DNA of 64,000 bases from an uncultured Bacteroidales bacterium (lineage in GTDB: Bacteria > Bacteroidota > Bacteroidia > Bacteroidales > VadinHA17): positions 48 through 64,047 of the forward strand of contig CAWKIC010000026.1 of NCBI GenBank assembly GCA_963849615.1, given 5' to 3'. Within the stretch, counting starts at the first letter, position 1. Each line of letters starts with the position of its first letter. The translations under genes were made by a program, and so were the position numbers. The notes below the pieces were generated by a model. The model saw nothing but the letters and a program-made list of their open reading frames with translations, was not told where the DNA came from and did no database searches. Shown piece after piece: positions 1 to 64,000 of the stretch.

Positions 1-152
1 AGGCGCTGCCGAGCTCTTCGCCTTCGCAATCACGCCGGGGGTGATGAGGAGCGCCATCCCCGCCACGACGGCCATGACGGCGCAAACGAAGATAACCTCC
101 AGGAACTGTAGCCGCCCGAACGGCCAGTCCTTCGCGTGGGTTCGGTGCTCAT
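1..152 (-). pseudogene. Prepilin-type N-terminal cleavage/methylation domain protein (type IV pilin or T2SS pseudopilin-like). 5' part only, runs off the window edge, 1-nt frameshift.
   Basis: Minus-strand ATG at 152 gives MSTEPTRRTGRSGG. After a 1-nt shift at a short T-run (about 104-105) it reads YSFLEVIFVCAVMAVVAGMALLITPGVIAKAKSSAA. This is the G/YSFLE motif plus a hydrophobic helix. Confidence 0.4.
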
Positions 153-364
153 CGCGGTCATGCGAGTCAGTGGGGCAACTCCCGTTCCAGGGATCCCAAC
201 GAGTCAAGCCCCATACCGGTCTTCCAGTTACGGATGTTTGGCGCGTGCACCGGCCCTGGGCCGCACTTACGGTTTGGTGTCTGAATCTTCAGATTTGGCG
301 TGGCGGCGCTCTGCGAAGGCGAGGAGGCCCGGCGGCGTCGCGTATAATCCCGCCGGTCGGTTGC

Positions 365-960
365 ATGCCGTCCGCAACACACGTCGCTTTCTGCGGGCTG
401 TAAATGTCGGTGGTCGCAACAGCGTGTCCATGCGGGCGTTGTGCGACGTGCTGGTCGACGCCGGCATGCACGATCCGGACGCTGCTCCAGAGCGGCAACG
501 TCGTGTTCTCCTCGCGGTGCGGGCCATCGCCTCATTGGAACGCACAGTGGAGGAAGCCATCCTCATCGGCTGGGGGTTTCGCGGCGTCTTCGTCCGGACC
601 GCGCGCGAGTGGCAGGCGATCTGTGAAGCGAATCCCTTTCCGACCGAGGCGGCACGGGATCAGGGCATCTGCTGGTCCTCTTGCTGAAGCACCCACGAGC
701 GCGAAGGCGGTCGGCGAGCCCTACGAGCGCGCGATTCTGGGCGCGGAGAGCGTTGTCCGGGAGCTGGCCGTCATCTCTACGCCGTGTATCCCGACGGAAT
801 CGGCCGGTCGCGCCTCACGACGAGCCTGATCGAGACCAAGCTCGGAACCCAGGTGACGGGGCGCAACTGGAATACGGCAGTGAAGCTGCTTGCCTTGGCC
901 AATCAGCGGGTTGAGCCGCGTCCGCGCACTGTCGATTACGGAGTTTCGCCGTCGCGATAA
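365..960 (+). pseudogene. DUF1697 family protein, multiply frameshifted
   Basis: Fragments of one protein are spread over three frames: MPSATHVAF, LRAVNVGGRNSVSMRALCDVLVDAGMHD, LLQSGNVVFSS, LERTVEEAILIGWGFRGVFVRTAREWQAICEANPFP and LYAVYPDGIGRSRLTTSLIETKLGTQVTGRNWNTAVKLLALANQ. The stop is at 958-960. NVGG, QSGNVVF and RNWNT are family hallmarks recalled from memory. Confidence 0.6.
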
Positions 961-1106
961 CCATCCGGTGATTCGGCGCGGGGTCGCTCTTCCTCGGGCC
1001 GCGTACGCCAGCGGGTCCAGGCCGCACTCTACCGCGCCAGTCGATGCGCGGAGTGTGGCAGCATTTCTGCACAGGGGTCGGGTGGAACCGTCCGCCATGT
1101 CGCCCG

Positions 1107-1860
1107 ATGAGTAAGAACCTGTCGCAACTACTACCGGCTGCTTCACGTGCAGCCGGATGCTCCGACCGCGGTCATCAAGTCGAGCTACCACGCGGTCATG
1201 CTCAAGTTGAAGCAGCATCCCGATCTCGGGGGCGAGCCATGATGACGCTGCCGCTGCTGAACGAGGCGTATGCGGTGCTGACCAATCCGGCCCGGCGCGC
1301 ACAGTACGATCGCGAGCTGCAGGCGCGGGTATCGAATGCTACCACCGGCTCCGGGCCCCTCACCCGGCAAGCCGGCAGCCGGCACACGAGGAATCAGCAG
1401 CCGCTGAAGGAGAGGTCACAACCGACCGCCAGCAGGGCCCGACGTGTGCGTTTTGTGACGCGCCGAGGCCCCCTTCGGTGCTGCCGCGGGATCGCGCTGC
1501 GTCCGGTGCGGCAGTCCGCCTGTGCTCCCCTGACCGCCGGCACCAGGGCGGGGGACGAACGTACGACGCCGCGCGTCGCACGTGGCGGCGCGGTCACACT
1601 GACCGAGCGCGCGTCACGCGCGCGGGTGCGCGCGGTCATCCGCGACTTGTCACCGTCCGGCATGTGCGTGAGCGTGCCGGAACACCGCTGGCCGAAAACC
1701 ACGTGGTGCGCGTCGACGGCGCCGCGCTCACCGCGGTGGCCCGAATCGTCAGTTGCCGCCGTGCGGACGCCCGGGGCGCAAAGGGCTACCTGGTCGGCAT
1801 CGAGTTCATGACACTGGAGTTCGCGCGGCCCGCGGCTCGCTCGTCGACTTGCGGACGTAA
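1107..1860 (+). pseudogene. J-domain / zinc-ribbon / PilZ-like protein, multiply frameshifted; 3' end uncertain
   Basis: YRLLHVQPDAPTAVIKSSYHAVMLKLKQHPDLGG carries the HPD motif. LLNEAYAVLTNPARRAQYDRELQ lies in another frame. There is a CAFC...RCGSPLC-like segment. VRAVIRDLSPSGMCV and VVRVDGAALTAVARIVSCRRADARGAKGYLVGIEFMTLEF (PilZ-like) sit in two frames. Confidence 0.5.
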
Positions 1861-1916
1861 CGACACTGCTCCCGCTGCGACCGAAGGCCGGCGTCCCGAC
1901 ACCAACCGGCGCCCCT

Positions 1917-2106
1917 TCAGCGCCCGTGGTGTTCGCGCCAGAGCATCGTCGCCAGTGTTCCGGTGACGATCATCGCGACGCCACTCCACCACACCGGAAT
2001 CGGCATTCCCGCCGGCGACCGCCTGGACGTCGAAAATGACGCGCAGCAGGTGCGCCACGGTCATGAGCACGAGCAGGACGAAGGTGAGCAAGGTTGCCGG
2101 TTTCAT
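1917..2106 (-). CDS. Small two-helix membrane protein (about 63 aa) with one frameshift near 2010
   Basis: AGGAGGAA lies 5 nt upstream of the ATG at 2106 (minus strand). The translation is MKPATLLTFVLLVLMTVAHLLRVIFDVQAVAGG, then after a 1-nt shift MPIPVWWSGVAMIVTGTLATMLWREHHGR, with the stop at 1917-1919. Confidence 0.45.
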
Positions 2107-2163
2107 GGTTCCTCCTGGCGTCCTGACTCCAGTATGCACCCGCCATCATCCCGGTTACGTGAT
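2107..2163. other. Compositional breakpoint between the GC-rich block and the AT-rich Bacteroidota-like DNA
   Basis: Base composition and codon style change abruptly here. The left side is the upstream region of a GC-rich gene. The right side is the interior of an SDR gene that lacks its N-terminus. Confidence 0.8.
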
Positions 2164-2889
2164 GTCCGAAATGCTATCACCGAAATAAAAAGTGAACACA
2201 AATACCTGGATTGTATCTTCATTAATGCAGGTTTGGGTTATGCGGCAAACAGGGTAGAAACTGAGGACGGAATGGATTCACATTTCCAGGTGAAATATTT
2301 GTCTCAGTTTATGCTGACTTTAAACCTGTTGAGCTTGCTGGAGAACTCGGAGAATGGGGGGAGGGTGATATTCAATGTAACCCGTGGCGGCAAAATATTC
2401 TGGGAAGATATCCAGATGAAAAATGGCTGGAGTTTTGAATCGGGTATTCATCAGGGCATGGTCGCCAAAAGAATGTTCCTGGTTAAGTTACATGATTTAT
2501 ATAAAGGAATTAATGCTCCAAAGGTATCCTTCATCGGGTTTGAAATATCTAAAACGGTGTGGAGTAATCAGCTTAATATAATTCCTGTCTCCATGAAAAT
2601 AATGGCAACTGTAATGAAGTTTTTCGGGACATTCATTTCGATTGAGAAATGTGGTATGATAATGTCTCCGTTATTCACGGAAAGCCAGGAAGAAAGCCTG
2701 AAGAAGTCAGGAAGATTTGTCACCTGGAAGAAAAATGAATTTATCGGCATGAAGGAGGAAGAAACAGTCTTTAACCCTGAATTTCAGGAAAAACTCTGGA
2801 AGATCAGTCTGGAATTATGCAATGATGAAACAACTGCCAGAATTTCGGAAAGCCTGCAGAGTCAAAGTTTTCCTCTTCAGCAACATTAG
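2164..2889 (+). pseudogene. Short-chain dehydrogenase/reductase, C-terminal about two-thirds only (5'-truncated at the breakpoint)
   Basis: ITEIKSEHKYLDCIFINAGLGYAANRVETEDGMDSHFQVKYLSQFMLT resembles the SDR NAG segment onward. No Rossmann TGxxxGxG segment is present. The track ORF 1963..2889 is a read-through across the junction. Confidence 0.55.
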
Positions 2890-2928
2890 AGAAAGTTAAA
2901 AACAGATCAAATTAATAAAGAACTGCAT

Positions 2929-3999
2929 ATGAATAAGATAACATTTATTATAATTCTTTCTATACCCCTGGTCTCCTGTGCGAATGAACAAAGAAAGAGT
3001 AAAGATGAGTTTTTTGTATTCGAACCCGATATAAGACTCTTTACCAGCTACGCATTTATGAATGCCGCAGGTTATGGCCATGACTGGAATGCTACAATGC
3101 ATCCGGTCAGGACTGAAGTCAGGGAATACCTAGATTCAATACTGACCGATGACTATAAAAATGAAATTCGGCAGTATTATGAAAAATTTGGAGGTGGAGA
3201 TTTTTACGGATATGGCGTATATGCAATCAATTCGAAAAATCCGCCGGAATTCGGGTTGATATCTGATTCCTGCCGTAATGAGGATATAGCCAGGTTCGAA
3301 TCTTACGATTCCCTGCTACAGGATTTCTACGAAAGAGCAAAAATAGCTATACTATGGGAACGGTATTATCAGAGACTCTATGAGATAAACCTGCAATATA
3401 AACCGTTTGCAGAACTCGCCATAAAGCAAATAACGAAGTATTGCGGTGTGGATTCCGGTTATTTCCGGAATAAAGCCAATGGTAAGTTCCACTATCAGCA
3501 AATTCCCTTAATGTCGCACTTTACGGCCTTCTTTCATGAAACAGGGAATGATTACTGGGTTATAAGCGGCCCCTCAACCGGAGCACCAGATGCAAGCGCA
3601 TTTTATCACGAACCTCTTCATAAAATAATAAATCCGATCGTTGAGGGAAATTCGGAGATTAATATGAAGATAACTGATCTGGCTGATCTCGCACAGGAAA
3701 GACTACAGGGCAACTATAATGGTGTTACTTCAATACTATGTGAATCATTTGTAAGAACAATTGACAGAATTTTGTATGCCCGGTATAATAAACTCTCTGA
3801 AAATGAACTCCGGGAGGTAGTAGAGGATGAATACAGGCTTGGCCATATTCTGTCGTTTTATCTGTTGGAAAATCTCCCCGAGTATGAGGCTGGCAATAAA
3901 ACACTGCAGGAATACTATCCGGAATTGATTTCAAATATTGATGTCGAATATGAAAAAATGAGATGGAAATCCTATTGGAAAAGTCGGGAAGCTAGTTAG
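2929..3999 (+). CDS. Hypothetical lipoprotein with an HExxH motif
   Basis: 356-aa ORF with a signal peptide and lipobox (IILSIPLVSC) and the motif FYHEPLHKI (HEPLH). I do not securely recognise the family. Confidence 0.6.
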   Translation: MNKITFIIILSIPLVSCANEQRKSKDEFFVFEPDIRLFTSYAFMNAAGYGHDWNATMHPVRTEVREYLDSILTDDYKNEIRQYYEKFGGGDFYGYGVYAINSKNPPEFGLISDSCRNEDIARFESYDSLLQDFYERAKIAILWERYYQRLYEINLQYKPFAELAIKQITKYCGVDSGYFRNKANGKFHYQQIPLMSHFTAFFHETGNDYWVISGPSTGAPDASAFYHEPLHKIINPIVEGNSEINMKITDLADLAQERLQGNYNGVTSILCESFVRTIDRILYARYNKLSENELREVVEDEYRLGHILSFYLLENLPEYEAGNKTLQEYYPELISNIDVEYEKMRWKSYWKSREAS

Positions 4000-4272
4000 T
4001 TATGATTTTCAATCAAACATTAAGTCTGACAAGGCTATCTCCAACAGGGATCGGACTATTCCTCTTCTGCCTATTTATTGCTTCCTGCCGCGGAATGAAA
4101 AACACTGATCATCGGTTAAGTACAGTAGCCGGAGACACTGATCTCCACTCTCCGGAAAAGATTAACCACTTAAAACCGGTGTTAATCGCATGATCTAAAG
4201 ATAAATCTAAGATAAAGACGTAAAGCTTAATGGCTTACTGTGGTCAAGAATATTGTCTTTTACAGACAGGTA

Positions 4273-4692
4273 TCAGAAATCAAATTCCAGAAGTTCTTCC
4301 TCCTTATTAACTTCATTCCACAGCCTGATGGACATTATCTCATCAAATTCCCTGTTATCAGAGAGACTCCATAAAACAGGAGCATCTTTCAGCATTGTCT
4401 GACGGACAGTGATTATTTTATTCATGGAGAAGAAAAACAAGCTGCAGTACAGGTATCTTCTTTCTGTGTGGACATTGGTAAGTCTTACAATTTCAACATT
4501 ATCTCCTTCCTTATAGGTATAGATTCTATCTAACTTTAATACTTTGCCTGGTGTACAAATGCAATTGTTATCGATGAAATACCAGGACGAAAAGAAATGA
4601 CAGCCAAGCCTGAGCAGGCAACCTTTTATTTGTTCCTTCAAATAAAGGATATAGAGTCGTACTTTGTAGTTTATTTTCATCATAATAATCAC
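4273..4692 (-). CDS. Hypothetical protein
   Basis: 139-aa ORF with AT-rich codon usage consistent with its neighbours. No recognisable motif. Confidence 0.35.
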   Translation of the reverse strand: MIIMMKINYKVRLYILYLKEQIKGCLLRLGCHFFSSWYFIDNNCICTPGKVLKLDRIYTYKEGDNVEIVRLTNVHTERRYLYCSLFFFSMNKIITVRQTMLKDAPVLWSLSDNREFDEIMSIRLWNEVNKEEELLEFDF

Positions 4693-5005
4693 TTTAAGGG
4701 TATCCCCCGGTATCCCTCCCCCCTGGGTACCCCCCTGGAATTAGCCTGAGGGTGCTACAGAAAGAAATTCAACAGAGATTTACATAAACTTTATTTTAAT
4801 ATAAATACCTGACTGATTCTGATCTGACACCTAAATCATGAAGAAAAAAAATTCTGGAAAAGAAAATAATTTGGCCAAAATTGTCTTTCGAAAATTTTTT
4901 ATAAAAATTATAAAATATTCCAGTTAAGCGCTTGAAATACCAGCAGATATCTGAAAATATTTATTCATTGATATGAATTTTGGGGCCAAAGAAGGAAAAA
5001 AGTTT

Positions 5006-5043
5006 GTGGCGGATTTTGCGGATTTTGTGGCGGATTTTGTGGC
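5006..5043. repeat. Short tandem repeat (gcggatttt / gtggcggatttt units)
   Basis: gtggcggattttgcggattttgtggcggattttgtggc, read directly. Confidence 0.8.
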
Positions 5044-5052
5044 AGGAAGCAC

Positions 5053-5079
5053 AAAACCCCTTGATAATCAAGGGGTTTT
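5053..5079. terminator. Bidirectional-looking hairpin (AAAACCCCTTG ataat CAAGGGGTTTT)
   Basis: Perfect stem flanked by an A-run and a T-run. Confidence 0.5.
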
Positions 5080-5091
5080 GAGGGCTCAAGG

Positions 5092-5108
5092 GCGGTGCGG
5101 ACGGGACT
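5092..5108. repeat. 17-nt direct duplicate of the tRNA-Asp 3' end
   Basis: gcggtgcggacgggact at 5092-5108 is identical to 5282-5298. Confidence 0.85.
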
Positions 5109-5170
5109 GATCTCCTCGCGGAGATCGGACCCTTTCATCCACAGGTTACCCCGCAAGCGCTGCAAAACCC

Positions 5171-5194
5171 GGCTGCTGCGCAGCCTGGTTTTTT
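5171..5194 (+). terminator. Intrinsic-terminator-like hairpin
   Basis: GGCTGC tgc GCAGCC followed by tggtttttt. Confidence 0.5.
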
Positions 5195-5242
5195 ATTTTC
5201 CTTCACTCTTATGAAAGCAAGCATTCAACGAGTTCGGAAAAT

Positions 5243-5272
5243 AAAAAACCCGATGATGTCTCATCGGGTTTT
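5243..5272 (-). terminator. Intrinsic terminator downstream of tRNA-Asp (bidirectional shape)
   Basis: aaaaaa CCCGATGA tgtc TCATCGGG tttt, starting 11 nt beyond the tRNA 3' end. Confidence 0.6.
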
Positions 5273-5282
5273 GCAGCGCTTG

Positions 5283-5356
5283 CGGTGCGGACGGGACTCG
5301 AACCCGCGACCCACGGCGTGACAGGCCGTTATTCTAACCAACTGAACTACCGCACC
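5283..5356 (-). tRNA. tRNA-Asp (anticodon GTC)
   Basis: I folded the 74-nt cloverleaf by hand. Acceptor GGTGCGG/CCGCACC, D arm GTTC-AGTTGGTTA-GAAT, anticodon arm ACGGC-CTGTCAC-GCCGT, variable GGGTC, T arm GCGGG-TTCGAGT-CCCGT, discriminator G. Confidence 0.92.
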
Positions 5357-5451
5357 AAATTTTTAACGCGATGCAAAAGTATAAGCATTTTTTAATTATT
5401 CAAAATTAATTCTGGTAAAACTTCCCGCTCAAATGAACAGAGAAGAATACA

Positions 5452-6310
5452 TTATAACTTTTCTCCGGTCAATTTTGTGCCTGTCCCATCCTTTTCAATT
5501 ACATCAATAATCCTGTTGAACAATAGCTGTGCTGCTTTGGCTGCAAATTCTCCATTGGGATGGGAATCCCGCGGGAGAGGAGGCATACTCTTCCTTAAAA
5601 TATAATCCTCCCCCGGTTTCCAGGGTATAAAGATCCCATATATGAATATTATCACCGGGTAAGTCCCATTCGCTTGTTACCCATCCGAAAAATTCTTGCG
5701 CTCTTTTGGCTTCATCTTCTTTTACAGCTCGATTTCACCTGAGCAGCACCGGTAAAGAGGATAAATTTTGTGTCAGGAAATTCATGAAGCTTTATCTCTT
5801 AAAGCCAGCATATTGCAAGCTTATAGTTTGCCAGCGATTTGTAGTCAGAGTTGATGTCAGCCGGTGTCCTTATCAGCCTGGATATTGCTAACGGGAAAAC
5901 AATGTTTGAAAATTATTACCTGGTATTGCTTTGTCAGCATTTCCAGGGTCGGTTCCTCCATAAAAGGCTTATTACCTGCATTCTTAACCCATATGTTGTA
6001 ATAATCATAGGGATAGTTATGCCATCCGTAGGAGATGCTTTCGGAAATATCATCTCTTTTAATGAGATAGTTCTTGTTGTTCTCTTCATTATACTTATCA
6101 AACAATTGGGCAAACGGCTTTAGCATATAAGTCTGCTGCTTTGTACTCAACTATTCTGCGTGCACTAGTTTCGAACTGACTTTCTTTGACACCACCGGTA
6201 CTGTGATAACAAGTGATATTCATATCAGATGTTCTTTCTTTCTGCCAGAATAAGCACCAACCAGTACTAAGTGATGAAGATAAATTAATGTTCATATATA
6301 AGTCTTTCAT
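5452..6310 (-). pseudogene. Hypothetical protein split into at least 3 ORF fragments, possibly a GDSL/SGNH-like hydrolase
   Basis: Collinear minus-strand fragments at 6098..6310, 5857..6150 and 5452..5655. The C-terminal RDSHPNGEFAAKAAQLLFNRI resembles the SGNH block V (DxxH). The family call is weak. Confidence 0.35.
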
Positions 6311-6466
6311 TTTACTTGGATGAACCCTCTAAGCTTTATAATCAAATTAGTCAAATAACTATTTCGGTTTAAGAGATCAACATAAGGTATTTCAATGAAC
6401 CACGGCCTTCAGGCCGTGGGTAGGAACGGTCTGACAATAGGGATTAGGCGTACAACCATCATAGGT

Positions 6467-6996
6467 TTAGAAAAAACTGAAATTAACACTACCGTAATTC
6501 CGGTGCTCAAAAAACAGTTTGTGACTTTTAAATTCCATTGCCCTCGGATGTTCAAGAATAAAAAAACCATCCTCTTTTAAAACTCCTGATCGCAATAACC
6601 AGATCCGGAATCTCTCTGAGCCATGACAGATTCATAAGGCGGATCGGCAAAAACTATGTCGTACTTAAACCTGCAGGTCTTTAAATATGCTTTTACATCA
6701 ATATGGATAGTCTTTATGTTGTGAAATCCAATTTCATTTATTGTCCTCCTTATGCCTCCTAAATGCTTAAGTCTTTTTCAACAAGATGAACAGCCTCAGC
6801 CCCTCTTGATGCAAATTCAAAGGCTATGCTGCCAGTCCCCGAAAACAGGTCCAGTACACTTATGGACTCAAAATCAATGCGGTTGTTCAGAATATTAAAA
6901 AGACTCTCCCTGTGCAAGATCTGTTGTAGGTCTTGCTTTCAGACCAGATACCGGACTGATTATTCTTCCCTTGTATTTGCCCCCGATTATTCGCAA
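6467..6996 (-). pseudogene. rsmD: 16S rRNA (guanine966-N2)-methyltransferase RsmD, two frameshifts
   Basis: A TTG start gives (M)RIIGGKYKGRIISPVSGLKARPTTDLAQGESLFNILNN...VLDLFSGTGSIAFEFASRGAEAVHLVEK. A second frame gives YDIVFADPPYES (DPPY motif). A third gives LKEDGFFILEHPRAMEFKSHKLFFEHRNYGSVNFSFF, with the stop at 6467-6469. Confidence 0.65.
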
Positions 6997-7830
6997 CCTG
7001 TTACGCTGAAAAGATTCAGAAACCTGTGAAGATCAGTATCATTGAATACATAACTGAATGTAAAATTCCCGGTCGGACCGGCAAACCTTATGCTTTTCAT
7101 AAAATCAGAAAAACCAGTTATAATTTCTTTGGACCCATTTGTCCTGCCGCTGAAATAAATAACCTCATCCTGACTTATATTCATCCTTTTGAGAACATAA
7201 AAAACATAGTACTGGATATCAGAGATTGTCTTGTAATGAAATGTGTTACAGAATTCCAGTGCGTTCTGATCAAAAATAATGAGATTAAAGAAGCCTCTTT
7301 CAAGGTGAACATGGATATAATATTTACCTGCTGTCCTCCTGTTTCCAACGATGTACTGGAAGAGGGGTTTTAACTGATGGCTGCAATCCGATTTTGGAAA
7401 GAATCGCTTTAAAAGTTCTGAGGTTGAGCCGGGAAGTGAGAAAATAATAACGGCATCCGGATCCGGAAGCAAATTTGTAGCAATAATTTCTCCTTCACGA
7501 CTTATCTGATTGAATGTAAAGAAATCTTCTTTTTTTGAGTACGTCAAACAGCGCCGACGGCACCAGCGTGGATCCGGGTGAAGGGGTAATAAGGTTAATT
7601 TTTTTATACCGTCTGGTAAGAAAATCATCGTTTGCTATTATTTCACCGATCTTTCCATTATCCAGATAGCCATTGTCATCTGGTTCATAATCTCTTAACA
7701 GGATAAACTTGTTACGGAGGGTATCAAGAATAGAGTAGGAGAGGCCATCATAGCTTACCTGAACGGATAACTCATAGTTCTCAGTTGAGTTTATATCAAG
7801 AGTTTCATCGAATAATTCCAGAAAAGGCAT
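6987..7830 (-). CDS. DUF3822-like protein, split by one frameshift around 7500-7620
   Basis: ORFs 7495..7830 and 6987..7628 are collinear and overlapping. A position immediately upstream of rsmD is what I recall for DUF3822 in Bacteroidota. The stop overlaps the rsmD start. Confidence 0.45.
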
Positions 7831-7873
7831 GAAGGCGGTAATATTAATTATTTTTCTGTTTCCAACTTTTTTT

Positions 7874-7977
7874 TACCCCTAAATCCCCTGCCTACCGGCA
7901 GGCAGGCCTAAAGGGGACTTTTAAACTTACAGTATATCAATAGCCCCCTTTAGGGGGTTGGGGGCGGTTTTACTGTA
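7874..7977. repeat. Family-A palindromic unit (inverted, with a hairpin insert) plus a CCCCCTTTAGGGGG palindrome
   Basis: 7874-7924 is the reverse complement of the unit at 18090-18146. 7943-7977 contains agccccctttagggggttgggggcgg. Confidence 0.8.
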
Positions 7978-8084
7978 GAGTTATACAGAGATATACATTT
8001 TTTAATTCTTGAATGGAATGATTAAGTTTACAAGCAAAAGTAGGAAAAATATCCTTGCTGCCTTTCTATTACTTTTAAATTACT

Positions 8085-9500
8085 ATGAGGGAAACTATTA
8101 TCTATAATCAGTTATGCAAGAATCTTGGTTATGACCCAACTGATGATCAAGCTGCAGCATTGAAGAAAATTGCATCCTATATCGTTGAGAATAATAACGA
8201 CATAATTTTCCTCCTGACTGGTTACGCCGGAACCGGGAAAACAAGTGTTATCAGCGCTGTTGTCAGGACCCTCGACGCCCTAAGAATGAAGTCTGTCCTG
8301 CTTGCCCCAACCGGAAGAGCCGCAAAGGTTCTTGGATCTTACTCGGGCAAACAGGCTTTCACTATCCATAAAAAAATTTACAGGCAGAAATCATCAAAAG
8401 ATGGGGTAGGCAGCTTTTCTCTCGACAGAAACCTTCACAGGAATACTTTTTTTATTGTCGACGAGGCTTCCATGATTTCGAATAACTCGTCTGACATTTC
8501 TATTTTTGGCAGCGGTAAACTTCTTGATGACCTTATTGAATACGTATATTCAGGTATCGACTGCAAACTTATCCTGGTAGGCGATACTGCCCAGCTGCCG
8601 CCAGTTGGCTCTGTTTTAAGTCCGGCGCTTGAAGAAAGGGCTTTGAAAGATTTTGGGTTCGGAATTGTTTTCTCTGAACTTAAACAGGTCGTCCGCCAGA
8701 GTGAGACATCAGGAGTTCTTATGAATGCAACACGGGTCAGGATGCAAATCGCAGAAAATAACCTGACACATCCGTCAATTGATTGTATCAACTTCAGGGA
8801 TGTAATAAGATTGGGCGGTCAGGACCTGATCGAAGAGATATCAACTTCCTATGGAACCTGCGGACTTAATGGTACCATAATAGTGGTCAATTCTAACAAG
8901 CAGGCGAATAAATATAATCTCGGGATCCGGAACAGAATCTTTTTCAGGGAAGAAGAGATCAGTTCCGGAGACATGATAATGGTAGTTAAAAACAACTATT
9001 TCCTGATAGATGAAGAAGAGTCGGGCCCGGGATTCATCGCCAACGGCGATATCGCTGAAATAAGAAAGATATGGAAAGATGAAGAGCGCTACGGATTCAG
9101 GTTTGCACAGATGACGCTTTATTTTCCTGATTATGACCTCGAACTGGACTCAAAGGTTATGCTCGATGTCCTTCATCTCGATACTCCTGCCTTGCCACCG
9201 GATAAAAGCAAAGAACTGTTTCAGGGTGTTTTGGCCGACTACCTCGATATTAAAACACGACGGAAACAAATTGAGGCTGTAAAAAATGATCCTTATTTCA
9301 ATGCCCTTCAGATCAAATTTTCATATGCGGTAACATGCCATAAAGCCCAGGGCGGACAGTGGGAGAGGGTCTTTATAGATCAGGGGATGTTCAACAGGAA
9401 CGAAATCACGATCGATTACCTGAGGTGGTTCTATACGGCGCTTACCAGATCAACTGACAGAGTTTACCTGGTAAATTTTGCGGATGATTGGTTTGAATAA
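8085..9500 (+). CDS. RecD-like / Pif1-like SF1 DNA helicase (AAA_30 plus UvrD_C_2 type)
   Basis: Walker A LLTGYAGTGKTS, LAPTGRAAKVL, FIVDEASMI, LVGDTAQLPPV, and the C-terminal YAVTCHKAQGGQWERVFI. Confidence 0.85.
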   Translation: MRETIIYNQLCKNLGYDPTDDQAAALKKIASYIVENNNDIIFLLTGYAGTGKTSVISAVVRTLDALRMKSVLLAPTGRAAKVLGSYSGKQAFTIHKKIYRQKSSKDGVGSFSLDRNLHRNTFFIVDEASMISNNSSDISIFGSGKLLDDLIEYVYSGIDCKLILVGDTAQLPPVGSVLSPALEERALKDFGFGIVFSELKQVVRQSETSGVLMNATRVRMQIAENNLTHPSIDCINFRDVIRLGGQDLIEEISTSYGTCGLNGTIIVVNSNKQANKYNLGIRNRIFFREEEISSGDMIMVVKNNYFLIDEEESGPGFIANGDIAEIRKIWKDEERYGFRFAQMTLYFPDYDLELDSKVMLDVLHLDTPALPPDKSKELFQGVLADYLDIKTRRKQIEAVKNDPYFNALQIKFSYAVTCHKAQGGQWERVFIDQGMFNRNEITIDYLRWFYTALTRSTDRVYLVNFADDWFE

Positions 9501-9501
9501 T

Positions 9502-9637
9502 GCAGTCAAGCGGTCTTGCAGTCATGCAGTCATGCGGTCTTGCGGTCTTGCAGTCATGCGGCCTTGCGGTCTTGCAGTCTTGCAGTCATGCGGTCTTGCA
9601 GTCATGCGGTCTTGCAGTCATGTGGTCTTGCTGTCTT
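9502..9637. repeat. 17 tandem 8-mers GC(A/G)GTC(A/T)T
   Basis: I counted the units directly. The array starts 2 nt after the helicase stop. Confidence 0.95.
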
Positions 9638-9678
9638 GAATAATTAAAAAATTGTTGTAATTTAGGTAAGGAATTTTT

Positions 9679-10065
9679 ATGTCTTACTTTCTAAAATGTG
9701 CTAAAATGACAACAATTAAGAATTTTGAAGAATTGGATATCTGGATGATGTCCAGAGAATTAGTTAACCTGGTATATTCTGATTTCAGAAAATGTAAGGA
9801 TTTCATTTTTAAGAATCAAATAACGGGTGCCGGTATTTCTACTATGAATAATATATCTGAGGGTTTCTGCAGAAATAGTGATGCTGAATTCCGTCAGTTT
9901 CTTAACATATCTAAAGGATCAACTGGTGAAGTTAAGAATATGTATTATATAGCTGAAGACCAAGCATATGTCTCCTCGGATATTGCTCTGGACAGAAGAC
10001 AAAAATGCCAGAATTTGATAAATGCCACCAGCAGCCTCATGAAGTATCTTAAAACCGGCAGATAA
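9679..10065 (+). CDS. Four-helix-bundle protein (23S rRNA intervening-sequence protein family). The likely true start is the ATG at 9706.
   Basis: IKNFEELDIWMMSRELVNLVY...NNISEGFCRNSDAEFRQFLNISKGSTGEVKNMYYIAED matches the family pattern (F.dL.vW, I.EG..R.s..ef..FL.iA.GS..E). Confidence 0.8.
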   Translation: MSYFLKCAKMTTIKNFEELDIWMMSRELVNLVYSDFRKCKDFIFKNQITGAGISTMNNISEGFCRNSDAEFRQFLNISKGSTGEVKNMYYIAEDQAYVSSDIALDRRQKCQNLINATSSLMKYLKTGR

Positions 10066-10119
10066 GCTGACCGCATGACTGCAGGACCGCACGACCGCAG
10101 GACACCAGGACCGCAAGAC
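10066..10119. repeat. About 6.5 tandem 8-mers complementary to the 9502-9637 array
   Basis: atgactgc aggaccgc acgaccgc aggacacc aggaccgc aagac is the reverse complement of the upstream 8-mers. Confidence 0.9.
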
Positions 10120-10120
10120 T

Positions 10121-10537
10121 TTAATCTCCGATTATCTTGACCAGAACCCGCTTGCGTCTCTTGCCGTCAAACTCACCGTAGAAGATCTGCTCCCAGGGGC
10201 CGAAATCCAACCTGCCCCCGGTAACCGCAACAACTACTTCACGTCCCATCAGAGTCCGCTTAATGTGAGCATCAGCGTTATCCTCAAATCCATTATGCTT
10301 GTACTGGTTGTAGGGTTTCTCCGGAGCCAGTTTCTCAAGCCAGACCTCAAAATCATGATGCAATCCTGCTTCGTCATCATTGATGAAAACACTTGCTGTA
10401 ATGTGCATCGGGTTACAAAGCAGAAGCCCTTCTTGAATTCCGCTTTCGGCAAGACATCTTTCAACCTGATCAGTAATATTTATAAAACCCCGTCGTGTTG
10501 AAGTCTCAAACCAGAGTTCTTTACGATATGATTTCAT
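10121..10537 (-). CDS. yjbQ: YjbQ/UPF0047 family protein (secondary thiamine-phosphate synthase)
   Basis: The 138-aa product contains FINITDQV...[12 protein letters not shown]...[39 protein letters not shown]. Confidence 0.85.
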
Positions 10538-10648
10538 ATTTTGCGATATTTATTTGAAATCCAATTTACAACTGATGGCACAGGTTATCACGGAGTTAGG
10601 CTCAGAGTTCTTAATCCGTGCAAATCCGTGTAATCCGTCCTGAAAATA

Positions 10649-12384
10649 TTAATCAAGCTTCATATCTCTGATAATATCAGCTATTCGTATTTCGAGAAGT
10701 TTATCCCTTTCATCAAACTTGTTTGCGGATTCCAGTTTTGTATTAACACTGAAATAAAACTTGATCTTGGGTTCGGTTCCTGAAGGTCTTACGGAGATTT
10801 TTGATCCGTCTTCAAGGAAGAATTGTAGTACATCGGATTGCAAAAGGTCAATTTTGCTTTTTGCACCGGTCAGGCAATTGGTAGAGATCAGCGGTCTCGT
10901 AGTCATTGATCTTAATAACTTTACTGCTGTTAATGGATTCTGGCGGATTATTTCTGTACTCATTCATCATTGCTTTGATTTCCGAAGCGCCCTCCTGACC
11001 TTTACGAACGATATTATGGAGCTTTTCTTTATACAATCCATACTCAAGATAAATATCAATCAACATTTCGTAAAGTGACTTCCCGCTGCTTTTTGCCCAT
11101 GCTGCCACTTCGGCTGTCATGGCACATGAACCGACAGCATCTTTATCCCTTACATAATCGCCCGGAAGGAATCCGTAACTTTCTTCGCCACCCCCTATAA
11201 ATTTCTCTTTCCCTTCAAGATTCCGGATGAGTTCAGCAAAGAACTTAAATCCAGTCAGAACATTATAGCATTTAACATTATAGCTTTCTGCGATCCTGTC
11301 AAGCAGGTCTGTTGTCACTATTGTCTTGATGATGTACTCATTGCCTTTATATTTCTTCTTTTGTTGAAATTGCGAAAGGATATATTTAGTAAGCAGAACA
11401 CCAGTTTGGTTCCCGTTTAGCAGCACAAATTCTCCCTTTCTATTTCTTACGGCTATCCCTAACCTGTCAGCATCGGGATCCGTTGCCATTACCAGTTCTG
11501 CACCGGTTTCTGTTGCCTTTTTAATAGCAAGAGAAAGAGCAGCAGGTTCTTCCGGGTTTGGTGACTTGACTGTCGGGAAATTCCCGTCCGTGATATCCTG
11601 TTCAGGAACATTCTGAATATTCTTAAATCCAAACATCCTGAGCGCTTTAGGTACTAACGTTCCACCAGTACCATGTATTGGAGTGTAGACAATCCCGATA
11701 TTTTCATTCTTTCGGATTATTTCAGGATTAAGGCTCATTTTCAGGACTTCCGCAAGAAAGAGATCATCGGTTTCTTTTCCGATTATCCTGATCTTCTCTT
11801 TTTTGCCGTTAAACTTAATTTCAGATACTGATTTTATTTTCCTGACTTCTTCAATGATACCTTCATCATGGGGCGCAACAACCTGGCCGCCGTCATTCCA
11901 GTAAGCCTTATATCCGTTGTACTCCGGTGGATTATGCGAGGCAGTAATAACCACGCCGCTCTGACATTTATAATGCCGGATCGCAAATGATAATTCAGGG
12001 GTCGGACGAAGTGCTTCAAAGAGATAGACCTCAAACCCATTTGCTGTAAAGATATCGGCAGTAGTCTCGGCAAAGAGTCTGCTGTTATTCCTGCAATCAT
12101 GGGCAATTGCAACCTTAATTCCGACTTTGCCGCATTCCTTTATTATATAATTCGACAGTCCCTGGGTAGCCATACCGAGTGTGTAAATATTCATCCGGTT
12201 TGTGCCGGCTCCCATAATGCCTCTGAGTCCGCCTGTGCCGAATTCAAGATCCTGGTAAAAAGCATCAATAAGCTTTTTTTCATCCGTTTCAAGCATATTC
12301 CTGACTTCCTTCCGGGTCTCCTCATTGAATTCAGGTCCAAGCCATTGCAGTGGCTTTGTTTCTAATTTCGTCTGTTGATGGCAT
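10649..12384 (-). CDS. pgm: Phosphoglucomutase/phosphomannomutase family (phospho-sugar mutase) with at least 2 frameshifts, near 12330 and near 10890
   Basis: LEFGTGGLRG, TASHNPPEYNGYK, DPDADR, GGEESYG, and the C-terminal piece SDVLQFFLEDGSKISVRPSGTEPKIKFY in ORF 10649..10963. The N-terminal MPSTDEIRNKA start at 12384 is out of frame with PLQWLGPEFNEETRKEV. Confidence 0.8.
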
Positions 12385-12423
12385 ATTTTTGAAATTTAAA
12401 TTTTTACCTGCTTATAACTTTTA

Positions 12424-12971
12424 TTTCTCGCAGAGTTCTCGCAGATTTAAATCCGCAGAGTCTCGCAGAGTCCCTCGCTCCCTCGCTCCCTCGCTCCCTC
12501 GCTCAAATCGGAAATCTCCTGTTATTTGAAAAGCCAAAAGTCCCCTTTAGGGGATTTAGGGGTGGTCTGTTGTTTGGTTCTCGCAATTCTCGCTGATTTA
12601 AATCCGCAGAGTCCCTCGCTCCCTCGCTCCCTCGCTCCATCTCTCCCTCTCCCTTTCTCCCCTTCTCCCTTTCTCACCTTCTCTCCCTCGCTCCCTCGTT
12701 CCCTCGCTCAAATCGGAAATCTCCTGTTATCTGAAAAGCCAAAAGTCCCCTTTAGGGGATTTAGGGGTGGTCTTCTTTTTATTTCTCGCAGATTTTCGCT
12801 GATTTAGAGTCCGTCGCTCCCTCGCTCCCCCGCTCCATCTCTCCCTCTCCCTTTCTCCCCTTCTCCCTTTCTCCCACTCTCTCCCTCGCTCCCTAGCTCC
12901 CTCGCTCAAATCGGAAATCTCCTGTTATCTGAAAAGCCAGAAGTCCCCTTTAGGGGATTTAGGGGTGGTCT
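12424..12971. repeat. Three tandem composite super-units of about 145, 205 and 198 bp
   Basis: Each super-unit has, in order: ttctcgcaga..aaatccgcagag; (CCCTCGCT)n; optionally ccatctctccctctccctttctcc..; (CCCTCGCT)n; and caaatcggaaatctcctgttatctgaaaagccaaaagtcccctttaggggatttaggggtggtc. Confidence 0.9.
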
Positions 12972-13840
12972 TACCTCATCAGAAGTCTCATACATCTACT
13001 CAAACCCGATCTCCAGTGAGGTATCTCAATAGTGTAATTCTCCTTTATTTTACTTTTATCAAGAACAGAATAAAACGGTCGTTGAACGATTGATGGATAC
13101 TCTTTCGACAGGATCGGGACAACCCTGCATTTTAATCCTGCTTCAAGAACTATTTCATTTGCAAGATCATACCAGCTGCATACACCCTCATTTGAATAGT
13201 GGTAAATTCCGGCATTGAAGGCAATCTGGTTCCTTATCACCCTTGAGATTATTAACATGATTGTATCGGCAAGATCAGCCGCATAGGTGGGAGTACCGGT
13301 CTGATCAAATACAACCCTGAGTGAATCTTTCTCCGCACCGTTCTTTAGAATTGTCTTAACAAAATTATTGCCCCAGGAAGAGTATAGCCATGATGTCCTG
13401 AGTATTATGGACAGATAGTGGGTTAATGCAAAACGTTCTCCTTCGGACTTTGATTTTGCGTAGGCTGATAATGGATTGGGCACTGAGTATTCGTTATATG
13501 GGACGTTCGATTTCCCGTCAAACACATAATCTGTCGAAATATGAATAAGCCTGCACTCTGATCCTCTAATGGCGGTTACAATGTTTTTAACACCGGCAGC
13601 ATTAACCAGCATTGCTTTATCAGGCTCTGACTCAGCCTTATCAACAAAATTATAGGATGCACAGTTAATAATCCAATCGGGTTTGTTTTTGCTGATAAAT
13701 TCTTTGACTTCCTTTTCGATTGTAACATCAAGTGTTTCATTATCAGTGAAGATATACTCATAACCGAAATAGTTCTTCGATGAAACCCTGAGTTCACTTC
13801 CGAGCTGACCCGATGCACCTGTTACTAATATGACCGCCAT
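12971..13840 (-). CDS. rfbD: dTDP-4-dehydrorhamnose reductase
   Basis: 289 aa starting MAVILVTGASGQLGSEL, with STDYVFDG. It sits in the rfb context. Confidence 0.9.
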   Translation of the reverse strand: MAVILVTGASGQLGSELRVSSKNYFGYEYIFTDNETLDVTIEKEVKEFISKNKPDWIINCASYNFVDKAESEPDKAMLVNAAGVKNIVTAIRGSECRLIHISTDYVFDGKSNVPYNEYSVPNPLSAYAKSKSEGERFALTHYLSIILRTSWLYSSWGNNFVKTILKNGAEKDSLRVVFDQTGTPTYAADLADTIMLIISRVIRNQIAFNAGIYHYSNEGVCSWYDLANEIVLEAGLKCRVVPILSKEYPSIVQRPFYSVLDKSKIKENYTIEIPHWRSGLSRCMRLLMR

Positions 13841-13885
13841 TTATAATGTTTCTAGTGAATATTAATGTTTCCAAATCAGTCCGTC

Positions 13886-13996
13886 TCCTCTCCACCTCTC
13901 CCCTAAATCCCACTCCCCCGTGTGGGAGGGGCTTAAAAACCAGTAGTTAAGCCCCTCTCACTCCGGGAGAGGGGGATTTAGGGGGTGAGGTGGAGG
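13886..13996. repeat. About 110-bp composite palindromic element (family J)
   Basis: The terminal inverted repeats are cctccacctctcccctaaatccc and gggatttagggggtgaggtggagg. They enclose two hairpins, CTCCC ccgtgt GGGAG and CCCCTCTC actccgg GAGAGGGG. Confidence 0.85.
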
Positions 13997-13998
13997 TC

Positions 13999-14547
13999 TC
14001 AGAAATTATTCTCCGCATCCCTTAAATTCGGATGCCTTAAATCCTTGTCGCTGATTATCGACTTTACCTTGCCAAGTTTCCAATCGATATTCAGTTCAGG
14101 ATCAGCTAACGAAATACCACATTCATATTTTGGATTATAAACATTATCACATTTGTACTGAATTATAGTTGTATCACTCAATACTGAGAATCCGTGAGCA
14201 AATCCCCGTGGAATAAAAAGCTGATTCTTGTTTTCCGAATCAAGCTCAATTCCGAACCATTTTCCAAAAGTAGGGGAGTCCCTTCGCAGATCCACAGCAA
14301 CATCAAGCACTTTACCAATAACCACACGTATCAGTTTCGCCTGATCAAAAGGCTTTAACTGGTAGTGAAGGCCTCTTATCACACCCATAACAGATTTTGA
14401 CTCATTGTCCTGGACAGGTAAAAAAGAGATACCTGCCTTTAAAAAGATATCATGTCTATAGCTTTCAAAAAAGTAACCTCTGCTGTCAGTAAAAACTTTA
14501 GGTTGAATTACGCATAAACCGACAAATTCAGTCTCGATTATTTTCAT
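13999..14547 (-). CDS. rfbC: dTDP-4-dehydrorhamnose 3,5-epimerase
   Basis: 182 aa containing FTDSRGYFFESY...IRGLHYQ...QAKLIRV..G.VLDVAVDLR..SPTFGKW...FIPRGFAHGF. Confidence 0.92.
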   Translation of the reverse strand: MKIIETEFVGLCVIQPKVFTDSRGYFFESYRHDIFLKAGISFLPVQDNESKSVMGVIRGLHYQLKPFDQAKLIRVVIGKVLDVAVDLRRDSPTFGKWFGIELDSENKNQLFIPRGFAHGFSVLSDTTIIQYKCDNVYNPKYECGISLADPELNIDWKLGKVKSIISDKDLRHPNLRDAENNF

Positions 14548-14604
14548 TTAGTTTGTTTAAAAAGTTTTACTTGCTGTGTACTGGTTTCTTGTTGCAACTG
14601 AACC

Positions 14605-14653
14605 CGCAACCCGCAACACGCAACCAGCAACCAGCAACCAGCAACCAGCAACC
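14605..14653. repeat. 7 tandem 7-mers (C/A)GCAACC
   Basis: cgcaacc cgcaaca cgcaacc agcaacc x4, read directly. Confidence 0.9.
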
Positions 14654-14662
14654 TGATTTATT

Positions 14663-15550
14663 CTACTCCACAAATCCGCTGCCTTCATCCAAAGCGATTT
14701 TAAGCAGATACTTCCCATACTGGCTTTTCTTTACCGGTTCGGCGAGTTCAATCAATTGTTCTTTATTAATGAATCCTCTCTTATAGGCTATTTCTTCGAC
14801 GCACGAGGCTTTCAGGCCCTGCCTCTGTTCAAGGGTTGCAATAAAATTAGCAGCCTGCAAAAGACTCTCATAGGTTCCGGTATCAAGCCAGGCCATTCCT
14901 CTTCCCATTATACGGACCTCAAGGTTACCCTCTTCCAGAAAAAGCCTGTTCAGGTCTGTGATCTCAAGTTCACCTCTTGGAGAGGGTTTAAGTGACTTTG
15001 CTTTTTTTACTACCGAGTTATCATAAAAATAGAGACCTGTTACAGCATAATTTGATTTTGGCTTTGAAGGCTTTTCTTCAATGCTTATTGCTTTCCTGCT
15101 GCTGTTAAATTCCACAACGCCATACCTCTCGGGGTCTGTGACATAATATCCGAAAACACAGGCCCCTTTCTCCAGTCTGGATGTTTTCTGGAGAATATCC
15201 CCGAATCCGTGACCGTAGAAAATATTATCGCCAAGGATCATGCAGACGGAGTCATTGCCAATAAATTCCTCACCGATTATAAATGCCTGTGCCAGGCCGT
15301 CAGGGGAGACCTGTTGAAGATAGCTGAATTTAATCCCGAGCGAGGAGCCATCCCCGAGGAGGCATCTGAAACCCGGAAGGTCCCTTGGAGTTGATATGAT
15401 CAGAATATCCCTTATGTCCGCCAGCATTAAAACTGATAAAGGATAATAGATCATCGGCTTATCATATACAGGAAGCATCTGCTTCGATATCGCGCTGGTA
15501 ATCGGATATAGTCGCGTCCCAGAACCCCCTGCAAGTATAATTCCTTTCAT
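14663..15550 (-). CDS. rfbA: Glucose-1-phosphate thymidylyltransferase
   Basis: 295 aa starting [36 protein letters not shown]. Confidence 0.92.
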
Positions 15551-15589
15551 CTTTTCGATACTTTTATCTTTGGTTTCATCATCAGGCTG

Positions 15590-15846
15590 AAACTTTCCCC
15601 TCGTCTCTTAGTCCCTTAGTCTCTTAGTCCCTTAGTCTCTTAGTCGCTCCCTCGCTCCATCGCTCCATCGCTTTCTTCCCCTCGTCTCTTAGTCCCTTAG
15701 TCTCTAGTCGCTCCCTCGCTCCCTCGCTCCCTCGCTCCCTCGCTCCCTCGCTTTCTTCCCCTCGTCTCTTAGTCCCTTAGTCTCTTAGTCTCTTAGTCCC
15801 TTAGTCTCTTAGTCGCTCCCTCGCTCCCTCGCTCCCTCGCTCCCTC
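15590..15846. repeat. Three super-units of (CTTAGTC[C/T])n followed by (CCCTCGCT / CCATCGCT)n
   Basis: Alternating blocks of two 8-mer microsatellites, read directly. Confidence 0.9.
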
Positions 15847-17158
15847 ACTTCCTCCCTATCCCGAAATACTCAAACCCCTGTCTTTTAATCTCCGCAGGAT
15901 CGTAAATATTCCTGCCGTCGAAAATGACTCTGGTGCTCATCAGCTCAGACATTTTCCTGAAATCAGGAAGGTGGAACTCCGCCCATTCAGTCATAAGCGC
16001 CAGTGCATCAGCCCCTTTAATGGCATCATAGGGATCGGTAGCATAATAGATCTGGTTCCCGCGCTGCTTTTTGGTTTCTTCCATGGCTTCCGGATCATAC
16101 GCTCTGACAGTTGCTCCTGCGGCGATTAGCTTGTCAATGAGGTGGAGAGATGACGACTCCCGGATATCATCAGTTTTGGGTTTAAAGGATAATCCCCAGA
16201 TCCCTATAGTCCTGCCCTTCAGACTATTGTTGAAATACTTATTCATCTTGTTGAATACCACATTTTTCTGATATTCATTTGCTTTTTCAACTGCTGTAAT
16301 GACTTTAAGTTCATAACCGTGATCGGATGCTGTTTTAATAATTGCCTTAACATCCTTTGGGAAACACGATCCGCCGAATCCGGCGCCGGGATAAAGGAAC
16401 TTACTTCCGATCCTGGAGTCGCTTCCTATGCCCTTTCTGACATTATTGATATCGGCTCCGAGGATCTCGCAAAGATTGGCAAGCTCATTAATGAAGCTTA
16501 TCCGGGTGGCCAGCATTGAATTTGCAGCATATTTCGTAAGTTCGGCTGAGGCAATATCCATCAACAGAACAGGATGGTTATTGAGCACAAAAGGATTATA
16601 GAGCCTTTTCATAAGCTCTCCTGCTTTTTCATTATCAACCCCGATTATTATCCTTTCAGGTCTCAGAAAATCTTCAACAGCTGCTCCTTCCTTCAGGAAT
16701 TCAGGATTTGAGGCCATGTCAAAAGAGACATTAACTTTCCTTTTATCAAGCTCCGCCTGGATTGTATGTCTTACCTTTTCGGCTGTTCCAACGGGAACTG
16801 TGCTTTTAGTGGCTATTACGACATATTCATTCAGTAATCTTCCTATATCGGCGGCGACAGCCAGAACATGTTTCAGATCAGCGCTGCCATCCTCACCCGG
16901 GGGGGTACCGACAGCAATGAAAATTATTTCAGATCCGGTTATATCTCCGATATTGTTTGTAAAAATAAGCTTTCCCTTTTCAACATTCCTTTTTAAAAGC
17001 GGCTCAAGACCCGGTTCAAAGATGGGAACTGTTCCGTTTTGAAGAAGCTGAATTTTCCTGATGTCATTATCTACACAAACGACATTTACTCCGCTCTCGG
17101 ATAAACAAGTGCCCGTGACCAGTCCCACATAACCGGTACCAATAACTGCAATCTTCAT
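15845..17158 (-). CDS. ugd: UDP-glucose 6-dehydrogenase
   Basis: MKIAVIGTGYVGLVTG starts at 17158, and GGSCFPKD is present. The track ORF extends upstream to 17245, but that part is repeat-adjacent and unlikely to be coding. Confidence 0.9.
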   Translation of the reverse strand: MKIAVIGTGYVGLVTGTCLSESGVNVVCVDNDIRKIQLLQNGTVPIFEPGLEPLLKRNVEKGKLIFTNNIGDITGSEIIFIAVGTPPGEDGSADLKHVLAVAADIGRLLNEYVVIATKSTVPVGTAEKVRHTIQAELDKRKVNVSFDMASNPEFLKEGAAVEDFLRPERIIIGVDNEKAGELMKRLYNPFVLNNHPVLLMDIASAELTKYAANSMLATRISFINELANLCEILGADINNVRKGIGSDSRIGSKFLYPGAGFGGSCFPKDVKAIIKTASDHGYELKVITAVEKANEYQKNVVFNKMNKYFNNSLKGRTIGIWGLSFKPKTDDIRESSSLHLIDKLIAAGATVRAYDPEAMEETKKQRGNQIYYATDPYDAIKGADALALMTEWAEFHLPDFRKMSELMSTRVIFDGRNIYDPAEIKRQGFEYFGIGRK

Positions 17159-17257
17159 AAACCCCGATGATTTGTTGCTAAATTTTAATCTTTGTACAAA
17201 GATAATAGAACATATTAATAATGGAAATGAGCTTTCATTTGTCAACGGAGTCCATCC

Positions 17258-17520
17258 CGCTCCCTCGCTTCCTCGCTCCCTCGCTCTGGGTTATCTACCT
17301 GGAACTTTTTATTTCTCGCAGAGTATCGCAGATTTAAATCCGCAGAGTTTCGCAGAGTCGCTCAAGTCGGAAATCTCCTGTCATCCGAAAAGCCAAAAGT
17401 CCCCTTTAGGGGATTTAGGGGTGGTCTGGCGAATCCGAAAAGTTTCGCAAAGTTTAATCCGCATATTTTCGCAGAATCCTTCTCCCTTTCCTTCCCCTTC
17501 GCTTCTTCGCTCCCCATAGC
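17258..17520. repeat. Composite repeat of the same module order as 12424-12971, plus degenerate copies
   Basis: (ccctcgct)n is followed by tttctcgcagagtatcgcagatttaaatccgcagag and then gctcaagtcggaaatctcctgtcatccgaaaagccaaaagtcccctttaggggatttaggggtggtc. Confidence 0.85.
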
Positions 17521-17580
17521 CGATCTTAAGTGGTTGTCTGTCGTGGGTTACAGTGAAAGTAATTTTAACTAGTTAACTCA

Positions 17581-17727
17581 AGTTGCTAGTTGCTGGTTCC
17601 TTGTTACTGGTTAGTTGTTGATTAACAGAATAATAAGCGATTTTGTTAAAATGTATTAAATATTTTTGCATTTATCATGATGCTCATTATCAAATAACTA
17701 GCAACCAGCAACAAGCAACTAGCAACT
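17581..17727. repeat. Long imperfect hairpin with arms built from tandem 7-mers (GTTGCTN / NAGCAAC) around an AT-rich loop of about 70 nt
   Basis: The left arm is agttgctagttgctggttccttgttactggttagttgttg. The right arm is caaataactagcaaccagcaacaagcaactagcaact. Confidence 0.8.
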
Positions 17728-17749
17728 TAGGTTAGTTAGTATATGATTG

Positions 17750-18146
17750 ATTTCTCGCAGATTTTCGCAGATTTAAATCCGCAGATTTTCGCAGAACGGA
17801 AGCTCCTCTTATTGCAGAAGCCAAAAGTCCCCTTTAGGGGATTTAGGGGTGGTCTGGGTAATCTGCAGAGACTCTTTGAGTTATTGGATAAAGCCAAAAG
17901 TCCCCTTTAGGGGATTTAGGGGTGGTCTGTGTAATCCGCAGTGTCTCTTTGAGTTATTGCAGAAGCCAAAAGTCCCCTTTAGGGGATTTAGGGGTGGTCT
18001 GTGTAATCCGCAGTGTCTCTTTGAGTTATTGGATAAAGCCAAAAGTCCCCTTTAGGGGATTTAGAGGTGATCCGGGATAAAGCCAAAAGTCCACTTTAGG
18101 CCTGCCTGCCAGTAGGCAGGGGATTAGGGGTGGTCTGCTTCTTCCT
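17750..18146. repeat. cgcagat module followed by about 4.5 tandem 72-bp units, each containing the family-A palindrome
   Basis: Family-A cores begin at about 17829, 17901, 17973, 18047 and 18090. The last has a gcctgcctgccagtaggcagg hairpin inserted in its loop. Confidence 0.9.
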
Positions 18147-18208
18147 GAAAGCTGATACCTGTCATATGAAAATCCCATATTTTGTTAGCTATATTTATAA
18201 AAAACTGA

Positions 18209-18216
18209 TATCTTTG
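18209..18216 (+). promoter_or_regulatory. Bacteroidota -7 promoter element TAtcTTTG upstream of rpsA
   Basis: tatctttgcagac matches the TAnnTTTG consensus. An identical 13-mer lies upstream of guaA. Confidence 0.45.
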
Positions 18217-18278
18217 CAGACTATTTTTTACAACATAATGTCTAACTTATTAATTATTAGTACTTTTTAATTACAATT

Positions 18279-20388
18279 ATGACTGAAATCAAGAAAAAAC
18301 CGACCAAAAAAGAAGAGGTTGAAAACAATGAGGATGGCTTAAAGCCGGCAAAAAAAGTGAAAATAAAAGAGATTAAGGAAAAAGCCGTAAAGCAGGAAAT
18401 TGAAGAAGAAACCATGCTCGACGATCCTGAAGCTGTTGTTATTACCCGAAACAGCAGAAACAGATGAGGAAGCTGCTGAAACCGTTGAAGCCGAAACCGA
18501 AATTCCTGTTGAGCTTCCCGTTGAGAAAAAAACAAGGATATCTGCATTAGTACCTGAAACTGAAAAGGAAGTTGAAGCAGTTGAAGACAGGCTTGATGCG
18601 AAATATTATCCCACAGCCCAGGAATTTGACTGGGAAAGCTTTGAAAATGAGGAACTCCGGACTTCACCAAAATATAAAGAATACGAAGCATTATACGATA
18701 AAACCCTCTCAACTGTTGCAGTTGATGAGGTAGTTACAGGTAGTGTAATCCAGATGACACCCCGTGAAGTGGTTATCAACATAGGTTATAAGTCGGAAGG
18801 TGTAGTGAGTCTGAACGAATTCCGCTATAATCCAAATCTGAAAGTTGGCGATATAGTTGAGGTTTATGTGGAAAGCCAGGAAGATAAAAAAGGACAGCTT
18901 CTTCTGTCACATAAAAAAGCCCGTGCAATAAATTCGTGGGACCGTGTAAACGCTTCTCTTGAGAAGGATGAGATCATAACAGGTTACATTAAATGCAGAA
19001 CAAAAGGCGGTATGATAGTCGATGTTTTTGGCATCGAAGCATTCCTCCCCGGTTCACAGATAGATGTTAAACCAATCCGGGATTATGATGTTTATGTTGG
19101 TAAGACAATGGAATTCAAGGTAGTAAAGATCAACCAGGAATTTAAGAACGTCGTAGTATCCCATAAGGCTCTTATTGAAGCTGAACTCGAATTGCAGAAG
19201 AAGGAAATAATCGCCAAACTTGAAAAAGGACAGGTCCTTGAAGGAACTGTTAAAAATATAACATCATATGGCGTATTTATCGACCTTGGCGGCGTCGACG
19301 GCCTTATTCACATCACCGATCTGTCGTGGGGTCGCGTTAACCATCCGGAAGAGATTGTACAGCTTGACCAGAAACTCAATGTTGTAATTCTCGATTTCGA
19401 TGATGACAAGAAAAGGATTGCCCTTGGTTTGAAACAGCTTACTCCGCATCCATGGGATTCAATCGATCCTGATCTCAAGGTTGGTGACAAGGTAAAAGGG
19501 AAAGTTGTTGTCATGGCTGACTATGGCGCTTTTGTTGAGATAGCTCCCGGCGTTGAGGGACTGATACATGTATCAGAAATGTCCTGGTCACAGCATCTTC
19601 GCAGTGCACAGGAGTTCCTTAAAGTAAGTGAAGAGGTGGAAGCAGTAATTCTTACCCTCGACAGGACTGAAAGGAAAATGTCACTCGGGATCAAACAGCT
19701 TAAGGCAGATCCATGGCAGAACATTGATGAAAAATATACTGTTGGCTCAAAGCATACTGCCAAAGTCAGGAACTTTACAAATTTTGGTGTCTTTGTTGAA
19801 ATTGAAGAGGGGGTAGATGGATTAATTCACATATCTGACCTTTCGTGGACCAGGAAGATTAAACATCCCGCTGAGTTTACTTCAATCGACTCCGAAATAG
19901 AAGTTGTGGTTCTTGAAATTGATAAAGAGAACAGAAGGCTCAGTCTTGGACATAAACAGCTTGAAGAAAATCCATGGGATGTTTTTGAAAGTCTGTTTTC
20001 TGTTGACACAGTTCATGAAGGAACCGTAGTTGAAGTATTTGACAAAGGTGCAGTTATAGCTCTTCCTTACGGTGTTGAAGGTTTTGTAACTCCTAAACAT
20101 CTTGTAAAAGCGGACGGTACGATTGCAAAAGTTGATGAAAAACTACAATTTAAAGTCATCGAATTTAACAAATCAGCCAAGAAGATAATTCTTTCCCATA
20201 GCCGTGTGTTTGAGGACGAAAAGAAGGTTGCTGAAACCACACCAAAAAAAGCCGATTCCGAATCTCCAAAGAAATCTTCAAGAAAAGCCAAGCCGAATGT
20301 TGAAAAGACAACGCTCGGAGATATTACACAACTTGCTGCTTTAAAAGAAGAAATGGAAGAAAAAGAAAATAAAGCTTCCCGGAAATAG
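18279..20388 (+). CDS. rpsA: 30S ribosomal protein S1 with a K/E-rich N-terminal extension; one frameshift near 18440-18450
   Basis: Six S1-type repeats are visible (for example GSVIQMTPREVVINIGYKSEGVV, GTVKNITSYGVFIDLGGVDGLIHITDLSW, GKVVVMADYGAFVEIAPGVEGLIHVSEMSW). ORF 18279..18467 joins ORF 18400..20388 at ...PEAVVI/PETAETDEE. Confidence 0.85.
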
Positions 20389-20425
20389 AAAAAATAGTTA
20401 AATTTATGGTATTAAATATATAACT

Positions 20426-20764
20426 ATGGACTTCAATATTGAGAGTCGGAACAACAGCACGCTAATTCAGATTCAGTCGGAAAAGCTTGATACACACATA
20501 GCTCCTGCTCTTAAATCGGAACTTGTGCTTGTTTCTGGTAAAGGTGAAAAGAACATAATTCTTGATCTCGAAAGATGCCAGTATTGCGATTCCTCCGGTT
20601 TGAGTGCGATCCTGGTTGCTAACAGGTTGTGCAAAAATGCCGGTGGCACCTTCGTTCTCTGCGGTCTAAGCGAAGCAGTTGAAAGACTAATAACTATTTC
20701 CCAGCTCGATACTGTGCTCACCATAACAGCATCTGTCGCTGAAGCCGAAAAGATGATATCATAA
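20426..20764 (+). CDS. STAS-domain protein (anti-sigma-factor antagonist-like)
   Basis: 112 aa containing ILDLERCQYCDSSGLSAILVANRL, typical of SpoIIAA-like STAS proteins. Confidence 0.7.
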   Translation: MDFNIESRNNSTLIQIQSEKLDTHIAPALKSELVLVSGKGEKNIILDLERCQYCDSSGLSAILVANRLCKNAGGTFVLCGLSEAVERLITISQLDTVLTITASVAEAEKMIS

Positions 20765-20790
20765 AATAAGACAAGCATTGCAGGGTGCCG

Positions 20791-21714
20791 ATGAAACTGA
20801 CCATACTGGGGAGCAGTTCTGCATTGCCGACGTCAGAAAGATATCCTTCCGCTCATGTGCTTAATGTGCATGAGCGTTTGTTTTTAATAGATTGCGGCGA
20901 AGGAACCCAGATGCAGCTCCGGAAGTGCAGGTTGAAATTCGGGAAAATCAATCACATATTTATAAGTCATCTCCACGGTGATCATGTTTTCGGGCTTTAC
21001 GGATTACTGTCGACATTTAACCTGATGGGACGGGTAAGCCCGCTTCATCTGTATGCTCCCGAAAATTACAGAATGATGATGTTGTCACATCTCAGGGATT
21101 TTGACATCAACCTTAATTTTGAGATCATTTTTACACCTCTGAGGGGCAACGACCCTGTCATAATCCTTGATGAAAAGCATGTTACGGTTACATCTTTCCC
21201 CCTTAAGCACCGGATTGACGCTTTTGGATTCATTTTCAGGGAAAAACAGCCAGACAGAAACATAAGGAAGGAAGCAATTACAGAATACGGAATTCCTGTT
21301 TTAAGGATCCGTGCCATTAAAAAGGGAGAAGATTTTGTCACCGGCGATGGAAAAATAATCCCCAATGAACAGTTGACAATTCCACCGCTAAAGCCTTTAT
21401 CCTATGCATATTGCAGCGATACAATGTATTTCAGCCGCCTTGCCGCATTCGTAAAAGATGTGGATGTCCTTTACCACGAATCCACCTTTGATCAAACCCT
21501 GACAGAACTTGCCCTGACAACGGGCCATTCCACGACCCTGGATGCGGCAAAGGTTGCCCGCGATGCAAATGTTAAAACCCTGATAATAGGTCATTTCTCC
21601 GCCCGGTATAAGAATATTTCGTTTCTCGTGGAGGAAGCCAGATCAATATTCCCAGCCACAATTCCTGCAATAGATGGCGCTACCTATGACATTTATAAGC
21701 TATCCCGTCAATAA
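20791..21714 (+). CDS. rnz: Ribonuclease Z
   Basis: MKLTILGSSSALPTSERYPSAHVL..LIDCGEGTQ...ISHLHGDHVFGL. The track ORF starts at a GTG at 20785. Confidence 0.85.
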   Translation: MKLTILGSSSALPTSERYPSAHVLNVHERLFLIDCGEGTQMQLRKCRLKFGKINHIFISHLHGDHVFGLYGLLSTFNLMGRVSPLHLYAPENYRMMMLSHLRDFDINLNFEIIFTPLRGNDPVIILDEKHVTVTSFPLKHRIDAFGFIFREKQPDRNIRKEAITEYGIPVLRIRAIKKGEDFVTGDGKIIPNEQLTIPPLKPLSYAYCSDTMYFSRLAAFVKDVDVLYHESTFDQTLTELALTTGHSTTLDAAKVARDANVKTLIIGHFSARYKNISFLVEEARSIFPATIPAIDGATYDIYKLSRQ

Positions 21715-21726
21715 AAAAAGAATCGT

Positions 21727-21734
21727 TATCTTTG
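21727..21734 (+). promoter_or_regulatory. Bacteroidota -7 promoter element TAtcTTTG upstream of guaA
   Basis: ttatctttgcagact. A small CCCC tgaaaa GGGG hairpin follows in the leader. Confidence 0.45.
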
Positions 21735-21795
21735 CAGACTATACCGCTTCCCCCTGAAAAGGGGTTGAAGAGATTGATTGATTAAATAATATAAG

Positions 21796-23328
21796 TTGGT
21801 GCAGGAGAAAATACTGATCCTTGATTTTGGATCTCAATATACACAGCTGATAGCCAGGAGAATACGGGAAATAAATGTTTATTGTGAAATTCATCCCTTT
21901 AACCATTTCCCGGTTCCTGATAAATCTGTCAGAGGCGTAATTCTGTCAGGAAGTCCGTTTTCGGTGCGCGATGTGAATTCCCCAAAACCCGACCTGTCAG
22001 CAATCAAAGGGACAATACCTCTCCTGGGTGTTTGCTATGGCGCACAGCTTCTTGTACAAAGCTACGGCGGTGAAGTGCTCCCTTCCGCAACAAGGGAATA
22101 TGGAAGGGCTAATCTGGTGCATCTTGATCGTACTGATCCCTTTTTTAGAGATATTAAGCAGGGAACCCAGATCTGGATGTCACACGGAGATACTATCGAG
22201 AGGATCCCTGATGGTTATGAAATAACGGGTTCGACAGCTACTGTAACAGCAGGAGCTTTCAGGATAATCAATGAAAAAACCTGGGGAATCCAGTTCCATC
22301 CGGAGGTATATCATACCACCGAGGGGCTTCAGATGCTCAAAAACTTTGTTGTGGATATCTGCAGCTGTTCTCAGAATTGGACACCTGGATCGTTTGTTGA
22401 ATCGGCGGTAAGTGATCTGAAGAAAAGGATTGGTAATGACAGGGTTATACTCGGTCTTTCGGGCGGTGTCGATTCCTCAGTGGCATCTATGCTGCTTCAC
22501 AGGGCTATCGGACGGAATCTGACGTGTATATTTATAGATAACGGTCTCCTGAGGAAAGGAGAATATGATAAAGTTATAGAGTCATATAAGGGACTCGGAC
22601 TTAATGTCATTGGAGTTAAGGCCGGCGACAGGTTTCTCGATAATCTCGAAGGTGTGAGCGATCCTGAGAAAAAAAGAAAGATAATTGGCAGGGTGTTTAT
22701 TGATGTTTTTGATGAGGAAGCAAGCAAAGTTAAAGATGTAAAATGGTTGGCCCAGGGAACCATTTATCCGGATGTAATTGAATCTGTTTCGGTTAATGGT
22801 CCTTCTGCCACAATAAAATCGCACCATAACGTGGGAGGACTCCCCAAAAAAATGCATCTTAAAGTTATTGAACCGTTACGGCTTCTTTTTAAGGATGAAG
22901 TCAGGAAAGTCGGACAGGCGCTCGGATTACCCGATATTATTTTAAAGAGACATCCGTTCCCTGGTCCGGGTCTGGCAATAAGGCTGCTTGGGAAAATCAC
23001 AAGAGGGCAGCTTGAAATATTGAAGGATGCTGATCAGATATTCATTGATGGCCTTAAAAAACACGGTTTGTACGATTCTGTCTGGCAGGCCGGAGTTATA
23101 CTGCTACCGGTGAAGTCAGTAGGTGTTATGGGTGATGAAAGAACTTACGAAAATGCTGTTGTTCTGAGGGCTGTGGTCTCGACAGACGGGATGACTGCCG
23201 ACTGGTCAAAACTGCCGTACGATTTTCTTGGACTCATTTCAAATGAGATAATAAATAAGGTCAGGGGAATCAACAGGGTAGTTTATGATATAAGTTCAAA
23301 ACCACCCTCAACTATTGAATGGGAATAA
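21796..23328 (+). CDS. guaA: GMP synthase (glutamine-hydrolysing)
   Basis: 510 aa containing [30 protein letters not shown], and the C-terminal [14 protein letters not shown]. Confidence 0.95.
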
Positions 23329-23385
23329 TTTCCAACTGAGGCAACATTTAGCTTAAGATGTTGTTCTTAATATGATATAAGATTA

Positions 23386-23480
23386 ATATTTACGCGTCTG
23401 TGCAACTCTGTCTCATGGTGGTTTTGAATAATTTTTTAAAACTTTCTTATTACACAGAGAACCAAAGAAATGAGGCAGTG
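23386..23480. repeat. Oligomer-armed hairpin (ctgtg.. / ..cacag family)
   Basis: gtctgtgcaactctgtctcatggtggtt ... attacacagagaaccaaagaaatgaggcagtgaaccacagaa. Confidence 0.6.
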
Positions 23481-23506
23481 AACCACAGAAAAGAAATGGA
23501 GTTTAT

Positions 23507-25105
23507 ATGAAAATCAGAAAAATTGTTTCAATTATAGGATTTGTAGCATTCATTTTACTTAGTCAATCGGTTTTATCTCAGGAAGTTAGCGAAAACACTG
23601 CTAAAGTCGGAAGAGCATTGAGCCTGATTGATAATTTTTATGTCGATACAACAGATATTAACAAAGTAACTGAAAAAACGCTAGTTGAATTACTTAAAAG
23701 CCTCGATCCTCACTCTGTTTACATCTCGGCAAAAGATGTAAAGGAAATGAATGAGCCGCTGAACGGTAATTTTGAAGGTATTGGTATCCAGTTTAACCTT
23801 CTGCGCGACACCATTATAGTCATTGACCCGATATCGGGAGGACCCTCAGAAAAAGTTGGTATTCATTCAGGTGACAGGATAATCACTATTAATGGTGAGA
23901 AAGTGACGGGAATCGGAATTTCGACCACCGGCGTGCGGACAAGGCTCCTGGGAATGAAGGGAACCAAAGTTAACCTGAGCGTATTCAGGAAGGGGGAAAA
24001 GGATGTCCTTGATTTTACAATTGTCAGGGATAAAATCCCGATTAACAGCCTTGATGCAGCTTACATGCTTGATAAAGAGACTGGTTATATTAAACTTAAC
24101 AAGTTTGCCGCAACTACTGATAAGGAGTTTTCAGGTGCTGTTATGCAATTGCAGAAGAACAACATGAAAAATCTGATACTCGATCTCCGCTCAAATGGTG
24201 GCGGTTATATGATCGCGGCTACCGACGTGGCAGACAATTTCTTCCCTGATAAAAAATTGCTGGTCTATCTTAGCGGTCGTAAAACCCCCAGGCAGGATTT
24301 TACTTCAACCGGAGCAGGAGTACTGGCCAATGCAAGGGTAGCTATACTGACCGATGAAGGATCTGCCTCTGCAAGTGAAATTCTTGCCGGCGCTATCCAG
24401 GACTGGGACAGGGGTATAATTGTCGGACGTCGTACTTTCGGCAAGGGGCTCGTTCAGAATGGTTACTATCTTCCCGACGGTTCCATGATCAGGCTTACAA
24501 TTGCAAGGTACTTTACACCTACCGGCAGGTTAATTCAAAGCCCTTATAATGAAGGGTATGATAAATATCTTGCCAACTTTTACAAGAGGTATACCGATGG
24601 CGAAATGATATCTGCCGACAGCGTTCATTTTCCCGATTCACTGAAGTTCAGGACTATGGTGAATCAACGAACAGTCTACGGTGGGGGAGGAATTATGCCC
24701 GATCTTTTTGTGCCTGCCGATACTTCCAATTATTCGGATTATTACAGAAACCTTGTAAGACGGGGGATAATCAGTTCTTTCACTCTGGAATACGCCGATA
24801 AAAACAGGGACAAGCTAATTTCCCAGTTTAAAACATTTAAGGATTATAAGGAGAATTTCAGCTTCTCAGCCGAAGATATTGCGGGGTTTATAAAAAAGGG
24901 CGAAGACAGCGGTGTGAAATACAATGATGCGGAGTTTTTAATTTCAAAGGAGGAAATATTGAGGTCGTTGAGGGCTCTTGTTGCCTCAAATATCTGGAAG
25001 ACAAATGAATACTGGCAGATTCTTAATGAAGGTGATACAGTTGTTGAAAAAGCATTGCAGGTAATTTCTGAAAAGACAGTATACAATAAAATCCTTGGAT
25101 ACTAA
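23507..25105 (+). CDS. ctp: S41 family C-terminal processing peptidase
   Basis: Signal peptide, then FEGIGIQF, a PDZ segment (GGPSEKVGIHSGDRIITING), LDLRSNGGG, GSASASEILAGA and TFGKGLVQ. Confidence 0.85.
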   Translation: MKIRKIVSIIGFVAFILLSQSVLSQEVSENTAKVGRALSLIDNFYVDTTDINKVTEKTLVELLKSLDPHSVYISAKDVKEMNEPLNGNFEGIGIQFNLLRDTIIVIDPISGGPSEKVGIHSGDRIITINGEKVTGIGISTTGVRTRLLGMKGTKVNLSVFRKGEKDVLDFTIVRDKIPINSLDAAYMLDKETGYIKLNKFAATTDKEFSGAVMQLQKNNMKNLILDLRSNGGGYMIAATDVADNFFPDKKLLVYLSGRKTPRQDFTSTGAGVLANARVAILTDEGSASASEILAGAIQDWDRGIIVGRRTFGKGLVQNGYYLPDGSMIRLTIARYFTPTGRLIQSPYNEGYDKYLANFYKRYTDGEMISADSVHFPDSLKFRTMVNQRTVYGGGGIMPDLFVPADTSNYSDYYRNLVRRGIISSFTLEYADKNRDKLISQFKTFKDYKENFSFSAEDIAGFIKKGEDSGVKYNDAEFLISKEEILRSLRALVASNIWKTNEYWQILNEGDTVVEKALQVISEKTVYNKILGY

Positions 25106-25128
25106 AATCCTGATCGGGAGATTTTTAC

Positions 25129-26268
25129 ATGAGATTAATAGCAAAGACCCTTTTCGGCCTTGAAAATATCCTTGCAGCCGAGCTGAAAGGTCTTGGTATA
25201 CAGGATGCAAAACCGGCAAACCGTGCTGTAATTTTTGAAGGCGATCCCGGCATTTTGTATAAGGTGAATTACTGTGCCAGGACTGCAATGTCGGTACTAA
25301 TGGAGATTGCAGAATTCCGGATCAGGTCTTCTGACGATCTTTATCAAAATGGCCTTAAGATAGAGTGGGAAAAGTACCTCGATACGGAGATGACATTTTC
25401 GGTGGTTCCTGTGGTTCATTCACCAGTATTTAATCATACAGGTTATGCCGGATTGCTTCTCAAGGATGCCATCGCTGACCGGTTCAGCCAAAAAACCGGA
25501 AAGCGCCCCTCCGTTGGAACCGCCAATCCTGATATCGTTTTCAATCTTCACATTAGTAATGATCAGGTTACTGTCAGTGTCGATTCCTCAGTTATTCCGC
25601 TTTATAAAAGAGGATACCGCAGGGAACAGGGTCTGGCTCCGATAAATGAAGTTCTCGCCGCAGGGATTGTTTTGCTGTCAGGGTGGGACAGGACAATACC
25701 GCTGTTGGATCCAATGTGTGGTTCAGGTACAATACCTGTTGAAGCTGCGTTGATTGCTTCTCGAATTCCTCCCGGAAAGTTCAGGAGTTATTTTGGTTTT
25801 CAGAGATGGATGGATTATGACGAGGATCTCTTCATCAAAATAAAAGAAGAATCCGAAGCGGGAATAAATAAATCCGATATCAGGATCAGTTGCAGCGATA
25901 TAGATAAAAGTGCAGTTTTATTTACTAAGAATAATATAGAATCTGCGGGTCTTTCTGATATTATATCCGTGGAACAGCAGGATTTCAGTAACCTTAAGGG
26001 GACAGGCGACAACGGTTTTATTATAATGAATCCTCCTTACGGTGAGCGCATGAAACAAACTGAATCCGAAAACCTCTATGGCATGATCGGTACGACGTTA
26101 AAGCATAATTTCCCTGGTTATAAAGCCTTCCTGATAACCTCCGATAAAGAAGCTTTGAAAAAGGTAGGACTGAAACACAGGCAAAAACTAACCCTTTATA
26201 ACGGATCGCTTGAATGTGTTCTGGTGAAATATGAGCTTTATGAGGGATCGAAGAAAAATCGTGGATAG
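25129..26268 (+). CDS. THUMP-domain class I SAM-dependent RNA methyltransferase (COG0116 / RlmL-like)
   Basis: LLDPMCGSGTIPVEAAL and IIMNPPYGERM, with an N-terminal THUMP-like region. Confidence 0.8.
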   Translation: MRLIAKTLFGLENILAAELKGLGIQDAKPANRAVIFEGDPGILYKVNYCARTAMSVLMEIAEFRIRSSDDLYQNGLKIEWEKYLDTEMTFSVVPVVHSPVFNHTGYAGLLLKDAIADRFSQKTGKRPSVGTANPDIVFNLHISNDQVTVSVDSSVIPLYKRGYRREQGLAPINEVLAAGIVLLSGWDRTIPLLDPMCGSGTIPVEAALIASRIPPGKFRSYFGFQRWMDYDEDLFIKIKEESEAGINKSDIRISCSDIDKSAVLFTKNNIESAGLSDIISVEQQDFSNLKGTGDNGFIIMNPPYGERMKQTESENLYGMIGTTLKHNFPGYKAFLITSDKEALKKVGLKHRQKLTLYNGSLECVLVKYELYEGSKKNRG

Positions 26269-26417
26269 AATAAATCTGGTCTAAACCTGCATTCATCATC
26301 CTCCGGGTATTTTTGATCAAAATGTCGGGACAATTATAAAATCATGAAAAAACAAATGGTTAGATTTTTTATATATTTGTTACCGTATTATTATTGCAGT
26401 CATAAAAATGAAGCTTA

Positions 26418-27011
26418 ATGGGCTTTGATGTTGAAAGTTATTTCTCCGGTCTCTTAAACGGAATTAGTATTGTTTATTACGAGGGTAATATCGATTCGGA
26501 TATAATCAACAAAGTCCTTGATACTGTCGAGGAAAAGCTCGGTAAGGAAAACGAACAATCAAAGCTCAGAAAAAGAGTCTACAACGTTCTTGTTGAAAGT
26601 CTTCAGAATCTTTATCATCATGTTGACAAAGTCCCGGAGGACTTTAAGGATCAGACCTATGATAAATACGGGTTGCTGGCGATCAACAAAGTTAAAGGTG
26701 GTTATAAAATTGTTACCGGGAATTTCATCCGTTCCGAGAACGTTGAGAAACTTGAGGAAAAAATAAAGAGGATAAACAGATCCAGTCACGAGGAGATAAC
26801 TGAACTTTACAAATTTATTCTCAACCATCAGAGAATATCCTCAAAAGGTGGTGGCGGTCTGGGCCTTGTTGATATTGCACGGAAAACAGGAAATAAGCTT
26901 GAATATACTTTTAAGGAGTATAATGATAAATTATCATTTTTCTACCTCAACATATTGGTGGGAGAGACTAAATTAAGTACACAGACTGAAACAAACCTAA
27001 AAAAAGCAAAT
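26418..27011 (+). CDS. SiaB-like / GHKL-type ATPase-like protein (partner-switch kinase candidate). Its 3' end is unclear because it runs in frame into the next gene.
   Basis: SKGGGGLGLVDIARKTGNKLEY resembles a GHKL G-box, and the gene is adjacent to a DUF1987 gene. The family call rests on memory and context. Confidence 0.4.
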
Positions 27012-27393
27012 ATGGAACCGATCATTATTGAAGGAACACCAAAGACCCCGACAATTAAATTTGATGCTACAGAGGGTGTCTTTGAAATAAAAAGGACGTT
27101 CAATACCCGAAAACTCCGTAGAATTTTATAAACCGTTGGTCGACTGGCTCGACAGTTATAAGGAATCTCCGCTTGGCAAAACAGTTGTGAATATCAAGCT
27201 GGAGTATTTCAACACCAGCTCTTCCAAGTGTATCCTTGACGTATTCAAGAAACTCGAGGCCATACATAAGGCTAAGAACGATGTTGAAGTTAACTGGTAT
27301 TATGAGGAGGATGATGAAGATATGCTTGAGGCAGGTGAAGATTATGAATCAATAATCAGGGTGCCTTTCAAGATGATCGAGATCACCGATTAA
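27012..27393 (+). CDS. DUF1987 (SiaC-like) protein; one frameshift in an A-run near 27095
   Basis: MEPIIIEGTPKTPTIKFDATEGVFEIK is followed in the +1 frame by GRSIPENSVEFYKPLVDWLDSYKE..., then NIKLEYFNTSSSKCILDVFKKLE...VNWYYEEDDEDMLEAGEDY. Confidence 0.6.
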
Positions 27394-27475
27394 ATCTTCT
27401 TCAAAGCTTTGTTTTAAATGATTGATTTAAATTACCTTACTAAAGAGGCTGTCTCTCCTGAGGCAGCCTCTTGTC

Positions 27476-30400
27476 TTACATAAGTTCCCTGTCGGTTCCT
27501 TTTGTTTTCCTCCCGGTAAGCTTTTCACCCAGGCTCAGTATTTTCTTAAGGATCCTGAAATATAGTATCAGATATAGAAGCAGAGTCATAATCCAGATGA
27601 CAAGTACATTTATTACAAAAGTGCCTGCATACCTGCCAAAAATCCGTTTTGTCGGCGAGTAGAAATGAGCTTTGATGAATTTGTTTCCTGGATTCAGATA
27701 TATTGGATCCAGCTTCTGAACCAGTTCCCCGTTATATTCAATTGTTTTCTGGGTGTCGTTTTCTGCAGTGACTGACTCTTCCAGGGAGATGTTGAAATAG
27801 TTGTTCTTAAGCTCCCGGAATCCCGTCTTGTTTTCAGATTCCAGCATTGTAACCAGATTGTCCCGCTGGTTGTTGGCGACATTGTATTTTTTAATATAGT
27901 ACCTGCGGACTGACTCGATGTATTCCAGGGCACCTGTTACAATTTCAGGAGTTATTTTTTCGGGAGTCAGCTCTGCGGCATTTTCAAATTTTATTTCAGG
28001 AAGCAGAACCAGCTCTTTTTCAATTTCATTCGAAACAAGCAAAAGATCATCATCGAAATCAACATTCCTTGAACCCTTCTGGAGATCGATCATTATTTTA
28101 TCAAGGTTCCCCTTTATCTTTGAGTTCCAATAGTCCTTCTTAAATCTTGCCTCGCTTATCGACTTGTCGAATACATAGAAATTGCGTTCATATTTGTTGT
28201 CAATGAACTGTTTGACAGCCAGCGCTTCATAACCCCATCTTGAAGTTATCATCTCCCCGTAGAAAGGTATTGTTACCGGTGAAGAAATATTTGGATTCAG
28301 TTTCTCGAATTTGACAAGGACTCCGCTCAGGATGATCTGTGGAATTACAAGGAAAGGGATCAGGATATAAATTGTAACAACTGTTTTAAAACTGTCTGAA
28401 ATGACGAGCCCAAGCATATTTGCCGAAGCCCAGCACGAAAAAAGGACCAGCCAGTATTCGAATGTCATTCCTTTGATCCCCATAATTACGTTGCCAATAA
28501 TAACAAAAGTGAATGCCTGGATTGCCGATATCCCGAACTGAACAAATACTTTGGACATGAGATAACTGTTCCAGCTCAGGTTCAGGAATGTCTCCCTCTT
28601 AAGTATTTTCCTGTCTTTGATGATCTCCTCCGCGCTTATTATCAATCCCATGAAGATGGCTACAATGACTGAAATAAAAATATAAACGGGCAGATTACTG
28701 TTATCGATCAGGTTATACTCTGGATTTTTAACGCTCTCATCAAAATATCTTATAAGAAAAGAAAGAAAGAACGCAAGGACAGGAGCCTCGAGCAGCGTTA
28801 TCAGAAGGTACTGCAGGTCGGCAATTTTTGAAAAAACATTGCGCTGGATGAATACAATAAATTGTTTGAACTTACCCGGGGTTTTAAAATTGATCTCCGG
28901 CAGTGGGCCTCCCTTTTCAGGATTATCCTTTTTTGTTTCGGTCTCATATAGCCTGCGCCACTCTCCCGGTGAAATCCTGCGGGTTTCGGTCGGTTCTCCG
29001 CTTTCATTGAAAACCCTTGTTTCAACAATATTGAAGATCTGTTCCGGGTTAACATTCCCGCAGGCATAACACTCACTCTCATTGTAGTTTGCCTGACCGA
29101 TGCTCCTTTTAAAGTACTCAATCGAGTCGACAGGATTCCCGTTATAGATCATGAATCCCCCCGTATCAAGAATAATGAGCCTGTCAAACATCTTGAAAAT
29201 ATCAGAGGATGGCTGATGGATAACGACGAAAAGCAGCTTGCCTTTCCGCGACAATTCTTTGAGGAGGTCAAGGATGTTTTCAGAATCTCTTGAGGACAAA
29301 CCCGAAGTAGGCTCATCAAGGAAAAGGATAGCGGGTTCTCTTATCAGCTCAAGTGAGATATTGAGTCTTTTTCTCTGACCGCCGCTTATCTTTTTATTTA
29401 GCGGCGATCCGACTTTCATGCTTCTTATTTCATAAACTCCCAGGTTTTTCAGGACATTTTCAACTCTTTCCACAATCTCCTCCTCTGTCAGGTTTCCGAA
29501 ACAGAGCCTGGCATTGTAATAGAGGTTGTCAAAAACTGTTAGTTCCTCTATAAGAAGGTCATCCTGTGACACATACCCAATAAGGCCTTTTATCTTCTCC
29601 TTTTCTTTATGAATAGGGATGCCATTGATCAGAACTTCCCCGTCGTATGGTGGATTAATCCCGTTCAGAACGCTGAGAAGAGTAGTTTTACCTGCCCCGC
29701 TGGCTCCCATAATTCCAATCATCCTGCCCGACTCACCTCTGAAGGTCATGTGATGTATCCCCACTTCCCCGGTCTTAAATCTGTATTCCAGGTTATTAAC
29801 TTCATAAACGACCCTGGAGGAAAGGAACTCCTCCTTAAGGAATTGCATTGTAATGTCCCAGTAATAAACCGGAGAAATATTGTAACCCTTAATAGAAGAG
29901 CCCTGGCTGATAGGGTAAACTTTATTCTCCTGGAGCAGCTGACCATTCATTGTGAGCTCTCCCGACCTGATGAACTTCATGAAATACACATTCACGGAGG
30001 GGACAAAAAGAACCCAGATCTGGCCTTTAAGGAGTTCCTTTGTAACGAATTTTGCCTGAGAATCAGCTTTTGATTTTTCTCCGTTTATTATAAGGATATT
30101 TGGTGAAGATGGGATCTGTGTAAAAGGATTCAGGACGAATTTCTCAATAGTGTCATATTCTTCAGCTGAAATATTCAACCCATCGGCTAAAGTAGCTATG
30201 AACCCCAATTCCAGTCGACTTGCAGTTTCTTTTCCTGTCTTGCAGAATTCAAGAGCCTGAATTACAACTACGATCCTTTGTTCCTGATCGAGCTGCCCCT
30301 GGTCATTGATCTCCTTGCAAAGTTTTGTGATCCTTATTGCAATGGCCCCTTCACGTCTTTCGGGAGTGCTTTTTTCAAGCTTCTCCTTTGCTTTTTCGTA

Positions 30401-30559
30401 AGCATCTTTATAAAGCGCAAGATATTTCTTTACCAGTTCCTGATTTAGTAACCTGTTGAGAAATGCTTCAACAACACCTCTCTTATCTGCATCATCCTGC
30501 TGTGGTTCTGCAATTAATGCAAACAGCTGCATCAGTGTTTCAAGAATCCGCTCACTCAT
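27476..30559 (-). CDS. ABCG-type ABC transporter, ATPase fused to an ABC-2 permease, with N-terminal and C-terminal extra regions
   Basis: 1027 aa with Walker A GIMGASGAGKTTLL, signature ISGGQRKRLNISLEL and Walker B ILFLDEPTSGL. Multiple hydrophobic segments follow. Confidence 0.8.
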   Translation of the reverse strand: MSERILETLMQLFALIAEPQQDDADKRGVVEAFLNRLLNQELVKKYLALYKDAYEKAKEKLEKSTPERREGAIAIRITKLCKEINDQGQLDQEQRIVVVIQALEFCKTGKETASRLELGFIATLADGLNISAEEYDTIEKFVLNPFTQIPSSPNILIINGEKSKADSQAKFVTKELLKGQIWVLFVPSVNVYFMKFIRSGELTMNGQLLQENKVYPISQGSSIKGYNISPVYYWDITMQFLKEEFLSSRVVYEVNNLEYRFKTGEVGIHHMTFRGESGRMIGIMGASGAGKTTLLSVLNGINPPYDGEVLINGIPIHKEKEKIKGLIGYVSQDDLLIEELTVFDNLYYNARLCFGNLTEEEIVERVENVLKNLGVYEIRSMKVGSPLNKKISGGQRKRLNISLELIREPAILFLDEPTSGLSSRDSENILDLLKELSRKGKLLFVVIHQPSSDIFKMFDRLIILDTGGFMIYNGNPVDSIEYFKRSIGQANYNESECYACGNVNPEQIFNIVETRVFNESGEPTETRRISPGEWRRLYETETKKDNPEKGGPLPEINFKTPGKFKQFIVFIQRNVFSKIADLQYLLITLLEAPVLAFFLSFLIRYFDESVKNPEYNLIDNSNLPVYIFISVIVAIFMGLIISAEEIIKDRKILKRETFLNLSWNSYLMSKVFVQFGISAIQAFTFVIIGNVIMGIKGMTFEYWLVLFSCWASANMLGLVISDSFKTVVTIYILIPFLVIPQIILSGVLVKFEKLNPNISSPVTIPFYGEMITSRWGYEALAVKQFIDNKYERNFYVFDKSISEARFKKDYWNSKIKGNLDKIMIDLQKGSRNVDFDDDLLLVSNEIEKELVLLPEIKFENAAELTPEKITPEIVTGALEYIESVRRYYIKKYNVANNQRDNLVTMLESENKTGFRELKNNYFNISLEESVTAENDTQKTIEYNGELVQKLDPIYLNPGNKFIKAHFYSPTKRIFGRYAGTFVINVLVIWIMTLLLYLILYFRILKKILSLGEKLTGRKTKGTDRELM

Positions 30560-30663
30560 CGCATATCATAAAATTATAACAGACACACCGTCGAAACCAT
30601 TCGCTAAATCAGAAATAGAGACCTTTTTAGACTAATTTCGAGATCAGTTATTTTCCAGATGAA

Positions 30664-30681
30664 CTGTTAATTTATTAACAG
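30664..30681. promoter_or_regulatory. 18-bp near-palindrome upstream of the ABC transporter gene (candidate operator)
   Basis: CTGTTAATttATTAACAG, about 105 nt upstream of the start at 30559. No partner regulator is identified. Confidence 0.2.
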
Positions 30682-30736
30682 ATGAAGTTAACTATTCGAT
30701 TTTAACTAAATAATGCAAGTTTTCAACAATCAGGTA

Positions 30737-31324
30737 CTATTTTTTCCTGTTCTCAGACTTCTTCTTTTCAACAGAGAACCCGAATTTGCCTATGAAATCG
30801 CCGGTTTCAAAATATTTACCGTGTGAATAGCATATAGGATTAGCGTCAAATAACCTGAAAACGCCTGTCTTTTCATCAAACAGTTCTTTCTCCGCATTTA
30901 TGGCCACTACTTCTGAAATGAACATGTGGTGGGTTCCCAGTTCTTTTATCTCCTTTACAACACACTCTATGTTTACAGGTGATTCCATTATCATTGGCGC
31001 CTTAACTTTTGTCGCGGCAACAGGAGTAAGGCCCATTTCTTTGAATTTATCAAGCTCAGCCCCTGATTTAACACCGCACCAGTCAGTTGCAAAGGCCAGC
31101 TTTTTTGTCGTCAGGTTTATAACGAACTCGCCGTTTTTCTTTATGATCCCGTAAGAATGCCTTGACGGTCTGACTGAAATATAACACATCGGTGGATCGG
31201 TGCAAATCGTTCCTGTCCAGCTTATCGTAAGTATGTTATATTCTTCCGGTGTTGCTCCGCAGCTAACCATTACAGCGGGTAGCGGATAGATCATGGTTCC
31301 GGGTTTCCATAGAAGTTTGCTCAT
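30737..31324 (-). CDS. Flavin reductase-like FMN-binding protein
   Basis: 195 aa containing YPLPAVMVSCG...NILTISWTG..CTDPPMCYISVRPSRHSYGIIKKNGEFVINL. Confidence 0.75.
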   Translation of the reverse strand: MSKLLWKPGTMIYPLPAVMVSCGATPEEYNILTISWTGTICTDPPMCYISVRPSRHSYGIIKKNGEFVINLTTKKLAFATDWCGVKSGAELDKFKEMGLTPVAATKVKAPMIMESPVNIECVVKEIKELGTHHMFISEVVAINAEKELFDEKTGVFRLFDANPICYSHGKYFETGDFIGKFGFSVEKKKSENRKK

Positions 31325-31403
31325 TCGGCTTTTTTCTTTAAAGATACCTTTTTATTTAAACGCAAAGGTTCTCACCTATAAGGAATCTTAGGAACATTCC
31401 AGG

Positions 31404-31512
31404 ACCTCTCCCCAACCCCTCCCCCGGGTGGGAGGGGCTTAAAAACCAATAGTTTAAGTTCCTTTTATAAATACATGGAAGATTTGGGTTTAAGTCCCCC
31501 TCTCACACCGGG
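31404..31512. repeat. Left part of a family-J palindromic element interrupted by the mobile element
   Basis: cccccgggtgggaggggcttaaaaaccaatagtttaag...gtccccctctcacaccggg parallels 13910-13967. Confidence 0.8.
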
Positions 31513-32466
31513 CTACCCTTTATACACATCTTTTTAAATTCTGAATTTACTCTGTCGTTTTTAGTCAAGCTGGCTCTGAAAGAGCCAAATATGAATAACC
31601 CCTGGCGCAGCCAGTGGTGATGACCACCAAACACTTCCAGCTCTGAAGGAGCTGAATATATTAGTTATGGAAAAAACTTTTCATCCGGCGTTATTCCGTA
31701 GTCCAGGAGAAGTTTTCTATACTCTTCCTCAAATGATATTTTTTGATGATGCTCCTGTTGATTCTTTATGTATTCAATTAGCCTGTTTATATCCATATAT
31801 GAACAGGTAAAAGAACCATAACCAACTGCCCATCCATTAAATAAAGGAAATAAATTGCTTCTTTTCATCCAAATTGAGGAAGATACCTTGATGTCCTTCA
31901 CAAAATCTATAGGAGCAATAGATGGATTCATATCTGTAAGAATATGGAGGTGATTTTCAACTCCATTTATACGATACAGGTGACTCTTTTTTTGCCTGAT
32001 TATCCCTGTAATATAAGAATAGAGTTCATGAGCAGTATTCTGTCTGATTGTTGGCAGGCTGTCCTTTGTCCTGAAAACAATGTGATACAGATGTTGACGA
32101 TAGCTTGACATAAAGCAAAATTTTAAAATTAAAAATATAGCGAGAGAAGACTAAATTACTCATTTACTTTATTAATTCCAATTATATTAAGCCCTTTCAG
32201 GGCTTGAGATCAGAGGGTTAGCCGTACCCCCGGCTGGCGCCGGGGGTTATTCATATTAAGCCACTTCGTGGCTTTTAAAAGAAACTAAATTCACAAAACT
32301 TTTTCAATCTGCGAGATAAAAAATGGTGCCATCTGAGGCCTGTAAATTAACCCCTGAACTATTCTCAACGCTCTGTGAAAAACGTAGTCAGTATGGTGAA
32401 ATTGACTTCTTTCATAGCCGTATGAGATAATCTTTAATAATGTTCAGAGATGTGTATAAAGATTAG
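31513..32466. mobile_element. 954-bp element with Tn5/IS50-like 19-bp inverted ends and a 9-bp target duplication, carrying a Y1 (HUH) transposase gene
   Basis: IR-L at 31513-31531 is CTACCCTTTATACACATCT. IR-R at 32448-32466 reads CTAATCTTTATACACATCT as reverse complement (17/19 match). CACACCGGG occurs at 31504-31512 and again at 32467-32475. Confidence 0.8.
31665..32111 (-). CDS. IS200/IS605-family Y1 (HUH) transposase, RAYT-like
   Basis: 148 aa starting YHIVFRTK, with the HUH motif NHLHILTD and the C-terminal LIEYIKNQQEHHQKISFEEEYRKLL. It is flanked by an inverted pair of hairpin-containing sequences. Confidence 0.8.
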   Translation of the reverse strand: MSSYRQHLYHIVFRTKDSLPTIRQNTAHELYSYITGIIRQKKSHLYRINGVENHLHILTDMNPSIAPIDFVKDIKVSSSIWMKRSNLFPLFNGWAVGYGSFTCSYMDINRLIEYIKNQQEHHQKISFEEEYRKLLLDYGITPDEKFFP

Positions 32467-32500
32467 CACACCGGGAGAGGGGAATAAAGGGGGTGAGGTG
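32467..32500. repeat. Right part of the interrupted family-J element
   Basis: cacaccgggagaggggaataaagggggtgaggtg parallels 13960-13992. Confidence 0.8.
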
Positions 32501-32619
32501 TTATTGAGATCTTTATCCTTCCTTTTGCCATATTGACATTCCATCCCCTCGAAATAATGCCAAAACGGCAATTAATTTAGCTGGCAGAATAATTGTATCT
32601 TGAAACAAAAGTCATAAAT

Positions 32620-35232
32620 ATGAATCTGAATAACTTCACCCTTAAAGCCCAGGAATCAGTCCAGCAGGCGTTTAATATTGCCAGTGCAAAAGGACAGCAG
32701 GCAGTCGAATGTGCCCATTTACTTCACGGAGTGCTAAGCGAGGCTGAAAATACAACCGAGTGGCTGCTGGGAAAGATCGGTGTCAACACCAATGCTGTTT
32801 TGACAGACGTTGAGAAGCTGATTGATACATATCCCAGAGTAACAGGCGCTGAAACCTACCTGTCATCAGGCGCTTCCGAAGCTATTCGTAAAGCTAATGA
32901 CAATGCTGCAAGGATGAAAGACAAGTTTGTCACCACCGAGCATATCCTGATGGGCATTCTTGACACTTCGGATGAGGCATCCCGGATCCTTAAGGACAAT
33001 GGAGTTACAATGAAGGATCTCAGGTCGGCTGTAAGCGAATTGAGGAAAGGTGCAACTGTCGAAAACCCGACATCGGAAGAGTCATTTAATTCCCTTAACC
33101 GGTATGCCATAAACCTGAATGAACGTGCAAGGTCAGGTAAGCTTGATCCCGTTGTGGGGAGAGATGACGAGATCCGGCGTATACTTCAGATCCTCACACG
33201 CAGGACAAAAAACAATCCTTTAATGATCGGGGAGCCGGGAGTAGGTAAAACAGCTATCGCAGAAGGTATTGCACACCGTATAGTAAGGGGCGATGTGCCG
33301 GAGGACCTTAAATCGAAAACCATTTATTCACTCGATATGGGCGCCCTCATTGCGGGAGCAAAATACAAAGGCGAGTTTGAAGAAAGACTTAAATCGGTTG
33401 TGAATGAGGTTATTGCATCAAATGGTGAGATTATTCTTTTTATCGATGAAATTCATACCCTTGTCGGAGCCGGTAAATCGGAGGGGGCCATGGATGCGGC
33501 CAACATACTTAAACCTGCTCTTGCAAGGGGCGAGCTCCGGGCTATAGGAGCAACAACAATTAATGAATACCAGAAGTATTTTGAGAAGGATAAAGCCCTT
33601 GAACGAAGGTTTCAGGTCGTAATAGTTGACGAACCGGGAAGGGAGGACACAATCTCAATCCTGAGGGGGGTGCGTGAAAAATACGAAACTCATCACAAGG
33701 TTATAATCAGGGATGAAGCAATAATTGCAGCCGTTGATCTTTCAACACGTTACATTACCGATCGCTTCCTTCCTGATAAGGCGATCGACCTGATTGATGA
33801 GGCTGCTTCACGATTGCGTCTGGAAATGAATTCAGTTCCCGAAGAGATCGACGAAACCACCCGTGCAATAACACGCCTCGAAATTGAGAGGGAAGCTATA
33901 CGCCGGGATGGGGATACCATAAAGGAACAGCAGATCTCAAAAGAGCTTGCCGAACTGCAATCAAAAAAAGATGAGCTGATGGCTGCCTGGAAATCAGAGA
34001 AGGAGATGATTGAAAATGTTCAGGATAAAAAGGAACAGGTTGAAGCTCTGAGGTTTGAAGCAGATGAAGCAGAACGTAAGGGGGATTATGGTAAGGTCGC
34101 CGAGATCCGTTATGGAAAAATAATAGGCATGGAAAAGGAGATTTCCGGGCTGAAGGATAAAATTGAAAAGAAAAGGAGCAAGGGGTCATTGGTGCAGGAA
34201 GAGGTGAGGTCGGAAGAAATTGCAGAAATTGTTTCAAGGTGGACAGGCATTCCGGTGACAAGGATGCTTGAAAGCGAAAAAGAGAAACTCCTGAGGCTTG
34301 AAGATGAGCTTCACAAGAGGGTTGTGGGACAGGATGAGGCAATCAGCGCAGTGGCTGATGCAGTGAGGAGATCCAGGGCAGGACTTCAGGATCAGAAAAA
34401 GCCGGTGGGCTCCTTTATCTTCATCGGCTCAACGGGCGTTGGGAAAACTGAGCTTGCAAAGGCTCTTGCCGGATTCCTGTTCAATGATGAAAATCTCCTT
34501 ACCCGTATCGATATGTCGGAGTACCAGGAGAGACATTCTGTATCCAGACTCATAGGCGCCCCTCCTGGATATATCGGATATGAGGAGGGTGGACAGCTGA
34601 CTGAGGCTGTAAGGCATAAACCATATTCTGTCGTTCTGCTTGATGAAATTGAAAAAGCACACCCCGATCTATTTAACCTGCTTCTCCAGGTGCTTGACGA
34701 TGGCCGGCTTACCGATAACAAGGGACGAACTGTCAATTTCAGGAATGTCATAATAATAATGACCTCCAACCTGGGCTCTGACATTATCAGGGACAGGATG
34801 GAAAAATGGAAGAATAACATGCCTGAAGCCGAGACTGAACAGCTGAGGAAAGATATATTCATGCTTCTGAGAAGATCATTAAGACCTGAATTTCTTAACA
34901 GGGTGGATGAAATCGTTATGTTCAGACCATTAAATCTCGATCAGATAAGGGAAATAGTCAGAATTCAGCTCGATAACCTGAAGAAGATGCTTGAAAATAA
35001 CGATATGCAGCTTGAAGTCTCTGAGGAGGCAATCGACTGGCTCGCAAACCATGGTTATGATCCCCAGTCAGGCGCACGGCCTGTAAAAAGACTTATTCAG
35101 AAGACAATAGTTAATGAATTGTCAAAGGAAATAATTGCCGGTAAGATACAGAAGGACAATTCAGTCAAAATAGATGTTGTTAAAGACCATCTCACTTTTA
35201 CCGGCAGTAAAAGCCAGGAACTGGCTGTATAA
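32620..35232 (+). CDS. clpB: ATP-dependent chaperone ClpB
   Basis: Two AAA+ modules ([10 protein letters not shown] and [15 protein letters not shown]), the coiled-coil middle domain, and the N-terminal [17 protein letters not shown]. The track ORF begins at an upstream TTG at 32593. Confidence 0.95.
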
Positions 35233-35313
35233 CTTGCAACCCGCAACCAGCCTTCGCCTCCCTCCGGTCGGCTATGGCTGGCAAAGCCCGCAACTCAGCA
35301 ACCTGGACTTTCG

Positions 35314-35649
35314 TCACCTGAACGACCGGATGCAGGCTTCGAGATCATCAAAAATCTCAAAGACGGTATGAAGGTGAAGGGTATGGAAGAGCTCTGTAGC
35401 CCTGGGCTCGGGATTAGCAAATTTTAACATGCCAAAATTGTTCTTGGCAGCCTTGTGAAGTGAGAGGAACCAGGCAAAGCCTGAACTGTCGATATATTCA
35501 ACACCTTTCAGGTCAATAATGACTTTGGAGTTGGGATTTTCGAACGCCTTCGTTACACCTTCCTTTATCTCATCAATTGTAGTAGCATTTATCTTGTTGA
35601 CCGTGAAAGTAATGATGTCAATCTTGCCTCTTCTTTCAATATTGATCAT
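35314..35649 (-). CDS. STAS-domain protein (anti-sigma-factor antagonist-like)
   Basis: 111 aa containing VIIDLKGVEYIDSSGFAWFLSLHK. Confidence 0.7.
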   Translation of the reverse strand: MINIERRGKIDIITFTVNKINATTIDEIKEGVTKAFENPNSKVIIDLKGVEYIDSSGFAWFLSLHKAAKNNFGMLKFANPEPRATELFHTLHLHTVFEIFDDLEACIRSFR

Positions 35650-35661
35650 TTAAGCCGGGTT

Positions 35662-36012
35662 TTATAAATTATTAATCAGAGTATCGAGCTCAACCAATGC
35701 CGATTTAGTGTCGTCTCCAAACCTGGCGATATACGATTCATATTCCTCCGGATCCTTTCCATCTTTTGCCTGAAGTTCAAAGTTTTTAAGTATTTCAGCA
35801 AGATCATCCATTCCCATGATTGCAACAGAGGATTTTGCTTTATGAGCCAGAAGACCAAGGGCCTGATAATTTTTATTTATAAGATGTGTTTTCATCTCAG
35901 AATACATCTCCGTTACCTGCTCCCTGAACATTATTACCAGCTCCTTAACAAGTTCGTTATCTCCACTCGCAACCATTTCAAGGTAGTCTGTCTTTATGAA
36001 TTTATAATCCAT
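35662..36012 (-). CDS. Hpt (histidine phosphotransfer) domain protein
   Basis: 116 aa. LLAHKAKSSVAIMGM fits the HxxKG/S phosphoacceptor helix pattern. Confidence 0.6.
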   Translation of the reverse strand: MDYKFIKTDYLEMVASGDNELVKELVIMFREQVTEMYSEMKTHLINKNYQALGLLAHKAKSSVAIMGMDDLAEILKNFELQAKDGKDPEEYESYIARFGDDTKSALVELDTLINNL

Positions 36013-36312
36013 GGTGAATAGGTTGATCCTTTTCTATACACTAGGTACTTAGTGTCTAACAAATATAGTAAAATTTTATCTCCTATCCGGCTATAAATAT
36101 CTTGTTAAAACCAATTCTTTTGTAATAGGGAAATATATTCTAATTTTATGCAGTTAAAATAATCTGGAAATCAGGAATTACCTGAACTCTGACAATAATC
36201 AGACTTAAAAACAAAAAACTTTGGGTTCTTTGCAGACCAGGTTGAGACTTCCCAGCGCAAAACCTTTTCGGTTAATGGATGCCGGGCAGATTATTTTTTT
36301 AATATATAATTG

Positions 36313-37419
36313 ATGAAGAACACAGCTTTTACAAAATTTCACGAGGAGGCAGGAGCCAAAATGGTTCCTTTTGCCGGTTACAACATGCCGGTTGAATATA
36401 CCGGTATCACGATGGAGCATATAACAGTACGTGAGGGCGTTGGCGTCTTTGATGTTTCACATATGGGTGAATTCTGGGTCACCGGTCCGTCCGCGCTTAA
36501 ATTCCTTCAGTATATAACTTCAAATGATGTATCCGCACTGGTTGACGGGAAAATCCAGTACTCATGTTTTCCCAACGGCAAAGGCGGTATCGTCGATGAT
36601 CTCCTGGTTTACAGGTTCAACGACGAAAAATATCTCCTTGTTGTTAATGCAGCAAATATTGAAAAAGACTGGAACTGGTGTGTTTTGAACGCCGGGAAAT
36701 TCGGGGTCATCACAGGCCGCGATCTTATAAACGCTTCAGATGAAATTGCCCAGCTGGCTGTTCAGGGCCCGCTGGCATTAAAGGCAATGCAGAAGCTTAC
36801 CGCTTCACCCATTGAGGATATGGAATATTACACCTTTAAGATAATTGATTTTGCCGGCATAAAGGATGTCATCTTCTCAGCTACCGGGTATACCGGGGCA
36901 GGAGGATGTGAAATTTATGTAAGGAATGAAGATGGTCCGGCTCTGTGGAAAGCTGTTTTTGAAGCCGGGAAGGAATTTGATATCAAACCTATTGGGCTGG
37001 GGGCAAGGGATACATTACGCCTCGAAATGGGATATTGCCTGTACGGTAATGATATCAACGACGAGACTTCACCGATCGAAGCCGGACTGGGATGGATCAC
37101 CAAATTTGCCGATTACAAGGATTTTATTGATAAAGATCTGCTGCTTAAGCAAAAGGAGGAGGGCGTTTCAAGAAGACTGAAGGGATTTGTAATGATCGAC
37201 CGGGGTATCCCACGGCAGCATTATGAGGTTGTGGATGCAAAGGGATCAGTAATAGGGGAGGTAACTTCGGGTACTATGTCGCCTATGATGAAGCAGGGCA
37301 TCGGAATGGCTTATCTTCCAAAAGGCTATTGGAAACCTGGCGCGGAGATTTTTATACGGATTAGAAATAAAGATCTGAAAGCAAAGGTGGTTGACCTGCC
37401 GATATATAATAAAGGTTAA
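36313..37419 (+). CDS. gcvT: Glycine cleavage system aminomethyltransferase GcvT
   Basis: [49 protein letters not shown]. About 368 aa. Confidence 0.9.
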
Positions 37420-37431
37420 GACCCTTAGAAT

Positions 37432-37506
37432 ATCTGCGTAAATCTGCGCGATCTGCGGGAGATAAGAAAAAATAGTTTCCCGCAGATTTCGCTGATTTTC
37501 GCAGAT
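37432..37506. repeat. Hairpin with arms built from tandem atctgcg-type oligomers, immediately after the gcvT stop (may act as a terminator)
   Basis: tatctgcgtaaatctgcgcgatctgcggga ... tcccgcagatttcgctgattttcgcagata. Confidence 0.75.
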
Positions 37507-37535
37507 AAAGTGAATAAAATAGTCCGATAATTAGT

Positions 37536-38267
37536 GATGATAAAAGAGATTACTTGAAACTTGTTTCTCACCTGCACTTTACGAAACTGAAGGGCACGAT
37601 GATTCAATAGTGGTAATTATCGATATCCTGAGGGCTACTTCCGCAATTTGCACGGCTTTTGAGAACGGGGCAGCTTCAATTATTCCTGTTGCAACTATAG
37701 AGGAAGCAAGGATTTATAAAAGCAAAGGATACCTGGTGGCTGCTGAGCGTGATGGTTATGTCCTTGATTTTGCTGATTTCGGGAATTCACCTTTCAATTT
37801 TACCCGCGAGAAAGTCGCCGGAAAGACTATTGTTTACAGCACTACCAACGGAACCGGGATTATTAACCAGGCCTCGAATGCCGGTAATATTGTAATTGGT
37901 TCCTTTCTTAATTTAAGTTCGCTTGTCAGATGGATTTCAGATCGTGACAAAAATGTAATTCTGTTTTGCGCCGGCTGGAAAAACAGGTTTAACCTTGAAG
38001 ATACCCTCTGTGCAGGGGCTATTGCAGAGCAAGCTGTTGGATACATCTTTATACTCAACAATATGCGATTCGACACTTGCTTCTGTTGACCTGTGGTCGA
38101 TGGCAAAAGACGAAATGATGACATATATTGAAAAGGTCGCACAACGCTCGAGGCTGAGGGATAAGGGGCTTGATGACTGCATTGAATTCTGTCTTACTCC
38201 TGATTTTACTGATAAAATACCGATAATACGGGATGGCATCCTTGTCGATGGCTCCTTACCGGTTTGA
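37536..38267 (+). pseudogene. comB: 2-phosphosulfolactate phosphatase family (ComB-like) with at least 2 frameshifts
   Basis: VVIIDILRATSAICTAFENGA...VAAERDG......GNSP....TIVYSTTNGT. The C-terminus continues in ORF 37995..38267. The N-terminal few codons lie in other frames, so the start is approximate. Confidence 0.55.
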
Positions 38268-38367
38268 TTCTTTGATGTTAAATAATTAACAGATAAAGTT
38301 GTATCCTTCGTAACATTAAAATAAAAAGGTTAAAGACAATTAAAACTTATAATTATCTATTCTCATC

Positions 38368-39439
38368 ATGAAAAAACACAACTTTTACGCAGGTCCTTCA
38401 ATTCTTCCACAGTACACTCTTGATAAAACGATTGAAGGAATCAGGGATTTTGCAGGTTCAGGACTGTCTGTCCTGGAGATATCGCACCGCAGCAAGGAAT
38501 TTGTCGCATGTATGAACGATACGATTGCCCTTGTAAAAGAATTGCTTGAGATACCGGCCGGATATCAGGTGATCTTTCTGGGGGGTGGCGCCAGTCTTCA
38601 GTTTGCAATGGTCCCGATGAACATGATGAACAAAAAGTCGGCATACCTGAATACGGGCGAATGGGCTAATAAGGCTCTGAAAGAGGCTAAATTATACGGA
38701 GAAGTTGTAGAGGTTGCCTCTTCAAAGGATAAGCTTTACAACTTTATACCAAAAAACTATACCGTTCCTCCGGACGCCGACTATTTCCATGTTACAACAA
38801 ACAACACAATTTATGGCACCGAATTGAAAAAAGATCCGGATGTTACGATTCCGCTTGTAGCAGACATGTCGTCCGATATCTTCAGCCGTCCTGTTGATGT
38901 GTCGAAATACTCCCTTATTTATGCAGGTGCACAGAAAAACCTGGCTCCGGCAGGAGTAACGTTGGTCATTATAAAAGATGATGTTCTGGGTAAGGTAACG
39001 CGTCCTGTTCCGACGATGCTGGACTACAGGACCCACATCAAGGCTGAATCAATGTTCAACACTCCGCCTGTCTTTGCCATATTTGCCGCACAACAGACAC
39101 TGCACTGGCTGAAGGATCTGGGTGGTGTTAAAGGCAATCCAGAAAAGAAATGTTGAAAAGGCAAAAATGCTTTATGATGAAATTGAGAGGAACAGGCTTT
39201 TTGTTCCTACTATCAAAGATCCGGACGACCGTTCGCTTATGAATATCTGTTTCGTTATGGCCGATGGTTACAAAGAGCTTGAAAAACCATTTGCCGAGTT
39301 TGCAAAATCAAGAGGGATGCTTGGTATTGAAGGTCACAGGTCTGTGGGTGGTTTCCGCGCTTCAACATATAATGCCCTTCCGGCAGAGAGTGTTAAAGCC
39401 CTTGTGGACACTATGAAGGAATTTGAAGCAGCATCATGA
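38368..39439 (+). CDS. serC: 3-phosphoserine aminotransferase; 1-nt insertion near 39131
   Basis: [14 protein letters not shown]...EISHRSKEF...[17 protein letters not shown]. The join is ...[25 protein letters not shown], ending [14 protein letters not shown]. Confidence 0.88.
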
Positions 39440-40359
39440 AGATACTTGTTGCAACCGAAAAAGCTTTTGCCCCGGTGGCTGTTAGACAGATACGTCTGAT
39501 TGTTGAGTCGGCAGGCTATCATTTGCGACTCCTTGAAAACTATAAGAGTACTTCTGAACTACTTTCAGCCGTGACTGATGCCGATGCTTTGATTGTGCGC
39601 AGCGATATTGTTAATCCTGAAATCCTGGATGCTGCCACAAAGCTGAAAATCGTGATAAGAGCCGGCGCCGGATATGATAACCTGGATCTTGATGCCTGCA
39701 CGGCACATAATGTGGTGGCAATGAATACTCCCGGCCAGAATTCAAATGCAGTCGCAGAACTCGTGTTTGAGTTAATGCTCTACCATGCACGGCTGGGATT
39801 TAGCGGTAAATCAGGATCGGAACTCAGGGGGAAGACAATGGGGGTACATGCTTTTGGGAATGTCGGAAAATTTGTTGCGGGAATTGCAAAGGGTTTTGGC
39901 ATGGATACGTATGCACACGATCCTTTTGTACCGGGTGAAGTAATAAGAGCCTCGGGTGTCAAGGTCTGCTGGAGGGCTGAAGAATTGTATTCAAAATGCC
40001 GTTATGTTTCACTGCATCTGCCTGCAAATGACATGACAGGTAAAACCATAGGGTACGACCTGTTAAAAAGAATGCCGGATGATGCCGTCCTTATCAATAC
40101 AGCCCGGAAGGAGATTATTAATGAAGATGATCTGTTGAAAATTTTTGAAGAACGTCCCGACTTCAGTTACCTTGCAGATATTGAACCCGATTGTAAAAAT
40201 GTTTTTGAGGAAAAGTACAGGGGAAGATATATTTTTACGGAGAAGAAGATGGGCGCCCAGACCGAGGAGGCTAACTTAAATGCCGGCGTGGCGGCGGCCC
40301 ACCAGATCGTTGACTTCTTCAAGACCGGAAATCAAAAGTTCAGACTGAACAATAAATAG
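39436..40359 (+). CDS. serA: D-3-phosphoglycerate dehydrogenase (2-hydroxyacid dehydrogenase family)
   Basis: The GxGxxG-like segment is [13 protein letters not shown]. The gene follows serC with an ATGA overlap. 307 aa. Confidence 0.75.
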
Positions 40360-40367
40360 TAGATATA

Positions 40368-41619
40368 ATGGCCGTTGTCAAACCTTTCAGGGGGTTAAGA
40401 CCTCCCCGTGATATTGCCAAAGATCTGGCATGCCTGCCTTACGATGTGATGAGTACTGAGGAGGCAATGAAAATGGCAAAGGGGAAGGAGTGTTCGCTTC
40501 TTCATATTACACGTTCAGAGATCGATCTGCCTCCGGGTACGGACGTTCATTCTGAAGAAGTTTATAGGAAATCAGTTGATAATTTTGCCTTGTGGCAGGA
40601 AAAAGGCTGGCTGAAACAGGATGAGCAGCCTCATTTTTATATCTATGCCCAGACCATGCAGGGCAGGACACAGTATGGAATTGCAGGATGCGCTTCAGTA
40701 GATGATTATCTGAACGGCATCATAAAAAAACATGAACTTACCAGGCCTGATAAAGAACAGGACCGCATGATCCATGTCAGAGTCAATAACGCAAATATTG
40801 AACCCGTTTTCTTCACTTATCCGGCAATAAAAGAGATCGATGATGTCGTCAGCTCAATAGTTCTTAGCGGGAAGCCGGAATATGACTTCGTCGCCGGCGA
40901 CGGTATCGGACATCATTTTTGGGTAGTAAAAAATCAGGATACCAACAGAGAGATAGAAAGGCTTTTTGCAGAAAAAGTTCCGTTTACCTATGTTGCCGAC
41001 GGCCATCATCGCACTGCGGCCGCGGCGCTTGTCGGCAAAGAGAAGCGCGAAAAGAGCCCCTGGTATAATGGTACCGAGGAGTTCAATTATTTTTTAGCCG
41101 TGCATTTCCCCGACAACCAGTTGAGGATCATGGACTATAACCGCACTTTGAAAGACCTCAATGGTCTTACCGTGGATGAATTTCTTTCAAGACTCTCCGA
41201 CTGGATTTGTTGTTAATGAGAAAGGCGCCGGGGTCTATAAGCCTGAAAAGCTGCATGATATTTCAATGTACCTCGAAGGTAACTGGTATAGCCTGTCGGC
41301 AAAACCAGGCACTTATAATGACAATGATCCGATAGGAGTGCTTGATGTTACAATCCTGGCTGAGCAGGTACTTAAACCGGTTCTTGATATCCAGGACCTC
41401 AGACGGTCAAAAAGAATCGATTTCATTGGTGGTATCAGAGGACTTGATGAGCTTAAGAGAAGGGTTGACAGCGGCGAGATGAAAGTAGCATTCGCCCTTT
41501 ATCCGGTTTCGATGAAGCAGCTTATTAATATTGCGGATTCGGGAAATATAATGCCTCCAAAAACAACATGGTTTGAACCCAAGCTAAGGAGCGGACTTGT
41601 AATTCATCTTCTTGATTAA
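40368..41619 (+). CDS. DUF1015 family protein; one frameshift near 41198
   Basis: MAVVKPFRGLRP......PYDV, and ADGHHRTAAA. The join is ...FLSRLSD/GFVVNEKG. The serC-serA-DUF1015 context is as I recall it for Bacteroidota. Confidence 0.75.
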
Positions 41620-41636
41620 GTCGGGCCCCCTGCGAG

Positions 41637-41675
41637 CCTCTCTTTTACCCCCCTGCCCCCTAAAGGGGGTTCTTA
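41637..41675. repeat. CCCCCTGCCCCCTAAAGGGGG palindromic unit
   Basis: The same unit recurs at 59125-59147 and, as a variant, at 7943-7977. Confidence 0.8.
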
Positions 41676-41717
41676 TAAGGAGCAGTAAAGATTATAGAGA
41701 GAAGAAAATTTTGATAA

Positions 41718-42410
41718 ATGGCTGAAATTGCTTCAAATATCAGATTACTCAAAGAACAGCTGCCTGTATCTGTAAAACTGGTTGCCGTATCCAAGACAAA
41801 GCCGGTGAGCGATATTCTTGAAGCGTATAATTCAGGTCATAAATGTTTCGGTGAGAACAGGGTCCAGGAGTTGCTTTCTAAAAAAGATCTCCTTCCCGGT
41901 GACCTTGAGTGGCATCTTATCGGCCATCTTCAATCCAACAAAGTAAAATATATTGTGCCTTTTATAAGCATGATCGAATCTGTTGATACCTTTAAATTAT
42001 TGATACAGATAAACTCCGAAGCTTCTAAGATTCAGAGGGTAACAGACTGTCTTCTGCAGATCCATATTGCAGAAGAAGAGGCAAAGTTTGGTTTTTCCAT
42101 GAAGGAACTTCATGAAGCAGCAGGTTCGGATTTCCGGAAAATGAACTTCATAAGAATTTGCGGTGTAATGGGAATGGCAACATTCACGGATGATACTGAA
42201 CAAATCAGGAAGGAGTTCAGATATCTTGCTGCTTGCTTTCATGAACTTAAAGAAAGTTATTTTAAAGACAGCCTGAGTTTTAAGGATATATCAATGGGAA
42301 TGTCGGGTGATTATAAAATTGCGGTGGGCGAAGGGAGTACAATGGTAAGGATAGGAAGTCTTATTTTTGGAGAAAGAAATAACCTCCATTCCATAATGGA
42401 GGCTGATTAA
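41718..42410 (+). CDS. yggS: YggS family pyridoxal-phosphate homeostasis protein
   Basis: 230 aa containing LVAVSKTKP.....AY..G...FGENRVQEL..K......WHLIGHLQSNKVKYI...SMGMSGDY..A...GSTMVRIGS.IFG. Confidence 0.88.
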   Translation: MAEIASNIRLLKEQLPVSVKLVAVSKTKPVSDILEAYNSGHKCFGENRVQELLSKKDLLPGDLEWHLIGHLQSNKVKYIVPFISMIESVDTFKLLIQINSEASKIQRVTDCLLQIHIAEEEAKFGFSMKELHEAAGSDFRKMNFIRICGVMGMATFTDDTEQIRKEFRYLAACFHELKESYFKDSLSFKDISMGMSGDYKIAVGEGSTMVRIGSLIFGERNNLHSIMEAD

Positions 42411-42413
42411 TAG

Positions 42414-42515
42414 TCCTTTGTGTGCCTTTGTGTTTACCTTTGTGAGACTTTGTGGTATTGATTTATTTTTTTACCACAAAGGACACAAAGGATTTCACTA
42501 AGGTTCGCAAAGGTA
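42414..42515. repeat. Oligomer-armed hairpin (cctttgtg / cacaaagg family)
   Basis: tcctttgtgtgcctttgtgtttacctttgtgagactttgtggta ... ttaccacaaaggacacaaaggatttcactaaggttcgcaaaggta. A paralog lies at 59281-59384. Confidence 0.85.
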
Positions 42516-42545
42516 AATTTAAAACCTAAGTGAAATAATATTGGT

Positions 42546-43523
42546 ATGGAAAAGCTTAATACAAAGTACCTCGGATTTACTCTTCAAAGCCCGCTGATAG
42601 TCAGCAGCAGCAGGCTCACCTCAACAATTGGCCAGCTCAGGGAAGCTGAGGATTCCGGGGCAGGGGCGGTAGTTCTGAAATCGCTTTTTGAGGAACAGAT
42701 TAACTATCATATTAATTCAATCCCTTCATCTCCCGGATTCCCGGAAGCCGAAGACTATATTGCAAACTACATACGATCCAATTCGGTCGATACTTATCTT
42801 GAACTCATAAGGAGTGCAAAGGAAAGCCTCAGTATTCCGGTTATCCCGAGCATAAATTGCTATTCCTCAAAAGGATGGACAGGATTTGCAAAAAATATTG
42901 AGGATGCGGGCGCTGATGCGATTGAGATCAATGTATTTTTTATGCCTGTCGACAGGAAGAAGTCATCCGCCGAATCGGAAAGACTTTATTTCGACCTGAT
43001 TGAAAATCTTAAAAAGACAATTACTATCCCGGTTGCACTGAAGATCGGATTCAGATTCTCAAACATCCTCTATATGCTCGACCAGTTCTACATGAGAGGA
43101 ATCAGTGGCGTTGTCATGTTTAACAGGTTTTATGAGCCTGATATCGACATAAACAGGATGGAAGTAATTCCCGCATCGATATTCAGCAACGAAAGTGAAA
43201 AAAGATATGTCCTCAGATGGATCGGAATGGCCAGTGCGCAGGACATTAAGCTTGATATTTCTGCCTCCACAGGAGTGCATACCGGGCAGGATGCTGTCAA
43301 ATATCTGCTTGCAGGAGCTAATACCGTTCAGGTCTGTTCGGTACTATATAATAAAGGTATAGGGTATCTCAGGACTATGAACAAGCAGATATCGGACTGG
43401 ATGGTTGCTAACAACTTCAGGAGCATCGGGGATTTCAGAGGCAGGCTGAACTATCTTAATTACCCCAAACCTGCGATATTTGAAAGAACCCAGTTCATGA
43501 AGTACTTTTCCTCTTTCGAATAA
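42546..43523 (+). CDS. Dihydroorotate dehydrogenase-like protein (class 1 DHOD/DHPD fold)
   Basis: 325-aa TIM-barrel-like pattern: L.SPLIVSSS, GAGAVVLKS, NVFFMP, PVALKI, GANTVQVCS. Confidence 0.7.
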   Translation: MEKLNTKYLGFTLQSPLIVSSSRLTSTIGQLREAEDSGAGAVVLKSLFEEQINYHINSIPSSPGFPEAEDYIANYIRSNSVDTYLELIRSAKESLSIPVIPSINCYSSKGWTGFAKNIEDAGADAIEINVFFMPVDRKKSSAESERLYFDLIENLKKTITIPVALKIGFRFSNILYMLDQFYMRGISGVVMFNRFYEPDIDINRMEVIPASIFSNESEKRYVLRWIGMASAQDIKLDISASTGVHTGQDAVKYLLAGANTVQVCSVLYNKGIGYLRTMNKQISDWMVANNFRSIGDFRGRLNYLNYPKPAIFERTQFMKYFSSFE

Positions 43524-43615
43524 ATAGCGGCACGAAGCGACCTCTGAGCCGATCTTAAGAATACAGTTTTTGAATGAGATTACTGTAATTGGCTGAATGC
43601 AAATATAATATAAGT

Positions 43616-43823
43616 TTCCCCTCCTTTTCAAGGAGGGGTGGCCGGGACATTGATTTTAAAGCGTTACAATTTGCTTTCCGGCCGGGGTGGTTGATTTATG
43701 TTTCAAGACTCTTTGAATAAACTAATAAGAAAGCCTAGTCAACCACCCCGGCCAGACGAATTTAGTTACTGCGGTTAAAATATTTCACCGTCTGGCCACC
43801 CCTCCTTGAAAAGGAGGGGAAAG
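43616..43823. repeat. About 208-bp nested inverted-repeat element
   Basis: The outer pair is tttcccctccttttcaaggaggggtggccgg (43616-43645) and ctggccacccctccttgaaaaggaggggaaag (43792-43823), each itself a palindrome. The inner pair is ccggccggggtggttga (43679-43694) and tcaaccaccccggccag (43739-43755). Confidence 0.85.
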
Positions 43824-43904
43824 TAAATTGATTGTATCTCAGCTAGTTGGATTTCTAAGTCTATGGCATTCCTTAAGATGCAGCTATGGACCGAACCCCC
43901 CTTC

Positions 43905-44420
43905 TTACTTTAGAACAGAAATGAGTTCAGTTTCCAGGGCTGACATCTCTTCCGACCTGAGGGCAGAGCCTTCTGTTATAATTCTGATGATCTCATCTTT
44001 CTCTTTAGTTGTCATATTTTGGACTGACGACTCAATTACAGTAAAACATTCAATTGCAGTCATATAATCATCTGTAAGAAGAAAGATGCCTGCAAAGTCG
44101 GCTGAATAAGCCACATAATCCAGGCCCGACTGCCAGCACGATGAGATTAACATTCTGAGAGTATCGGGGAGTATCTCTTTCTTTATTTCCTCCATCACCT
44201 CCCGGCATGCAGCCTGATCTTTAAGGTCATTCATGAAATTTGTGATCTGTTTCCTTATTGACGAATTATCACTTCTGTTAAAGTATGAGGTCAACAGCCC
44301 AATGGCACCTTCGAAAGGCTGGGTATTCCTTAGAACTTCAATCGCATCCTCTATCATCAGGGGATTATCCCTGGTCAAAACGAGAGCAAGTTCCTTAAGT
44401 CTTTTTTCAGATCGGATCAT
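43905..44420 (-). CDS. Hypothetical protein (helical)
   Basis: 171-aa ORF with normal local codon usage. No recognisable motif. Confidence 0.5.
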   Translation of the reverse strand: MIRSEKRLKELALVLTRDNPLMIEDAIEVLRNTQPFEGAIGLLTSYFNRSDNSSIRKQITNFMNDLKDQAACREVMEEIKKEILPDTLRMLISSCWQSGLDYVAYSADFAGIFLLTDDYMTAIECFTVIESSVQNMTTKEKDEIIRIITEGSALRSEEMSALETELISVLK

Positions 44421-44540
44421 TTGTAATTATTTGTTACAAAGTTAGAAATACCATTTATTAGATTTTAGCGTTATTGATAAATAAAAATAATGTACTAATT
44501 TAGCACTGATTACACAGAGAATCTTAAAAAAACCTCGAAA

Positions 44541-45461
44541 ATGAATAAACTTCTTCTGACTACCAACCGTGTTCTGGCACTGACATTTCTGTTTGCTTTA
44601 TTTCTTACAAGTTGCAATTCGGGCGGTAAAGGCACAAAAAAAGAAGCAGATTCTTTGGATGTGTCAAAGGACAATGCCGCTGTTTATGATGAAATAAAGA
44701 AAGCAGAGACGATCTTCTATACCCTTCCTTCTCCACTCGAATCTGCCATGCTCATTAAATCTGCCGGAGCTTTATTCGATGACAACCTTCTGAATCCAGT
44801 CGGAAACACAAAAAACTACAATACCAATAAGAGCATGGCGCTCAATCTTGGTATTTATACATGCGACCTGAGTTTTGCGAGCCTGTACGATCAGACACAG
44901 CTTATAATCAACTACATGAATGCCGCAAAAACGATGGCGGACGGTCTGGGTATCCTCGATGCTATCCAGCAGGAAGATATCGACAGACTGGAACAGAATA
45001 TTCATGACACCGAGGTTATTATGGATGTTGTTTCCCAGACATACCTTAATTCAAATTCCTATCTCGAGGATAATGGCCAGCCCGCAATTGCAGCCATCGT
45101 TCTTACAGGCGGATGGGTGGAAGGTCTCTATATCTCCACCCAGCTTATCGATATGAAGGATTTTAATGGCAATAAACTTGTAGGAAGGATAATTGATCAG
45201 AAACTTTCTATTGATATTCTTATCAACCTCCTGGGAGACAGCAAGGGAAATCCGGCCATAGATGAGGTTTTAGCCCAGGTGACCAGAGTTAAAACTGTTT
45301 TTGACAAGATTACGCTGAAGACAACACCAATCAGACCAGAGTATGATAAGGCTGCCAATGTTACGGTCCTGAAATCAGAAGTGCAGTCAGATCTTACTCC
45401 GGAAGTATTTAAAGAGCTCGCAACTGTTGTTGGTGAGATCAGGAACAGTTTCATCAAATAG
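44541..45461 (+). CDS. Hypothetical lipoprotein
   Basis: 306 aa with a signal peptide and lipobox (FLFALFLTSC). Confidence 0.55.
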   Translation: MNKLLLTTNRVLALTFLFALFLTSCNSGGKGTKKEADSLDVSKDNAAVYDEIKKAETIFYTLPSPLESAMLIKSAGALFDDNLLNPVGNTKNYNTNKSMALNLGIYTCDLSFASLYDQTQLIINYMNAAKTMADGLGILDAIQQEDIDRLEQNIHDTEVIMDVVSQTYLNSNSYLEDNGQPAIAAIVLTGGWVEGLYISTQLIDMKDFNGNKLVGRIIDQKLSIDILINLLGDSKGNPAIDEVLAQVTRVKTVFDKITLKTTPIRPEYDKAANVTVLKSEVQSDLTPEVFKELATVVGEIRNSFIK

Positions 45462-45561
45462 CATAATAACCTGCATGGTATGCTGATGGCGGACTGAAAA
45501 GCTCAGGAGCCCGCAACCATGCTGATTCGATCATAACATTATAAAACAAAATCAAATAATA

Positions 45562-46005
45562 ATGAAACTATTCAGGACTTTTTCAATACTGGTTCTATTC
45601 TTGATTTTTTCCGGCTCTAGTGTTACTGGCCAGTGCAAGATCTTTGCCAAAAAAACCTGTCTTCCTGAACTTGGAGCCTACGTCCACGACGGGAATTATC
45701 ACGCAGCAGTTCTTGTGGAAGGTGAAGAGGCTGAACTGTTTAAAACTTTCTATTCCGATATGGAATACCGTCTTGCCATATGCTGTGAAGAAATACTGCC
45801 GGGGATTGAATTTACGGTTCTTGATGCAAATAAAAATGTTCTTTATTCCAACAAAGATTCAAACTTTTCAGGCGTCTGGGATTTTAAGCTCGAGTCAAGC
45901 CAGCAGCTCAGGATAGTTATGAAAGTCAATACCGCAGCAAAACAGGAGGCCGCTCCTGCAAGCGGTTGCGTTTCAATTATGTTTGGATTCAAAATAAAAC
46001 AATAG
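45562..46005 (+). CDS. Hypothetical secreted protein
   Basis: 147 aa with an N-terminal signal-like segment, MKLFRTFSILVLFLIFSGSSVTG. Confidence 0.5.
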   Translation: MKLFRTFSILVLFLIFSGSSVTGQCKIFAKKTCLPELGAYVHDGNYHAAVLVEGEEAELFKTFYSDMEYRLAICCEEILPGIEFTVLDANKNVLYSNKDSNFSGVWDFKLESSQQLRIVMKVNTAAKQEAAPASGCVSIMFGFKIKQ

Positions 46006-46029
46006 GTAGAGACGTCGCACACGACGATT

Positions 46030-48822
46030 CTATGTTTTTTTGTTCAGTTTCGGCGCCAGGAAGTGCCCTGTATACGATTTCCTGTGTTTTGCCAGATCCT
46101 CAGGCTTCCCTTCAAATACCACGTATCCGCCTTCCTCTCCACCCTCCGGACCAAGGTCTATAACCCAGTCGGCACACTTAATAACTTCCTGGTTATGTTC
46201 GATAAGTATTACCGAATGACCATGATCCACAAGTGCATTTATTGATTTGAGCAGCTTGTTGATATCATGAAAATGAAGCCCGGTCGTAGGCTCGTCAAAG
46301 ATGAACAGAATATGACCCGATCCCTTTTCCTGGCTCAGAAAATAGGCAAGCTTTACCCTTTGGCTTTCTCCGCCTGAAAGTGTGCTCGATGACTGCCCCA
46401 TCTTGATATAACCCAGTCCGACATCGGCCAGCGGCTTAAGCTTTTCAATAATTCTCTTTTCATTTTTCCCCGGATGACTTTCAAAGAATTCAATGGCTTC
46501 ATCAATTGTCATCTCGAGCATGTCATAGATATTCTTACCATGATACCTGACCTCAAGTATCTCCCTCTTGAACCGCATGCCCTTACAGCTTTCGCAGGTC
46601 AGCTCAACATCGGCCATAAACTGCATCTCAACCCTTATTATGCCTTCACCCTGACACTCTTCGCATCTACCGCCTTCAATATTAAAAGAAAAATGAGATG
46701 CTCTGAAATTATTCTGTACCGAGGCCTGCTGCTCTGCATAAAGCTTCCTTATCTCATCATAGGCCTTGATGTAAGTCACCGGATTCGACCGGCTTGATTT
46801 CCCGATGGGATTCTGGTCAACAAGCTCGATGCCGGTGAGCCTGGATACATCACCCGATATTTCCCGGAACTGACCCGGCTTCAGGTTGTTGCCGTTTATT
46901 CTGTTCGACAGGGCATTATAAAGGATATCGGTGACGAGGCTTGATTTGCCTGATCCGCTTACACCCGTTACTGCCGTAATGGTATGCAGCGGAAATTTTA
47001 CATCTATGTTTTTAAGATTATTCTCCCTTGCGCCCTTTATCTCGATATAACTATGCCATTTCCTGCGTGTGGAAGGGATTTTTACCGCCATCCTGCCGCT
47101 AAGGTAGGATGCCGTTAAGGAACGGTTTTTTTCAGAAAAGTCAATGCCCCCCTGGAACACAACTTCACCGCCAAGCCGCCCGGCTTCAGGGCCCATATCT
47201 ATTATCTCATCAGCCGCCCTTATTATTTCCTCTTCATGTTCAACAACAAGCACCGAATTCCCGAGATCCCTGAGCTCCTTAAGGACTTTTACGAGAAGAT
47301 TTGTATCACGCGGATGAAGGCCGATGCTCGGTTCATCAAGGATATACATCGATCCCACCAGATTACTCCCGAGAGATGTTGCAAGATTTATCCGCTGTGA
47401 TTCTCCCCCGGATAAGGATGATGACAGCCGGTTAAGCGTCAGATAGGGGAGACCCACATCTATAAGGAATTTTAACCTCTGGCTGATCTCTTTGAGAAGC
47501 CGCTCTGCGATTTTTGCCTCTGACTTTGTCAGCTCAATATCGGGGAGAAGTGAGTAGAGCGTCCCTACCGGCAGGGAGACAAGCTCCTGTATTGTCCTTC
47601 CCGATACCTTTACATACGATGTCTCTTTTTTCAGCCTGTTCCCTTTGCATTCCGGACAGATTGTCTTACCACGGTAACGGCTCAGCAGAACCCTGTACTG
47701 GATCTTGTATTTCTTTTCTTCGAGATGTTCAAAGAACCGGTTCAGCCCGTAGAAATACCTGTTCCCCTTCCAAATAAGCTGTTTCTGCTCATCGGTAAGC
47801 TGATAATAGGGTTTATGTACGGGGAAGTTAAACAGGTCGGCGCTTGATACCAGGCGCTCTTTCCATTTTTTCATCGATTCCCCTTTCCAGCAGGCAATGG
47901 CATCCTGAAAGACAGAAAGATTCTGGTCGGGTATTACAAGATTCTCATCAATGCCAATTATTTTTCCATACCCTTCACAAACCGGACATGCACCAATGGG
48001 ATTGTTAAAACTGAAAAAATATTCTGACGGTTCCTCAAATTCAATTCCATCTTCTTCAAATTTGACAGAGAAATTTTCTCTTATCAGCCCGGTGTCTCCA
48101 AAAACAACAGCCTGACAATGTCCTTTACCTGTCTGAAATGCTGTCTGGGCTGAATCAGCTGACCGGCTCATGTTATCTGAATCGTGGCTGGTAACCAGCC
48201 GGTCGATCACAATATTAACCTTCTGGCAGGGACTGAACATGTGTTCATCAACCGGGCCGTCAATCCTGATCAGCTCACCGTTTTCCTCCAGGCGGCTGAA
48301 TCCCTGTTTTACAAGAAATGAGAAGTATTCCTGCATTTTAATGGTTTCAGGGATGGTCCCGGGTGAGGTAATAACTACTTTTGTACCCTCCGGGAGGGAG
48401 GTCAGGTAGTTAACGAGATCGTCGGCGCTGTGACGCTTAACCTCTTTTCCCGAGACAGGCGAGAAAGTCCTGCCGATCCGCGCAAACAAAAGCCTCAGAT
48501 AATCATAGATCTCAGTGGAAGATCCGACTGTCGACCGCGGATTCCGTGAGTTTACCTTCTGTTCTATTGCAATGGCAGGCGGGATCCCGTTTATGAAATC
48601 AACATCAGGTTTGTTCATCCTGCCCAGAAATTGCCGTGCATACGATGAAAGACTCTCAACGTACCTTCTCTGCCCTTCGGCATAGATTGTATCGAATGCA
48701 AGAGACGATTTCCCTGATCCTGAAACTCCCGTAATTACGATAAACCTGTTTCTTGGTATGCTGAGACTTATATTTTTCAGATTATGAACCCTTGCTCCTC
48801 TGATCTCAATATTCCCTTCCAT
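46030..48822 (-). CDS. uvrA: Excinuclease ABC subunit A
   Basis: 930 aa containing ARVHNLKNISL.IPRN...VITGVSGSGKSSLAFDTIYAEGQRRYVESLS, the zinc-finger cysteines, and a second ABC module (VTGVSGSGKSSLV and LSGGESQRVKLA). Confidence 0.92.
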   Translation of the reverse strand: MEGNIEIRGARVHNLKNISLSIPRNRFIVITGVSGSGKSSLAFDTIYAEGQRRYVESLSSYARQFLGRMNKPDVDFINGIPPAIAIEQKVNSRNPRSTVGSSTEIYDYLRLLFARIGRTFSPVSGKEVKRHSADDLVNYLTSLPEGTKVVITSPGTIPETIKMQEYFSFLVKQGFSRLEENGELIRIDGPVDEHMFSPCQKVNIVIDRLVTSHDSDNMSRSADSAQTAFQTGKGHCQAVVFGDTGLIRENFSVKFEEDGIEFEEPSEYFFSFNNPIGACPVCEGYGKIIGIDENLVIPDQNLSVFQDAIACWKGESMKKWKERLVSSADLFNFPVHKPYYQLTDEQKQLIWKGNRYFYGLNRFFEHLEEKKYKIQYRVLLSRYRGKTICPECKGNRLKKETSYVKVSGRTIQELVSLPVGTLYSLLPDIELTKSEAKIAERLLKEISQRLKFLIDVGLPYLTLNRLSSSLSGGESQRINLATSLGSNLVGSMYILDEPSIGLHPRDTNLLVKVLKELRDLGNSVLVVEHEEEIIRAADEIIDMGPEAGRLGGEVVFQGGIDFSEKNRSLTASYLSGRMAVKIPSTRRKWHSYIEIKGARENNLKNIDVKFPLHTITAVTGVSGSGKSSLVTDILYNALSNRINGNNLKPGQFREISGDVSRLTGIELVDQNPIGKSSRSNPVTYIKAYDEIRKLYAEQQASVQNNFRASHFSFNIEGGRCEECQGEGIIRVEMQFMADVELTCESCKGMRFKREILEVRYHGKNIYDMLEMTIDEAIEFFESHPGKNEKRIIEKLKPLADVGLGYIKMGQSSSTLSGGESQRVKLAYFLSQEKGSGHILFIFDEPTTGLHFHDINKLLKSINALVDHGHSVILIEHNQEVIKCADWVIDLGPEGGEEGGYVVFEGKPEDLAKHRKSYTGHFLAPKLNKKT

Positions 48823-48980
48823 AACTTATTTTGAAACTTTTTTTAAAATTTTTCGTAAAAATCAAAAGTAATGCTTTCATATTAAAAATATTTTACTTTC
48901 TTTGTACTCATTATTAACCAAAAACCAGGATTGCCTATTCAACAACTCTACTCTTTAAACCAAATTAAAAAGAGAGAGCT

Positions 48981-49568
48981 ATGAAGAAAATGATGTCCGA
49001 TTACGAACTTATTGAGAAGTTTGTAAAAGGTGAGCAAACCTGTTTCGAAACACTAATCCACCGTCACAAAAACAAAGTCTACGCTTATATAAGCCTTTAT
49101 ATTCGCGATCAGGCTCTTGTTGAAGATCTTTTCCAGGACACTTTCCTTAAAGTGATCCAGTCGGTTAAATCTGGTAAGTATTACGACAACGGGAAATTTA
49201 TTTCCTGGGTTATGCGAATTGCCCACAACTTAATAATAGACCATTTTCGCAGGATCAAACAACTCAACACCGTTTCAAACGACGATTATGAATCAGATCT
49301 GTTTAATTCCAGGAAGTTTGCCGAATCGAACATTGAAGATCATCTTATCAAGAAACAAATCCAGAAGGATATCAGGATGCTGATCAGTCAGCTCCCTGAC
49401 GATCAGAGGGAAGTTGTTATCCTCAGACACTACTCAGGCCTGAGTTTCAAGGAAATTGCTGATATTACGGAAGTTAGCATTAATACGGCACTTGGACGCA
49501 TGAGATATGCCCTCATTAATATGAGGAAAATGATGGAAGAGAAAAAAATATCACTCACATTTAACTGA
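48981..49568 (+). CDS. Sigma-70 family RNA polymerase sigma factor (ECF-like)
   Basis: Region 2 is DLFQDTFLKV. Region 4 is QREVVILRHYSGLSFKEIADITEVSINTALGRMRYA. Confidence 0.8.
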   Translation: MKKMMSDYELIEKFVKGEQTCFETLIHRHKNKVYAYISLYIRDQALVEDLFQDTFLKVIQSVKSGKYYDNGKFISWVMRIAHNLIIDHFRRIKQLNTVSNDDYESDLFNSRKFAESNIEDHLIKKQIQKDIRMLISQLPDDQREVVILRHYSGLSFKEIADITEVSINTALGRMRYALINMRKMMEEKKISLTFN

Positions 49569-49616
49569 TAATAATACAATTTTTGAACCCATCGGGCGTT
49601 TTCTATTAAATAATAC

Positions 49617-49817
49617 ATGAACAAGCCTATGGGAACAAATTTTACTCCTTTTCTTTCATATCCTGAAATTTCAACTGATGAAATAGACATCTACGACGAT
49701 GCCTGGGGTTTTTACCCGCAATTTCACGATGTGATAGATCTCCTCAGACAGGTTAAACCAGTTCCGGGGAAAAAGCTTACAGACCGTTTAATAAAGCGGG
49801 TCAGGAGCAAACATTAA
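49617..49817 (+). CDS. Small hypothetical protein downstream of the sigma factor
   Basis: 66-aa ORF followed by a strong terminator. No motif and no TM segment. Confidence 0.3.
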   Translation: MNKPMGTNFTPFLSYPEISTDEIDIYDDAWGFYPQFHDVIDLLRQVKPVPGKKLTDRLIKRVRSKH

Positions 49818-49827
49818 AGAATCAACG

Positions 49828-49857
49828 GACGCAGGAAATTTTTCCTGCGTTTTTTTT
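49828..49857 (+). terminator. Intrinsic terminator
   Basis: GACGCAGGAAA tttt TCCTGCGT followed by TTTTTTT. Confidence 0.8.
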
Positions 49858-49912
49858 GTTTTTGTAAAATCAAAATGATATATTTGTAATATTAAAATAA
49901 TATCATAAAGCT

Positions 49913-50767
49913 ATGAAAAACGAATCTATTGTTCGACCTGTGTCAGGTTATCTGGCTACTCTGGCTGCAGTATTGCTCATTGGCGGAACTATTATCGCAT
50001 TTAACAGCGACATTATCTGGCTGGGAGCTGTTATGTCACTTTTAACAGTGCTGACACTTATTGGCTTCACAATCGTGGAACCTAACGGATCATGCGTAAT
50101 GGTCCTCTTTGGAGCATACCATGGGACAATCAGGGATAATGGTTTCTTCTGGGTAAATCCTTTTTACCTCAAGAGGAAAATATCCCTCCGTGCCCGCAAT
50201 TTCGACAGCGAGCCGATTAAAGTAAATGACAAACTGGGGAATCCGATTAAAATAGGGTTCGTCCTTGTATGGCGGGTTGCGGAAACATATAAGGCTGTAT
50301 TTGAGGTGGACGATTACCAGCATTTTGTTCTTGTGCAGAGCGATGCTGCCCTGAGGAAACTTGCAGGATTGTATCCATATGACAATCTGGAGGATCACGA
50401 TGCAGTGATGACCCTTCGCAGCGGTGGGGAAGAGGTCAATGATGAACTTGAAAGGGAGATACGTGAGAGATTGATAATTGCGGGGATTGAAGTTATCGAA
50501 GCCAGAATAAATTACATTGCATATGCCGAAGAGATCGCAAATGCCATGTTAAGGCGTCAGCAGGCTACTGCTGTTGTCGCGGCACGATTCAAAATTGTTG
50601 AGGGAGCAGTATCAATGGTACAGATGGCTCTTGAACAGCTTTCAGATAAGAAGATCGTCGAACTCGATGAGGAACGGAAAGCTGCGATGGTAAGCAACCT
50701 TATGGTTGTCCTGTGCTCTGATAAGGATGCTACCCCGGTAGTTAACGCAGGTACTTTACATTCTTGA
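49913..50767 (+). CDS. SPFH/Band 7 domain membrane protein
   Basis: 284 aa with two N-terminal TM segments, then VEPNGSCVMVLFGAYHGTIRDNGFFWVNPF...EARINYIAYAEEIANAMLRRQQA. Confidence 0.8.
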   Translation: MKNESIVRPVSGYLATLAAVLLIGGTIIAFNSDIIWLGAVMSLLTVLTLIGFTIVEPNGSCVMVLFGAYHGTIRDNGFFWVNPFYLKRKISLRARNFDSEPIKVNDKLGNPIKIGFVLVWRVAETYKAVFEVDDYQHFVLVQSDAALRKLAGLYPYDNLEDHDAVMTLRSGGEEVNDELEREIRERLIIAGIEVIEARINYIAYAEEIANAMLRRQQATAVVAARFKIVEGAVSMVQMALEQLSDKKIVELDEERKAAMVSNLMVVLCSDKDATPVVNAGTLHS

Positions 50768-50769
50768 TT

Positions 50770-50994
50770 ATGAGCGATAAAAAGCCATTTGTTCTAAGGA
50801 TTAATCCCAGAAAGCTAAGAGCCGTTGAGAAGTGGGCTGCTGATGAATTCCGCAGCACAAACGGACAGATCGAATATATTATCGATCAGGCTCTTCGCAG
50901 ATCTGGCAGATGGACTTCCAGAACGGTAGAGGAGGGGGAAGCGGGGGATGATGAAAAGGGAATAAACCAGGAAGAAGAAAAGGCAGCTGATTAG
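50770..50994 (+). CDS. Small Arc/ribbon-helix-helix-like protein
   Basis: MSDKKPFVLRINPRKLRAVEKWAADEFRSTNGQIEYIIDQAL. It overlaps the SPFH stop. The fold call is pattern-based. Confidence 0.45.
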   Translation: MSDKKPFVLRINPRKLRAVEKWAADEFRSTNGQIEYIIDQALRRSGRWTSRTVEEGEAGDDEKGINQEEEKAAD

Positions 50995-50996
50995 AA

Positions 50997-51698
50997 TCAC
51001 TGGTTAATGAAATATATGGAATGGCAGGCACAGATACCTGCCGTTTCTGTTCTTAACCTGCTCATCCCCAGGTGTACGGGCTTATACCCGTTGTTCACGG
51101 CCCTGGCGACCTCTTCTTCGGTGAAATCTCCTTCCGGACCTATCAGTATTACGGCATCTTCACCCTTTCTGCAGACCTGGTCGATACGGCTTCTTTCACT
51201 TTTCCTGCAATGTGCGATCATCCTGTTCCCCGGAAGATCAAGATCCTGAAATTCTTCAAAAGTGACCATTTGGTTCAGAACCGGCCTGAAAGCTTTGACC
51301 GACTGTTTCATGGCTGAAATAATTATATTGTTGATGCGGTCAGCCTTTATTCCGGGCTTTTCAGTATTCCTGCACAGGATGGGCGTGATCTCGTCAATGC
51401 CTATTTCAACGCTTTTCTCGACAAACCATTCAAACCTGTCATAATTTTTTAATGGCGAAATTGCAATATGGAGTCTGTAATCCCTTTTCTCAAAGTCCTT
51501 TTTGGTTTCCGTAATTGTTATTTCGCATCCATGAGGGTTGGGATCGCTTATAAATCCCTCATACAGATTACCTTTTCCGTCAACAAGCGTTACGGAACTT
51601 CCCTTCTTCATCCTTAATACTCTTACACAATGTCCCGACTCGATTGGGTCAAGGACGCAACCCGACCCCTTAACTTCGGTGGCATAAAATATCTGCAT
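50997..51698 (-). CDS. rsmE: 16S rRNA (uracil1498-N3)-methyltransferase RsmE
   Basis: MQIFYA......L...E..H..RVLRMKKG..V.LVDG.G, and the C-terminal ILIGPEGDFTEEEV......GY..V.LG..RLRTETAG. Confidence 0.8.
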   Translation of the reverse strand: MQIFYATEVKGSGCVLDPIESGHCVRVLRMKKGSSVTLVDGKGNLYEGFISDPNPHGCEITITETKKDFEKRDYRLHIAISPLKNYDRFEWFVEKSVEIGIDEITPILCRNTEKPGIKADRINNIIISAMKQSVKAFRPVLNQMVTFEEFQDLDLPGNRMIAHCRKSERSRIDQVCRKGEDAVILIGPEGDFTEEEVARAVNNGYKPVHLGMSRLRTETAGICACHSIYFINQ

Positions 51699-51725
51699 CT
51701 GAATGTGCTGTGAAATTACTAACAA

Positions 51726-54700
51726 TCACCTGATTAGATTATCAAGTGGGGAAATATCATCAACATTGTCTCCTGCCATGCGTCTGAGAAATCTGCCGAG
51801 CCTGTCCTCAACTGCTATCATATAAGTGTAGGGTACCTTGACCGATGAATCGGGGTGCCTCCTGTCTTTGGCTTTCAGGTTGGTTATCAGGGTATTGAAA
51901 TTGTTATTTGCTGCCTTAGCCATCATTATACCCTTAAAGTATGAGAAATAATACCAGGTCGATTCATCAGCTTTCAGATAAATATCAATCAGATCGCCAG
52001 TCCTTCTCCGCTGGATTTCAATAAAGCCGTCAACATAAATATTCATTGGCTGGCTGCCAATAAACCCTAATCCGATCTTCCCCTTCGATCTGAATGAAGA
52101 TGTCGTTTCGTTCCAGCTGAGATTAACCTCATTAAGAAGAATTTCATAGTTATACTCCCTTGGCAGATTGCCTGACAGACCGAACAGGTCGGTTTCTGTT
52201 TTAAGCTGTGTTGCCGCGCTGGTGCCAAGTAGATCAATCATTCCTTTGTTTATGAAATCGGAGTTCATATTAACCGGTTTGAGGGTTGGCATCGTTCTGA
52301 ACTCGTCACTCATGATCTTTAGTGCATCGGCTGAGAAATAGAAATCGAACGCAAGAATTGCCTTGATATCAATTTTACCTGAGTCAGCTGTCTGAACAAA
52401 GCTTCCCGCACCAGCCATCCTGACAAGATCAAAGTTTGCGCCGAAATTAAGATTCCCTTCACCCGACAGTGTGCAAAGATTTCTGGCAAGCGAAACCATA
52501 TTCCCGTTCATGGCCGGATTGGCTACCTTTTCAAGGGAGGAGATCTGATAAGTCCCTTTTGCCTTGTTGTAATAGAGCACCCCGTTGGCAGTCACAAGGC
52601 CGATGTCTGTCCACGCCTTCTGTTGTGACAGGAAGGCGGGATAAACAATAGCCGAATCAATATTTATATATGACCCGGAAACCACCAGGTTATCGTTCGA
52701 ATCGCGTGGTTTTTCAGTTAACGGGATCATGACATTTTTCGGATCAATGAGCGACTTGAATTTTACCGGGTAGCTTTTAATTGCACTGCAGTCGTGTAAA
52801 ATGCCTGCCGATCCCGTAAACAACAATTCGCTTGTCCTTGCCGAGAGAAAAACATCACCTGCAAAAGAGAAGGCCGGACTGAGCATGAATTTTTGTTCGG
52901 GAGCAATGAAACCTTTGGCGCTGGTTGTCAGTGTGTCGACAGTGAGCTCCGGAAACCTGACAGGCATCCTTTCATTATTCTCCTGAACATAATCATAGAC
53001 AGCGCTGCCCGAATATCTCTTTGTTGATTCAATATCGATGTCTGCAGAATGAAGCAGATGGCGGTTGTTTACTGCAATATATGCATTCCTGAGTCTCTCT
53101 ATTTTCCCCCTCCTGTCGATTGTGATCCTGCCGTTTTCAGGCTGGATCAGGGCATCGGCAATTGGGATATAACTGATATTTTCGGCTTCAATAAATTCCT
53201 TGTCAACATTGTATTTTGCCTTCAGGGAGGTAAAAGCTATGGTGTCGCTCAGGCTGTTAGTGGCAAAAAAAGTTGGTTTTGAAACTTCGTTCCTGTTTAT
53301 TCTGAGTAGCTTATCGGGAGGGATCAGCCCCGGAGATGCGGTTTTTCCCTTCTGCTCCATATTCAGTATCCTGTTGTTCATATCATACTCGAAATCAGTC
53401 ATTGTACATATATACTGGATCTCGGGGAACTTAACCACCGAAGAATCGGTATTAAGACGGAACCGGCTTACCTTACTGTCAAAATTGATATCCAGATTTG
53501 CATTTTCAGCAATAAAGGCATAACCGGTTGTTGAAGGCGATTTCAGGGTATAATCAGCAGTATCGGCCCTGATGGAATTTGAAGTAAAGGAAAAGGAGTT
53601 GGAGTTGATCCTTGAATCGGGAGTGTTTAGAATGCCCGTCCCGCTAAGCCGCGAGGGTGAGAGTTTAAGGCTCCCGTCGAGGGCAGTCTTGTTTTCGAAC
53701 ATATCAAAATTCTTACCTGCTGAATTATAAGCCAGCCATTGATCTTCCCATGGCAGCCATTTTATCCTGACGTCCTCACTCTTCAATTCAGGATATAATC
53801 CCGAACCGTCATTTGTAAGATTGAAGGTAGCAGCATGCGTCAGCATCGAATCGGGATAGAATTTAAAGTCATCAGATACAGTTGTTGACGACAGGTGTTT
53901 AAGGGTCCCTCTTCCAGTAAGTCCGCTGTTCGACATTTTTATGAAATCATAAAATCTCCCCCTGCCGTCATAAAGATCGACTCCTTCCTTTGGGATATCC
54001 ATATTAAAACCAAGTGAATTGTTCTCCTGAACAGTAAGGTACTGCTTCATGGGCTTTAATATATTCCCGGCAAAAAACTCACCGGAAAGGCTAAAATCAC
54101 CCTGCGTATAGTGGTCTATGTTCTCAAACGAAAAGCGGTCGACTCTGAAAAAGTAATCCTTTCGCTTGTAAATCCCTTCCATCCCGGGTATGCTGTCATA
54201 GAAAATGTAAGAGTATGCAGTGGCATTTATAATGGGATACTGGGCAAGACTCTTTAACCCCGATTTGTTTTTAGGGTCGTCAATATAGAGTTCACCGGTT
54301 GAGAGCTGGATCATACTGTTTATATCACGAATCAGGGAATTCCCAAAAGCATCTTTCTTATCCGTCTCGACCGCCACTTTTATTGAATCTATATTAGTCA
54401 GCCTTATCTTGAAAGTATCATAGCTGAATTGAAAATTGTGACCGAATATTGTGAAGAGGCCTGCCTCAACCACCCCGTCGAATTTAAAGCTTCTGTTCCT
54501 TAGAATTGTAAGCTGCCTGTTATAGGGGTATATTGCAACTTTCTGTGAATCGCTCAGGAATACATTTTTAACGCCGTTAACTGTCAGCCCGTAAGTCTTA
54601 AGATCGAGTACCGCGTTATCGACCGGTGCTTTTGTTTCGCTGTAGATAGAAAGCACATCATAATCAATTTTGCCGGAGAAAGAATCGATATAGTCCGTGA

Positions 54701-56234
54701 TCTTGTCCTTCAGGGTAACCTCACGATTGGCTCTGTCATAGAACACGAATCCCTTGTTAGCCATGTCGATGCACATTCCGATAACATAATCTTCAGATTT
54801 GTTCAGCCATTTTGCAAATTCACTTACCGGAAATGTTGTGGAATAATAATATTCAGCAAACTGCTTTAATCTTGTTAACGGATGATAATTATCAAGATTC
54901 ATCAGGTTGAGGAAATAGTCAGCATTAAAAAAAGAGACGGACTGGAACAGAGCCTGACCCATTGCTGCTCCCCGCGGTCTTGATATGAGTACCTTCGTAC
55001 TGTTCATATCCCACGAGAGGCTTTCAAAATACATGTCAAGGTTGTGGAAGGTGTTGAAGTAAGGACTCGGCGAAACCGGATTGTTTGTCCGGAAGAGGTT
55101 CACCTGCCTGGCGGCCGAATTAAATGAAAATCCCAGGTTTGTGTGAAATATGGAGTCTTTTTCGAGGTAGAGGGTTGCAGCTGTTTCCTGGCCATTCAGA
55201 CCACTGCCTGAAAAGACAAACTCATTGGAGGTAATTTTGATGAAGAGGGAATCATTTCTGAAAAATCTCATGGTTGCTGGGATACTTCTTTCACCCATTC
55301 CTTTAACATTTGCCCCTTCGAATAAGAGGCCGCCTTCATAGTCTACATCTTTAAAGATGTTCCGGATCCTGAAATTCCTGGTATAGGTTTCAAAATGAGG
55401 GAATACTGCTTTCTCTTTACTTATGATGCTTACAGCCTGATCGCTCAGAACGCCGTAAACAGATTCCTTAAAATAGCCTTTATGACTTAGTCTTGCCGAG
55501 TCGCACGTGAAGCCGTTCTTTGTAGTATTGATAGTGTACTTTCCCAGAGTTGCGAAGACATCCACTCCGGCATAACCTGCCTTCTCCCAGGTAACAGTGC
55601 CTCCCGTGCCCCTGAATTGCTCAAGTGAAGGATAGAATGTTCCTGAAACGTTGTAAATTTCAGTGCTGTCTCTCTGAGAGTAACAGGTAAGTGTGGCGTT
55701 TCTCAAAATTGCTTTAAAGACTGTATCATAAATGAGAACAGGAACAACATTTTTTACTTTCCATCTGACTGATCCTGAATAATAAAGTACATTTTCACTT
55801 ATCAGATAATTTGTATTCTGAATGTACCTCATTATATTATCATTTGTTAATTCAGGCTTGAAAAGCATTTCGCTTAGCCCTGTAAGCCAGCGGTCAAAAA
55901 GATCGGAACTAATGTTGGATTCTGTAAAAGCATAAATTGTCTTCAGGAGTTGATTGAAGTGTGGAACACCTCTCATCTGCCTTGTGACCAGCTGATTTGA
56001 TATATTAATTGTCAACCGTTTAATGTTAATGTTGATACCGGTGCTATCCCATTTTGCCAGAAATAGATTGAGATTGGATGTTTGTTCCCCGTTAAGGCCC
56101 GTTCCCATTAATGACGTAAGCTCCTGACGGTATTTCTCAGGTTCACCGCTAAATACGGGCTTTACCTGTGGAAACAATGTTCCGGCAGTTAAAAAAAGGA
56201 ATGTGAATCCGGATATCAGGAGCCTTCCTGCCAT
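51726..56234 (-). CDS. Very large (1502 aa) secreted/envelope hypothetical protein
   Basis: Uninterrupted ORF with an N-terminal signal-like segment (MAGRLLISGFTFLFLTAGTLFPQ). The composition looks beta-rich, and I recognise no catalytic motif. Confidence 0.7.
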   Translation of the reverse strand: MAGRLLISGFTFLFLTAGTLFPQVKPVFSGEPEKYRQELTSLMGTGLNGEQTSNLNLFLAKWDSTGININIKRLTINISNQLVTRQMRGVPHFNQLLKTIYAFTESNISSDLFDRWLTGLSEMLFKPELTNDNIMRYIQNTNYLISENVLYYSGSVRWKVKNVVPVLIYDTVFKAILRNATLTCYSQRDSTEIYNVSGTFYPSLEQFRGTGGTVTWEKAGYAGVDVFATLGKYTINTTKNGFTCDSARLSHKGYFKESVYGVLSDQAVSIISKEKAVFPHFETYTRNFRIRNIFKDVDYEGGLLFEGANVKGMGERSIPATMRFFRNDSLFIKITSNEFVFSGSGLNGQETAATLYLEKDSIFHTNLGFSFNSAARQVNLFRTNNPVSPSPYFNTFHNLDMYFESLSWDMNSTKVLISRPRGAAMGQALFQSVSFFNADYFLNLMNLDNYHPLTRLKQFAEYYYSTTFPVSEFAKWLNKSEDYVIGMCIDMANKGFVFYDRANREVTLKDKITDYIDSFSGKIDYDVLSIYSETKAPVDNAVLDLKTYGLTVNGVKNVFLSDSQKVAIYPYNRQLTILRNRSFKFDGVVEAGLFTIFGHNFQFSYDTFKIRLTNIDSIKVAVETDKKDAFGNSLIRDINSMIQLSTGELYIDDPKNKSGLKSLAQYPIINATAYSYIFYDSIPGMEGIYKRKDYFFRVDRFSFENIDHYTQGDFSLSGEFFAGNILKPMKQYLTVQENNSLGFNMDIPKEGVDLYDGRGRFYDFIKMSNSGLTGRGTLKHLSSTTVSDDFKFYPDSMLTHAATFNLTNDGSGLYPELKSEDVRIKWLPWEDQWLAYNSAGKNFDMFENKTALDGSLKLSPSRLSGTGILNTPDSRINSNSFSFTSNSIRADTADYTLKSPSTTGYAFIAENANLDINFDSKVSRFRLNTDSSVVKFPEIQYICTMTDFEYDMNNRILNMEQKGKTASPGLIPPDKLLRINRNEVSKPTFFATNSLSDTIAFTSLKAKYNVDKEFIEAENISYIPIADALIQPENGRITIDRRGKIERLRNAYIAVNNRHLLHSADIDIESTKRYSGSAVYDYVQENNERMPVRFPELTVDTLTTSAKGFIAPEQKFMLSPAFSFAGDVFLSARTSELLFTGSAGILHDCSAIKSYPVKFKSLIDPKNVMIPLTEKPRDSNDNLVVSGSYINIDSAIVYPAFLSQQKAWTDIGLVTANGVLYYNKAKGTYQISSLEKVANPAMNGNMVSLARNLCTLSGEGNLNFGANFDLVRMAGAGSFVQTADSGKIDIKAILAFDFYFSADALKIMSDEFRTMPTLKPVNMNSDFINKGMIDLLGTSAATQLKTETDLFGLSGNLPREYNYEILLNEVNLSWNETTSSFRSKGKIGLGFIGSQPMNIYVDGFIEIQRRRTGDLIDIYLKADESTWYYFSYFKGIMMAKAANNNFNTLITNLKAKDRRHPDSSVKVPYTYMIAVEDRLGRFLRRMAGDNVDDISPLDNLIR

Positions 56235-56245
56235 TTACAATTTAA

Positions 56246-57001
56246 TTAGAATGATTCGACTATAGCGCAGAAATCTTCCTTTTTCAATGATGCTCCGCCG
56301 ATCAATCCTCCGTCTACATCAGGCTTTGAAAACAACTCCCTTGCATTCGAAGGTTTGGCGCTTCCGCCATAGAGTATCGTCAGGTTCTCTGCACAGTCAT
56401 CCCCGTATTTTTCCTTTATAAGACCACGGATATATTTATGCATTTCCTGTGCCTGGTCTGGGGTTGCCGTCAGACCGGTCCCGATAGCCCATACAGGTTC
56501 GTAAGCAATTACTACTTTTTTGAATTCTGCCTCAGGAATATTAAATAAGCCTTCCTCAACCTGTTTTTTCACGACAGCAGGATATTTCCCGGATTCTCTC
56601 TCCTGAAGCACCTCACCACAGCAGAATATAACTTTCAGTCCGGCAGTCAGGGCAAGTACCGTTTTTTTATTCAGGATCTTATCGTCTTCATGATAGTATG
56701 ATCTTCTTTCCGAGTGGCCGATAATAACATACCCTGCCCCGGTGCTTTTTATCATCTGCGGGGAGACTTCTCCCGTAAAGGCGCCTGCCGGCTCTGATGC
56801 ACAGTTCTGAGCGCCGCACAACACCTTGCTTTTCTTTAAAATTTCAGAAACACCTGCAAGGTGGATAAAAGGGGTGCACAGGATAACTTCAGCCTCAGGA
56901 GGCCTGGTAACAAAATAAGCGTTAACTGTCTCTGCAAATTTTAGTCCCTCAGCCAGATCCATGTTCATCTTCCAGTTCCCGGCAACAATTTTTTTTCTCA
57001 T
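56246..57001 (-). CDS. tpiA: Triosephosphate isomerase
   Basis: MRKKIVAGNWKMN starts at 57001, with IIGHSERR, AYEPVWAIGTG and GGASLK. Confidence 0.92.
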   Translation of the reverse strand: MRKKIVAGNWKMNMDLAEGLKFAETVNAYFVTRPPEAEVILCTPFIHLAGVSEILKKSKVLCGAQNCASEPAGAFTGEVSPQMIKSTGAGYVIIGHSERRSYYHEDDKILNKKTVLALTAGLKVIFCCGEVLQERESGKYPAVVKKQVEEGLFNIPEAEFKKVVIAYEPVWAIGTGLTATPDQAQEMHKYIRGLIKEKYGDDCAENLTILYGGSAKPSNARELFSKPDVDGGLIGGASLKKEDFCAIVESF

Positions 57002-57063
57002 AATGGTTAAATAAATAAATAATTTGATAGAAATATCATTGTAAATCAATACGGTTACAAATA

Positions 57064-58299
57064 TCACTTTTCTGAAGAACCCTGTTTTCTCCTGTAAAAA
57101 GAACTTATCAACAAAAGTAGTACCATTAATGATAGAACCGCAGTATAAACGATCAGGACCGGGCTTTTGTTATCAGCCTTTTCAACGTCTTTGCCCGAAA
57201 CGTAACCTTTAAACTCTTCTGCGGATGGTATACCTGCCCACGACCATTTTCCTGCCACGGTTCCGGCCCTGAGGAGAAGATAGCCGGGGTTTGCACGAAC
57301 AATTGTTTTCAGGGTCGTTTCATCAGCGCTGCAGATTGACAGGCCATTATTGTAGTCTTTTAAAAGGCCGGTTCCGGACGAGGTCACAGTATAAAAATCA
57401 ATTCCCGCTGAGAGACAGGCAGCTCCAAGATCAAATCCGGTTTTAAGCCGGGAAGGATCCGCCTCCTCAAGCTTTTTTGAGATCATAAGAAGAGTAAAGC
57501 CCTCGTTGCCAAGTATTCTGCCGGTTATATCTTCTCCTTCAGCGGTTGTGATGACAAAGTCATGGACCGGAGGAAGATACCCCTTTTTGATCAGTACAGA
57601 TTTCTGGTCAACAAATTTCCAGGTTGAATCATTGGCAGGATAATTTTCAAGCGTGAATTCCTTCGTCTGGCCCTCCTTTTCATATATAAATGTTGTTTTA
57701 TATTCATCGACAGGCTTTCCCTCAGGAATAGTCATTTGCTCAGGTATATTATTCCCTGTTTTGTAAGGCAGAAAGTCGAGCAGGGGTAAATATTTCAGGT
57801 TCAGGAGGGAGAAAACAACAAAAAGAACGGCTAATCCGGAAATTAATGTCCATTCCTTAACCGGGCTGAAATGAACCGCAACATTCTTTCTTCCGGCAAA
57901 CAGGATCAAAGTGAAGATCAACAGGAAAATATTCTTCCCGAAAGTCTGCCAGTTGGTGAGATGGATTGCATCGCCGAAGCAACCACAATCGGAAACCGGA
58001 TTGTTGATGGCCAGAACCAGTGTCAGGGGTGTGAATATCAGCATAAGGATAAGCACTCCCCAGATTCCGGTCTTCTGCCTGTAACCCGATAAAACCGCAA
58101 AACCTGATACAAACTCTGCAGTACAAAGCAAAATCGCCAGCGGAAGAGCAAGGGGCAGCAAAAAATCCATGCCGAAAGCCTGAAAATAATCCTGGAATTT
58201 ATATGTAGAACCAAGCGGATCGACAGCTTTCACGATCCCCGAAAACATAAATACGAGTCCGGTTACTACCCTGGAAATCAGCCATGCGATCTTCATCAA
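57064..58299 (-). CDS. DoxX/MauE-like membrane protein with a C-terminal soluble domain and a terminal TM segment
   Basis: 411 aa. The N-terminal four TM segments resemble DoxX (FMFSGIVKAVDPLG), and there is a CGCFG motif. The family call has moderate support. Confidence 0.55.
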   Translation of the reverse strand: MMKIAWLISRVVTGLVFMFSGIVKAVDPLGSTYKFQDYFQAFGMDFLLPLALPLAILLCTAEFVSGFAVLSGYRQKTGIWGVLILMLIFTPLTLVLAINNPVSDCGCFGDAIHLTNWQTFGKNIFLLIFTLILFAGRKNVAVHFSPVKEWTLISGLAVLFVVFSLLNLKYLPLLDFLPYKTGNNIPEQMTIPEGKPVDEYKTTFIYEKEGQTKEFTLENYPANDSTWKFVDQKSVLIKKGYLPPVHDFVITTAEGEDITGRILGNEGFTLLMISKKLEEADPSRLKTGFDLGAACLSAGIDFYTVTSSGTGLLKDYNNGLSICSADETTLKTIVRANPGYLLLRAGTVAGKWSWAGIPSAEEFKGYVSGKDVEKADNKSPVLIVYTAVLSLMVLLLLISSFYRRKQGSSEK

Positions 58300-58982
58300 A
58301 TAAGTTTTTTATCGGTGATTATTTTAAGGATAAGTTCCGAAATAGCTTGCGGCGACAACATTTTCCCTTCCCTTCCGCTGCAGTTTACGACAACCAGGCG
58401 ATTGTCGGTTTCTGCGACCTTCAGGTAGATATCTCTTACTTTTTTCTGGAAGTTAAGGCTTCCTTCATGAATATCCCTGCTGCCTTTAAGGTAATCCCTG
58501 TCGGTTCCTGATCGGGAGGAGGATAATTTCTGTCCGGTGAATGAAATTGGTACGTCAAGAAAGATGTTCAGGTCGGGCTTCGGTATTGCAAAATGGTTAA
58601 ACTCAAGCGATATGATCCATTCCATCAGCTTTTCCTGTAACACGCGATCTTCAATTTTAGCACACTGGTAGGCAATATTTGAATAGGTGTACCTGTCAAG
58701 GAGGACAATTTTTTTGTCTTTGAGCCAGCCGGATATTAAAGGTGCGGCATCTTTCCGGTCGCCGGCATAAAGCATTGCAACCAGGTACGGGTCGACATCC
58801 TTAAGGCTGCCAAACTCGCCCCTGAGGAACCTGGCAATTAATTCTCCGAAGTAGGGTGAATCAGTCCTGGGGAAGTGCAGATATTTGCATTCAAAGCCTT
58901 TTTGAGCTAAAAAATCTTTTAAAAGATTAAGTTGTGTTGATTTTCCTGATCCATCAACCCCCTCAATTACAAAAAGCTTCAT
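58296..58982 (-). CDS. tmk: Thymidylate kinase-like (dTMP kinase)
   Basis: MKLFVIEGVDGSGKSTQ is the P-loop, and LLDRYTYSNIAYQ is present. Confidence 0.75.
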   Translation of the reverse strand: MKLFVIEGVDGSGKSTQLNLLKDFLAQKGFECKYLHFPRTDSPYFGELIARFLRGEFGSLKDVDPYLVAMLYAGDRKDAAPLISGWLKDKKIVLLDRYTYSNIAYQCAKIEDRVLQEKLMEWIISLEFNHFAIPKPDLNIFLDVPISFTGQKLSSSRSGTDRDYLKGSRDIHEGSLNFQKKVRDIYLKVAETDNRLVVVNCSGREGKMLSPQAISELILKIITDKKLI

Positions 58983-59124
58983 TGATTTCTGATTTCATTC
59001 GGTACAAAAGTAATAATGCCCTGTCAAAGAAGGAAACTTATGTTCAGTTTTTTATAACTGCAATCCCCGGAGTACTTTCGTGATCCCTGGTAAGCATGAT
59101 TGCAATCACTGCACTGCCCTATTA

Positions 59125-59198
59125 CCCCCTGCCCCCTAAAGGGGGTTCCATAAGTTTTTGTTAATCAATAAGTCCCCTTTAGGGGATTTAGGGGTGAA
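59125..59198. repeat. CCCCCTGCCCCCTAAAGGGGG unit followed by a family-A palindrome
   Basis: ccccctgccccctaaagggggtt at 59125-59147 and agtcccctttaggggatttaggggtg at 59171-59198. Confidence 0.85.
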
Positions 59199-59280
59199 AA
59201 ATGAACGAGTTACTTTTGATTTCCCAGCCGATGCATTGTAACTTAACCTGTTTAATCCATAATTGTTTATTTTATTGTAT

Positions 59281-59384
59281 TCCTTTGTGTTACCTTAGTG
59301 ACAACCTTTGTGACCCTTAGTGGTTATTCTTTTTACCACAAAGTCACACAAAGGAGCACAAGGATTCACAAAGGATTCACAAAG
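59281..59384. repeat. Oligomer-armed hairpin, paralog of 42414-42515
   Basis: tcctttgtgttaccttagtgacaacctttgtgacccttagtggt ... ttaccacaaagtcacacaaaggagcacaaggattcacaaaggattcacaaag. Confidence 0.85.
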
Positions 59385-59438
59385 TACTTGAATTTTAAAA
59401 GTTAAATCAGTTAAATTAGATGAATAAAAAAACCTGGC

Positions 59439-60290
59439 ATGGATTTAAAGGTGCGATACATCAACGTTAATGGAACACTCCTTGATCTTTCGGTTCCAAA
59501 GGTAATGGGGATTGTGAATACAACTCCTGATTCATTCTACCCGGGGAGCCGGTATACTGACGACGAAAGCATAATAAAAGCTGTACTGCAGATGATTATT
59601 GACGGCGCGGACATTATTGATGTCGGAGGTTATTCCTCCAGGCCGGGAGCGCAAAACATTTCGATCGATGAAGAAAAAAACAGGGTACTTAAAGCAATCA
59701 GAGCCATTAACCGTGAATTTCCGGATGTTATTATTTCTGTCGACACATTCAGGGCTGAGATAGCAAAGGAGGCTGTCCTGGAATGCGGGGCCGGAATAAT
59801 AAACGATATTTCAGGCGGAGAGTCGGATGCGAAGATGTTCGACTATGTCAGAGAGCTTGAAGTTCCGTATATCCTGATGCACATGCAGGGTGAACCGGCC
59901 AGCATGCAGAAGAGTCCGGTTTATGATGATGTGGTTGCTGATATTCTCAGGTGGTTTGGAGAAAGGATCTACAGGCTGCATTCAATGGGTGTAAAAGATA
60001 TAATCCTGGATCCCGGCTTCGGATTCGGTAAAACCACACAGGATAATTTCAAGTTACTGGATAGCTTAAGTGATTTTTCAGTTGCAGGACTTCCATTGCT
60101 GGCAGGTGTGTCGCGGAAATCAATGATCTGGAAAACACTTGAAACAACACCGGAAGGGGCTCTTAACGGGACCACCGTTTTGAATACCATTGCTTTGATG
60201 AATGGATGCGATATTCTGCGGGTTCATGATGTTAAAGAGGCGGTCCAGGCTGTAAAACTTGTGGAGCAGCTTAAAAAATCAGTTAATTAA
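59439..60290 (+). CDS. folP: Dihydropteroate synthase
   Basis: VMGIVNTTPDSFY, DIIDVGGYSSRPGA, SVDTF, ILDPGFGFGKT, SRKSMI. 283 aa. Confidence 0.9.
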   Translation: MDLKVRYINVNGTLLDLSVPKVMGIVNTTPDSFYPGSRYTDDESIIKAVLQMIIDGADIIDVGGYSSRPGAQNISIDEEKNRVLKAIRAINREFPDVIISVDTFRAEIAKEAVLECGAGIINDISGGESDAKMFDYVRELEVPYILMHMQGEPASMQKSPVYDDVVADILRWFGERIYRLHSMGVKDIILDPGFGFGKTTQDNFKLLDSLSDFSVAGLPLLAGVSRKSMIWKTLETTPEGALNGTTVLNTIALMNGCDILRVHDVKEAVQAVKLVEQLKKSVN

Positions 60291-60381
60291 GCGAAACCCG
60301 GGACAGGAATTTGACGGCGCCTGATTTTTATTCTGATTATTTCGGAGGTTTTCATATTTTTACCTTTTATTGATCTGTAAA

Positions 60382-61155
60382 ATGGTGCTTGATATCAAGG
60401 TTCTGGATATAATAGATATTTTCCTTGTGGCATTTATTCTCTTTCAGCTTTATAAGCTTATAAGAGGGACTGCAGCATTGAGCATCTTTATCGGCATCTT
60501 CTTTATTTACATGTTCTGGCTTTTGGTCAAAGCTCTCAAGATGGAGCTGATAAGCGCTTTACTCGGCCAGGTAATTGGCGTTGGGGTTATTGCCCTCATA
60601 ATCGTATTCCAGCAGGAGGTGCGGAGGTTCCTGCTTGTTATAGGGAACAGATATATGAGCAGGCGAAGATTTTCGTTCGGAAAAATATTTTCCGTCGTCG
60701 AAGATGAAGAGAGTAATCCGAAAGAAGCTGAGGAGATTGTCAGGGCTGCCGAATCAATGGCCTCCAAGAAAACCGGAGCCCTTATCGTTCTTGGAAGGAA
60801 AAGCAGCCTCGATATTTATTCAGAAGGGGGAGAAAAACTCTATGCAGAGATTAGCGCAGAACTTCTCGAAACTATTTTCTTTAAAAATTCTCCATTGCAC
60901 GATGGAGCAGTTTTAATTGAGGACGGCAAAATATTTGCAGCCCGCTGCCCTTTGCCTATCACCGACAGGGTGTCGCTTCCCTCGCATTTCGGTATGAGGC
61001 ACCGTGCCGCTCTGGGCATTTCAGAACATACTGATGCGCTGGTAATTGTCGTATCAGAGGAATCGGGTACAATAACCGTAGCCGAAGCAGGCGAGGCAAG
61101 GGAAAGGATAACTCCAAATGAACTCCGTCAGATCCTTCTCAAAGAAAAGATCTGA
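60382..61155 (+). CDS. cdaA: Diadenylate cyclase CdaA (DisA_N domain)
   Basis: Three N-terminal TM segments, then GALIVL, PLHDGAVLI, GMRHRAALGISEHTDALVIVVSEESG. The track ORF starts at a TTG at 60370. Confidence 0.85.
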   Translation: MVLDIKVLDIIDIFLVAFILFQLYKLIRGTAALSIFIGIFFIYMFWLLVKALKMELISALLGQVIGVGVIALIIVFQQEVRRFLLVIGNRYMSRRRFSFGKIFSVVEDEESNPKEAEEIVRAAESMASKKTGALIVLGRKSSLDIYSEGGEKLYAEISAELLETIFFKNSPLHDGAVLIEDGKIFAARCPLPITDRVSLPSHFGMRHRAALGISEHTDALVIVVSEESGTITVAEAGEARERITPNELRQILLKEKI

Positions 61156-61175
61156 GGAATACCTGGTACCTGTAA

Positions 61176-63105
61176 ACACGTACTCACCCCCTTTTTCCCC
61201 CTCTCTACTAGCGTAAAGAGGGGGATGCCCCACACGTACTCACCCCCTTTTTCCCCCTCTCTACTAGCGTAAAGAGGGGGATGCCCTGGTATATTTAATT
61301 GATATTATATATATATTTATGGGTCGTTAGTTATTGTACACACGTACTCACCCCCTTTTTCCCCCTCTCTACTAGCGTAAAGAGGGGGAGGCCCCTGGTA
61401 TATTTAATTGATATTAATATATTTATGAGTGGTTAGTATTGTACACACGTACTCACCCCCTTTTTCCCCCTCTCTACTAGCGTAAAGAGGGGGATGCCCC
61501 TGGTATATTTAATTGATATTAATATAATTATGGGTCGTTAGTATTGTACACACGTACTCACCCCCTTTTTCCCCCTCTCTACTAGCGTAAAGAGGGGGAT
61601 GCCCCACACGTACTCACCCCCTTTTTCCCCCTCTCTAAGCGCAGGCTGGCTCCTTCGCTAAATTTGCCCACCGGGCAAATTTTTAACGCTCGGCCCTGTA
61701 AAGAGGGGGAGGCCTTTGGTATACTTAATTGATATTCTATTATTTATGAGCCGTTAGTATTGTACACACGTAGCTCACCCCCTTTTTCCCCTTCTCTAAG
61801 CGCAGGCTGGCTCCTTCGCTAAATTTGCCCACCGGGCAAATTTTTAACGCTCGGCCCTGTAAAGAGGGGGAGGCCTTTGGTATACTTAATTGATATTAAA
61901 ATATTTATGGGTCGTTAGTATTGTACACACGTACTCACCCCCTTTTTCCCCCTCTCTACTAGCGTAAAGAGGGGGATGCCCCTGGTATATTTAATTGATA
62001 TTAATATAATTATGGGTCGTTAGTAATTTACACACGTACTCACCCCCTTTTTCCCCCTCTCTACTAGCGTAAAGAGGGGGATGCCCCTGGTATAATTAAT
62101 TGATATTTATTTATTTATGGGTCGTTAGTATTGTACACACGTATTCACCCCCTCTTTTTCCCTCTCTAAGCGCAGGCTGGCTCCTTCGCTAAATTTGCCC
62201 ACCGGGCAAATTTTTAACGCTCGGCCCTGTAAAGAGGGGGAGGCCTTTGGTATACTTAATTGATATTAAAATATTTATGAGTCGTTAGTATTGTACACAC
62301 GTACTCACCCCCTTTTTCCCCCTCTATACTAGCGTAAAGAGGGGGATGCTCCTGGTATAATTAATTGATATTTATTTATTTATGGGTCGTTAGTATTGTA
62401 CACACGTACTCACCCCCTTTTTCCCCCTCTATACGCGTAAAGAGGGGGATGCCCTGGGTAAGAGTTAGAATATTTAGGAATGCATATCCTTCGAATTAAG
62501 AATGAGGAGTTAGTCGATTTAAAAAGTGTCATTAACAAAATAGAAAACTATCTTCTTTCAATTACCTAAAGTAATTATTATCTACAGGGCTATCGCCCCC
62601 TCTTTACGCAGTAGAGAGGGGGCAGGGGGGGTGAGTACGTGGGGCGGCTTGAGAAGGGATTTTTCCTGCGAAAGGGTGTTAAGGAGAAGAAATAGATTGC
62701 TCCTGGATCACACGTACTCACCCCCTTTTTCCCCCTCTCTACTAGTGTAAAGAGGGGGATGCCCCTGGTATATTTAATTGATATTAATATAATTATGGGT
62801 TGTTAGTATTGTACACACGTACTCACCCCCTTTTTTCCCCCCCCCTACTAGCGTATAGACTGGTATATTTAATTGATATTAATATGATTATGGGTCGTTA
62901 GTAATTTACACACGTACTCACCCCCTTTTTCCCCCTCTCTACTAGCGTAAAGAGGGGGAGGCCCCTGGTATATTTAATTGATATTAATATATTTCGTTAG
63001 TAATTTACACACGTGGTCACCCCCTTTTTCCCCCTCTCTACTGCGTAAAGAGAGGGGGAGGCCTTTGGTATACTTAATTGATATTCTATTATTTATGAGC
63101 CGTAA
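61176..63105. repeat. Tandem array of 16 direct units plus one inverted copy
   Basis: The 56-nt core is acacgtactcaccccctttttccccctctctactagcgtaaagagggggatgcccc. A spacer of about 50 nt follows, tggtatatttaattgatatt..tatgggtcgttagtattgtac. Cores start at 61176, 61232, 61340, 61445, 61550, 61606, 61766, 61927, 62032, 62137, 62297, 62402, 62710, 62815, 62910 and 63009. Unit lengths are 56, about 105 and about 160 nt. No ORF of 60 aa or more lies on either strand. Confidence 0.95.
62587..62642. repeat. Inverted-orientation copy of the array core
   Basis: gggctatcgccccctctttacgcagtagagagggggcagggggggtgagtacgtgg is the reverse complement of the core consensus with a few changes. Confidence 0.9.
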
Positions 63106-63200
63106 TTATTCTTGTAGTAAAATCAAAGAAACTTGATTTCAAAGAGATCCAGGACCATTGCTTCATTTTCAGACAAAATATGACAGAGTTATTACACAAA

Positions 63201-63224
63201 GCTATCACCCCCTCTCTACGCAGT
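63201..63224. repeat. Second inverted core copy, truncated in its hairpin loop by the IS insertion
   Basis: gctatcaccccctctctacgcagt aligns with 62590-62613 and ends exactly where the IS end begins. Confidence 0.85.
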
Positions 63225-64000
63225 CTACCCTTTATACACATCTTTTCTTTTTAAGTATTCTAAAGCCATTTGGAACCCGTCAGCCTTATCATAAAATCTA
63301 TCAGTTCCATCTTTAATATGATATATATCCAGGTGGTCCCTGAGATTGATAGCCACTCCATCCACCTAGTCTTCCCATGGCCCAGGTAGCCCATTGAAGA
63401 GAACCTTTTTCATATGGATTTTTGAGCTTTTCGGTTTTCCCTTCAAGCTTCTCCATATAAATTGAAAGAAAATGTAATTGTTCTTTTGAAAAGATAATAT
63501 TCGCATTAACCTTATGAGTATTTGATGAGTGATAATTTCAATGTCATGGTTGTCAATGCTACTTGTAAAGCTATGACAGCAAGTTTTTTAAGTCCTCCAC
63601 CTGTCTCTAATTGAGATTCTTCAATAGCTAATCCTTTACTCTTTAAAACACGGAATAACTCTTCTATAAACCATCTTTGACTGTACCATTCAACACATTT
63701 AAGTGCATCCTCAGCACATTCAATTGAATGTGTTGTTAACAATCTCCATAAAACAGGATCTTCTTTGCCAGGTACACTCTCTGGGAGCTCTCTTGCTTCA
63801 ATGGCCCACATCTCAACATAGCTTGGCTTATTCTCAAGAGGTCTGTTCTTAGGATGTTTTATTTTTACTTTCTCATACTTTAAGGACATCTTTGCTTTTC
63901 GTTTTACCCTTTTACGATTATTGCGGATATCAAGCTCATAACTTGCTCTTCTGCTCTGAAGAACTTAACTTTTCAAATAAATTTTGATCTTCTCCCCACA
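63225..64000 (-). mobile_element. IS4-family (Tn5/IS50-like) insertion sequence; one end plus a decayed transposase; continues beyond the window
   Basis: The terminal 19 nt, CTACCCTTTATACACATCT (63225-63243), are identical to IR-L of the 31513 element. The transposase C-terminus ends a few nt inside. Confidence 0.8.
63244..64000 (-). pseudogene. Tn5-like DDE transposase (IS4 family), C-terminal part, with stop codons and frameshifts
   Basis: [46 protein letters not shown] carries the YxxRWxIE signature. After the stop at 63512, KNPYEKGSLQWATWAMGRLGGWSGYQSQGPPGY follows, then another shift. An additional in-frame stop lies at 63965-63967. Confidence 0.8.

What the first reader, a model, noticed from the sequence alone, without database searches (positions are those of the whole stretch)
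31504..32475. Element with Tn5-type ends and a 9-bp target duplication that carries an IS200/RAYT-type HUH transposase instead of a DDE transposase
**Ends and duplication (seen directly).** The 19-nt inverted ends are CTACCCTTTATACACATCT (31513-31531) and, as reverse complement, CTAATCTTTATACACATCT (32448-32466), a 17/19 match. They are bracketed by a perfect 9-bp direct repeat, CACACCGGG, at 31504-31512 and 32467-32475.

**Empty site.** Deleting the element plus one CACACCGGG copy rebuilds ..gtccccctctcacaccgggagaggggaataaagggggtgaggtg. This is collinear with the uninterrupted paralog at 13951-13992 (hairpin CCCCTCTC/GAGAGGGG followed by GGGGGTGAGGTG). The insertion and duplication are therefore real.

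**Link to a DDE transposase.** The same end (22 nt identical) terminates the Tn5-like DDE transposase pseudogene at 63225.

**Established knowledge.** Tn5/IS50 uses 19-bp ends and makes 9-bp duplications. As I recall the Tn5 mosaic end (CTGTCTCTTATACACATCT), the inner 12 nt TTATACACATCT are identical here. IS200/IS605 and RAYT elements normally have neither inverted ends nor target duplications.

**Inference.** This is either a non-autonomous IS50-like vehicle, mobilised in trans, that has captured a RAYT unit as cargo, or a RAYT unit nested inside an IS50-derived MITE. Either way one transposon superfamily appears to be hitch-hiking on another.
Basis: partly seen in the sequence, partly recalled or inferred. 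Interest (0 to 1): 0.75.

Follow-up and report, generated by a model that had tools for sequence, protein, structure and literature searches.

The report
Tn5-like cassette carrying a HUH transposase
A 954-bp mobile cassette has the ends and 9-bp footprint of a Tn5-like cut-and-paste transposon but carries, instead of that transposon's own enzyme, an intact gene module from the unrelated IS200-type (HUH/Y1) superfamily, and the same hybrid design recurs across Bacteroidales, so one kind of transposon is riding on another.

Summary
The 19-bp inverted ends match 17/19 and sit at 31513-31531 and 32448-32466. A perfect 9-bp duplication, CACACCGGG, brackets them. An intact 148-aa HUH/Y1 gene lies between them. 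The same end borders a frameshifted Tn5-homologous DDE transposase at 63225.

More than 118 genome loci, almost all Bacteroidales, carry these ends. They fall into three size classes:
- full IS50-subgroup elements of 1.47-1.57 kb
- heterogeneous gene-less MITEs of 165-600 bp
- cassettes of about 0.8-1.0 kb whose cargo is nearly always a Y1 gene

The cargo is a discrete 704-bp module (31571-32274) bounded by mirror-image hairpins that show compensatory changes. It also occurs "naked": most sampled relatives lack the Tn5-type ends.

Cassette-borne Y1 genes fall in three separate clades. They are under purifying selection (dN/dS 0.06-0.21). The same composite occurs at other sites with other flanks. 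Y1-deleted derivatives outnumber intact copies in soil metagenomes.

Insertions land in the loops of C-rich/G-rich palindromes.

Best reading: this is a non-autonomous IS50-like mobile insertion cassette, moved in trans, carrying a Y1 module that fits subclass 1.2. It is a new variant of a known kind, and I found no published description.

The parts
31494..31503 (.). Left stem (GTCCCCCTCT) of the target palindrome in an intergenic repeat.
   Evidence: It pairs with AGAGGGG at 32476-32482 once the element and one duplication copy are removed.
31504..31512 (.). Left copy of the 9-bp target-site duplication, CACACCGGG.
   Evidence: The paralog at 13960-13968 has a single copy.
31513..31531 (+). 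Tn5/IS50-type terminal inverted repeat, end A: CTACCCTTTATACACATCT.
   Evidence: It fits the IS50-subgroup end consensus CW------Y---CA-A--W- (PMC2266710 Table 1).
31532..31570 (.). Spacer between end A and the Y1 module.
   Evidence: End A plus this spacer (31513-31570) is 84-98% conserved in related Y1 cassettes L003, L001 and L148 and in their deletion derivatives L118 and L010.
31571..32274 (-). Discrete 704-bp Y1 module (the cargo): the gene plus mirror-image hairpin sets on both sides.
   Evidence: Similarity to 11 related loci, with or without Tn5-type ends, starts and stops at these same boundaries.
31571..31587 (.). Outer hairpin on the 3' side of the gene: TGGCTCT-GAAA-GAGCCA.
   Evidence: It is nearly invariant in clade A even where synonymous sites are saturated.
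31588..31618 (.). AATATGAATAAC head plus imperfect GC palindrome (REP-like). It is the inverted partner of 32227-32257.
   Evidence: a 21-nt inverted repeat, 95% complementary, with only these two copies in the window. Palindrome stems covary among relatives.
31638..31654 (.). Inner hairpin just after the stop codon: CAGCTC-TGAAG-GAGCTG.
   Evidence: A compensatory A:T to G:C change is seen in L146.
31665..32111 (-). Intact 148-aa HUH/Y1 gene. HUH motif is HLH; the Tyr motif is YIKNQQEHH.
   Evidence: dN/dS is 0.06-0.21.
32189..32205 (.). Inner hairpin upstream of the start codon: AAGCCC-TTTCA-GGGCTT.
   Evidence: compensatory changes.
32227..32257 (.). GC palindrome CCCCCGGC-TGGC-GCCGGGGG plus head (GTTATTCATATT). 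It is the inverted partner of 31588-31618.
32258..32274 (.). Outer hairpin on the 5' side of the gene: AAGCCAC-TTC-GTGGCTT.
   Evidence: compensatory changes at 4 of 6 pairs.
32275..32447 (.). Spacer between the Y1 module and end B.
   Evidence: Most of it (about 32281-32447) is absent from L001 and largely absent from L002. The part of it that contig L003 covers matches L003.
32448..32466 (-). Tn5/IS50-type terminal inverted repeat, end B: CTAATCTTTATACACATCT on the minus strand.
   Evidence: The identical sequence forms both ends of the L001 cassette.
32467..32475 (.). Right copy of the 9-bp target-site duplication, CACACCGGG.
63216..63224 (.). Loop (CTACGCAGT) of a CCCCCTCT/AGAGAGGGGG palindrome into which the DDE element inserted. 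It is the presumed duplication copy.
   Evidence: An uninterrupted version continues AGAGAGGGGGCAGG in run X4. Similar hairpins fill the array at 61176-63085.
63225..64000 (-). End (63225-63243) and C-terminal two-thirds of a Tn5-like IS4-family transposase. It has three 1-nt frame disruptions and runs off the window.
   Evidence: (72-97% identical, segment by segment, to the intact 483-codon frame of L020).
13893..14000 (.). Uninterrupted paralog of the target repeat. It serves as the empty-site model.

Best explanation
The 954-bp element is a non-autonomous member of an IS50(Tn5)-subgroup, IS4-family transposon lineage native to Bacteroidales. In established terms it is a mobile insertion cassette.

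**How it moves.**
- Its two 19-bp ends are the binding and cleavage sites of a Tn5-homologous DDE transposase.
- That transposase is supplied in trans by full-length 1.47-1.57-kb copies. One copy, apparently frameshifted, lies at 63225 in the same window.
- Cut-and-paste insertion with a 9-bp staggered target cut placed the element in the loop of a C-rich/G-rich intergenic palindrome and created the CACACCGGG duplication.

**What it carries.**
- The cargo is a self-contained 704-bp module.
- It holds a 148-aa HUH/Y1 single-strand DNA endonuclease gene (TnpA_Y1, best fitting subclass 1.2).
- The gene is flanked on each side by a mirror-image set of outer hairpin, AATAAC-headed palindrome and inner hairpin.
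- The same module also exists on its own elsewhere.

**History.**
- The module most likely entered, or became bracketed by, Tn5-type ends once in the ancestor of this clade.
- This happened independently in at least one other clade.
- Since then the composite has been spread by the DDE enzyme.

**What is shown.**
- The anatomy of the element.
- The family-wide distribution of the ends and duplications.
- Palindrome targeting.
- Movement of the composite as a unit.
- Purifying selection on Y1.
- Abundant Y1-less derivatives.

**What is inferred.**
- That the DDE enzyme is what moves it.
- What the Y1 protein does. The most likely role is cleaving and rejoining its own flanking hairpins.
For: **Ends and duplication.**

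**DDE partner.**
- The window remnant carries the YREK motif.
- It is 72-97% identical, segment by segment, to the intact L020 transposase.
- L020 matches Tn5 transposase over nearly its full length (PDB 1mus, E 2e-29) with the DDE residues aligned.
- It hits NCBIfam transpos_IS4_3 at 343 bits against a cutoff of 160.
- The ends fit the IS50-subgroup consensus (PMC2266710).

**Family of ends.** The genome scan gave more than 118 loci. Paired ends fall into three classes:
- 37 gene-less MITEs
- 13 Y1 cassettes of 773-1005 bp
- 7 full DDE elements
- With a 1-nt shift allowed, 34 of 62 have a 9-bp duplication with at most 1 mismatch.

**Unit mobility.**
- L003 is the same composite (97% nt, same spacers) with a different flank.
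- L001, L148, L036, L099 and L101 each sit at different sites with their own duplications.
- The left end is joined to several different flanks in runs X2-X4.

**Trans-mobilised derivatives.**
- A Y1-deleted form (joint 31763>32173) has depth 13-24, against 4-6 for the intact gene, in X1, X3 and X4.
- L118 and L031 are Y1-less derivatives in the same MAG as the intact L001/L106 cassette.
- Two 97%-identical 384-bp derivatives with their own duplications occur in the isolate Draconibacterium sediminis.

**Cargo is a discrete functional module.**
- Its boundaries are constant.
- HUH and Tyr are invariant.
- dN/dS is 0.06-0.21.
- 10 of 22 hairpin pairs show compensatory changes.

**Target preference.** 13 of 17 rebuilt empty sites fold into a hairpin centred on the duplication. 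Mean MFE is -7.8 against -2.9 kcal/mol for random sites (Mann-Whitney p = 3e-8).
Against: - No transposition was observed directly.
- The only DDE copy visible in the window is frameshifted, and the rest of the genome is unseen.
- I did not find the orthologous empty allele of this exact site. The empty-site-like contigs probably come from paralogous repeats. The closest relative's contig diverges 75 bp upstream of the neighbouring gene.
- About half of the paired ends lack a clean duplication.
- One conserved Y1 cassette (the P0068 locus, L124-L133) has none.
- No "empty shell" MITE matching this cassette minus its cargo was found, so how the cargo was captured is unresolved.
Confidence: 0.8

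Rival explanations
1. Static nesting only. A Tn5-type MITE inserted here first and made the duplication. The Y1 module later jumped into it by its own single-strand mechanism. On this reading the 954-bp composite itself has never moved.
For: - The Y1 module is discrete and also exists without the ends.
- MITEs with these ends have very heterogeneous interiors, so they often receive or enclose foreign DNA.
Against: - The same composite, with the same end-plus-spacer sequence (84-98% identity), occurs at other loci with other flanks: L003, L001 and L148.
- Its Y1-less derivatives are dispersed in the same MAG.
- The nesting therefore predates this insertion.
Confidence: 0.08
2. Functional partnership rather than plain hitch-hiking. 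The Y1 protein contributes to the spread of the cassette or of the whole Tn5-like family. It might do so by processing hairpin DNA, by giving a second single-strand route of mobility, or by generating the hairpin-rich MITE derivatives. On this reading that contribution is why the association is recurrent and the gene is kept intact.
For: - Cassette-borne Y1 genes fall in three separate clades, and clade B is almost entirely cassette-borne.
- Selection on the protein is strongly purifying, and the hairpins are conserved even where dS is saturated.
- Y1 is by far the commonest protein cargo in the scan that was unbiased with respect to cargo.
- Both systems deal with hairpin or palindromic DNA.
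Against: - Most relatives of the Y1 protein live without the ends: about 75 of 80 sampled loci.
- The hairpins that flank Y1 are unrelated in sequence to the CCCCTCT/AGAGGGG targets.
- Y1-less derivatives spread well.
- Other cargo exists, such as a DUF559 ORF in L062.
- No precise-excision or circle junction of the module was seen in four runs.
Confidence: 0.1
3. TIRYT/TIRtron-type element. The terminal inverted repeats are the Y1 protein's own recognition sites, as proposed for Y1 genes flanked by TIRs, and the resemblance to Tn5 ends is coincidental.
For: Y1 genes flanked by terminal inverted repeats have been described (PMC3733652; PMC6006769).
Against: - The same ends border Tn5-homologous DDE genes, whose C-terminus (..KDVYKG*) is encoded inside the repeat.
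- The same ends border dozens of MITEs that have no Y1-related sequence.
- The 9-bp duplications are a DDE hallmark.
- The TIRYT consensus GGGGWSAS is absent.
- The protein is not of subclass 2.1.
Confidence: 0.01
4. Artefact. The ends are Nextera/Tn5 mosaic-end adapter remnants or an assembly chimera.
For: The inner 12 nt are identical to the mosaic end, and the end matches it at 15/19 overall.
Against: - Four fixed differences from the adapter.
- The ends are found in more than 118 independent assemblies, almost all from one bacterial order.
- They are flanked by duplications and linked to natural transposase genes.
- They are present in contigs from independent runs.
Confidence: 0.01

Closest known systems
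Mobile insertion cassettes (MICs), e.g. MIC231 derived from IS231 of the IS4 family (Chen et al. 1999 and De Palmenaer et al. 2004, as cited in PMC2266710)
   Same: - IS4-family terminal inverted repeats and target duplications enclose passenger DNA without the cognate transposase.
- Mobility is presumed to be in trans, from full-length relatives in the same genomes.
   Different: - The passenger here is itself the catalytic gene and cis-hairpins of another transposon superfamily (HUH/Y1).
- The association recurs in separate Y1 clades and seeds MITE families.
- The vehicle belongs to the IS50 subgroup in Bacteroidales, not to IS231 in Bacillus.
IS50/Tn5 (IS4 family, IS50 subgroup)
   Same: - 19-bp ends starting with CT, fitting CW------Y---CA-A--W-.
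- 15/19 identity to the mosaic end.
- 9-bp duplications, and the YREK motif with DDE residues.
- Transposase homologous to Tn5 transposase over nearly its full length (E 2e-29).
   Different: - The hosts are Bacteroidales.
- The elements show a strong preference for the loops or centres of C-rich/G-rich palindromes rather than Tn5's weak consensus.
- The window element has no DDE gene.
TnpA_Y1 subclass 1.2 (Quentin, Siguier, Chandler and Fichant 2018, PMC6006769)
   Same: - About 148 aa.
- Tyr motif Y---Q--HH (YIKNQQEHH here against YIKNQKEHH).
- Found in Bacteroidetes.
- Close to, but distinct from, IS200 transposases (below the NCBIfam IS200 cutoff).
   Different: - That subclass was described as low-copy and generally without IS200-type end structures or REPs.
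- Here the genes are flanked by conserved, covarying, mirror-image hairpin sets, and some lineages are mobile inside a DDE shell.
- The HUH context is NH[LI]H rather than DH[IV]H.
- Assignment is by signature only, not by phylogeny with reference sequences.
RAYT/REPtron and TIRYT/TIRtron (PMC2817692, PMC3733652)
   Same: - A Y1 gene is bracketed by inverted palindromic repeats.
- A collapsed two-head form resembling a REPIN exists (L006).
- For TIRYT: a Y1 gene between terminal inverted repeats.
   Different: - The protein lacks the class-2 motifs (YIxxNP).
- The head is AATAAC, not GTAG.
- No dispersed copies of its palindromes occur in the 64-kb window.
- The outer repeats are DDE ends with 9-bp duplications, not the GGGGWSAS TIRs.
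Fanzor/TnpB genes carried inside diverse eukaryotic transposons (Bao and Jurka 2013, PMC3627910; abstract seen)
   Same: A gene from the IS200/IS605 world rides as a passenger inside transposons that are moved by unrelated transposases.
   Different: There the passenger is TnpB in eukaryotic elements. Here it is the Y1 TnpA-type gene, with its hairpins, inside a bacterial Tn5-like shell.
IS1397 and IS621, which insert into REP/BIME palindromes (cited in PMC2817692)
   Same: Insertion is directed into intergenic palindromic repeats.
   Different: They belong to different IS families (IS3; IS110), make different duplications, and carry no cargo.

Membership tests
IS4 family, IS50 subgroup (for the ends and the DDE partner) | DDE transposase with the Y-(2)-R-(3)-E-(6)-K signature | tested here: met
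   [15 protein letters not shown] is present in the window remnant. The D, D and E residues align with Tn5 in L020. NCBIfam transpos_IS4_3 scores 343 bits against a cutoff of 160.
IS4 family, IS50 subgroup (for the ends and the DDE partner) | Terminal consensus CW------Y---CA-A--W- with 5'-CT ends | tested here: met
   All three window ends fit every specified position. The consensus is from PMC2266710 Table 1.
IS4 family, IS50 subgroup (for the ends and the DDE partner) | Target duplication of 8-9 bp | tested here: met
   The window has 9 bp. With a 1-nt shift allowed, 34 of 62 paired elements have a 9-bp duplication with at most 1 mismatch.
IS4 family, IS50 subgroup (for the ends and the DDE partner) | Full-length size of 1350-1550 bp | tested here: met
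   Full copies are 1472-1568 bp, which lies at or slightly above the stated range.
Mobile insertion cassette (MIC) | IS-type inverted ends plus direct repeats enclosing passenger gene(s), with no cognate transposase inside | tested here: met
   The only ORF with a family match is Y1_Tnp, and there is no DDE similarity inside 31513-32466.
Mobile insertion cassette (MIC) | Mobilised in trans by the transposase of the parent IS | not testable with these tools
   The support is indirect:
- the composite occurs at several sites
- dispersed Y1-less derivatives exist
- full ISs co-occur with derivatives in the same MAGs
IS200/IS605 family, IS200 group (TnpA_Y1 subclass 1.1) | HUH motif and catalytic Tyr in a Y1_Tnp fold | tested here: met
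   Pfam PF01797, E 8e-20. The motifs align with ISHp608 TnpA and are invariant in alignment A1.
IS200/IS605 family, IS200 group (TnpA_Y1 subclass 1.1) | Scores as an IS200 transposase equivalog | tested here: not met
   NCBIfam NF033573 scores 49.8 bits, below the cutoff of 55. The Tyr motif is YIKNQQEHH, not Y[IV]ENQ.
IS200/IS605 family, IS200 group (TnpA_Y1 subclass 1.1) | Distinct left and right subterminal hairpins on the same strand; no inverted repeats | tested here: not met
   The two flanks are mirror images. The 21-nt inverted repeat is 95% complementary, and the hairpin loops read GAAA/GAAG on opposite strands.
RAYT / REPtron | Y1 gene flanked by inverted palindromic repeats | tested here: met
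RAYT / REPtron | The same palindromes are abundant elsewhere in the genome (typically more than 100 copies) | tested here: inconclusive
   No copy lies outside the element in the 64-kb window. In fetched loci, copies away from Y1 genes lie mostly inside Tn5-ended MITEs. No whole genome was available.
RAYT / REPtron | Class-2 protein motifs (for example YIxxNP) and a GT(A/G)G REP head | tested here: not met
   The Tyr motif is YIKNQQEHH and the head is AATAAC. Motif definitions are from PMC6006769 and PMC2817692.
TnpA_Y1 subclass 1.2 | Y---Q--HH signature, about 148 aa, Bacteroidetes or Cyanobacteria | tested here: met
   The definition is in PMC6006769. The HUH context differs (N instead of D). 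No phylogeny with reference members was made.
TIRYT / TIRtron | TIRs of the GGGGWSAS type recognised by the Y1 protein; mostly subclass 2.1 with a C-terminal HTH | tested here: not met
   The ends are CTAYCC..., they are shared with DDE elements, and the protein has no HTH extension.

The most novel reading that the evidence does not exclude
A long-lived, repeatedly formed symbiosis between two transposon superfamilies.

- A Y1/HUH lineage of so far unknown function (subclass 1.2) has in several clades handed over its mobility to a Tn5-like DDE shell that targets palindrome loops.
- The Y1 protein, which is kept under selection, would in return provide a function to the composite. Candidates are hairpin processing, a second single-strand route of mobility, or production of the hairpin-rich MITE progeny.
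- That would make this a two-enzyme chimeric transposon rather than a cassette with inert cargo.
Probability: 0.25. Interest if true: 0.75.

Novelty: new variant of a known kind. Interest (0 to 1): 0.58.

Why it matters
**Mobility context for an orphan Y1 subclass.**
- The subclass had been described as "not IS-like".
- It now has defined, covarying cis-hairpins that can be tested with the purified protein.

**Cross-superfamily hitch-hiking in bacteria.**
- A DDE cut-and-paste shell moves a HUH module and spawns MITE families.
- This bears on how non-autonomous elements and REP-like repeats arise.

**A natural branch of Tn5 relatives.**
- Its ends are close to the engineered mosaic end.
- It shows a marked preference for palindrome loops.
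- This may interest people who study or use Tn5 target choice.

**Practical consequence for annotation.**
- Pipelines will call these loci "IS200 transposase".
- They will miss that the mobile unit is a Tn5-type cassette.

Tried and rejected
**Searches that found nothing**
- Exact-sequence look-ups of the Y1 protein, the flavin reductase and ClpB.
- Plasmid collection, distant mode, with the whole element.
- Rfam on 31200-32800: only a chance-level snoRNA hit.

**Orthologous empty site not obtained**
- The same-species MAG contig L223 diverges 75 bp upstream of the flavin reductase gene and then ends.
- Relatives at 84% identity keep the clpB-flavin reductase synteny, with a 275-bp spacer that has neither the target repeat nor the element.
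- Empty-site-like contigs in X1 and X2 diverge again at about 32500-32507. I therefore treat them as paralogs of the repeat, not as alleles.

**How the cargo was captured is unresolved**
- No MITE equal to the shell without its cargo was found.
- No joint 31570>32275 or circle junction of the module appeared in four runs (these are contigs only, which drop rare forms).
- No homology between the cassette and the full IS extends beyond the terminal 20-30 bp.

**Readings rejected**
- Adapter artefact: rejected.
- TIRYT: rejected.
- Strict RAYT or IS200 membership: defining features not met.
- The idea that the hairpins flanking Y1 are the same repeats as the insertion targets: the sequences are unrelated.
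Full report
**1. The observation**

- CTACCCTTTATACACATCT lies at 31513-31531. Its partner, CTAATCTTTATACACATCT, lies on the other strand at 32448-32466. They match at 17/19.
- CACACCGGG abuts both ends, at 31504-31512 and 32467-32475.
- Allowing 3 mismatches, the end occurs three times in 64 kb, the third at 63225. Shuffled sequence gives 0.02 expected matches.
- The only ORF inside with a family match is 31665-32111 (-). It encodes 148 aa and hits Pfam Y1_Tnp at E 8e-20.
- It falls below NCBI's IS200 equivalog cutoff (49.8 against 55 bits).
- It aligns with ISHp608 TnpA through the HUH and Tyr motifs.

Removing the element and one 9-mer rebuilds a palindrome, CCCCCTCT-CACACCGGG-AGAGGGG, followed by GGGGGTGAGGTG. 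This aligns with an uninterrupted paralog at about 13893-14000 that holds one copy of the 9-mer.

The 22 nt at 31513-31534 recur at 63225-63246. There they border, on the minus strand, the C-terminal two-thirds of a transposase with the IS4 signature Y-2-R-3-E-6-K. That gene is interrupted by three 1-nt frame disruptions near 63318, 63526 and 63948.

**2. Whose ends these are**

Nearly all come from Bacteroidales/Bacteroidia: Prevotella, Paludibacter, Rikenellaceae, Prolixibacteraceae, and the isolates Draconibacterium, Maribellus and Marinifilum.

Pairing the ends gives three size classes.

| Class | Size | Count | Content |
|---|---|---|---|
| Full elements | 1472-1568 bp | 7 | Reading frames of 429-507 codons (four of them 476-507). 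The frames that run to the end finish ..KDVYK[G/E/D]* inside the inverted repeat. |
| MITEs | 165-600 bp | 37 | No gene |
| Mid-size cassettes | 717-1292 bp | 17 | 13 with a Y1 gene (773-1005 bp), 3 without one, 1 DDE remnant |

The intact frame of L020 is 72-97% identical, segment by segment, to the window's remnant. It also has these properties:
- It matches Tn5 transposase over almost its whole length (1mus, E 2e-29), with the catalytic residues aligned.
- It scores 343 bits on NCBIfam transpos_IS4_3.

The ends satisfy every specified position of the IS50-subgroup consensus. The duplication length (8-9 bp), the YREK motif and the size also fit that subgroup as defined in PMC2266710.

With a 1-nt shift allowed at an end, 34 of 62 paired elements have a 9-bp duplication with at most one mismatch. 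The ends therefore belong to a natural Tn5-like DDE system.

They are not adapter contamination. They differ from the mosaic end at four fixed positions, they occur in many independent assemblies, and they carry duplications and natural transposase genes.

**3. What the cargo is**

Comparison with related loci shows that similarity always begins and ends at the same two hairpins, window 31571 and 32274, whether or not Tn5-type ends are present.

This 704-bp module contains the gene and, on each side, a mirror-image set of three features:
- an outer hairpin
- an AATATGAATAAC head followed by a GC palindrome (a 21-nt inverted repeat, 95% complementary)
- an inner hairpin

In an alignment of 12 left flanks, 10 of 22 predicted pairs keep pairing through changes on both sides. 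The outer hairpins are almost unchanged between copies whose synonymous sites are saturated (dS 1.7). These are therefore functional cis-structures of the kind Y1 enzymes act on. That last step is inference.

The protein keeps HUH (H54, H56) and Tyr114 in all relatives aligned. It evolves under purifying selection, with dN/dS 0.06-0.21 between cassette-borne copies.

Its length and its Tyr motif YIKNQQEHH fit TnpA_Y1 subclass 1.2 of Quentin et al. That is a Bacteroidetes/Cyanobacteria group described as close to IS200 transposases but not IS-like and without REPs (PMC6006769).

It is not a canonical RAYT:
- The class-2 motifs and the GTAG head are absent.
- Its palindromes occur only twice in the 64-kb window, both times flanking the gene.

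**4. How tight the association is**

A metagenome scan with a profile of these Y1 proteins returned 80 loci at 37-84% identity.
- Only four have both Tn5-type ends (L148, L186, L198, L199), and one more has a single end (L145).
- The rest are flanked directly by their own inverted palindromes.

On a distance tree, cassette-borne genes fall in three places.
- Clade A holds the window, L001-L003, L124, L148, L186 and L145. It also holds naked or decayed copies: L134, L143, L144, L146 and L147.
- Clade B holds L036, L101, L199, L099, L198 and L088. These are about 40% identical to the window's protein, and L206 is the only clear naked member.
- L033 stands alone.

Within clade A the 58 bp of end plus spacer are 84-98% conserved. 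This points to one old capture followed by descent and movement as a unit. Clades B and C are most simply explained as separate captures. That is inference from the tree; many losses remain an alternative.

In the scan that was blind to cargo, Y1 is by far the commonest coding cargo. One other cassette carries a DUF559-like ORF (L062).

**5. Evidence that the composite moves and breeds derivatives**

- L003 is the same composite (97% nt, same spacers) next to different genes.
- L001 (827 bp) sits in another palindrome with an 8-bp repeat.
- L036, L099 and L101 have perfect 9-bp duplications, L099 and L101 after a 1-nt shift at one end.
- In soil and sediment runs, contigs join the left end to several different flanks.
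- In the same runs, the edges of the module are about five times deeper than the middle of the gene.
- A Y1-deleted form (joint 31763>32173 plus TTATA) has depth 13-24, against 4-6 for the intact gene.
- One MAG holds the intact cassette (L106 = L001) and Y1-less derivatives at other loci (L118, L031).
- The isolate Draconibacterium sediminis has two 97%-identical 384-bp derivatives, each with its own duplication.
- L006 is a 172-bp MITE whose interior is the two heads fused over a single palindrome, much like a REPIN.
- Full DDE elements co-occur with such derivatives in the same MAGs.

**6. Target choice**

Seventeen empty sites were rebuilt from elements with clean duplications. Thirteen of them fold into a hairpin centred on the duplication, typically CCCCTCT-loop-AGAGGGG. 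Mean MFE is -7.8 against -2.9 kcal/mol for random 45-mers from the same loci (Mann-Whitney p = 3e-8).

The DDE element at 63225 sits in the loop of the same kind of palindrome. Run X4 contains the uninterrupted version.

I cannot tell whether the enzyme reads a DNA structure or a symmetric duplex sequence.

**7. Mechanism proposed**

Shown:
- the anatomy of the element
- membership of the ends in the IS50 subgroup
- dispersal of the composite and of its derivatives
- selection on Y1 and on its hairpins
- palindrome targeting

Inferred:
- The DDE transposase of full-length relatives moves the cassette in trans by cut-and-paste with a 9-bp stagger.
- The Y1 module entered a MITE, or was bracketed by ends.
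- The Y1 protein acts on its own hairpins.

Rivals considered were static nesting, a true functional partnership, a TIRYT-type system and an artefact. They are weighed in the Rival explanations section.

**8. Comparison with what is known, and novelty**

| Question | Closest known | Note |
|---|---|---|
| Closest concept | Mobile insertion cassette (MIC231 of IS231, IS4 family) | |
| Closest enzyme for the shell | Tn5 transposase | |
| Closest protein class for the cargo | TnpA_Y1 subclass 1.2 | |
| Y1 genes between terminal repeats | TIRYTs (PMC3733652) | Different repeats, no duplications, no DDE link |
| Passengers from the IS200/IS605 world inside unrelated transposons | TnpB/Fanzor in eukaryotes (PMC3627910) | |
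| ISs that target REP palindromes | IS1397, IS621 | |

Six full-text searches found no description of a Y1 module inside IS4/Tn5-type ends. The library is incomplete, so this is absence of evidence only.

I rate the finding as a new variant of a known kind. It is real, coherent and moderately surprising, and it opens experiments that are directly testable.

**9. Limits**

- Only 64 kb of the host genome is visible.
- The DDE copy in view is broken. Related contigs in run X2 lack the extra base at two of the three disrupted positions, so intact relatives exist or the window has indel errors.
- The read evidence consists of assembled contigs, which hide rare forms.
- The orthologous empty site was not found.

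Noticed in passing
window 61176-63085: A tandem array about 1.9 kb long has units of about 105 bp (also 56, 95-99, 161 and 370 bp). Each unit carries a CCCCTCTCTAC..GTAAAGAGGGG hairpin. In soil run X1 it reaches a word depth of up to 243, so it is a very abundant repeat family. The DDE element at 63225 lies about 140 bp beyond the array's last unit.
   Followed up: partly
window 61605-61958 (161-bp units); also L036 about 940-1005, L099 about 5845-5910, L003 about 800-870: A small element of about 56-65 bp, GGGRCCGAGCGTTAAAAA..GCCC..GGGC..TTTAGCGA..GCCAGCCTGC, sits inside the loop of the array hairpins. Relatives of it lie inside or next to Y1 cassettes in other genomes. It appears to be a second kind of small insert that also uses these palindrome loops.
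   Followed up: no
window 43618-43819: A roughly 200-bp long-palindromic intergenic element is bounded by CCCCTCCTTTTCAAGGAGGGG and CCCCTCCTTGAAAAGGAGGGG. The same hairpin type is the insertion target of the cassette in L001, L118 and L148 and of a copy in run X4.
   Followed up: partly
L017, L033, L044, L068, L069, L098, L115, L122 (ends listed): - Many elements have one end ..ACACATCT and the other ..ACACAAAT or ..ACACAAGT.
- The ATCT end is constrained by coding the transposase C-terminus (..KDVYKG*).
- The ..ACAAGT variant matches the last 8 nt of the IS50 outside end as I recall it.
- Both ends of the window's cassette are of the ATCT type.
   Followed up: no
L062 4001-4717: A 717-bp element with Tn5-type ends (no clean duplication) carries a 106-aa ORF with DUF559 similarity (NCBIfam E 3e-14, below the cutoff). 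The shell can therefore hold other small genes.
   Followed up: partly
window 63318, 63526, 63948: The three frame disruptions of the DDE remnant are single extra bases that do not lie in long homopolymers. Related contigs in run X2 lack the extra base at 63525 and at 63948/9.
   Followed up: partly
L101 1355-1840 and 2015-3004: A second, distantly related Y1 gene without Tn5-type ends lies 175 bp from a Y1 cassette. The two Y1 genes are thus side by side.
   Followed up: no
window 31571-31654 and 32189-32274: All four hairpins flanking the Y1 gene have GAAA or GAAG loops: on the gene's sense strand upstream and on the opposite strand downstream. C-GAAG-G resembles the very stable d(GCGAAGC) DNA mini-hairpin (from my own knowledge). 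This fits a single-stranded DNA substrate.
   Followed up: no
L160 2984-3301: A naked relative of the Y1 gene is followed by four copies of its head motif TGAATAGCCATAG at intervals of 75-153 bp. This is a small REP-like array beside the gene.
   Followed up: no
L098 1170-2693 and 3476-5043: Two full-length, mutually divergent Tn5-like elements lie 780 bp apart in one Prolixibacteraceae MAG. Their transposases are 47% and 60% identical to that of L020.
   Followed up: no

Follow-up and report, generated by a model that had tools for sequence, protein, structure and literature searches.

A tandem array downstream of cdaA in a Bacteroidales genome, probably amplified from the ends of decayed DUF559 cassettes

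We analyzed a stretch of 64,000 nt from contig CAWKIC010000026.1 of an uncultured Bacteroidales bacterium (assembly GCA_963849615.1), hereafter called the window. Toward its right end lies cdaA, encoding a diadenylate cyclase (60370–61155, plus strand; Pfam DAC, 3.9e-42, and CdaA_N, 2.7e-18), and downstream of this gene the assembled window carries 16 direct copies of a unit core between 61176 and 63105. The units form two blocks with about 250 nt of non-repeat sequence between them (62458–62709), a layout overlooked in the original prediction. Block A (61176–62457, plus strand) comprises 12 units starting at 61176, 61232, 61340, 61445, 61550, 61606, 61766, 61927, 62032, 62137, 62297 and 62402, and block B (62710–63105, plus strand) comprises four, starting at 62710, 62815, 62910 and 63009. 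The predicted number of direct cores was borne out by the unit parse and by comparison with shuffled sequence, in which 0.14 matches to the 16-nt core head were expected and 16 were found (15 direct and one inverted, at 62627–62642); unit 61766, which has a 1-nt insertion, was picked up by a regular expression. Similarly, the core hairpin was matched 10 times against 0 expected when at most one mismatch was allowed. As had also been claimed, the array contains no open reading frame of 60 aa or more, the longest reaching 44–52 aa.

The three unit sizes described from the sequence reappeared in the parse as classes of 56 nt, 95–108 nt (typically about 105 nt) and 160–161 nt. What had been missed is that the 160-nt class consists of the 105-nt unit with a structured 61-nt module within the hairpin loop (61638–61698, plus strand; identical copies at 61799–61859 and 62169–62229). 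This module is a separate, dispersed high-copy element whose depth in soil metagenomes is 10–100 times that of its flanks; copies are found in other contexts on contigs L064, L008 and L001, and its inner stem covaries. The AT-rich stretch reported to vary from unit to unit is real in the unit parse, and the reported block duplications correspond to a 370-nt higher-order duplication detected by TRF (61698–62454, 2.0 copies at 93%). A CRISPR array was ruled out, as the segments between cores are themselves repeats (about 90–95% identity) and some cores abut directly, and an iteron or origin was ruled out on anatomy. A blastn search of a plasmid collection with the array gave no match.

The core corresponds to a 46-nt terminus made up of CAYGTACTCACCCCC, a spacer of 3–6 nt and a 12-bp imperfect hairpin (CCCCCTCTCTAC/GTAAAGAGGGGG) with a conserved C.A mismatch. 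Folded as DNA, the hairpin reaches -9.8 kcal/mol on the plus strand and -11.7 kcal/mol on the minus strand (z = -2.8 and -3.5, respectively), whereas the alternative CCCCCTTTTT pairing put forward originally was absent from both the minimum-energy and the centroid structures. Compensatory changes keep the hairpin intact, with 97% of cells pairing compared with 43–70% in slid controls; one pair, for example, is AU in 14 copies, GC in 8 and broken in none. The layout of hairpin, ATTTA and GGGGGTGAGG is indeed shared with an element at 13952–13992 of the window, as the original prediction had noticed. In nine Bacteroidales contigs the core recurs as a REP-like dispersed hairpin of conserved structure after stop codons, often as inverted doublets 25–170 nt apart, and it was found in many Bacteroidales MAGs. 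Rfam gave no match for the array, and only a tRNA in the whole window passed the gathering threshold (Rfam 15); when the locus was scanned permissively, sub-threshold miRNA matches appeared that are due to the inverted cores at 62594–62755.

Elsewhere, the same terminus bounds a small gene. An intact cassette is about 0.6 kb long and consists of a terminus, an AT-rich leader of about 50 nt with a TATATTTA box, a DUF559 gene and an inverted terminus. Intact cassettes are present in at least eight independent Bacteroidales contigs, and all cassettes examined (at least eight) have DUF559 as the gene enclosed by the inverted cores. Eight cassettes have the same inverted termini, proteins that are 63–100% identical, differing neighbor genes and a TAnnTTTA box 18–30 nt upstream of the ATG. 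The termini of about 46 nt behave as terminal inverted repeats, with a flank complementarity of z = 12–21 relative to shuffles. Their gene encodes a 129-aa DUF559 protein, a putative nuclease of the Vsr-like PD-(D/E)XK type; the open reading frame on L008 scores 98.7 bits against Pfam PF04480 (cut-off 20.6). Among 120 relatives, 74 are 129 aa long and D65, E76, D78 and H82 are invariant, so that the catalytic D...E-x-D...H pattern is present in the family. Its relatives in the PDB are 3HRL (E = 8e-11) and, weakly, the homing endonuclease I-Bth0305I. Doublets of inverted termini spanning about 120–260 nt without a coding gene also occur, and contig L002 carries an internal-deletion derivative with a 3' remnant of DUF559.

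Compared with these intact copies, the sequence of the window holds two decayed DUF559 cassettes. The first runs from 12 direct copies of the left terminus (block A) to residues 95–129 of DUF559 with the stop codon (62462–62569, plus strand; tblastn 97% identity over 35 aa, E = 8e-17; family profile E = 8.8e-11), and an inverted core forming the right terminus (62594–62642, minus strand; collinear with L008 2074–2122); the promoter and residues 1–94 of its DUF559 gene are deleted. Next comes a fragment of the corA 3' end (62643–62701, plus strand; matching L008 1494–1550 and 2125–2181). The second follows the corA fragment and runs from four direct left-terminus units (block B) to residues 1–25 of DUF559 without the start codon (63114–63188, plus strand; tblastn 84% identity over 25 aa, E = 1.8e-9; collinear with L008 1555–1736) and half of a right-terminus hairpin (63206–63224, minus strand), which reads AGCTATCACCCCCTCTCTACGCAGT/CTACCC... 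and matches the right end on L008 as far as the loop. There the loop is cut by a decayed IS with the end CTACCCTTTATACACAT and a frameshifted DDE transposase (63225–64000, minus strand, running past the window end; Pfam DDE_Tnp_1 E = 1.6e-4, ORF 63512–63889), and the same IS end is also found in core loops on L003 and L009. A profile search of the six-frame translation of the window detected no further DUF559 copies, and tblastn with corA matched only the fragment, with no corA body in the window. All 16 array cores have the same orientation, the two cassette right ends being the only inverted copies. The inverted core, the half core and the remnants of DUF559, corA and the IS in or beside the array had escaped the original prediction, as had the identity of the unit as a cassette end.

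At 90–95% identity, the array units match L008 1555–1657, that is, the left terminus and the upstream region of an intact DUF559 gene. In block A this AT-rich upstream region of about 50 nt is kept in 9 of 12 units, while two (61176 and 61550) are core-only; a third unit originally listed as core-only (62402), the last of the block, abuts the DUF559 remnant, a deletion having joined it to the 3' part of the gene. The units of block B measure 105, 95, 99 and 97 nt, the hairpin of the second having decayed, and they have variants and the unit-to-unit junction in common with block A. Each full unit retains a decaying copy of what is likely to be the promoter of the nuclease gene.

Comparison of related loci supports mobility of the cassette. 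On L008 the cassette lies just 3' of the corA stop codon and is flanked by a 58-nt target duplication (54 of 58 positions identical), and on L065 the corA 3' end is an empty site with a single copy of the duplicated sequence; the corA fragment in the window is this same target, and the two decayed cassettes there belong to the lineage of this insertion. [quoted passage not shown] Short target-site duplications of fixed length, as expected of MITEs and class II elements, were not found. Movement may be rare, as the position of several cassettes is shared between related genomes (L011 and L013; L016–L023).

We also asked how the array is distributed. The original prediction had suggested comparing the region downstream of cdaA in related genomes, and in cdaA orthologues of 98, 95 and 89% identity the downstream spacers are 160–460 nt long and lack the array. 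Synteny of the window with L061–L064 by blastn stops at 61155–61160, at the cdaA stop codon, and on these sequences the array after cdaA is lineage-specific. An exact search of JGI metagenomes for the unit-to-unit junction returned 0 matches; later, through corA, a second array was found on L066, from a different assembly and study, where an intact corA is followed by at least 2.5 units with a junction between GTTAGTAATTTAC and ACACGTAC identical to that of the window. Short-read contigs from Logan fragment inside the repeat and cannot give copy number; one of them spans a unit-to-unit junction at about five times the flank depth and another spans the junction between cdaA and the first core. 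Shorter arrays of 2–5 cassette ends are found on L025/31, L034, L036/56, L039, L046/59, L047, L051, L055, L058 and L060, and on L024 the array is at the right end of the cassette. Where an array has a unique flank (eight cases), its repeat always begins 1–9 nt upstream of GTACTCAC, even though the periods vary from 34 to 160 nt. Such end-anchored arrays break metagenome assemblies: L066 stops inside one, and the contig of the window stops 1.7 kb past the array.

Taken together, these observations make it probable that the array arose by tandem amplification of the left end and leader of decayed, inverted-repeat-bounded DUF559 cassettes. The cassette terminus would have served as the anchor of the first duplication, most likely through a break or a stalled fork there with the end re-copied during repair, and the break may have been made by the cassette's own putative nuclease. 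Unequal crossing-over and gene conversion between units would then have enlarged and shuffled the array; the former agrees with the block duplications and with the variants common to blocks A and B. The array may have come to lie beside cdaA by recombination between dispersed cores. It would probably be a by-product of selfish DNA without host function, a minisatellite born from the end of a mobile element.

The original prediction had named a tandemly amplified REP/BIME-like locus among its possibilities, of which the REP-like core and the tandem amplification stand, whereas the BIME part does not because the copies are direct. In its full form, this account holds that host-domesticated palindromes owe their spread and upkeep to a RAYT (Y1/HUH) transposase, cluster here in the manner of E. 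coli BIMEs and serve in transcript stabilisation, termination or the binding of DNA-topology proteins. The core does resemble an E. coli-type REP in being an extragenic, dispersed, imperfect palindrome of 20–40 bp, located directly after stop codons and often in REPIN-like inverted doublets, with a covarying hairpin and an IS inserted in its loop, much as is reported for IS1397 and ISKpn1 in E. coli REPs. We nevertheless consider this account unlikely, given that the copies do not alternate and that in every case examined the inverted cores bracket DUF559 and not a Y1 transposase; no RAYT/Y1 transposase gene was seen in the window or at any locus examined. The palindrome also lacks a 5'-edge tag of the GTAG or CGTC kind, and the terminus reads CATGTAC; the minus-strand GTAG that had been likened to that of REPs lies inside the loop-proximal stem instead of at the REP position, and the conserved outer motif CAYGTACTCACCCCC is 20 nt from the stem. 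We are equally doubtful that the array works as a series of small transcription units, in which the TATATTTA-box promoter of each unit of about 105 nt fires into the next core hairpin, so that the array would be either a multi-copy source of a short structured RNA or a region of strong, multiple promoters. Each full unit does have a region homologous to the DUF559 promoter and leader, in five units the core is followed by AGGGGGATGCCCCT, a weak terminator-like hairpin with T-rich sequence behind it, and the presence of the array in two assemblies, the window and L066, could mean upkeep for a reason. However, variation between units is centered on the putative -7 box and several variants break it, which suggests decay and not selection, no Rfam family is matched, and close relatives do without the array. 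The numbers of sigma-70 promoter-like and intrinsic-terminator-like sites (8 vs 4.9 +/- 2.3 and 5 vs 2.6 +/- 1.6 in shuffled sequence) are not clearly above expectation. In metatranscriptome run X7 there was no signal for the core, nor for the organism's own cdaA; this run and the Rfam scans speak neither for nor against the sRNA array that the original prediction had also suggested. Reading CTGGTATATTTAATTGA as a sigma-54 promoter was ruled out by eye, the spacing being one off and the GC missing.

It is very improbable that a long-read assembler expanded or mis-joined the repeat and that in reality the locus contains far fewer units or sits in another place, after corA. The array occupies the stretch 1.7–3.7 kb before the end of its contig, which is 64.8 kb long and itself terminates in an IS, short-read contigs cannot span it, and unit 62815 shows homopolymer-type damage. 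Moreover, the array includes a corA fragment while corA itself is absent from the window, and such a fragment within a cdaA-adjacent array calls either for a further rearrangement or for mis-joining at the repeat. Against this, the substitutions and indels that distinguish the units are structured and block-wise, independent short-read contigs contain the junction of cdaA with the core and, at raised depth, that of unit with unit, and the same tandem junction recurs on L066.

Amplified cassette ends of this kind have features in common with several known systems. Like REPIN/REP-RAYT systems (Bertels & Rainey 2011, PMC3116915; Di Nocera et al. 2013, PMC3733652), they involve dispersed extragenic imperfect palindromes that are often inverted doublets and clustered in places, one small nuclease gene between two inverted repeat copies, and IS elements that target the hairpin. 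Unlike in those systems, the bracketed gene is a PD-(D/E)XK Vsr-like DUF559 and not a Y1/HUH transposase, the edge tag is missing, and the arrays are direct repeats of one terminus with its adjacent leader instead of alternating REPs. RAYTs are described as typically single-copy per genome (PMC5581495), whereas at least one genome here, GCA_022865305.1, carries two different cassettes. Transposon-like restriction-enzyme units that insert with long target duplications (Furuta, Abe & Kobayashi 2010, PMC2853133) also combine a gene of restriction-endonuclease fold with long imperfect inverted repeats and no transposase, and the 58-nt duplication on L008, judged against the empty site on L065, is of this type; for those units it was left open whether the nuclease itself serves as transposase. 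The cassette differs in having no methylase partner, no flanking duplication at eight of nine copies, and termini that belong to a high-copy dispersed hairpin family with non-autonomous derivatives, and end-anchored tandem amplification is not described in that study.

The non-coding doublets of inverted termini, some of which are shown by L002 to be internal-deletion derivatives of a coding element, are reminiscent of MITEs such as the Correia elements of Neisseria and Nezha in cyanobacteria, with the difference that there is no consistent target-site duplication and that the parent gene encodes a Vsr-like nuclease and not a DDE transposase. Eukaryotic satellite and minisatellite DNA can likewise arise from transposable-element termini, and there too a terminal segment is multiplied in tandem into a non-coding array beside decayed copies; here the setting is bacterial, the anchoring of the units is to the precise terminus of the element, and the same family has given rise to arrays at independent loci. 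Finally, Vsr-fold homing endonucleases, whether free-standing or carried by introns, such as I-Bth0305I (PDB 3R3P) share the nuclease fold, the region of the catalytic motif and a selfish lifestyle, with weak sequence similarity (E = 0.08); their genes, unlike the cassette, are not known to lie between hairpin inverted repeats or to give rise to dispersed repeat families. In the literature searched on DUF559, Vsr-like proteins, COG2852, SNR, Bacteroidetes REP/RAYT and repeat sequences, the cassette is not described, and the original view that the array is not a described element holds to that extent. The cassette, and the link to which it points between DUF559 and REP-like repeats in several bacterial phyla, appear to be new.

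DUF559 is a large family, of which E. coli ycjD is an annotated member. Inverted hairpin repeats also enclose distant DUF559 genes of Deinococcus and cyanobacteria, suggesting that the putative nuclease plays a RAYT-like part. Inverted repeats are absent from the flanks of ycjD and of six further DUF559 genes of proteobacteria, so that the association is confined to certain clades. We tentatively propose, as a possibility that we hold with less than even confidence, that DUF559 proteins are the cognate enzymes of a widespread repeat class, REP-like and of the form 'CACCCC-spacer-hairpin', in Bacteroidota, Cyanobacteriota and Deinococcota, a second and structurally unrelated counterpart of RAYT-REPIN that would cut or recognize the terminus. 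The nuclease would then drive the spread of the repeats, inversions, insertions with long target duplications and end-anchored tandem arrays.

Many bacterial genomes abound in short GC hairpin repeats, and the enzyme behind such repeats is known for REP/REPIN families only, namely RAYT. Here a repeat family, its non-autonomous derivatives, a hairpin-targeting IS and tandem arrays can all be linked to one small gene. Should the nuclease prove to act on the termini, a function could be assigned to DUF559, and it would become clear where several repeat families come from, among them the ones that flank DUF559 genes in Deinococcus and cyanobacteria. The cassette would then also offer a tractable bacterial model of how the ends of mobile elements turn into satellite-like arrays.

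We searched one genome per GTDB species for exact matches to 22 nt of the core, the hairpin unit repeated after cdaA. Nine contigs carry it, each belonging to an uncultured Bacteroidales, Bacteroidia or Rikenellaceae MAG from fen, soil or a similar source. On these contigs it occurs as a single, dispersed element directly after stop codons, frequently with an inverted partner at a distance of 25-170 nt. In L008, our reference locus, the 3' end of corA is followed by a core, ~50 nt of AT-rich sequence, a 129-aa open reading frame, an inverted core and a second corA copy, which comprises the last 58 nt of corA, slightly diverged. The reading frame encodes a clear DUF559 protein (PF04480, 98.7 bits), and the array units are 90-95% identical to L008 1555-1657, which covers the core and the stretch leading up to the DUF559 start codon. 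Two remnants of such a gene were detected in the window by tblastn: residues 95-129 at 62462-62566 (97% identical, directly followed by the stop codon) and residues 1-25, which have lost the start codon, at 63114-63188 (84% identical). Searching with a profile built from 120 family members revealed no further DUF559 in the window. The finding is real and now largely explained: in the array, one end of a decayed DUF559 cassette has been amplified, and as a kind the array is a variant on known things.

As assembled, 61176-63105 contains the 16 direct copies of the original prediction, each core starting with ACACGTACTCACCCCCTTTTTCCCCCTCTCT and ending with AAAGAGGGGG. Units start at 61176, 61232, 61340, 61445, 61550, 61606, 61766, 61927, 62032, 62137, 62297 and 62402, and further on at 62710, 62815, 62910 and 63009. 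The 16-nt core head has 16 matches in the window (15 direct, 1 inverted) versus 0.14 expected from shuffling, and the hairpin 10 near-exact matches versus 0 expected. Tandem Repeats Finder reported periodicities of 56, 105, 161 and 370 nt. The three unit classes first proposed were recovered as 56, 95-108 and 160-161 nt, and the array indeed holds no open reading frame of 60 aa or more. The description was correct but incomplete. The array forms two blocks, A (61176-62457) and B (62710-63105), with ~250 nt of other sequence between them; a full core (62594-62642) and a half core (63206-63224) are inverted relative to the array units; of three units called core-only, those at 61176 and 61550 stand, but that at 62402 abuts a gene remnant; and the 160-nt units are 105-nt units whose hairpin loop contains an inserted 61-nt module. 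After cdaA the order is therefore 12 left ends, the C-terminal remnant of DUF559, the right end in inverted orientation, 58 nt of corA, another 4 left ends, the N-terminal DUF559 remnant, half a right end and finally an IS. Folding and Rfam searches had been suggested, and both were run: as DNA, each strand reaches its energy minimum in the core hairpin (-9.8 and -11.7 kcal/mol, z = -2.8 and -3.5), and no Rfam family matched the array or its unit, sub-threshold miRNA matches reflecting only a pair of inverted cores.

Other elements were seen alongside the array. The 61-nt module (61638-61698, 61799-61859 and 62169-62229; elsewhere at L064 3823-3876, L008 ~296-350 and L001 ~7653-7683, all comparison loci) consists of AGCGCAGGCTGGCTCCTTCGCT, an A-tract, a hairpin GCCC-ACC-GGGC, a T-tract and AACGCTCGGCCCTG. 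Its copies occupy the hairpin loops of distinct repeat families and show covariation in the inner stem; its depth is 10-100x that of its flanks in soil metagenomes, and it also occurs in a metatranscriptome. It matches no Rfam family and could be an sRNA or a small mobile element resembling a terminator. The IS, with end CTACCCTTTRTACACAT, lies in the core hairpin loop at three independent sites (window 63225-64000, minus strand; L003 2321-2337; L009 287-303), and hence appears to target the REP-like loop. Its DDE_Tnp_1 transposase is split in the window into several short open reading frames, by either decay or homopolymer errors. Dense intergenic microsatellites on the minus strand (octamer TCCCTCGC, GTCTCTTA; heptamer AACCAGC, AACTAGC) occupy 12471-12907, 14601-14653, 15603-15854, 17258-17286 and 17696-17727. 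Positions 1-2000 have a GC content of 67% versus ~42% in the rest of the window, include a DUF1697 gene (136-687) and may stem from horizontal transfer or from a chimeric join at the start of the contig.

Comparison of cdaA-downstream regions, also proposed at the outset, placed the array in its lineage. Loci of three CdaA orthologues (98, 95 and 89% identical) are syntenic (1502-aa gene, TIM, MauE, tmk, folP, cdaA) up to the cdaA stop codon, lack the array and have spacers of only 456, 162 and 175 nt; the array is thus recent and lineage-specific there. The closest relative, L061 (~93% nucleotide identity over folP-cdaA), carries only degenerate inverted core fragments after cdaA. A third repeat family (CCCCTCCTT..AAGGAGGGGTGGCC) fills its post-cdaA spacer (L061 5775-6230) and recurs at window 43554-43889 (~43.6 kb). 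The region downstream of cdaA is a repeat landing site in the window's lineage. In a different assembly (L066, GCA_049283055.1), an intact corA, 86% identical to that of L008, is followed by identical-type 105-nt units whose unit-to-unit junction, GTTAGTAATTTAC|ACACGTACTC, is identical to the window's; at least 2.5 units are present before the contig ends inside the array. The tandem arrangement was therefore not produced by the window's assembly, and the array's ancestral home is the corA insertion. A short-read contig spans the cdaA-to-core junction (60992-61185, one mismatch), and another of 135 nt spans the 62031/62032 junction at 16.4x versus 3.45x for the flank. The contig is 64.8 kb long, and 1.7-3.7 kb separate the array from its end; the 16 copies and the cdaA link are as assembled, and to explain the corA fragment inside the array, either dispersed cores must have recombined or the assembly contains a mis-join.

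Searching metagenomes for pairs of direct termini spaced by 92-122 nt yielded 36 contigs, including ~10 genuine arrays of the cassette-family element. Five units of 113-136 nt are found in L025 and L031, and three 93-nt units beside an intact DUF559 gene in L059, whose element variant forms a 2-copy array in L046. In L047 an intact gene is immediately preceded by three partial left ends (49-51 nt), L039 has a full core after four half-cores of 46 nt, and L058 has partial units of 34 nt; L034, L036/L056, L051, L055 and L060 carry two-copy arrays, and in L024 the right end is partly triplicated. In the 8 arrays with unique upstream flank, the repeated segment begins 1-9 nt before GTACTCAC, which places its start 0-6 nt beyond the conserved terminus, though periods span 34-160 nt; by a rough, informal estimate, random breakpoints in ~100-nt units give each such coincidence p ~0.1. 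End amplification is a habit of the cassette family, and the anchoring of arrays at the element end favors a terminus-initiated process. A break or stalled fork at the terminus, conceivably caused in the former case by the cassette's own nuclease, would be repaired with re-copying of the end. Ordinary unequal crossing-over would then expand on the first duplication, as suggested by the 370-nt higher-order repeat and the unit variants common to blocks A and B.

We found no evidence of array function. A multi-promoter or short-RNA array is possible at low probability. Bacteroidetes -7 promoter elements have the consensus TAnnTTTG, and a TAnnTTTA box 18-30 nt before the cassette ATG is a putative element of this kind; the variable AT-rich stretch of the original prediction is real and coincides with it. 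Several unit variants break the putative box, which looks like decay. Nuclease genes are destroyed at both blocks, and close relatives do without the array. In the sole RNA run with any matching words the organism's cdaA and the core were both missing, so this run does not bear on transcription of the array.

The cassette itself is widespread, with hundreds of ~129-aa DUF559 relatives in environmental Bacteroidales (676 matches at E <= 1e-10). We fetched the context of members 63-94% identical to the L008 protein (L010, L011/L012, L013, L014/L015, L016-L023 and L024), and later metagenome loci added further genes (L030, L033, L047, L058 and L059). Inverted ~46-nt termini bracket the gene at every such locus, the left comprising CAYGTACTCACCCCC, a short spacer and a hairpin and the right its mirror image, ending in GGGGGTGAGTACATG. 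Neighbors vary: corA, lgt, hydF/MBOAT, a SusD locus, dnaG/epimerase and a permease/esterase pair. Among 22 non-redundant cores the stem is kept, with 97% of cells paired versus 43-70% with slid partners; one pair is A-U in 14 copies, G-C in 8 and broken in none, and the covariation score exceeds all 500 shuffles. The protein is under constraint, being exactly 129 aa long in 74 of 120 members with D65, E76, D78 and H82 invariant. Among solved structures its nearest relative is 3HRL, an 'endonuclease-like protein' of Neisseria (E = 8e-11), and it weakly matches the Vsr-fold homing endonuclease I-Bth0305I. The inverted doublet of L002, a dispersed-core locus, still encloses a recognizable piece of the DUF559 3' end and is thus a MITE-like, internal-deletion derivative. 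At L010 ~3850-3897, a DUF559 3'-end fragment adjoins the upstream side of an intact cassette's left terminus, which suggests recombination or inversion between termini of neighboring cassettes.

An empty site speaks to mobility. In L065, on the same MAG contig as L010 (which bears a 94%-identical cassette after lgt), the 3' end of a corA orthologue (84% aa identity) runs directly into the sequence 3' of the second corA fragment of L008; this shows that L008 gained ~0.6 kb plus a 58-nt target duplication (54/58 identical). The pattern corresponds to what Furuta et al. (PMC2853133) described as 'insertion with long target duplication' for restriction-enzyme genes, which they also found between long imperfect inverted repeats without a transposase. 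Both are transposase-less nuclease units bounded by inverted repeats, but the DUF559 cassette lacks a methylase and has a dispersed repeat family. Flanking duplication was absent at 8 of 9 cassettes examined and some insertion sites are the same in related genomes, so movement is probably rare, its mechanism a matter of proposal. The REP/BIME-like reading of the original prediction holds for architecture: as in REP/REPIN-RAYT systems, a nuclease gene lies between two inverted hairpin repeats, non-coding derivatives are many and an IS targets the hairpin loop. It fails for membership, since the cassette has no Y1 transposase, the palindrome edge bears no GTAG or CGTC tag, and core clusters are direct whereas REP-type clusters alternate. 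The array is best likened to satellite DNA from transposable-element ends.

Finally, we took distant DUF559 genes (32-43% identical) from a plasmid collection, plus E. coli K-12 ycjD, and scored, relative to shuffled controls, how well the 250 nt preceding each gene complement the 250 nt following it. Flanking inverted repeats were significant in Bacteroidales (5/5 loci, z 12-21), Deinococcus (3/3, z 9, 19 and 31) and Cyanobacteria (2/4, z 6 and 52), and in none of 7 proteobacterial loci, including ycjD and N. gonorrhoeae. In the best cyanobacterial case, Pseudanabaena, 40-nt arms are 100% complementary. The common arm layout is a C-run (often CACCCC), a short spacer and a C-rich hairpin, and the cyanobacterial arm (AAGTCCCC..GGGGATTTAGGGG) is the motif of a second REP-like family in the window, where GGGGATTTAGGGG has 12 copies versus 0.17 expected. 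This family lies at 7876, 12550-12965, 13900-13984, 17409-18067 and 59182, including a 73-nt unit x3.6 (17809-18069) and a 198-nt unit x2.5 (12474-12972), and DUF559 genes carried by Pseudanabaena and Picosynechococcus plasmids are flanked by its motif. On a GC-rich metagenome contig (L045 6700-7560), ~40 tandem copies of a 17-nt unit, TGTGTACTCACCCCCAG, have the terminus motif GTACTCACCCCC in common with the cassette family. In one paper (PMC9881135) 'DUF559 domain-containing protein' is 14-fold enriched among genes predicted to be targets of inversion, in keeping with a position between inverted repeats. The literature searched, with most subscription journals outside its scope, holds no description of the cassette, its termini or the association of DUF559 with REP-like repeats. 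It is possible, though less likely than not, that nucleases of the cassette family partner hairpin repeats in three phyla, much as RAYTs do theirs. The cassette family, with this possible RAYT-like role, is a more interesting lead than the array alone.
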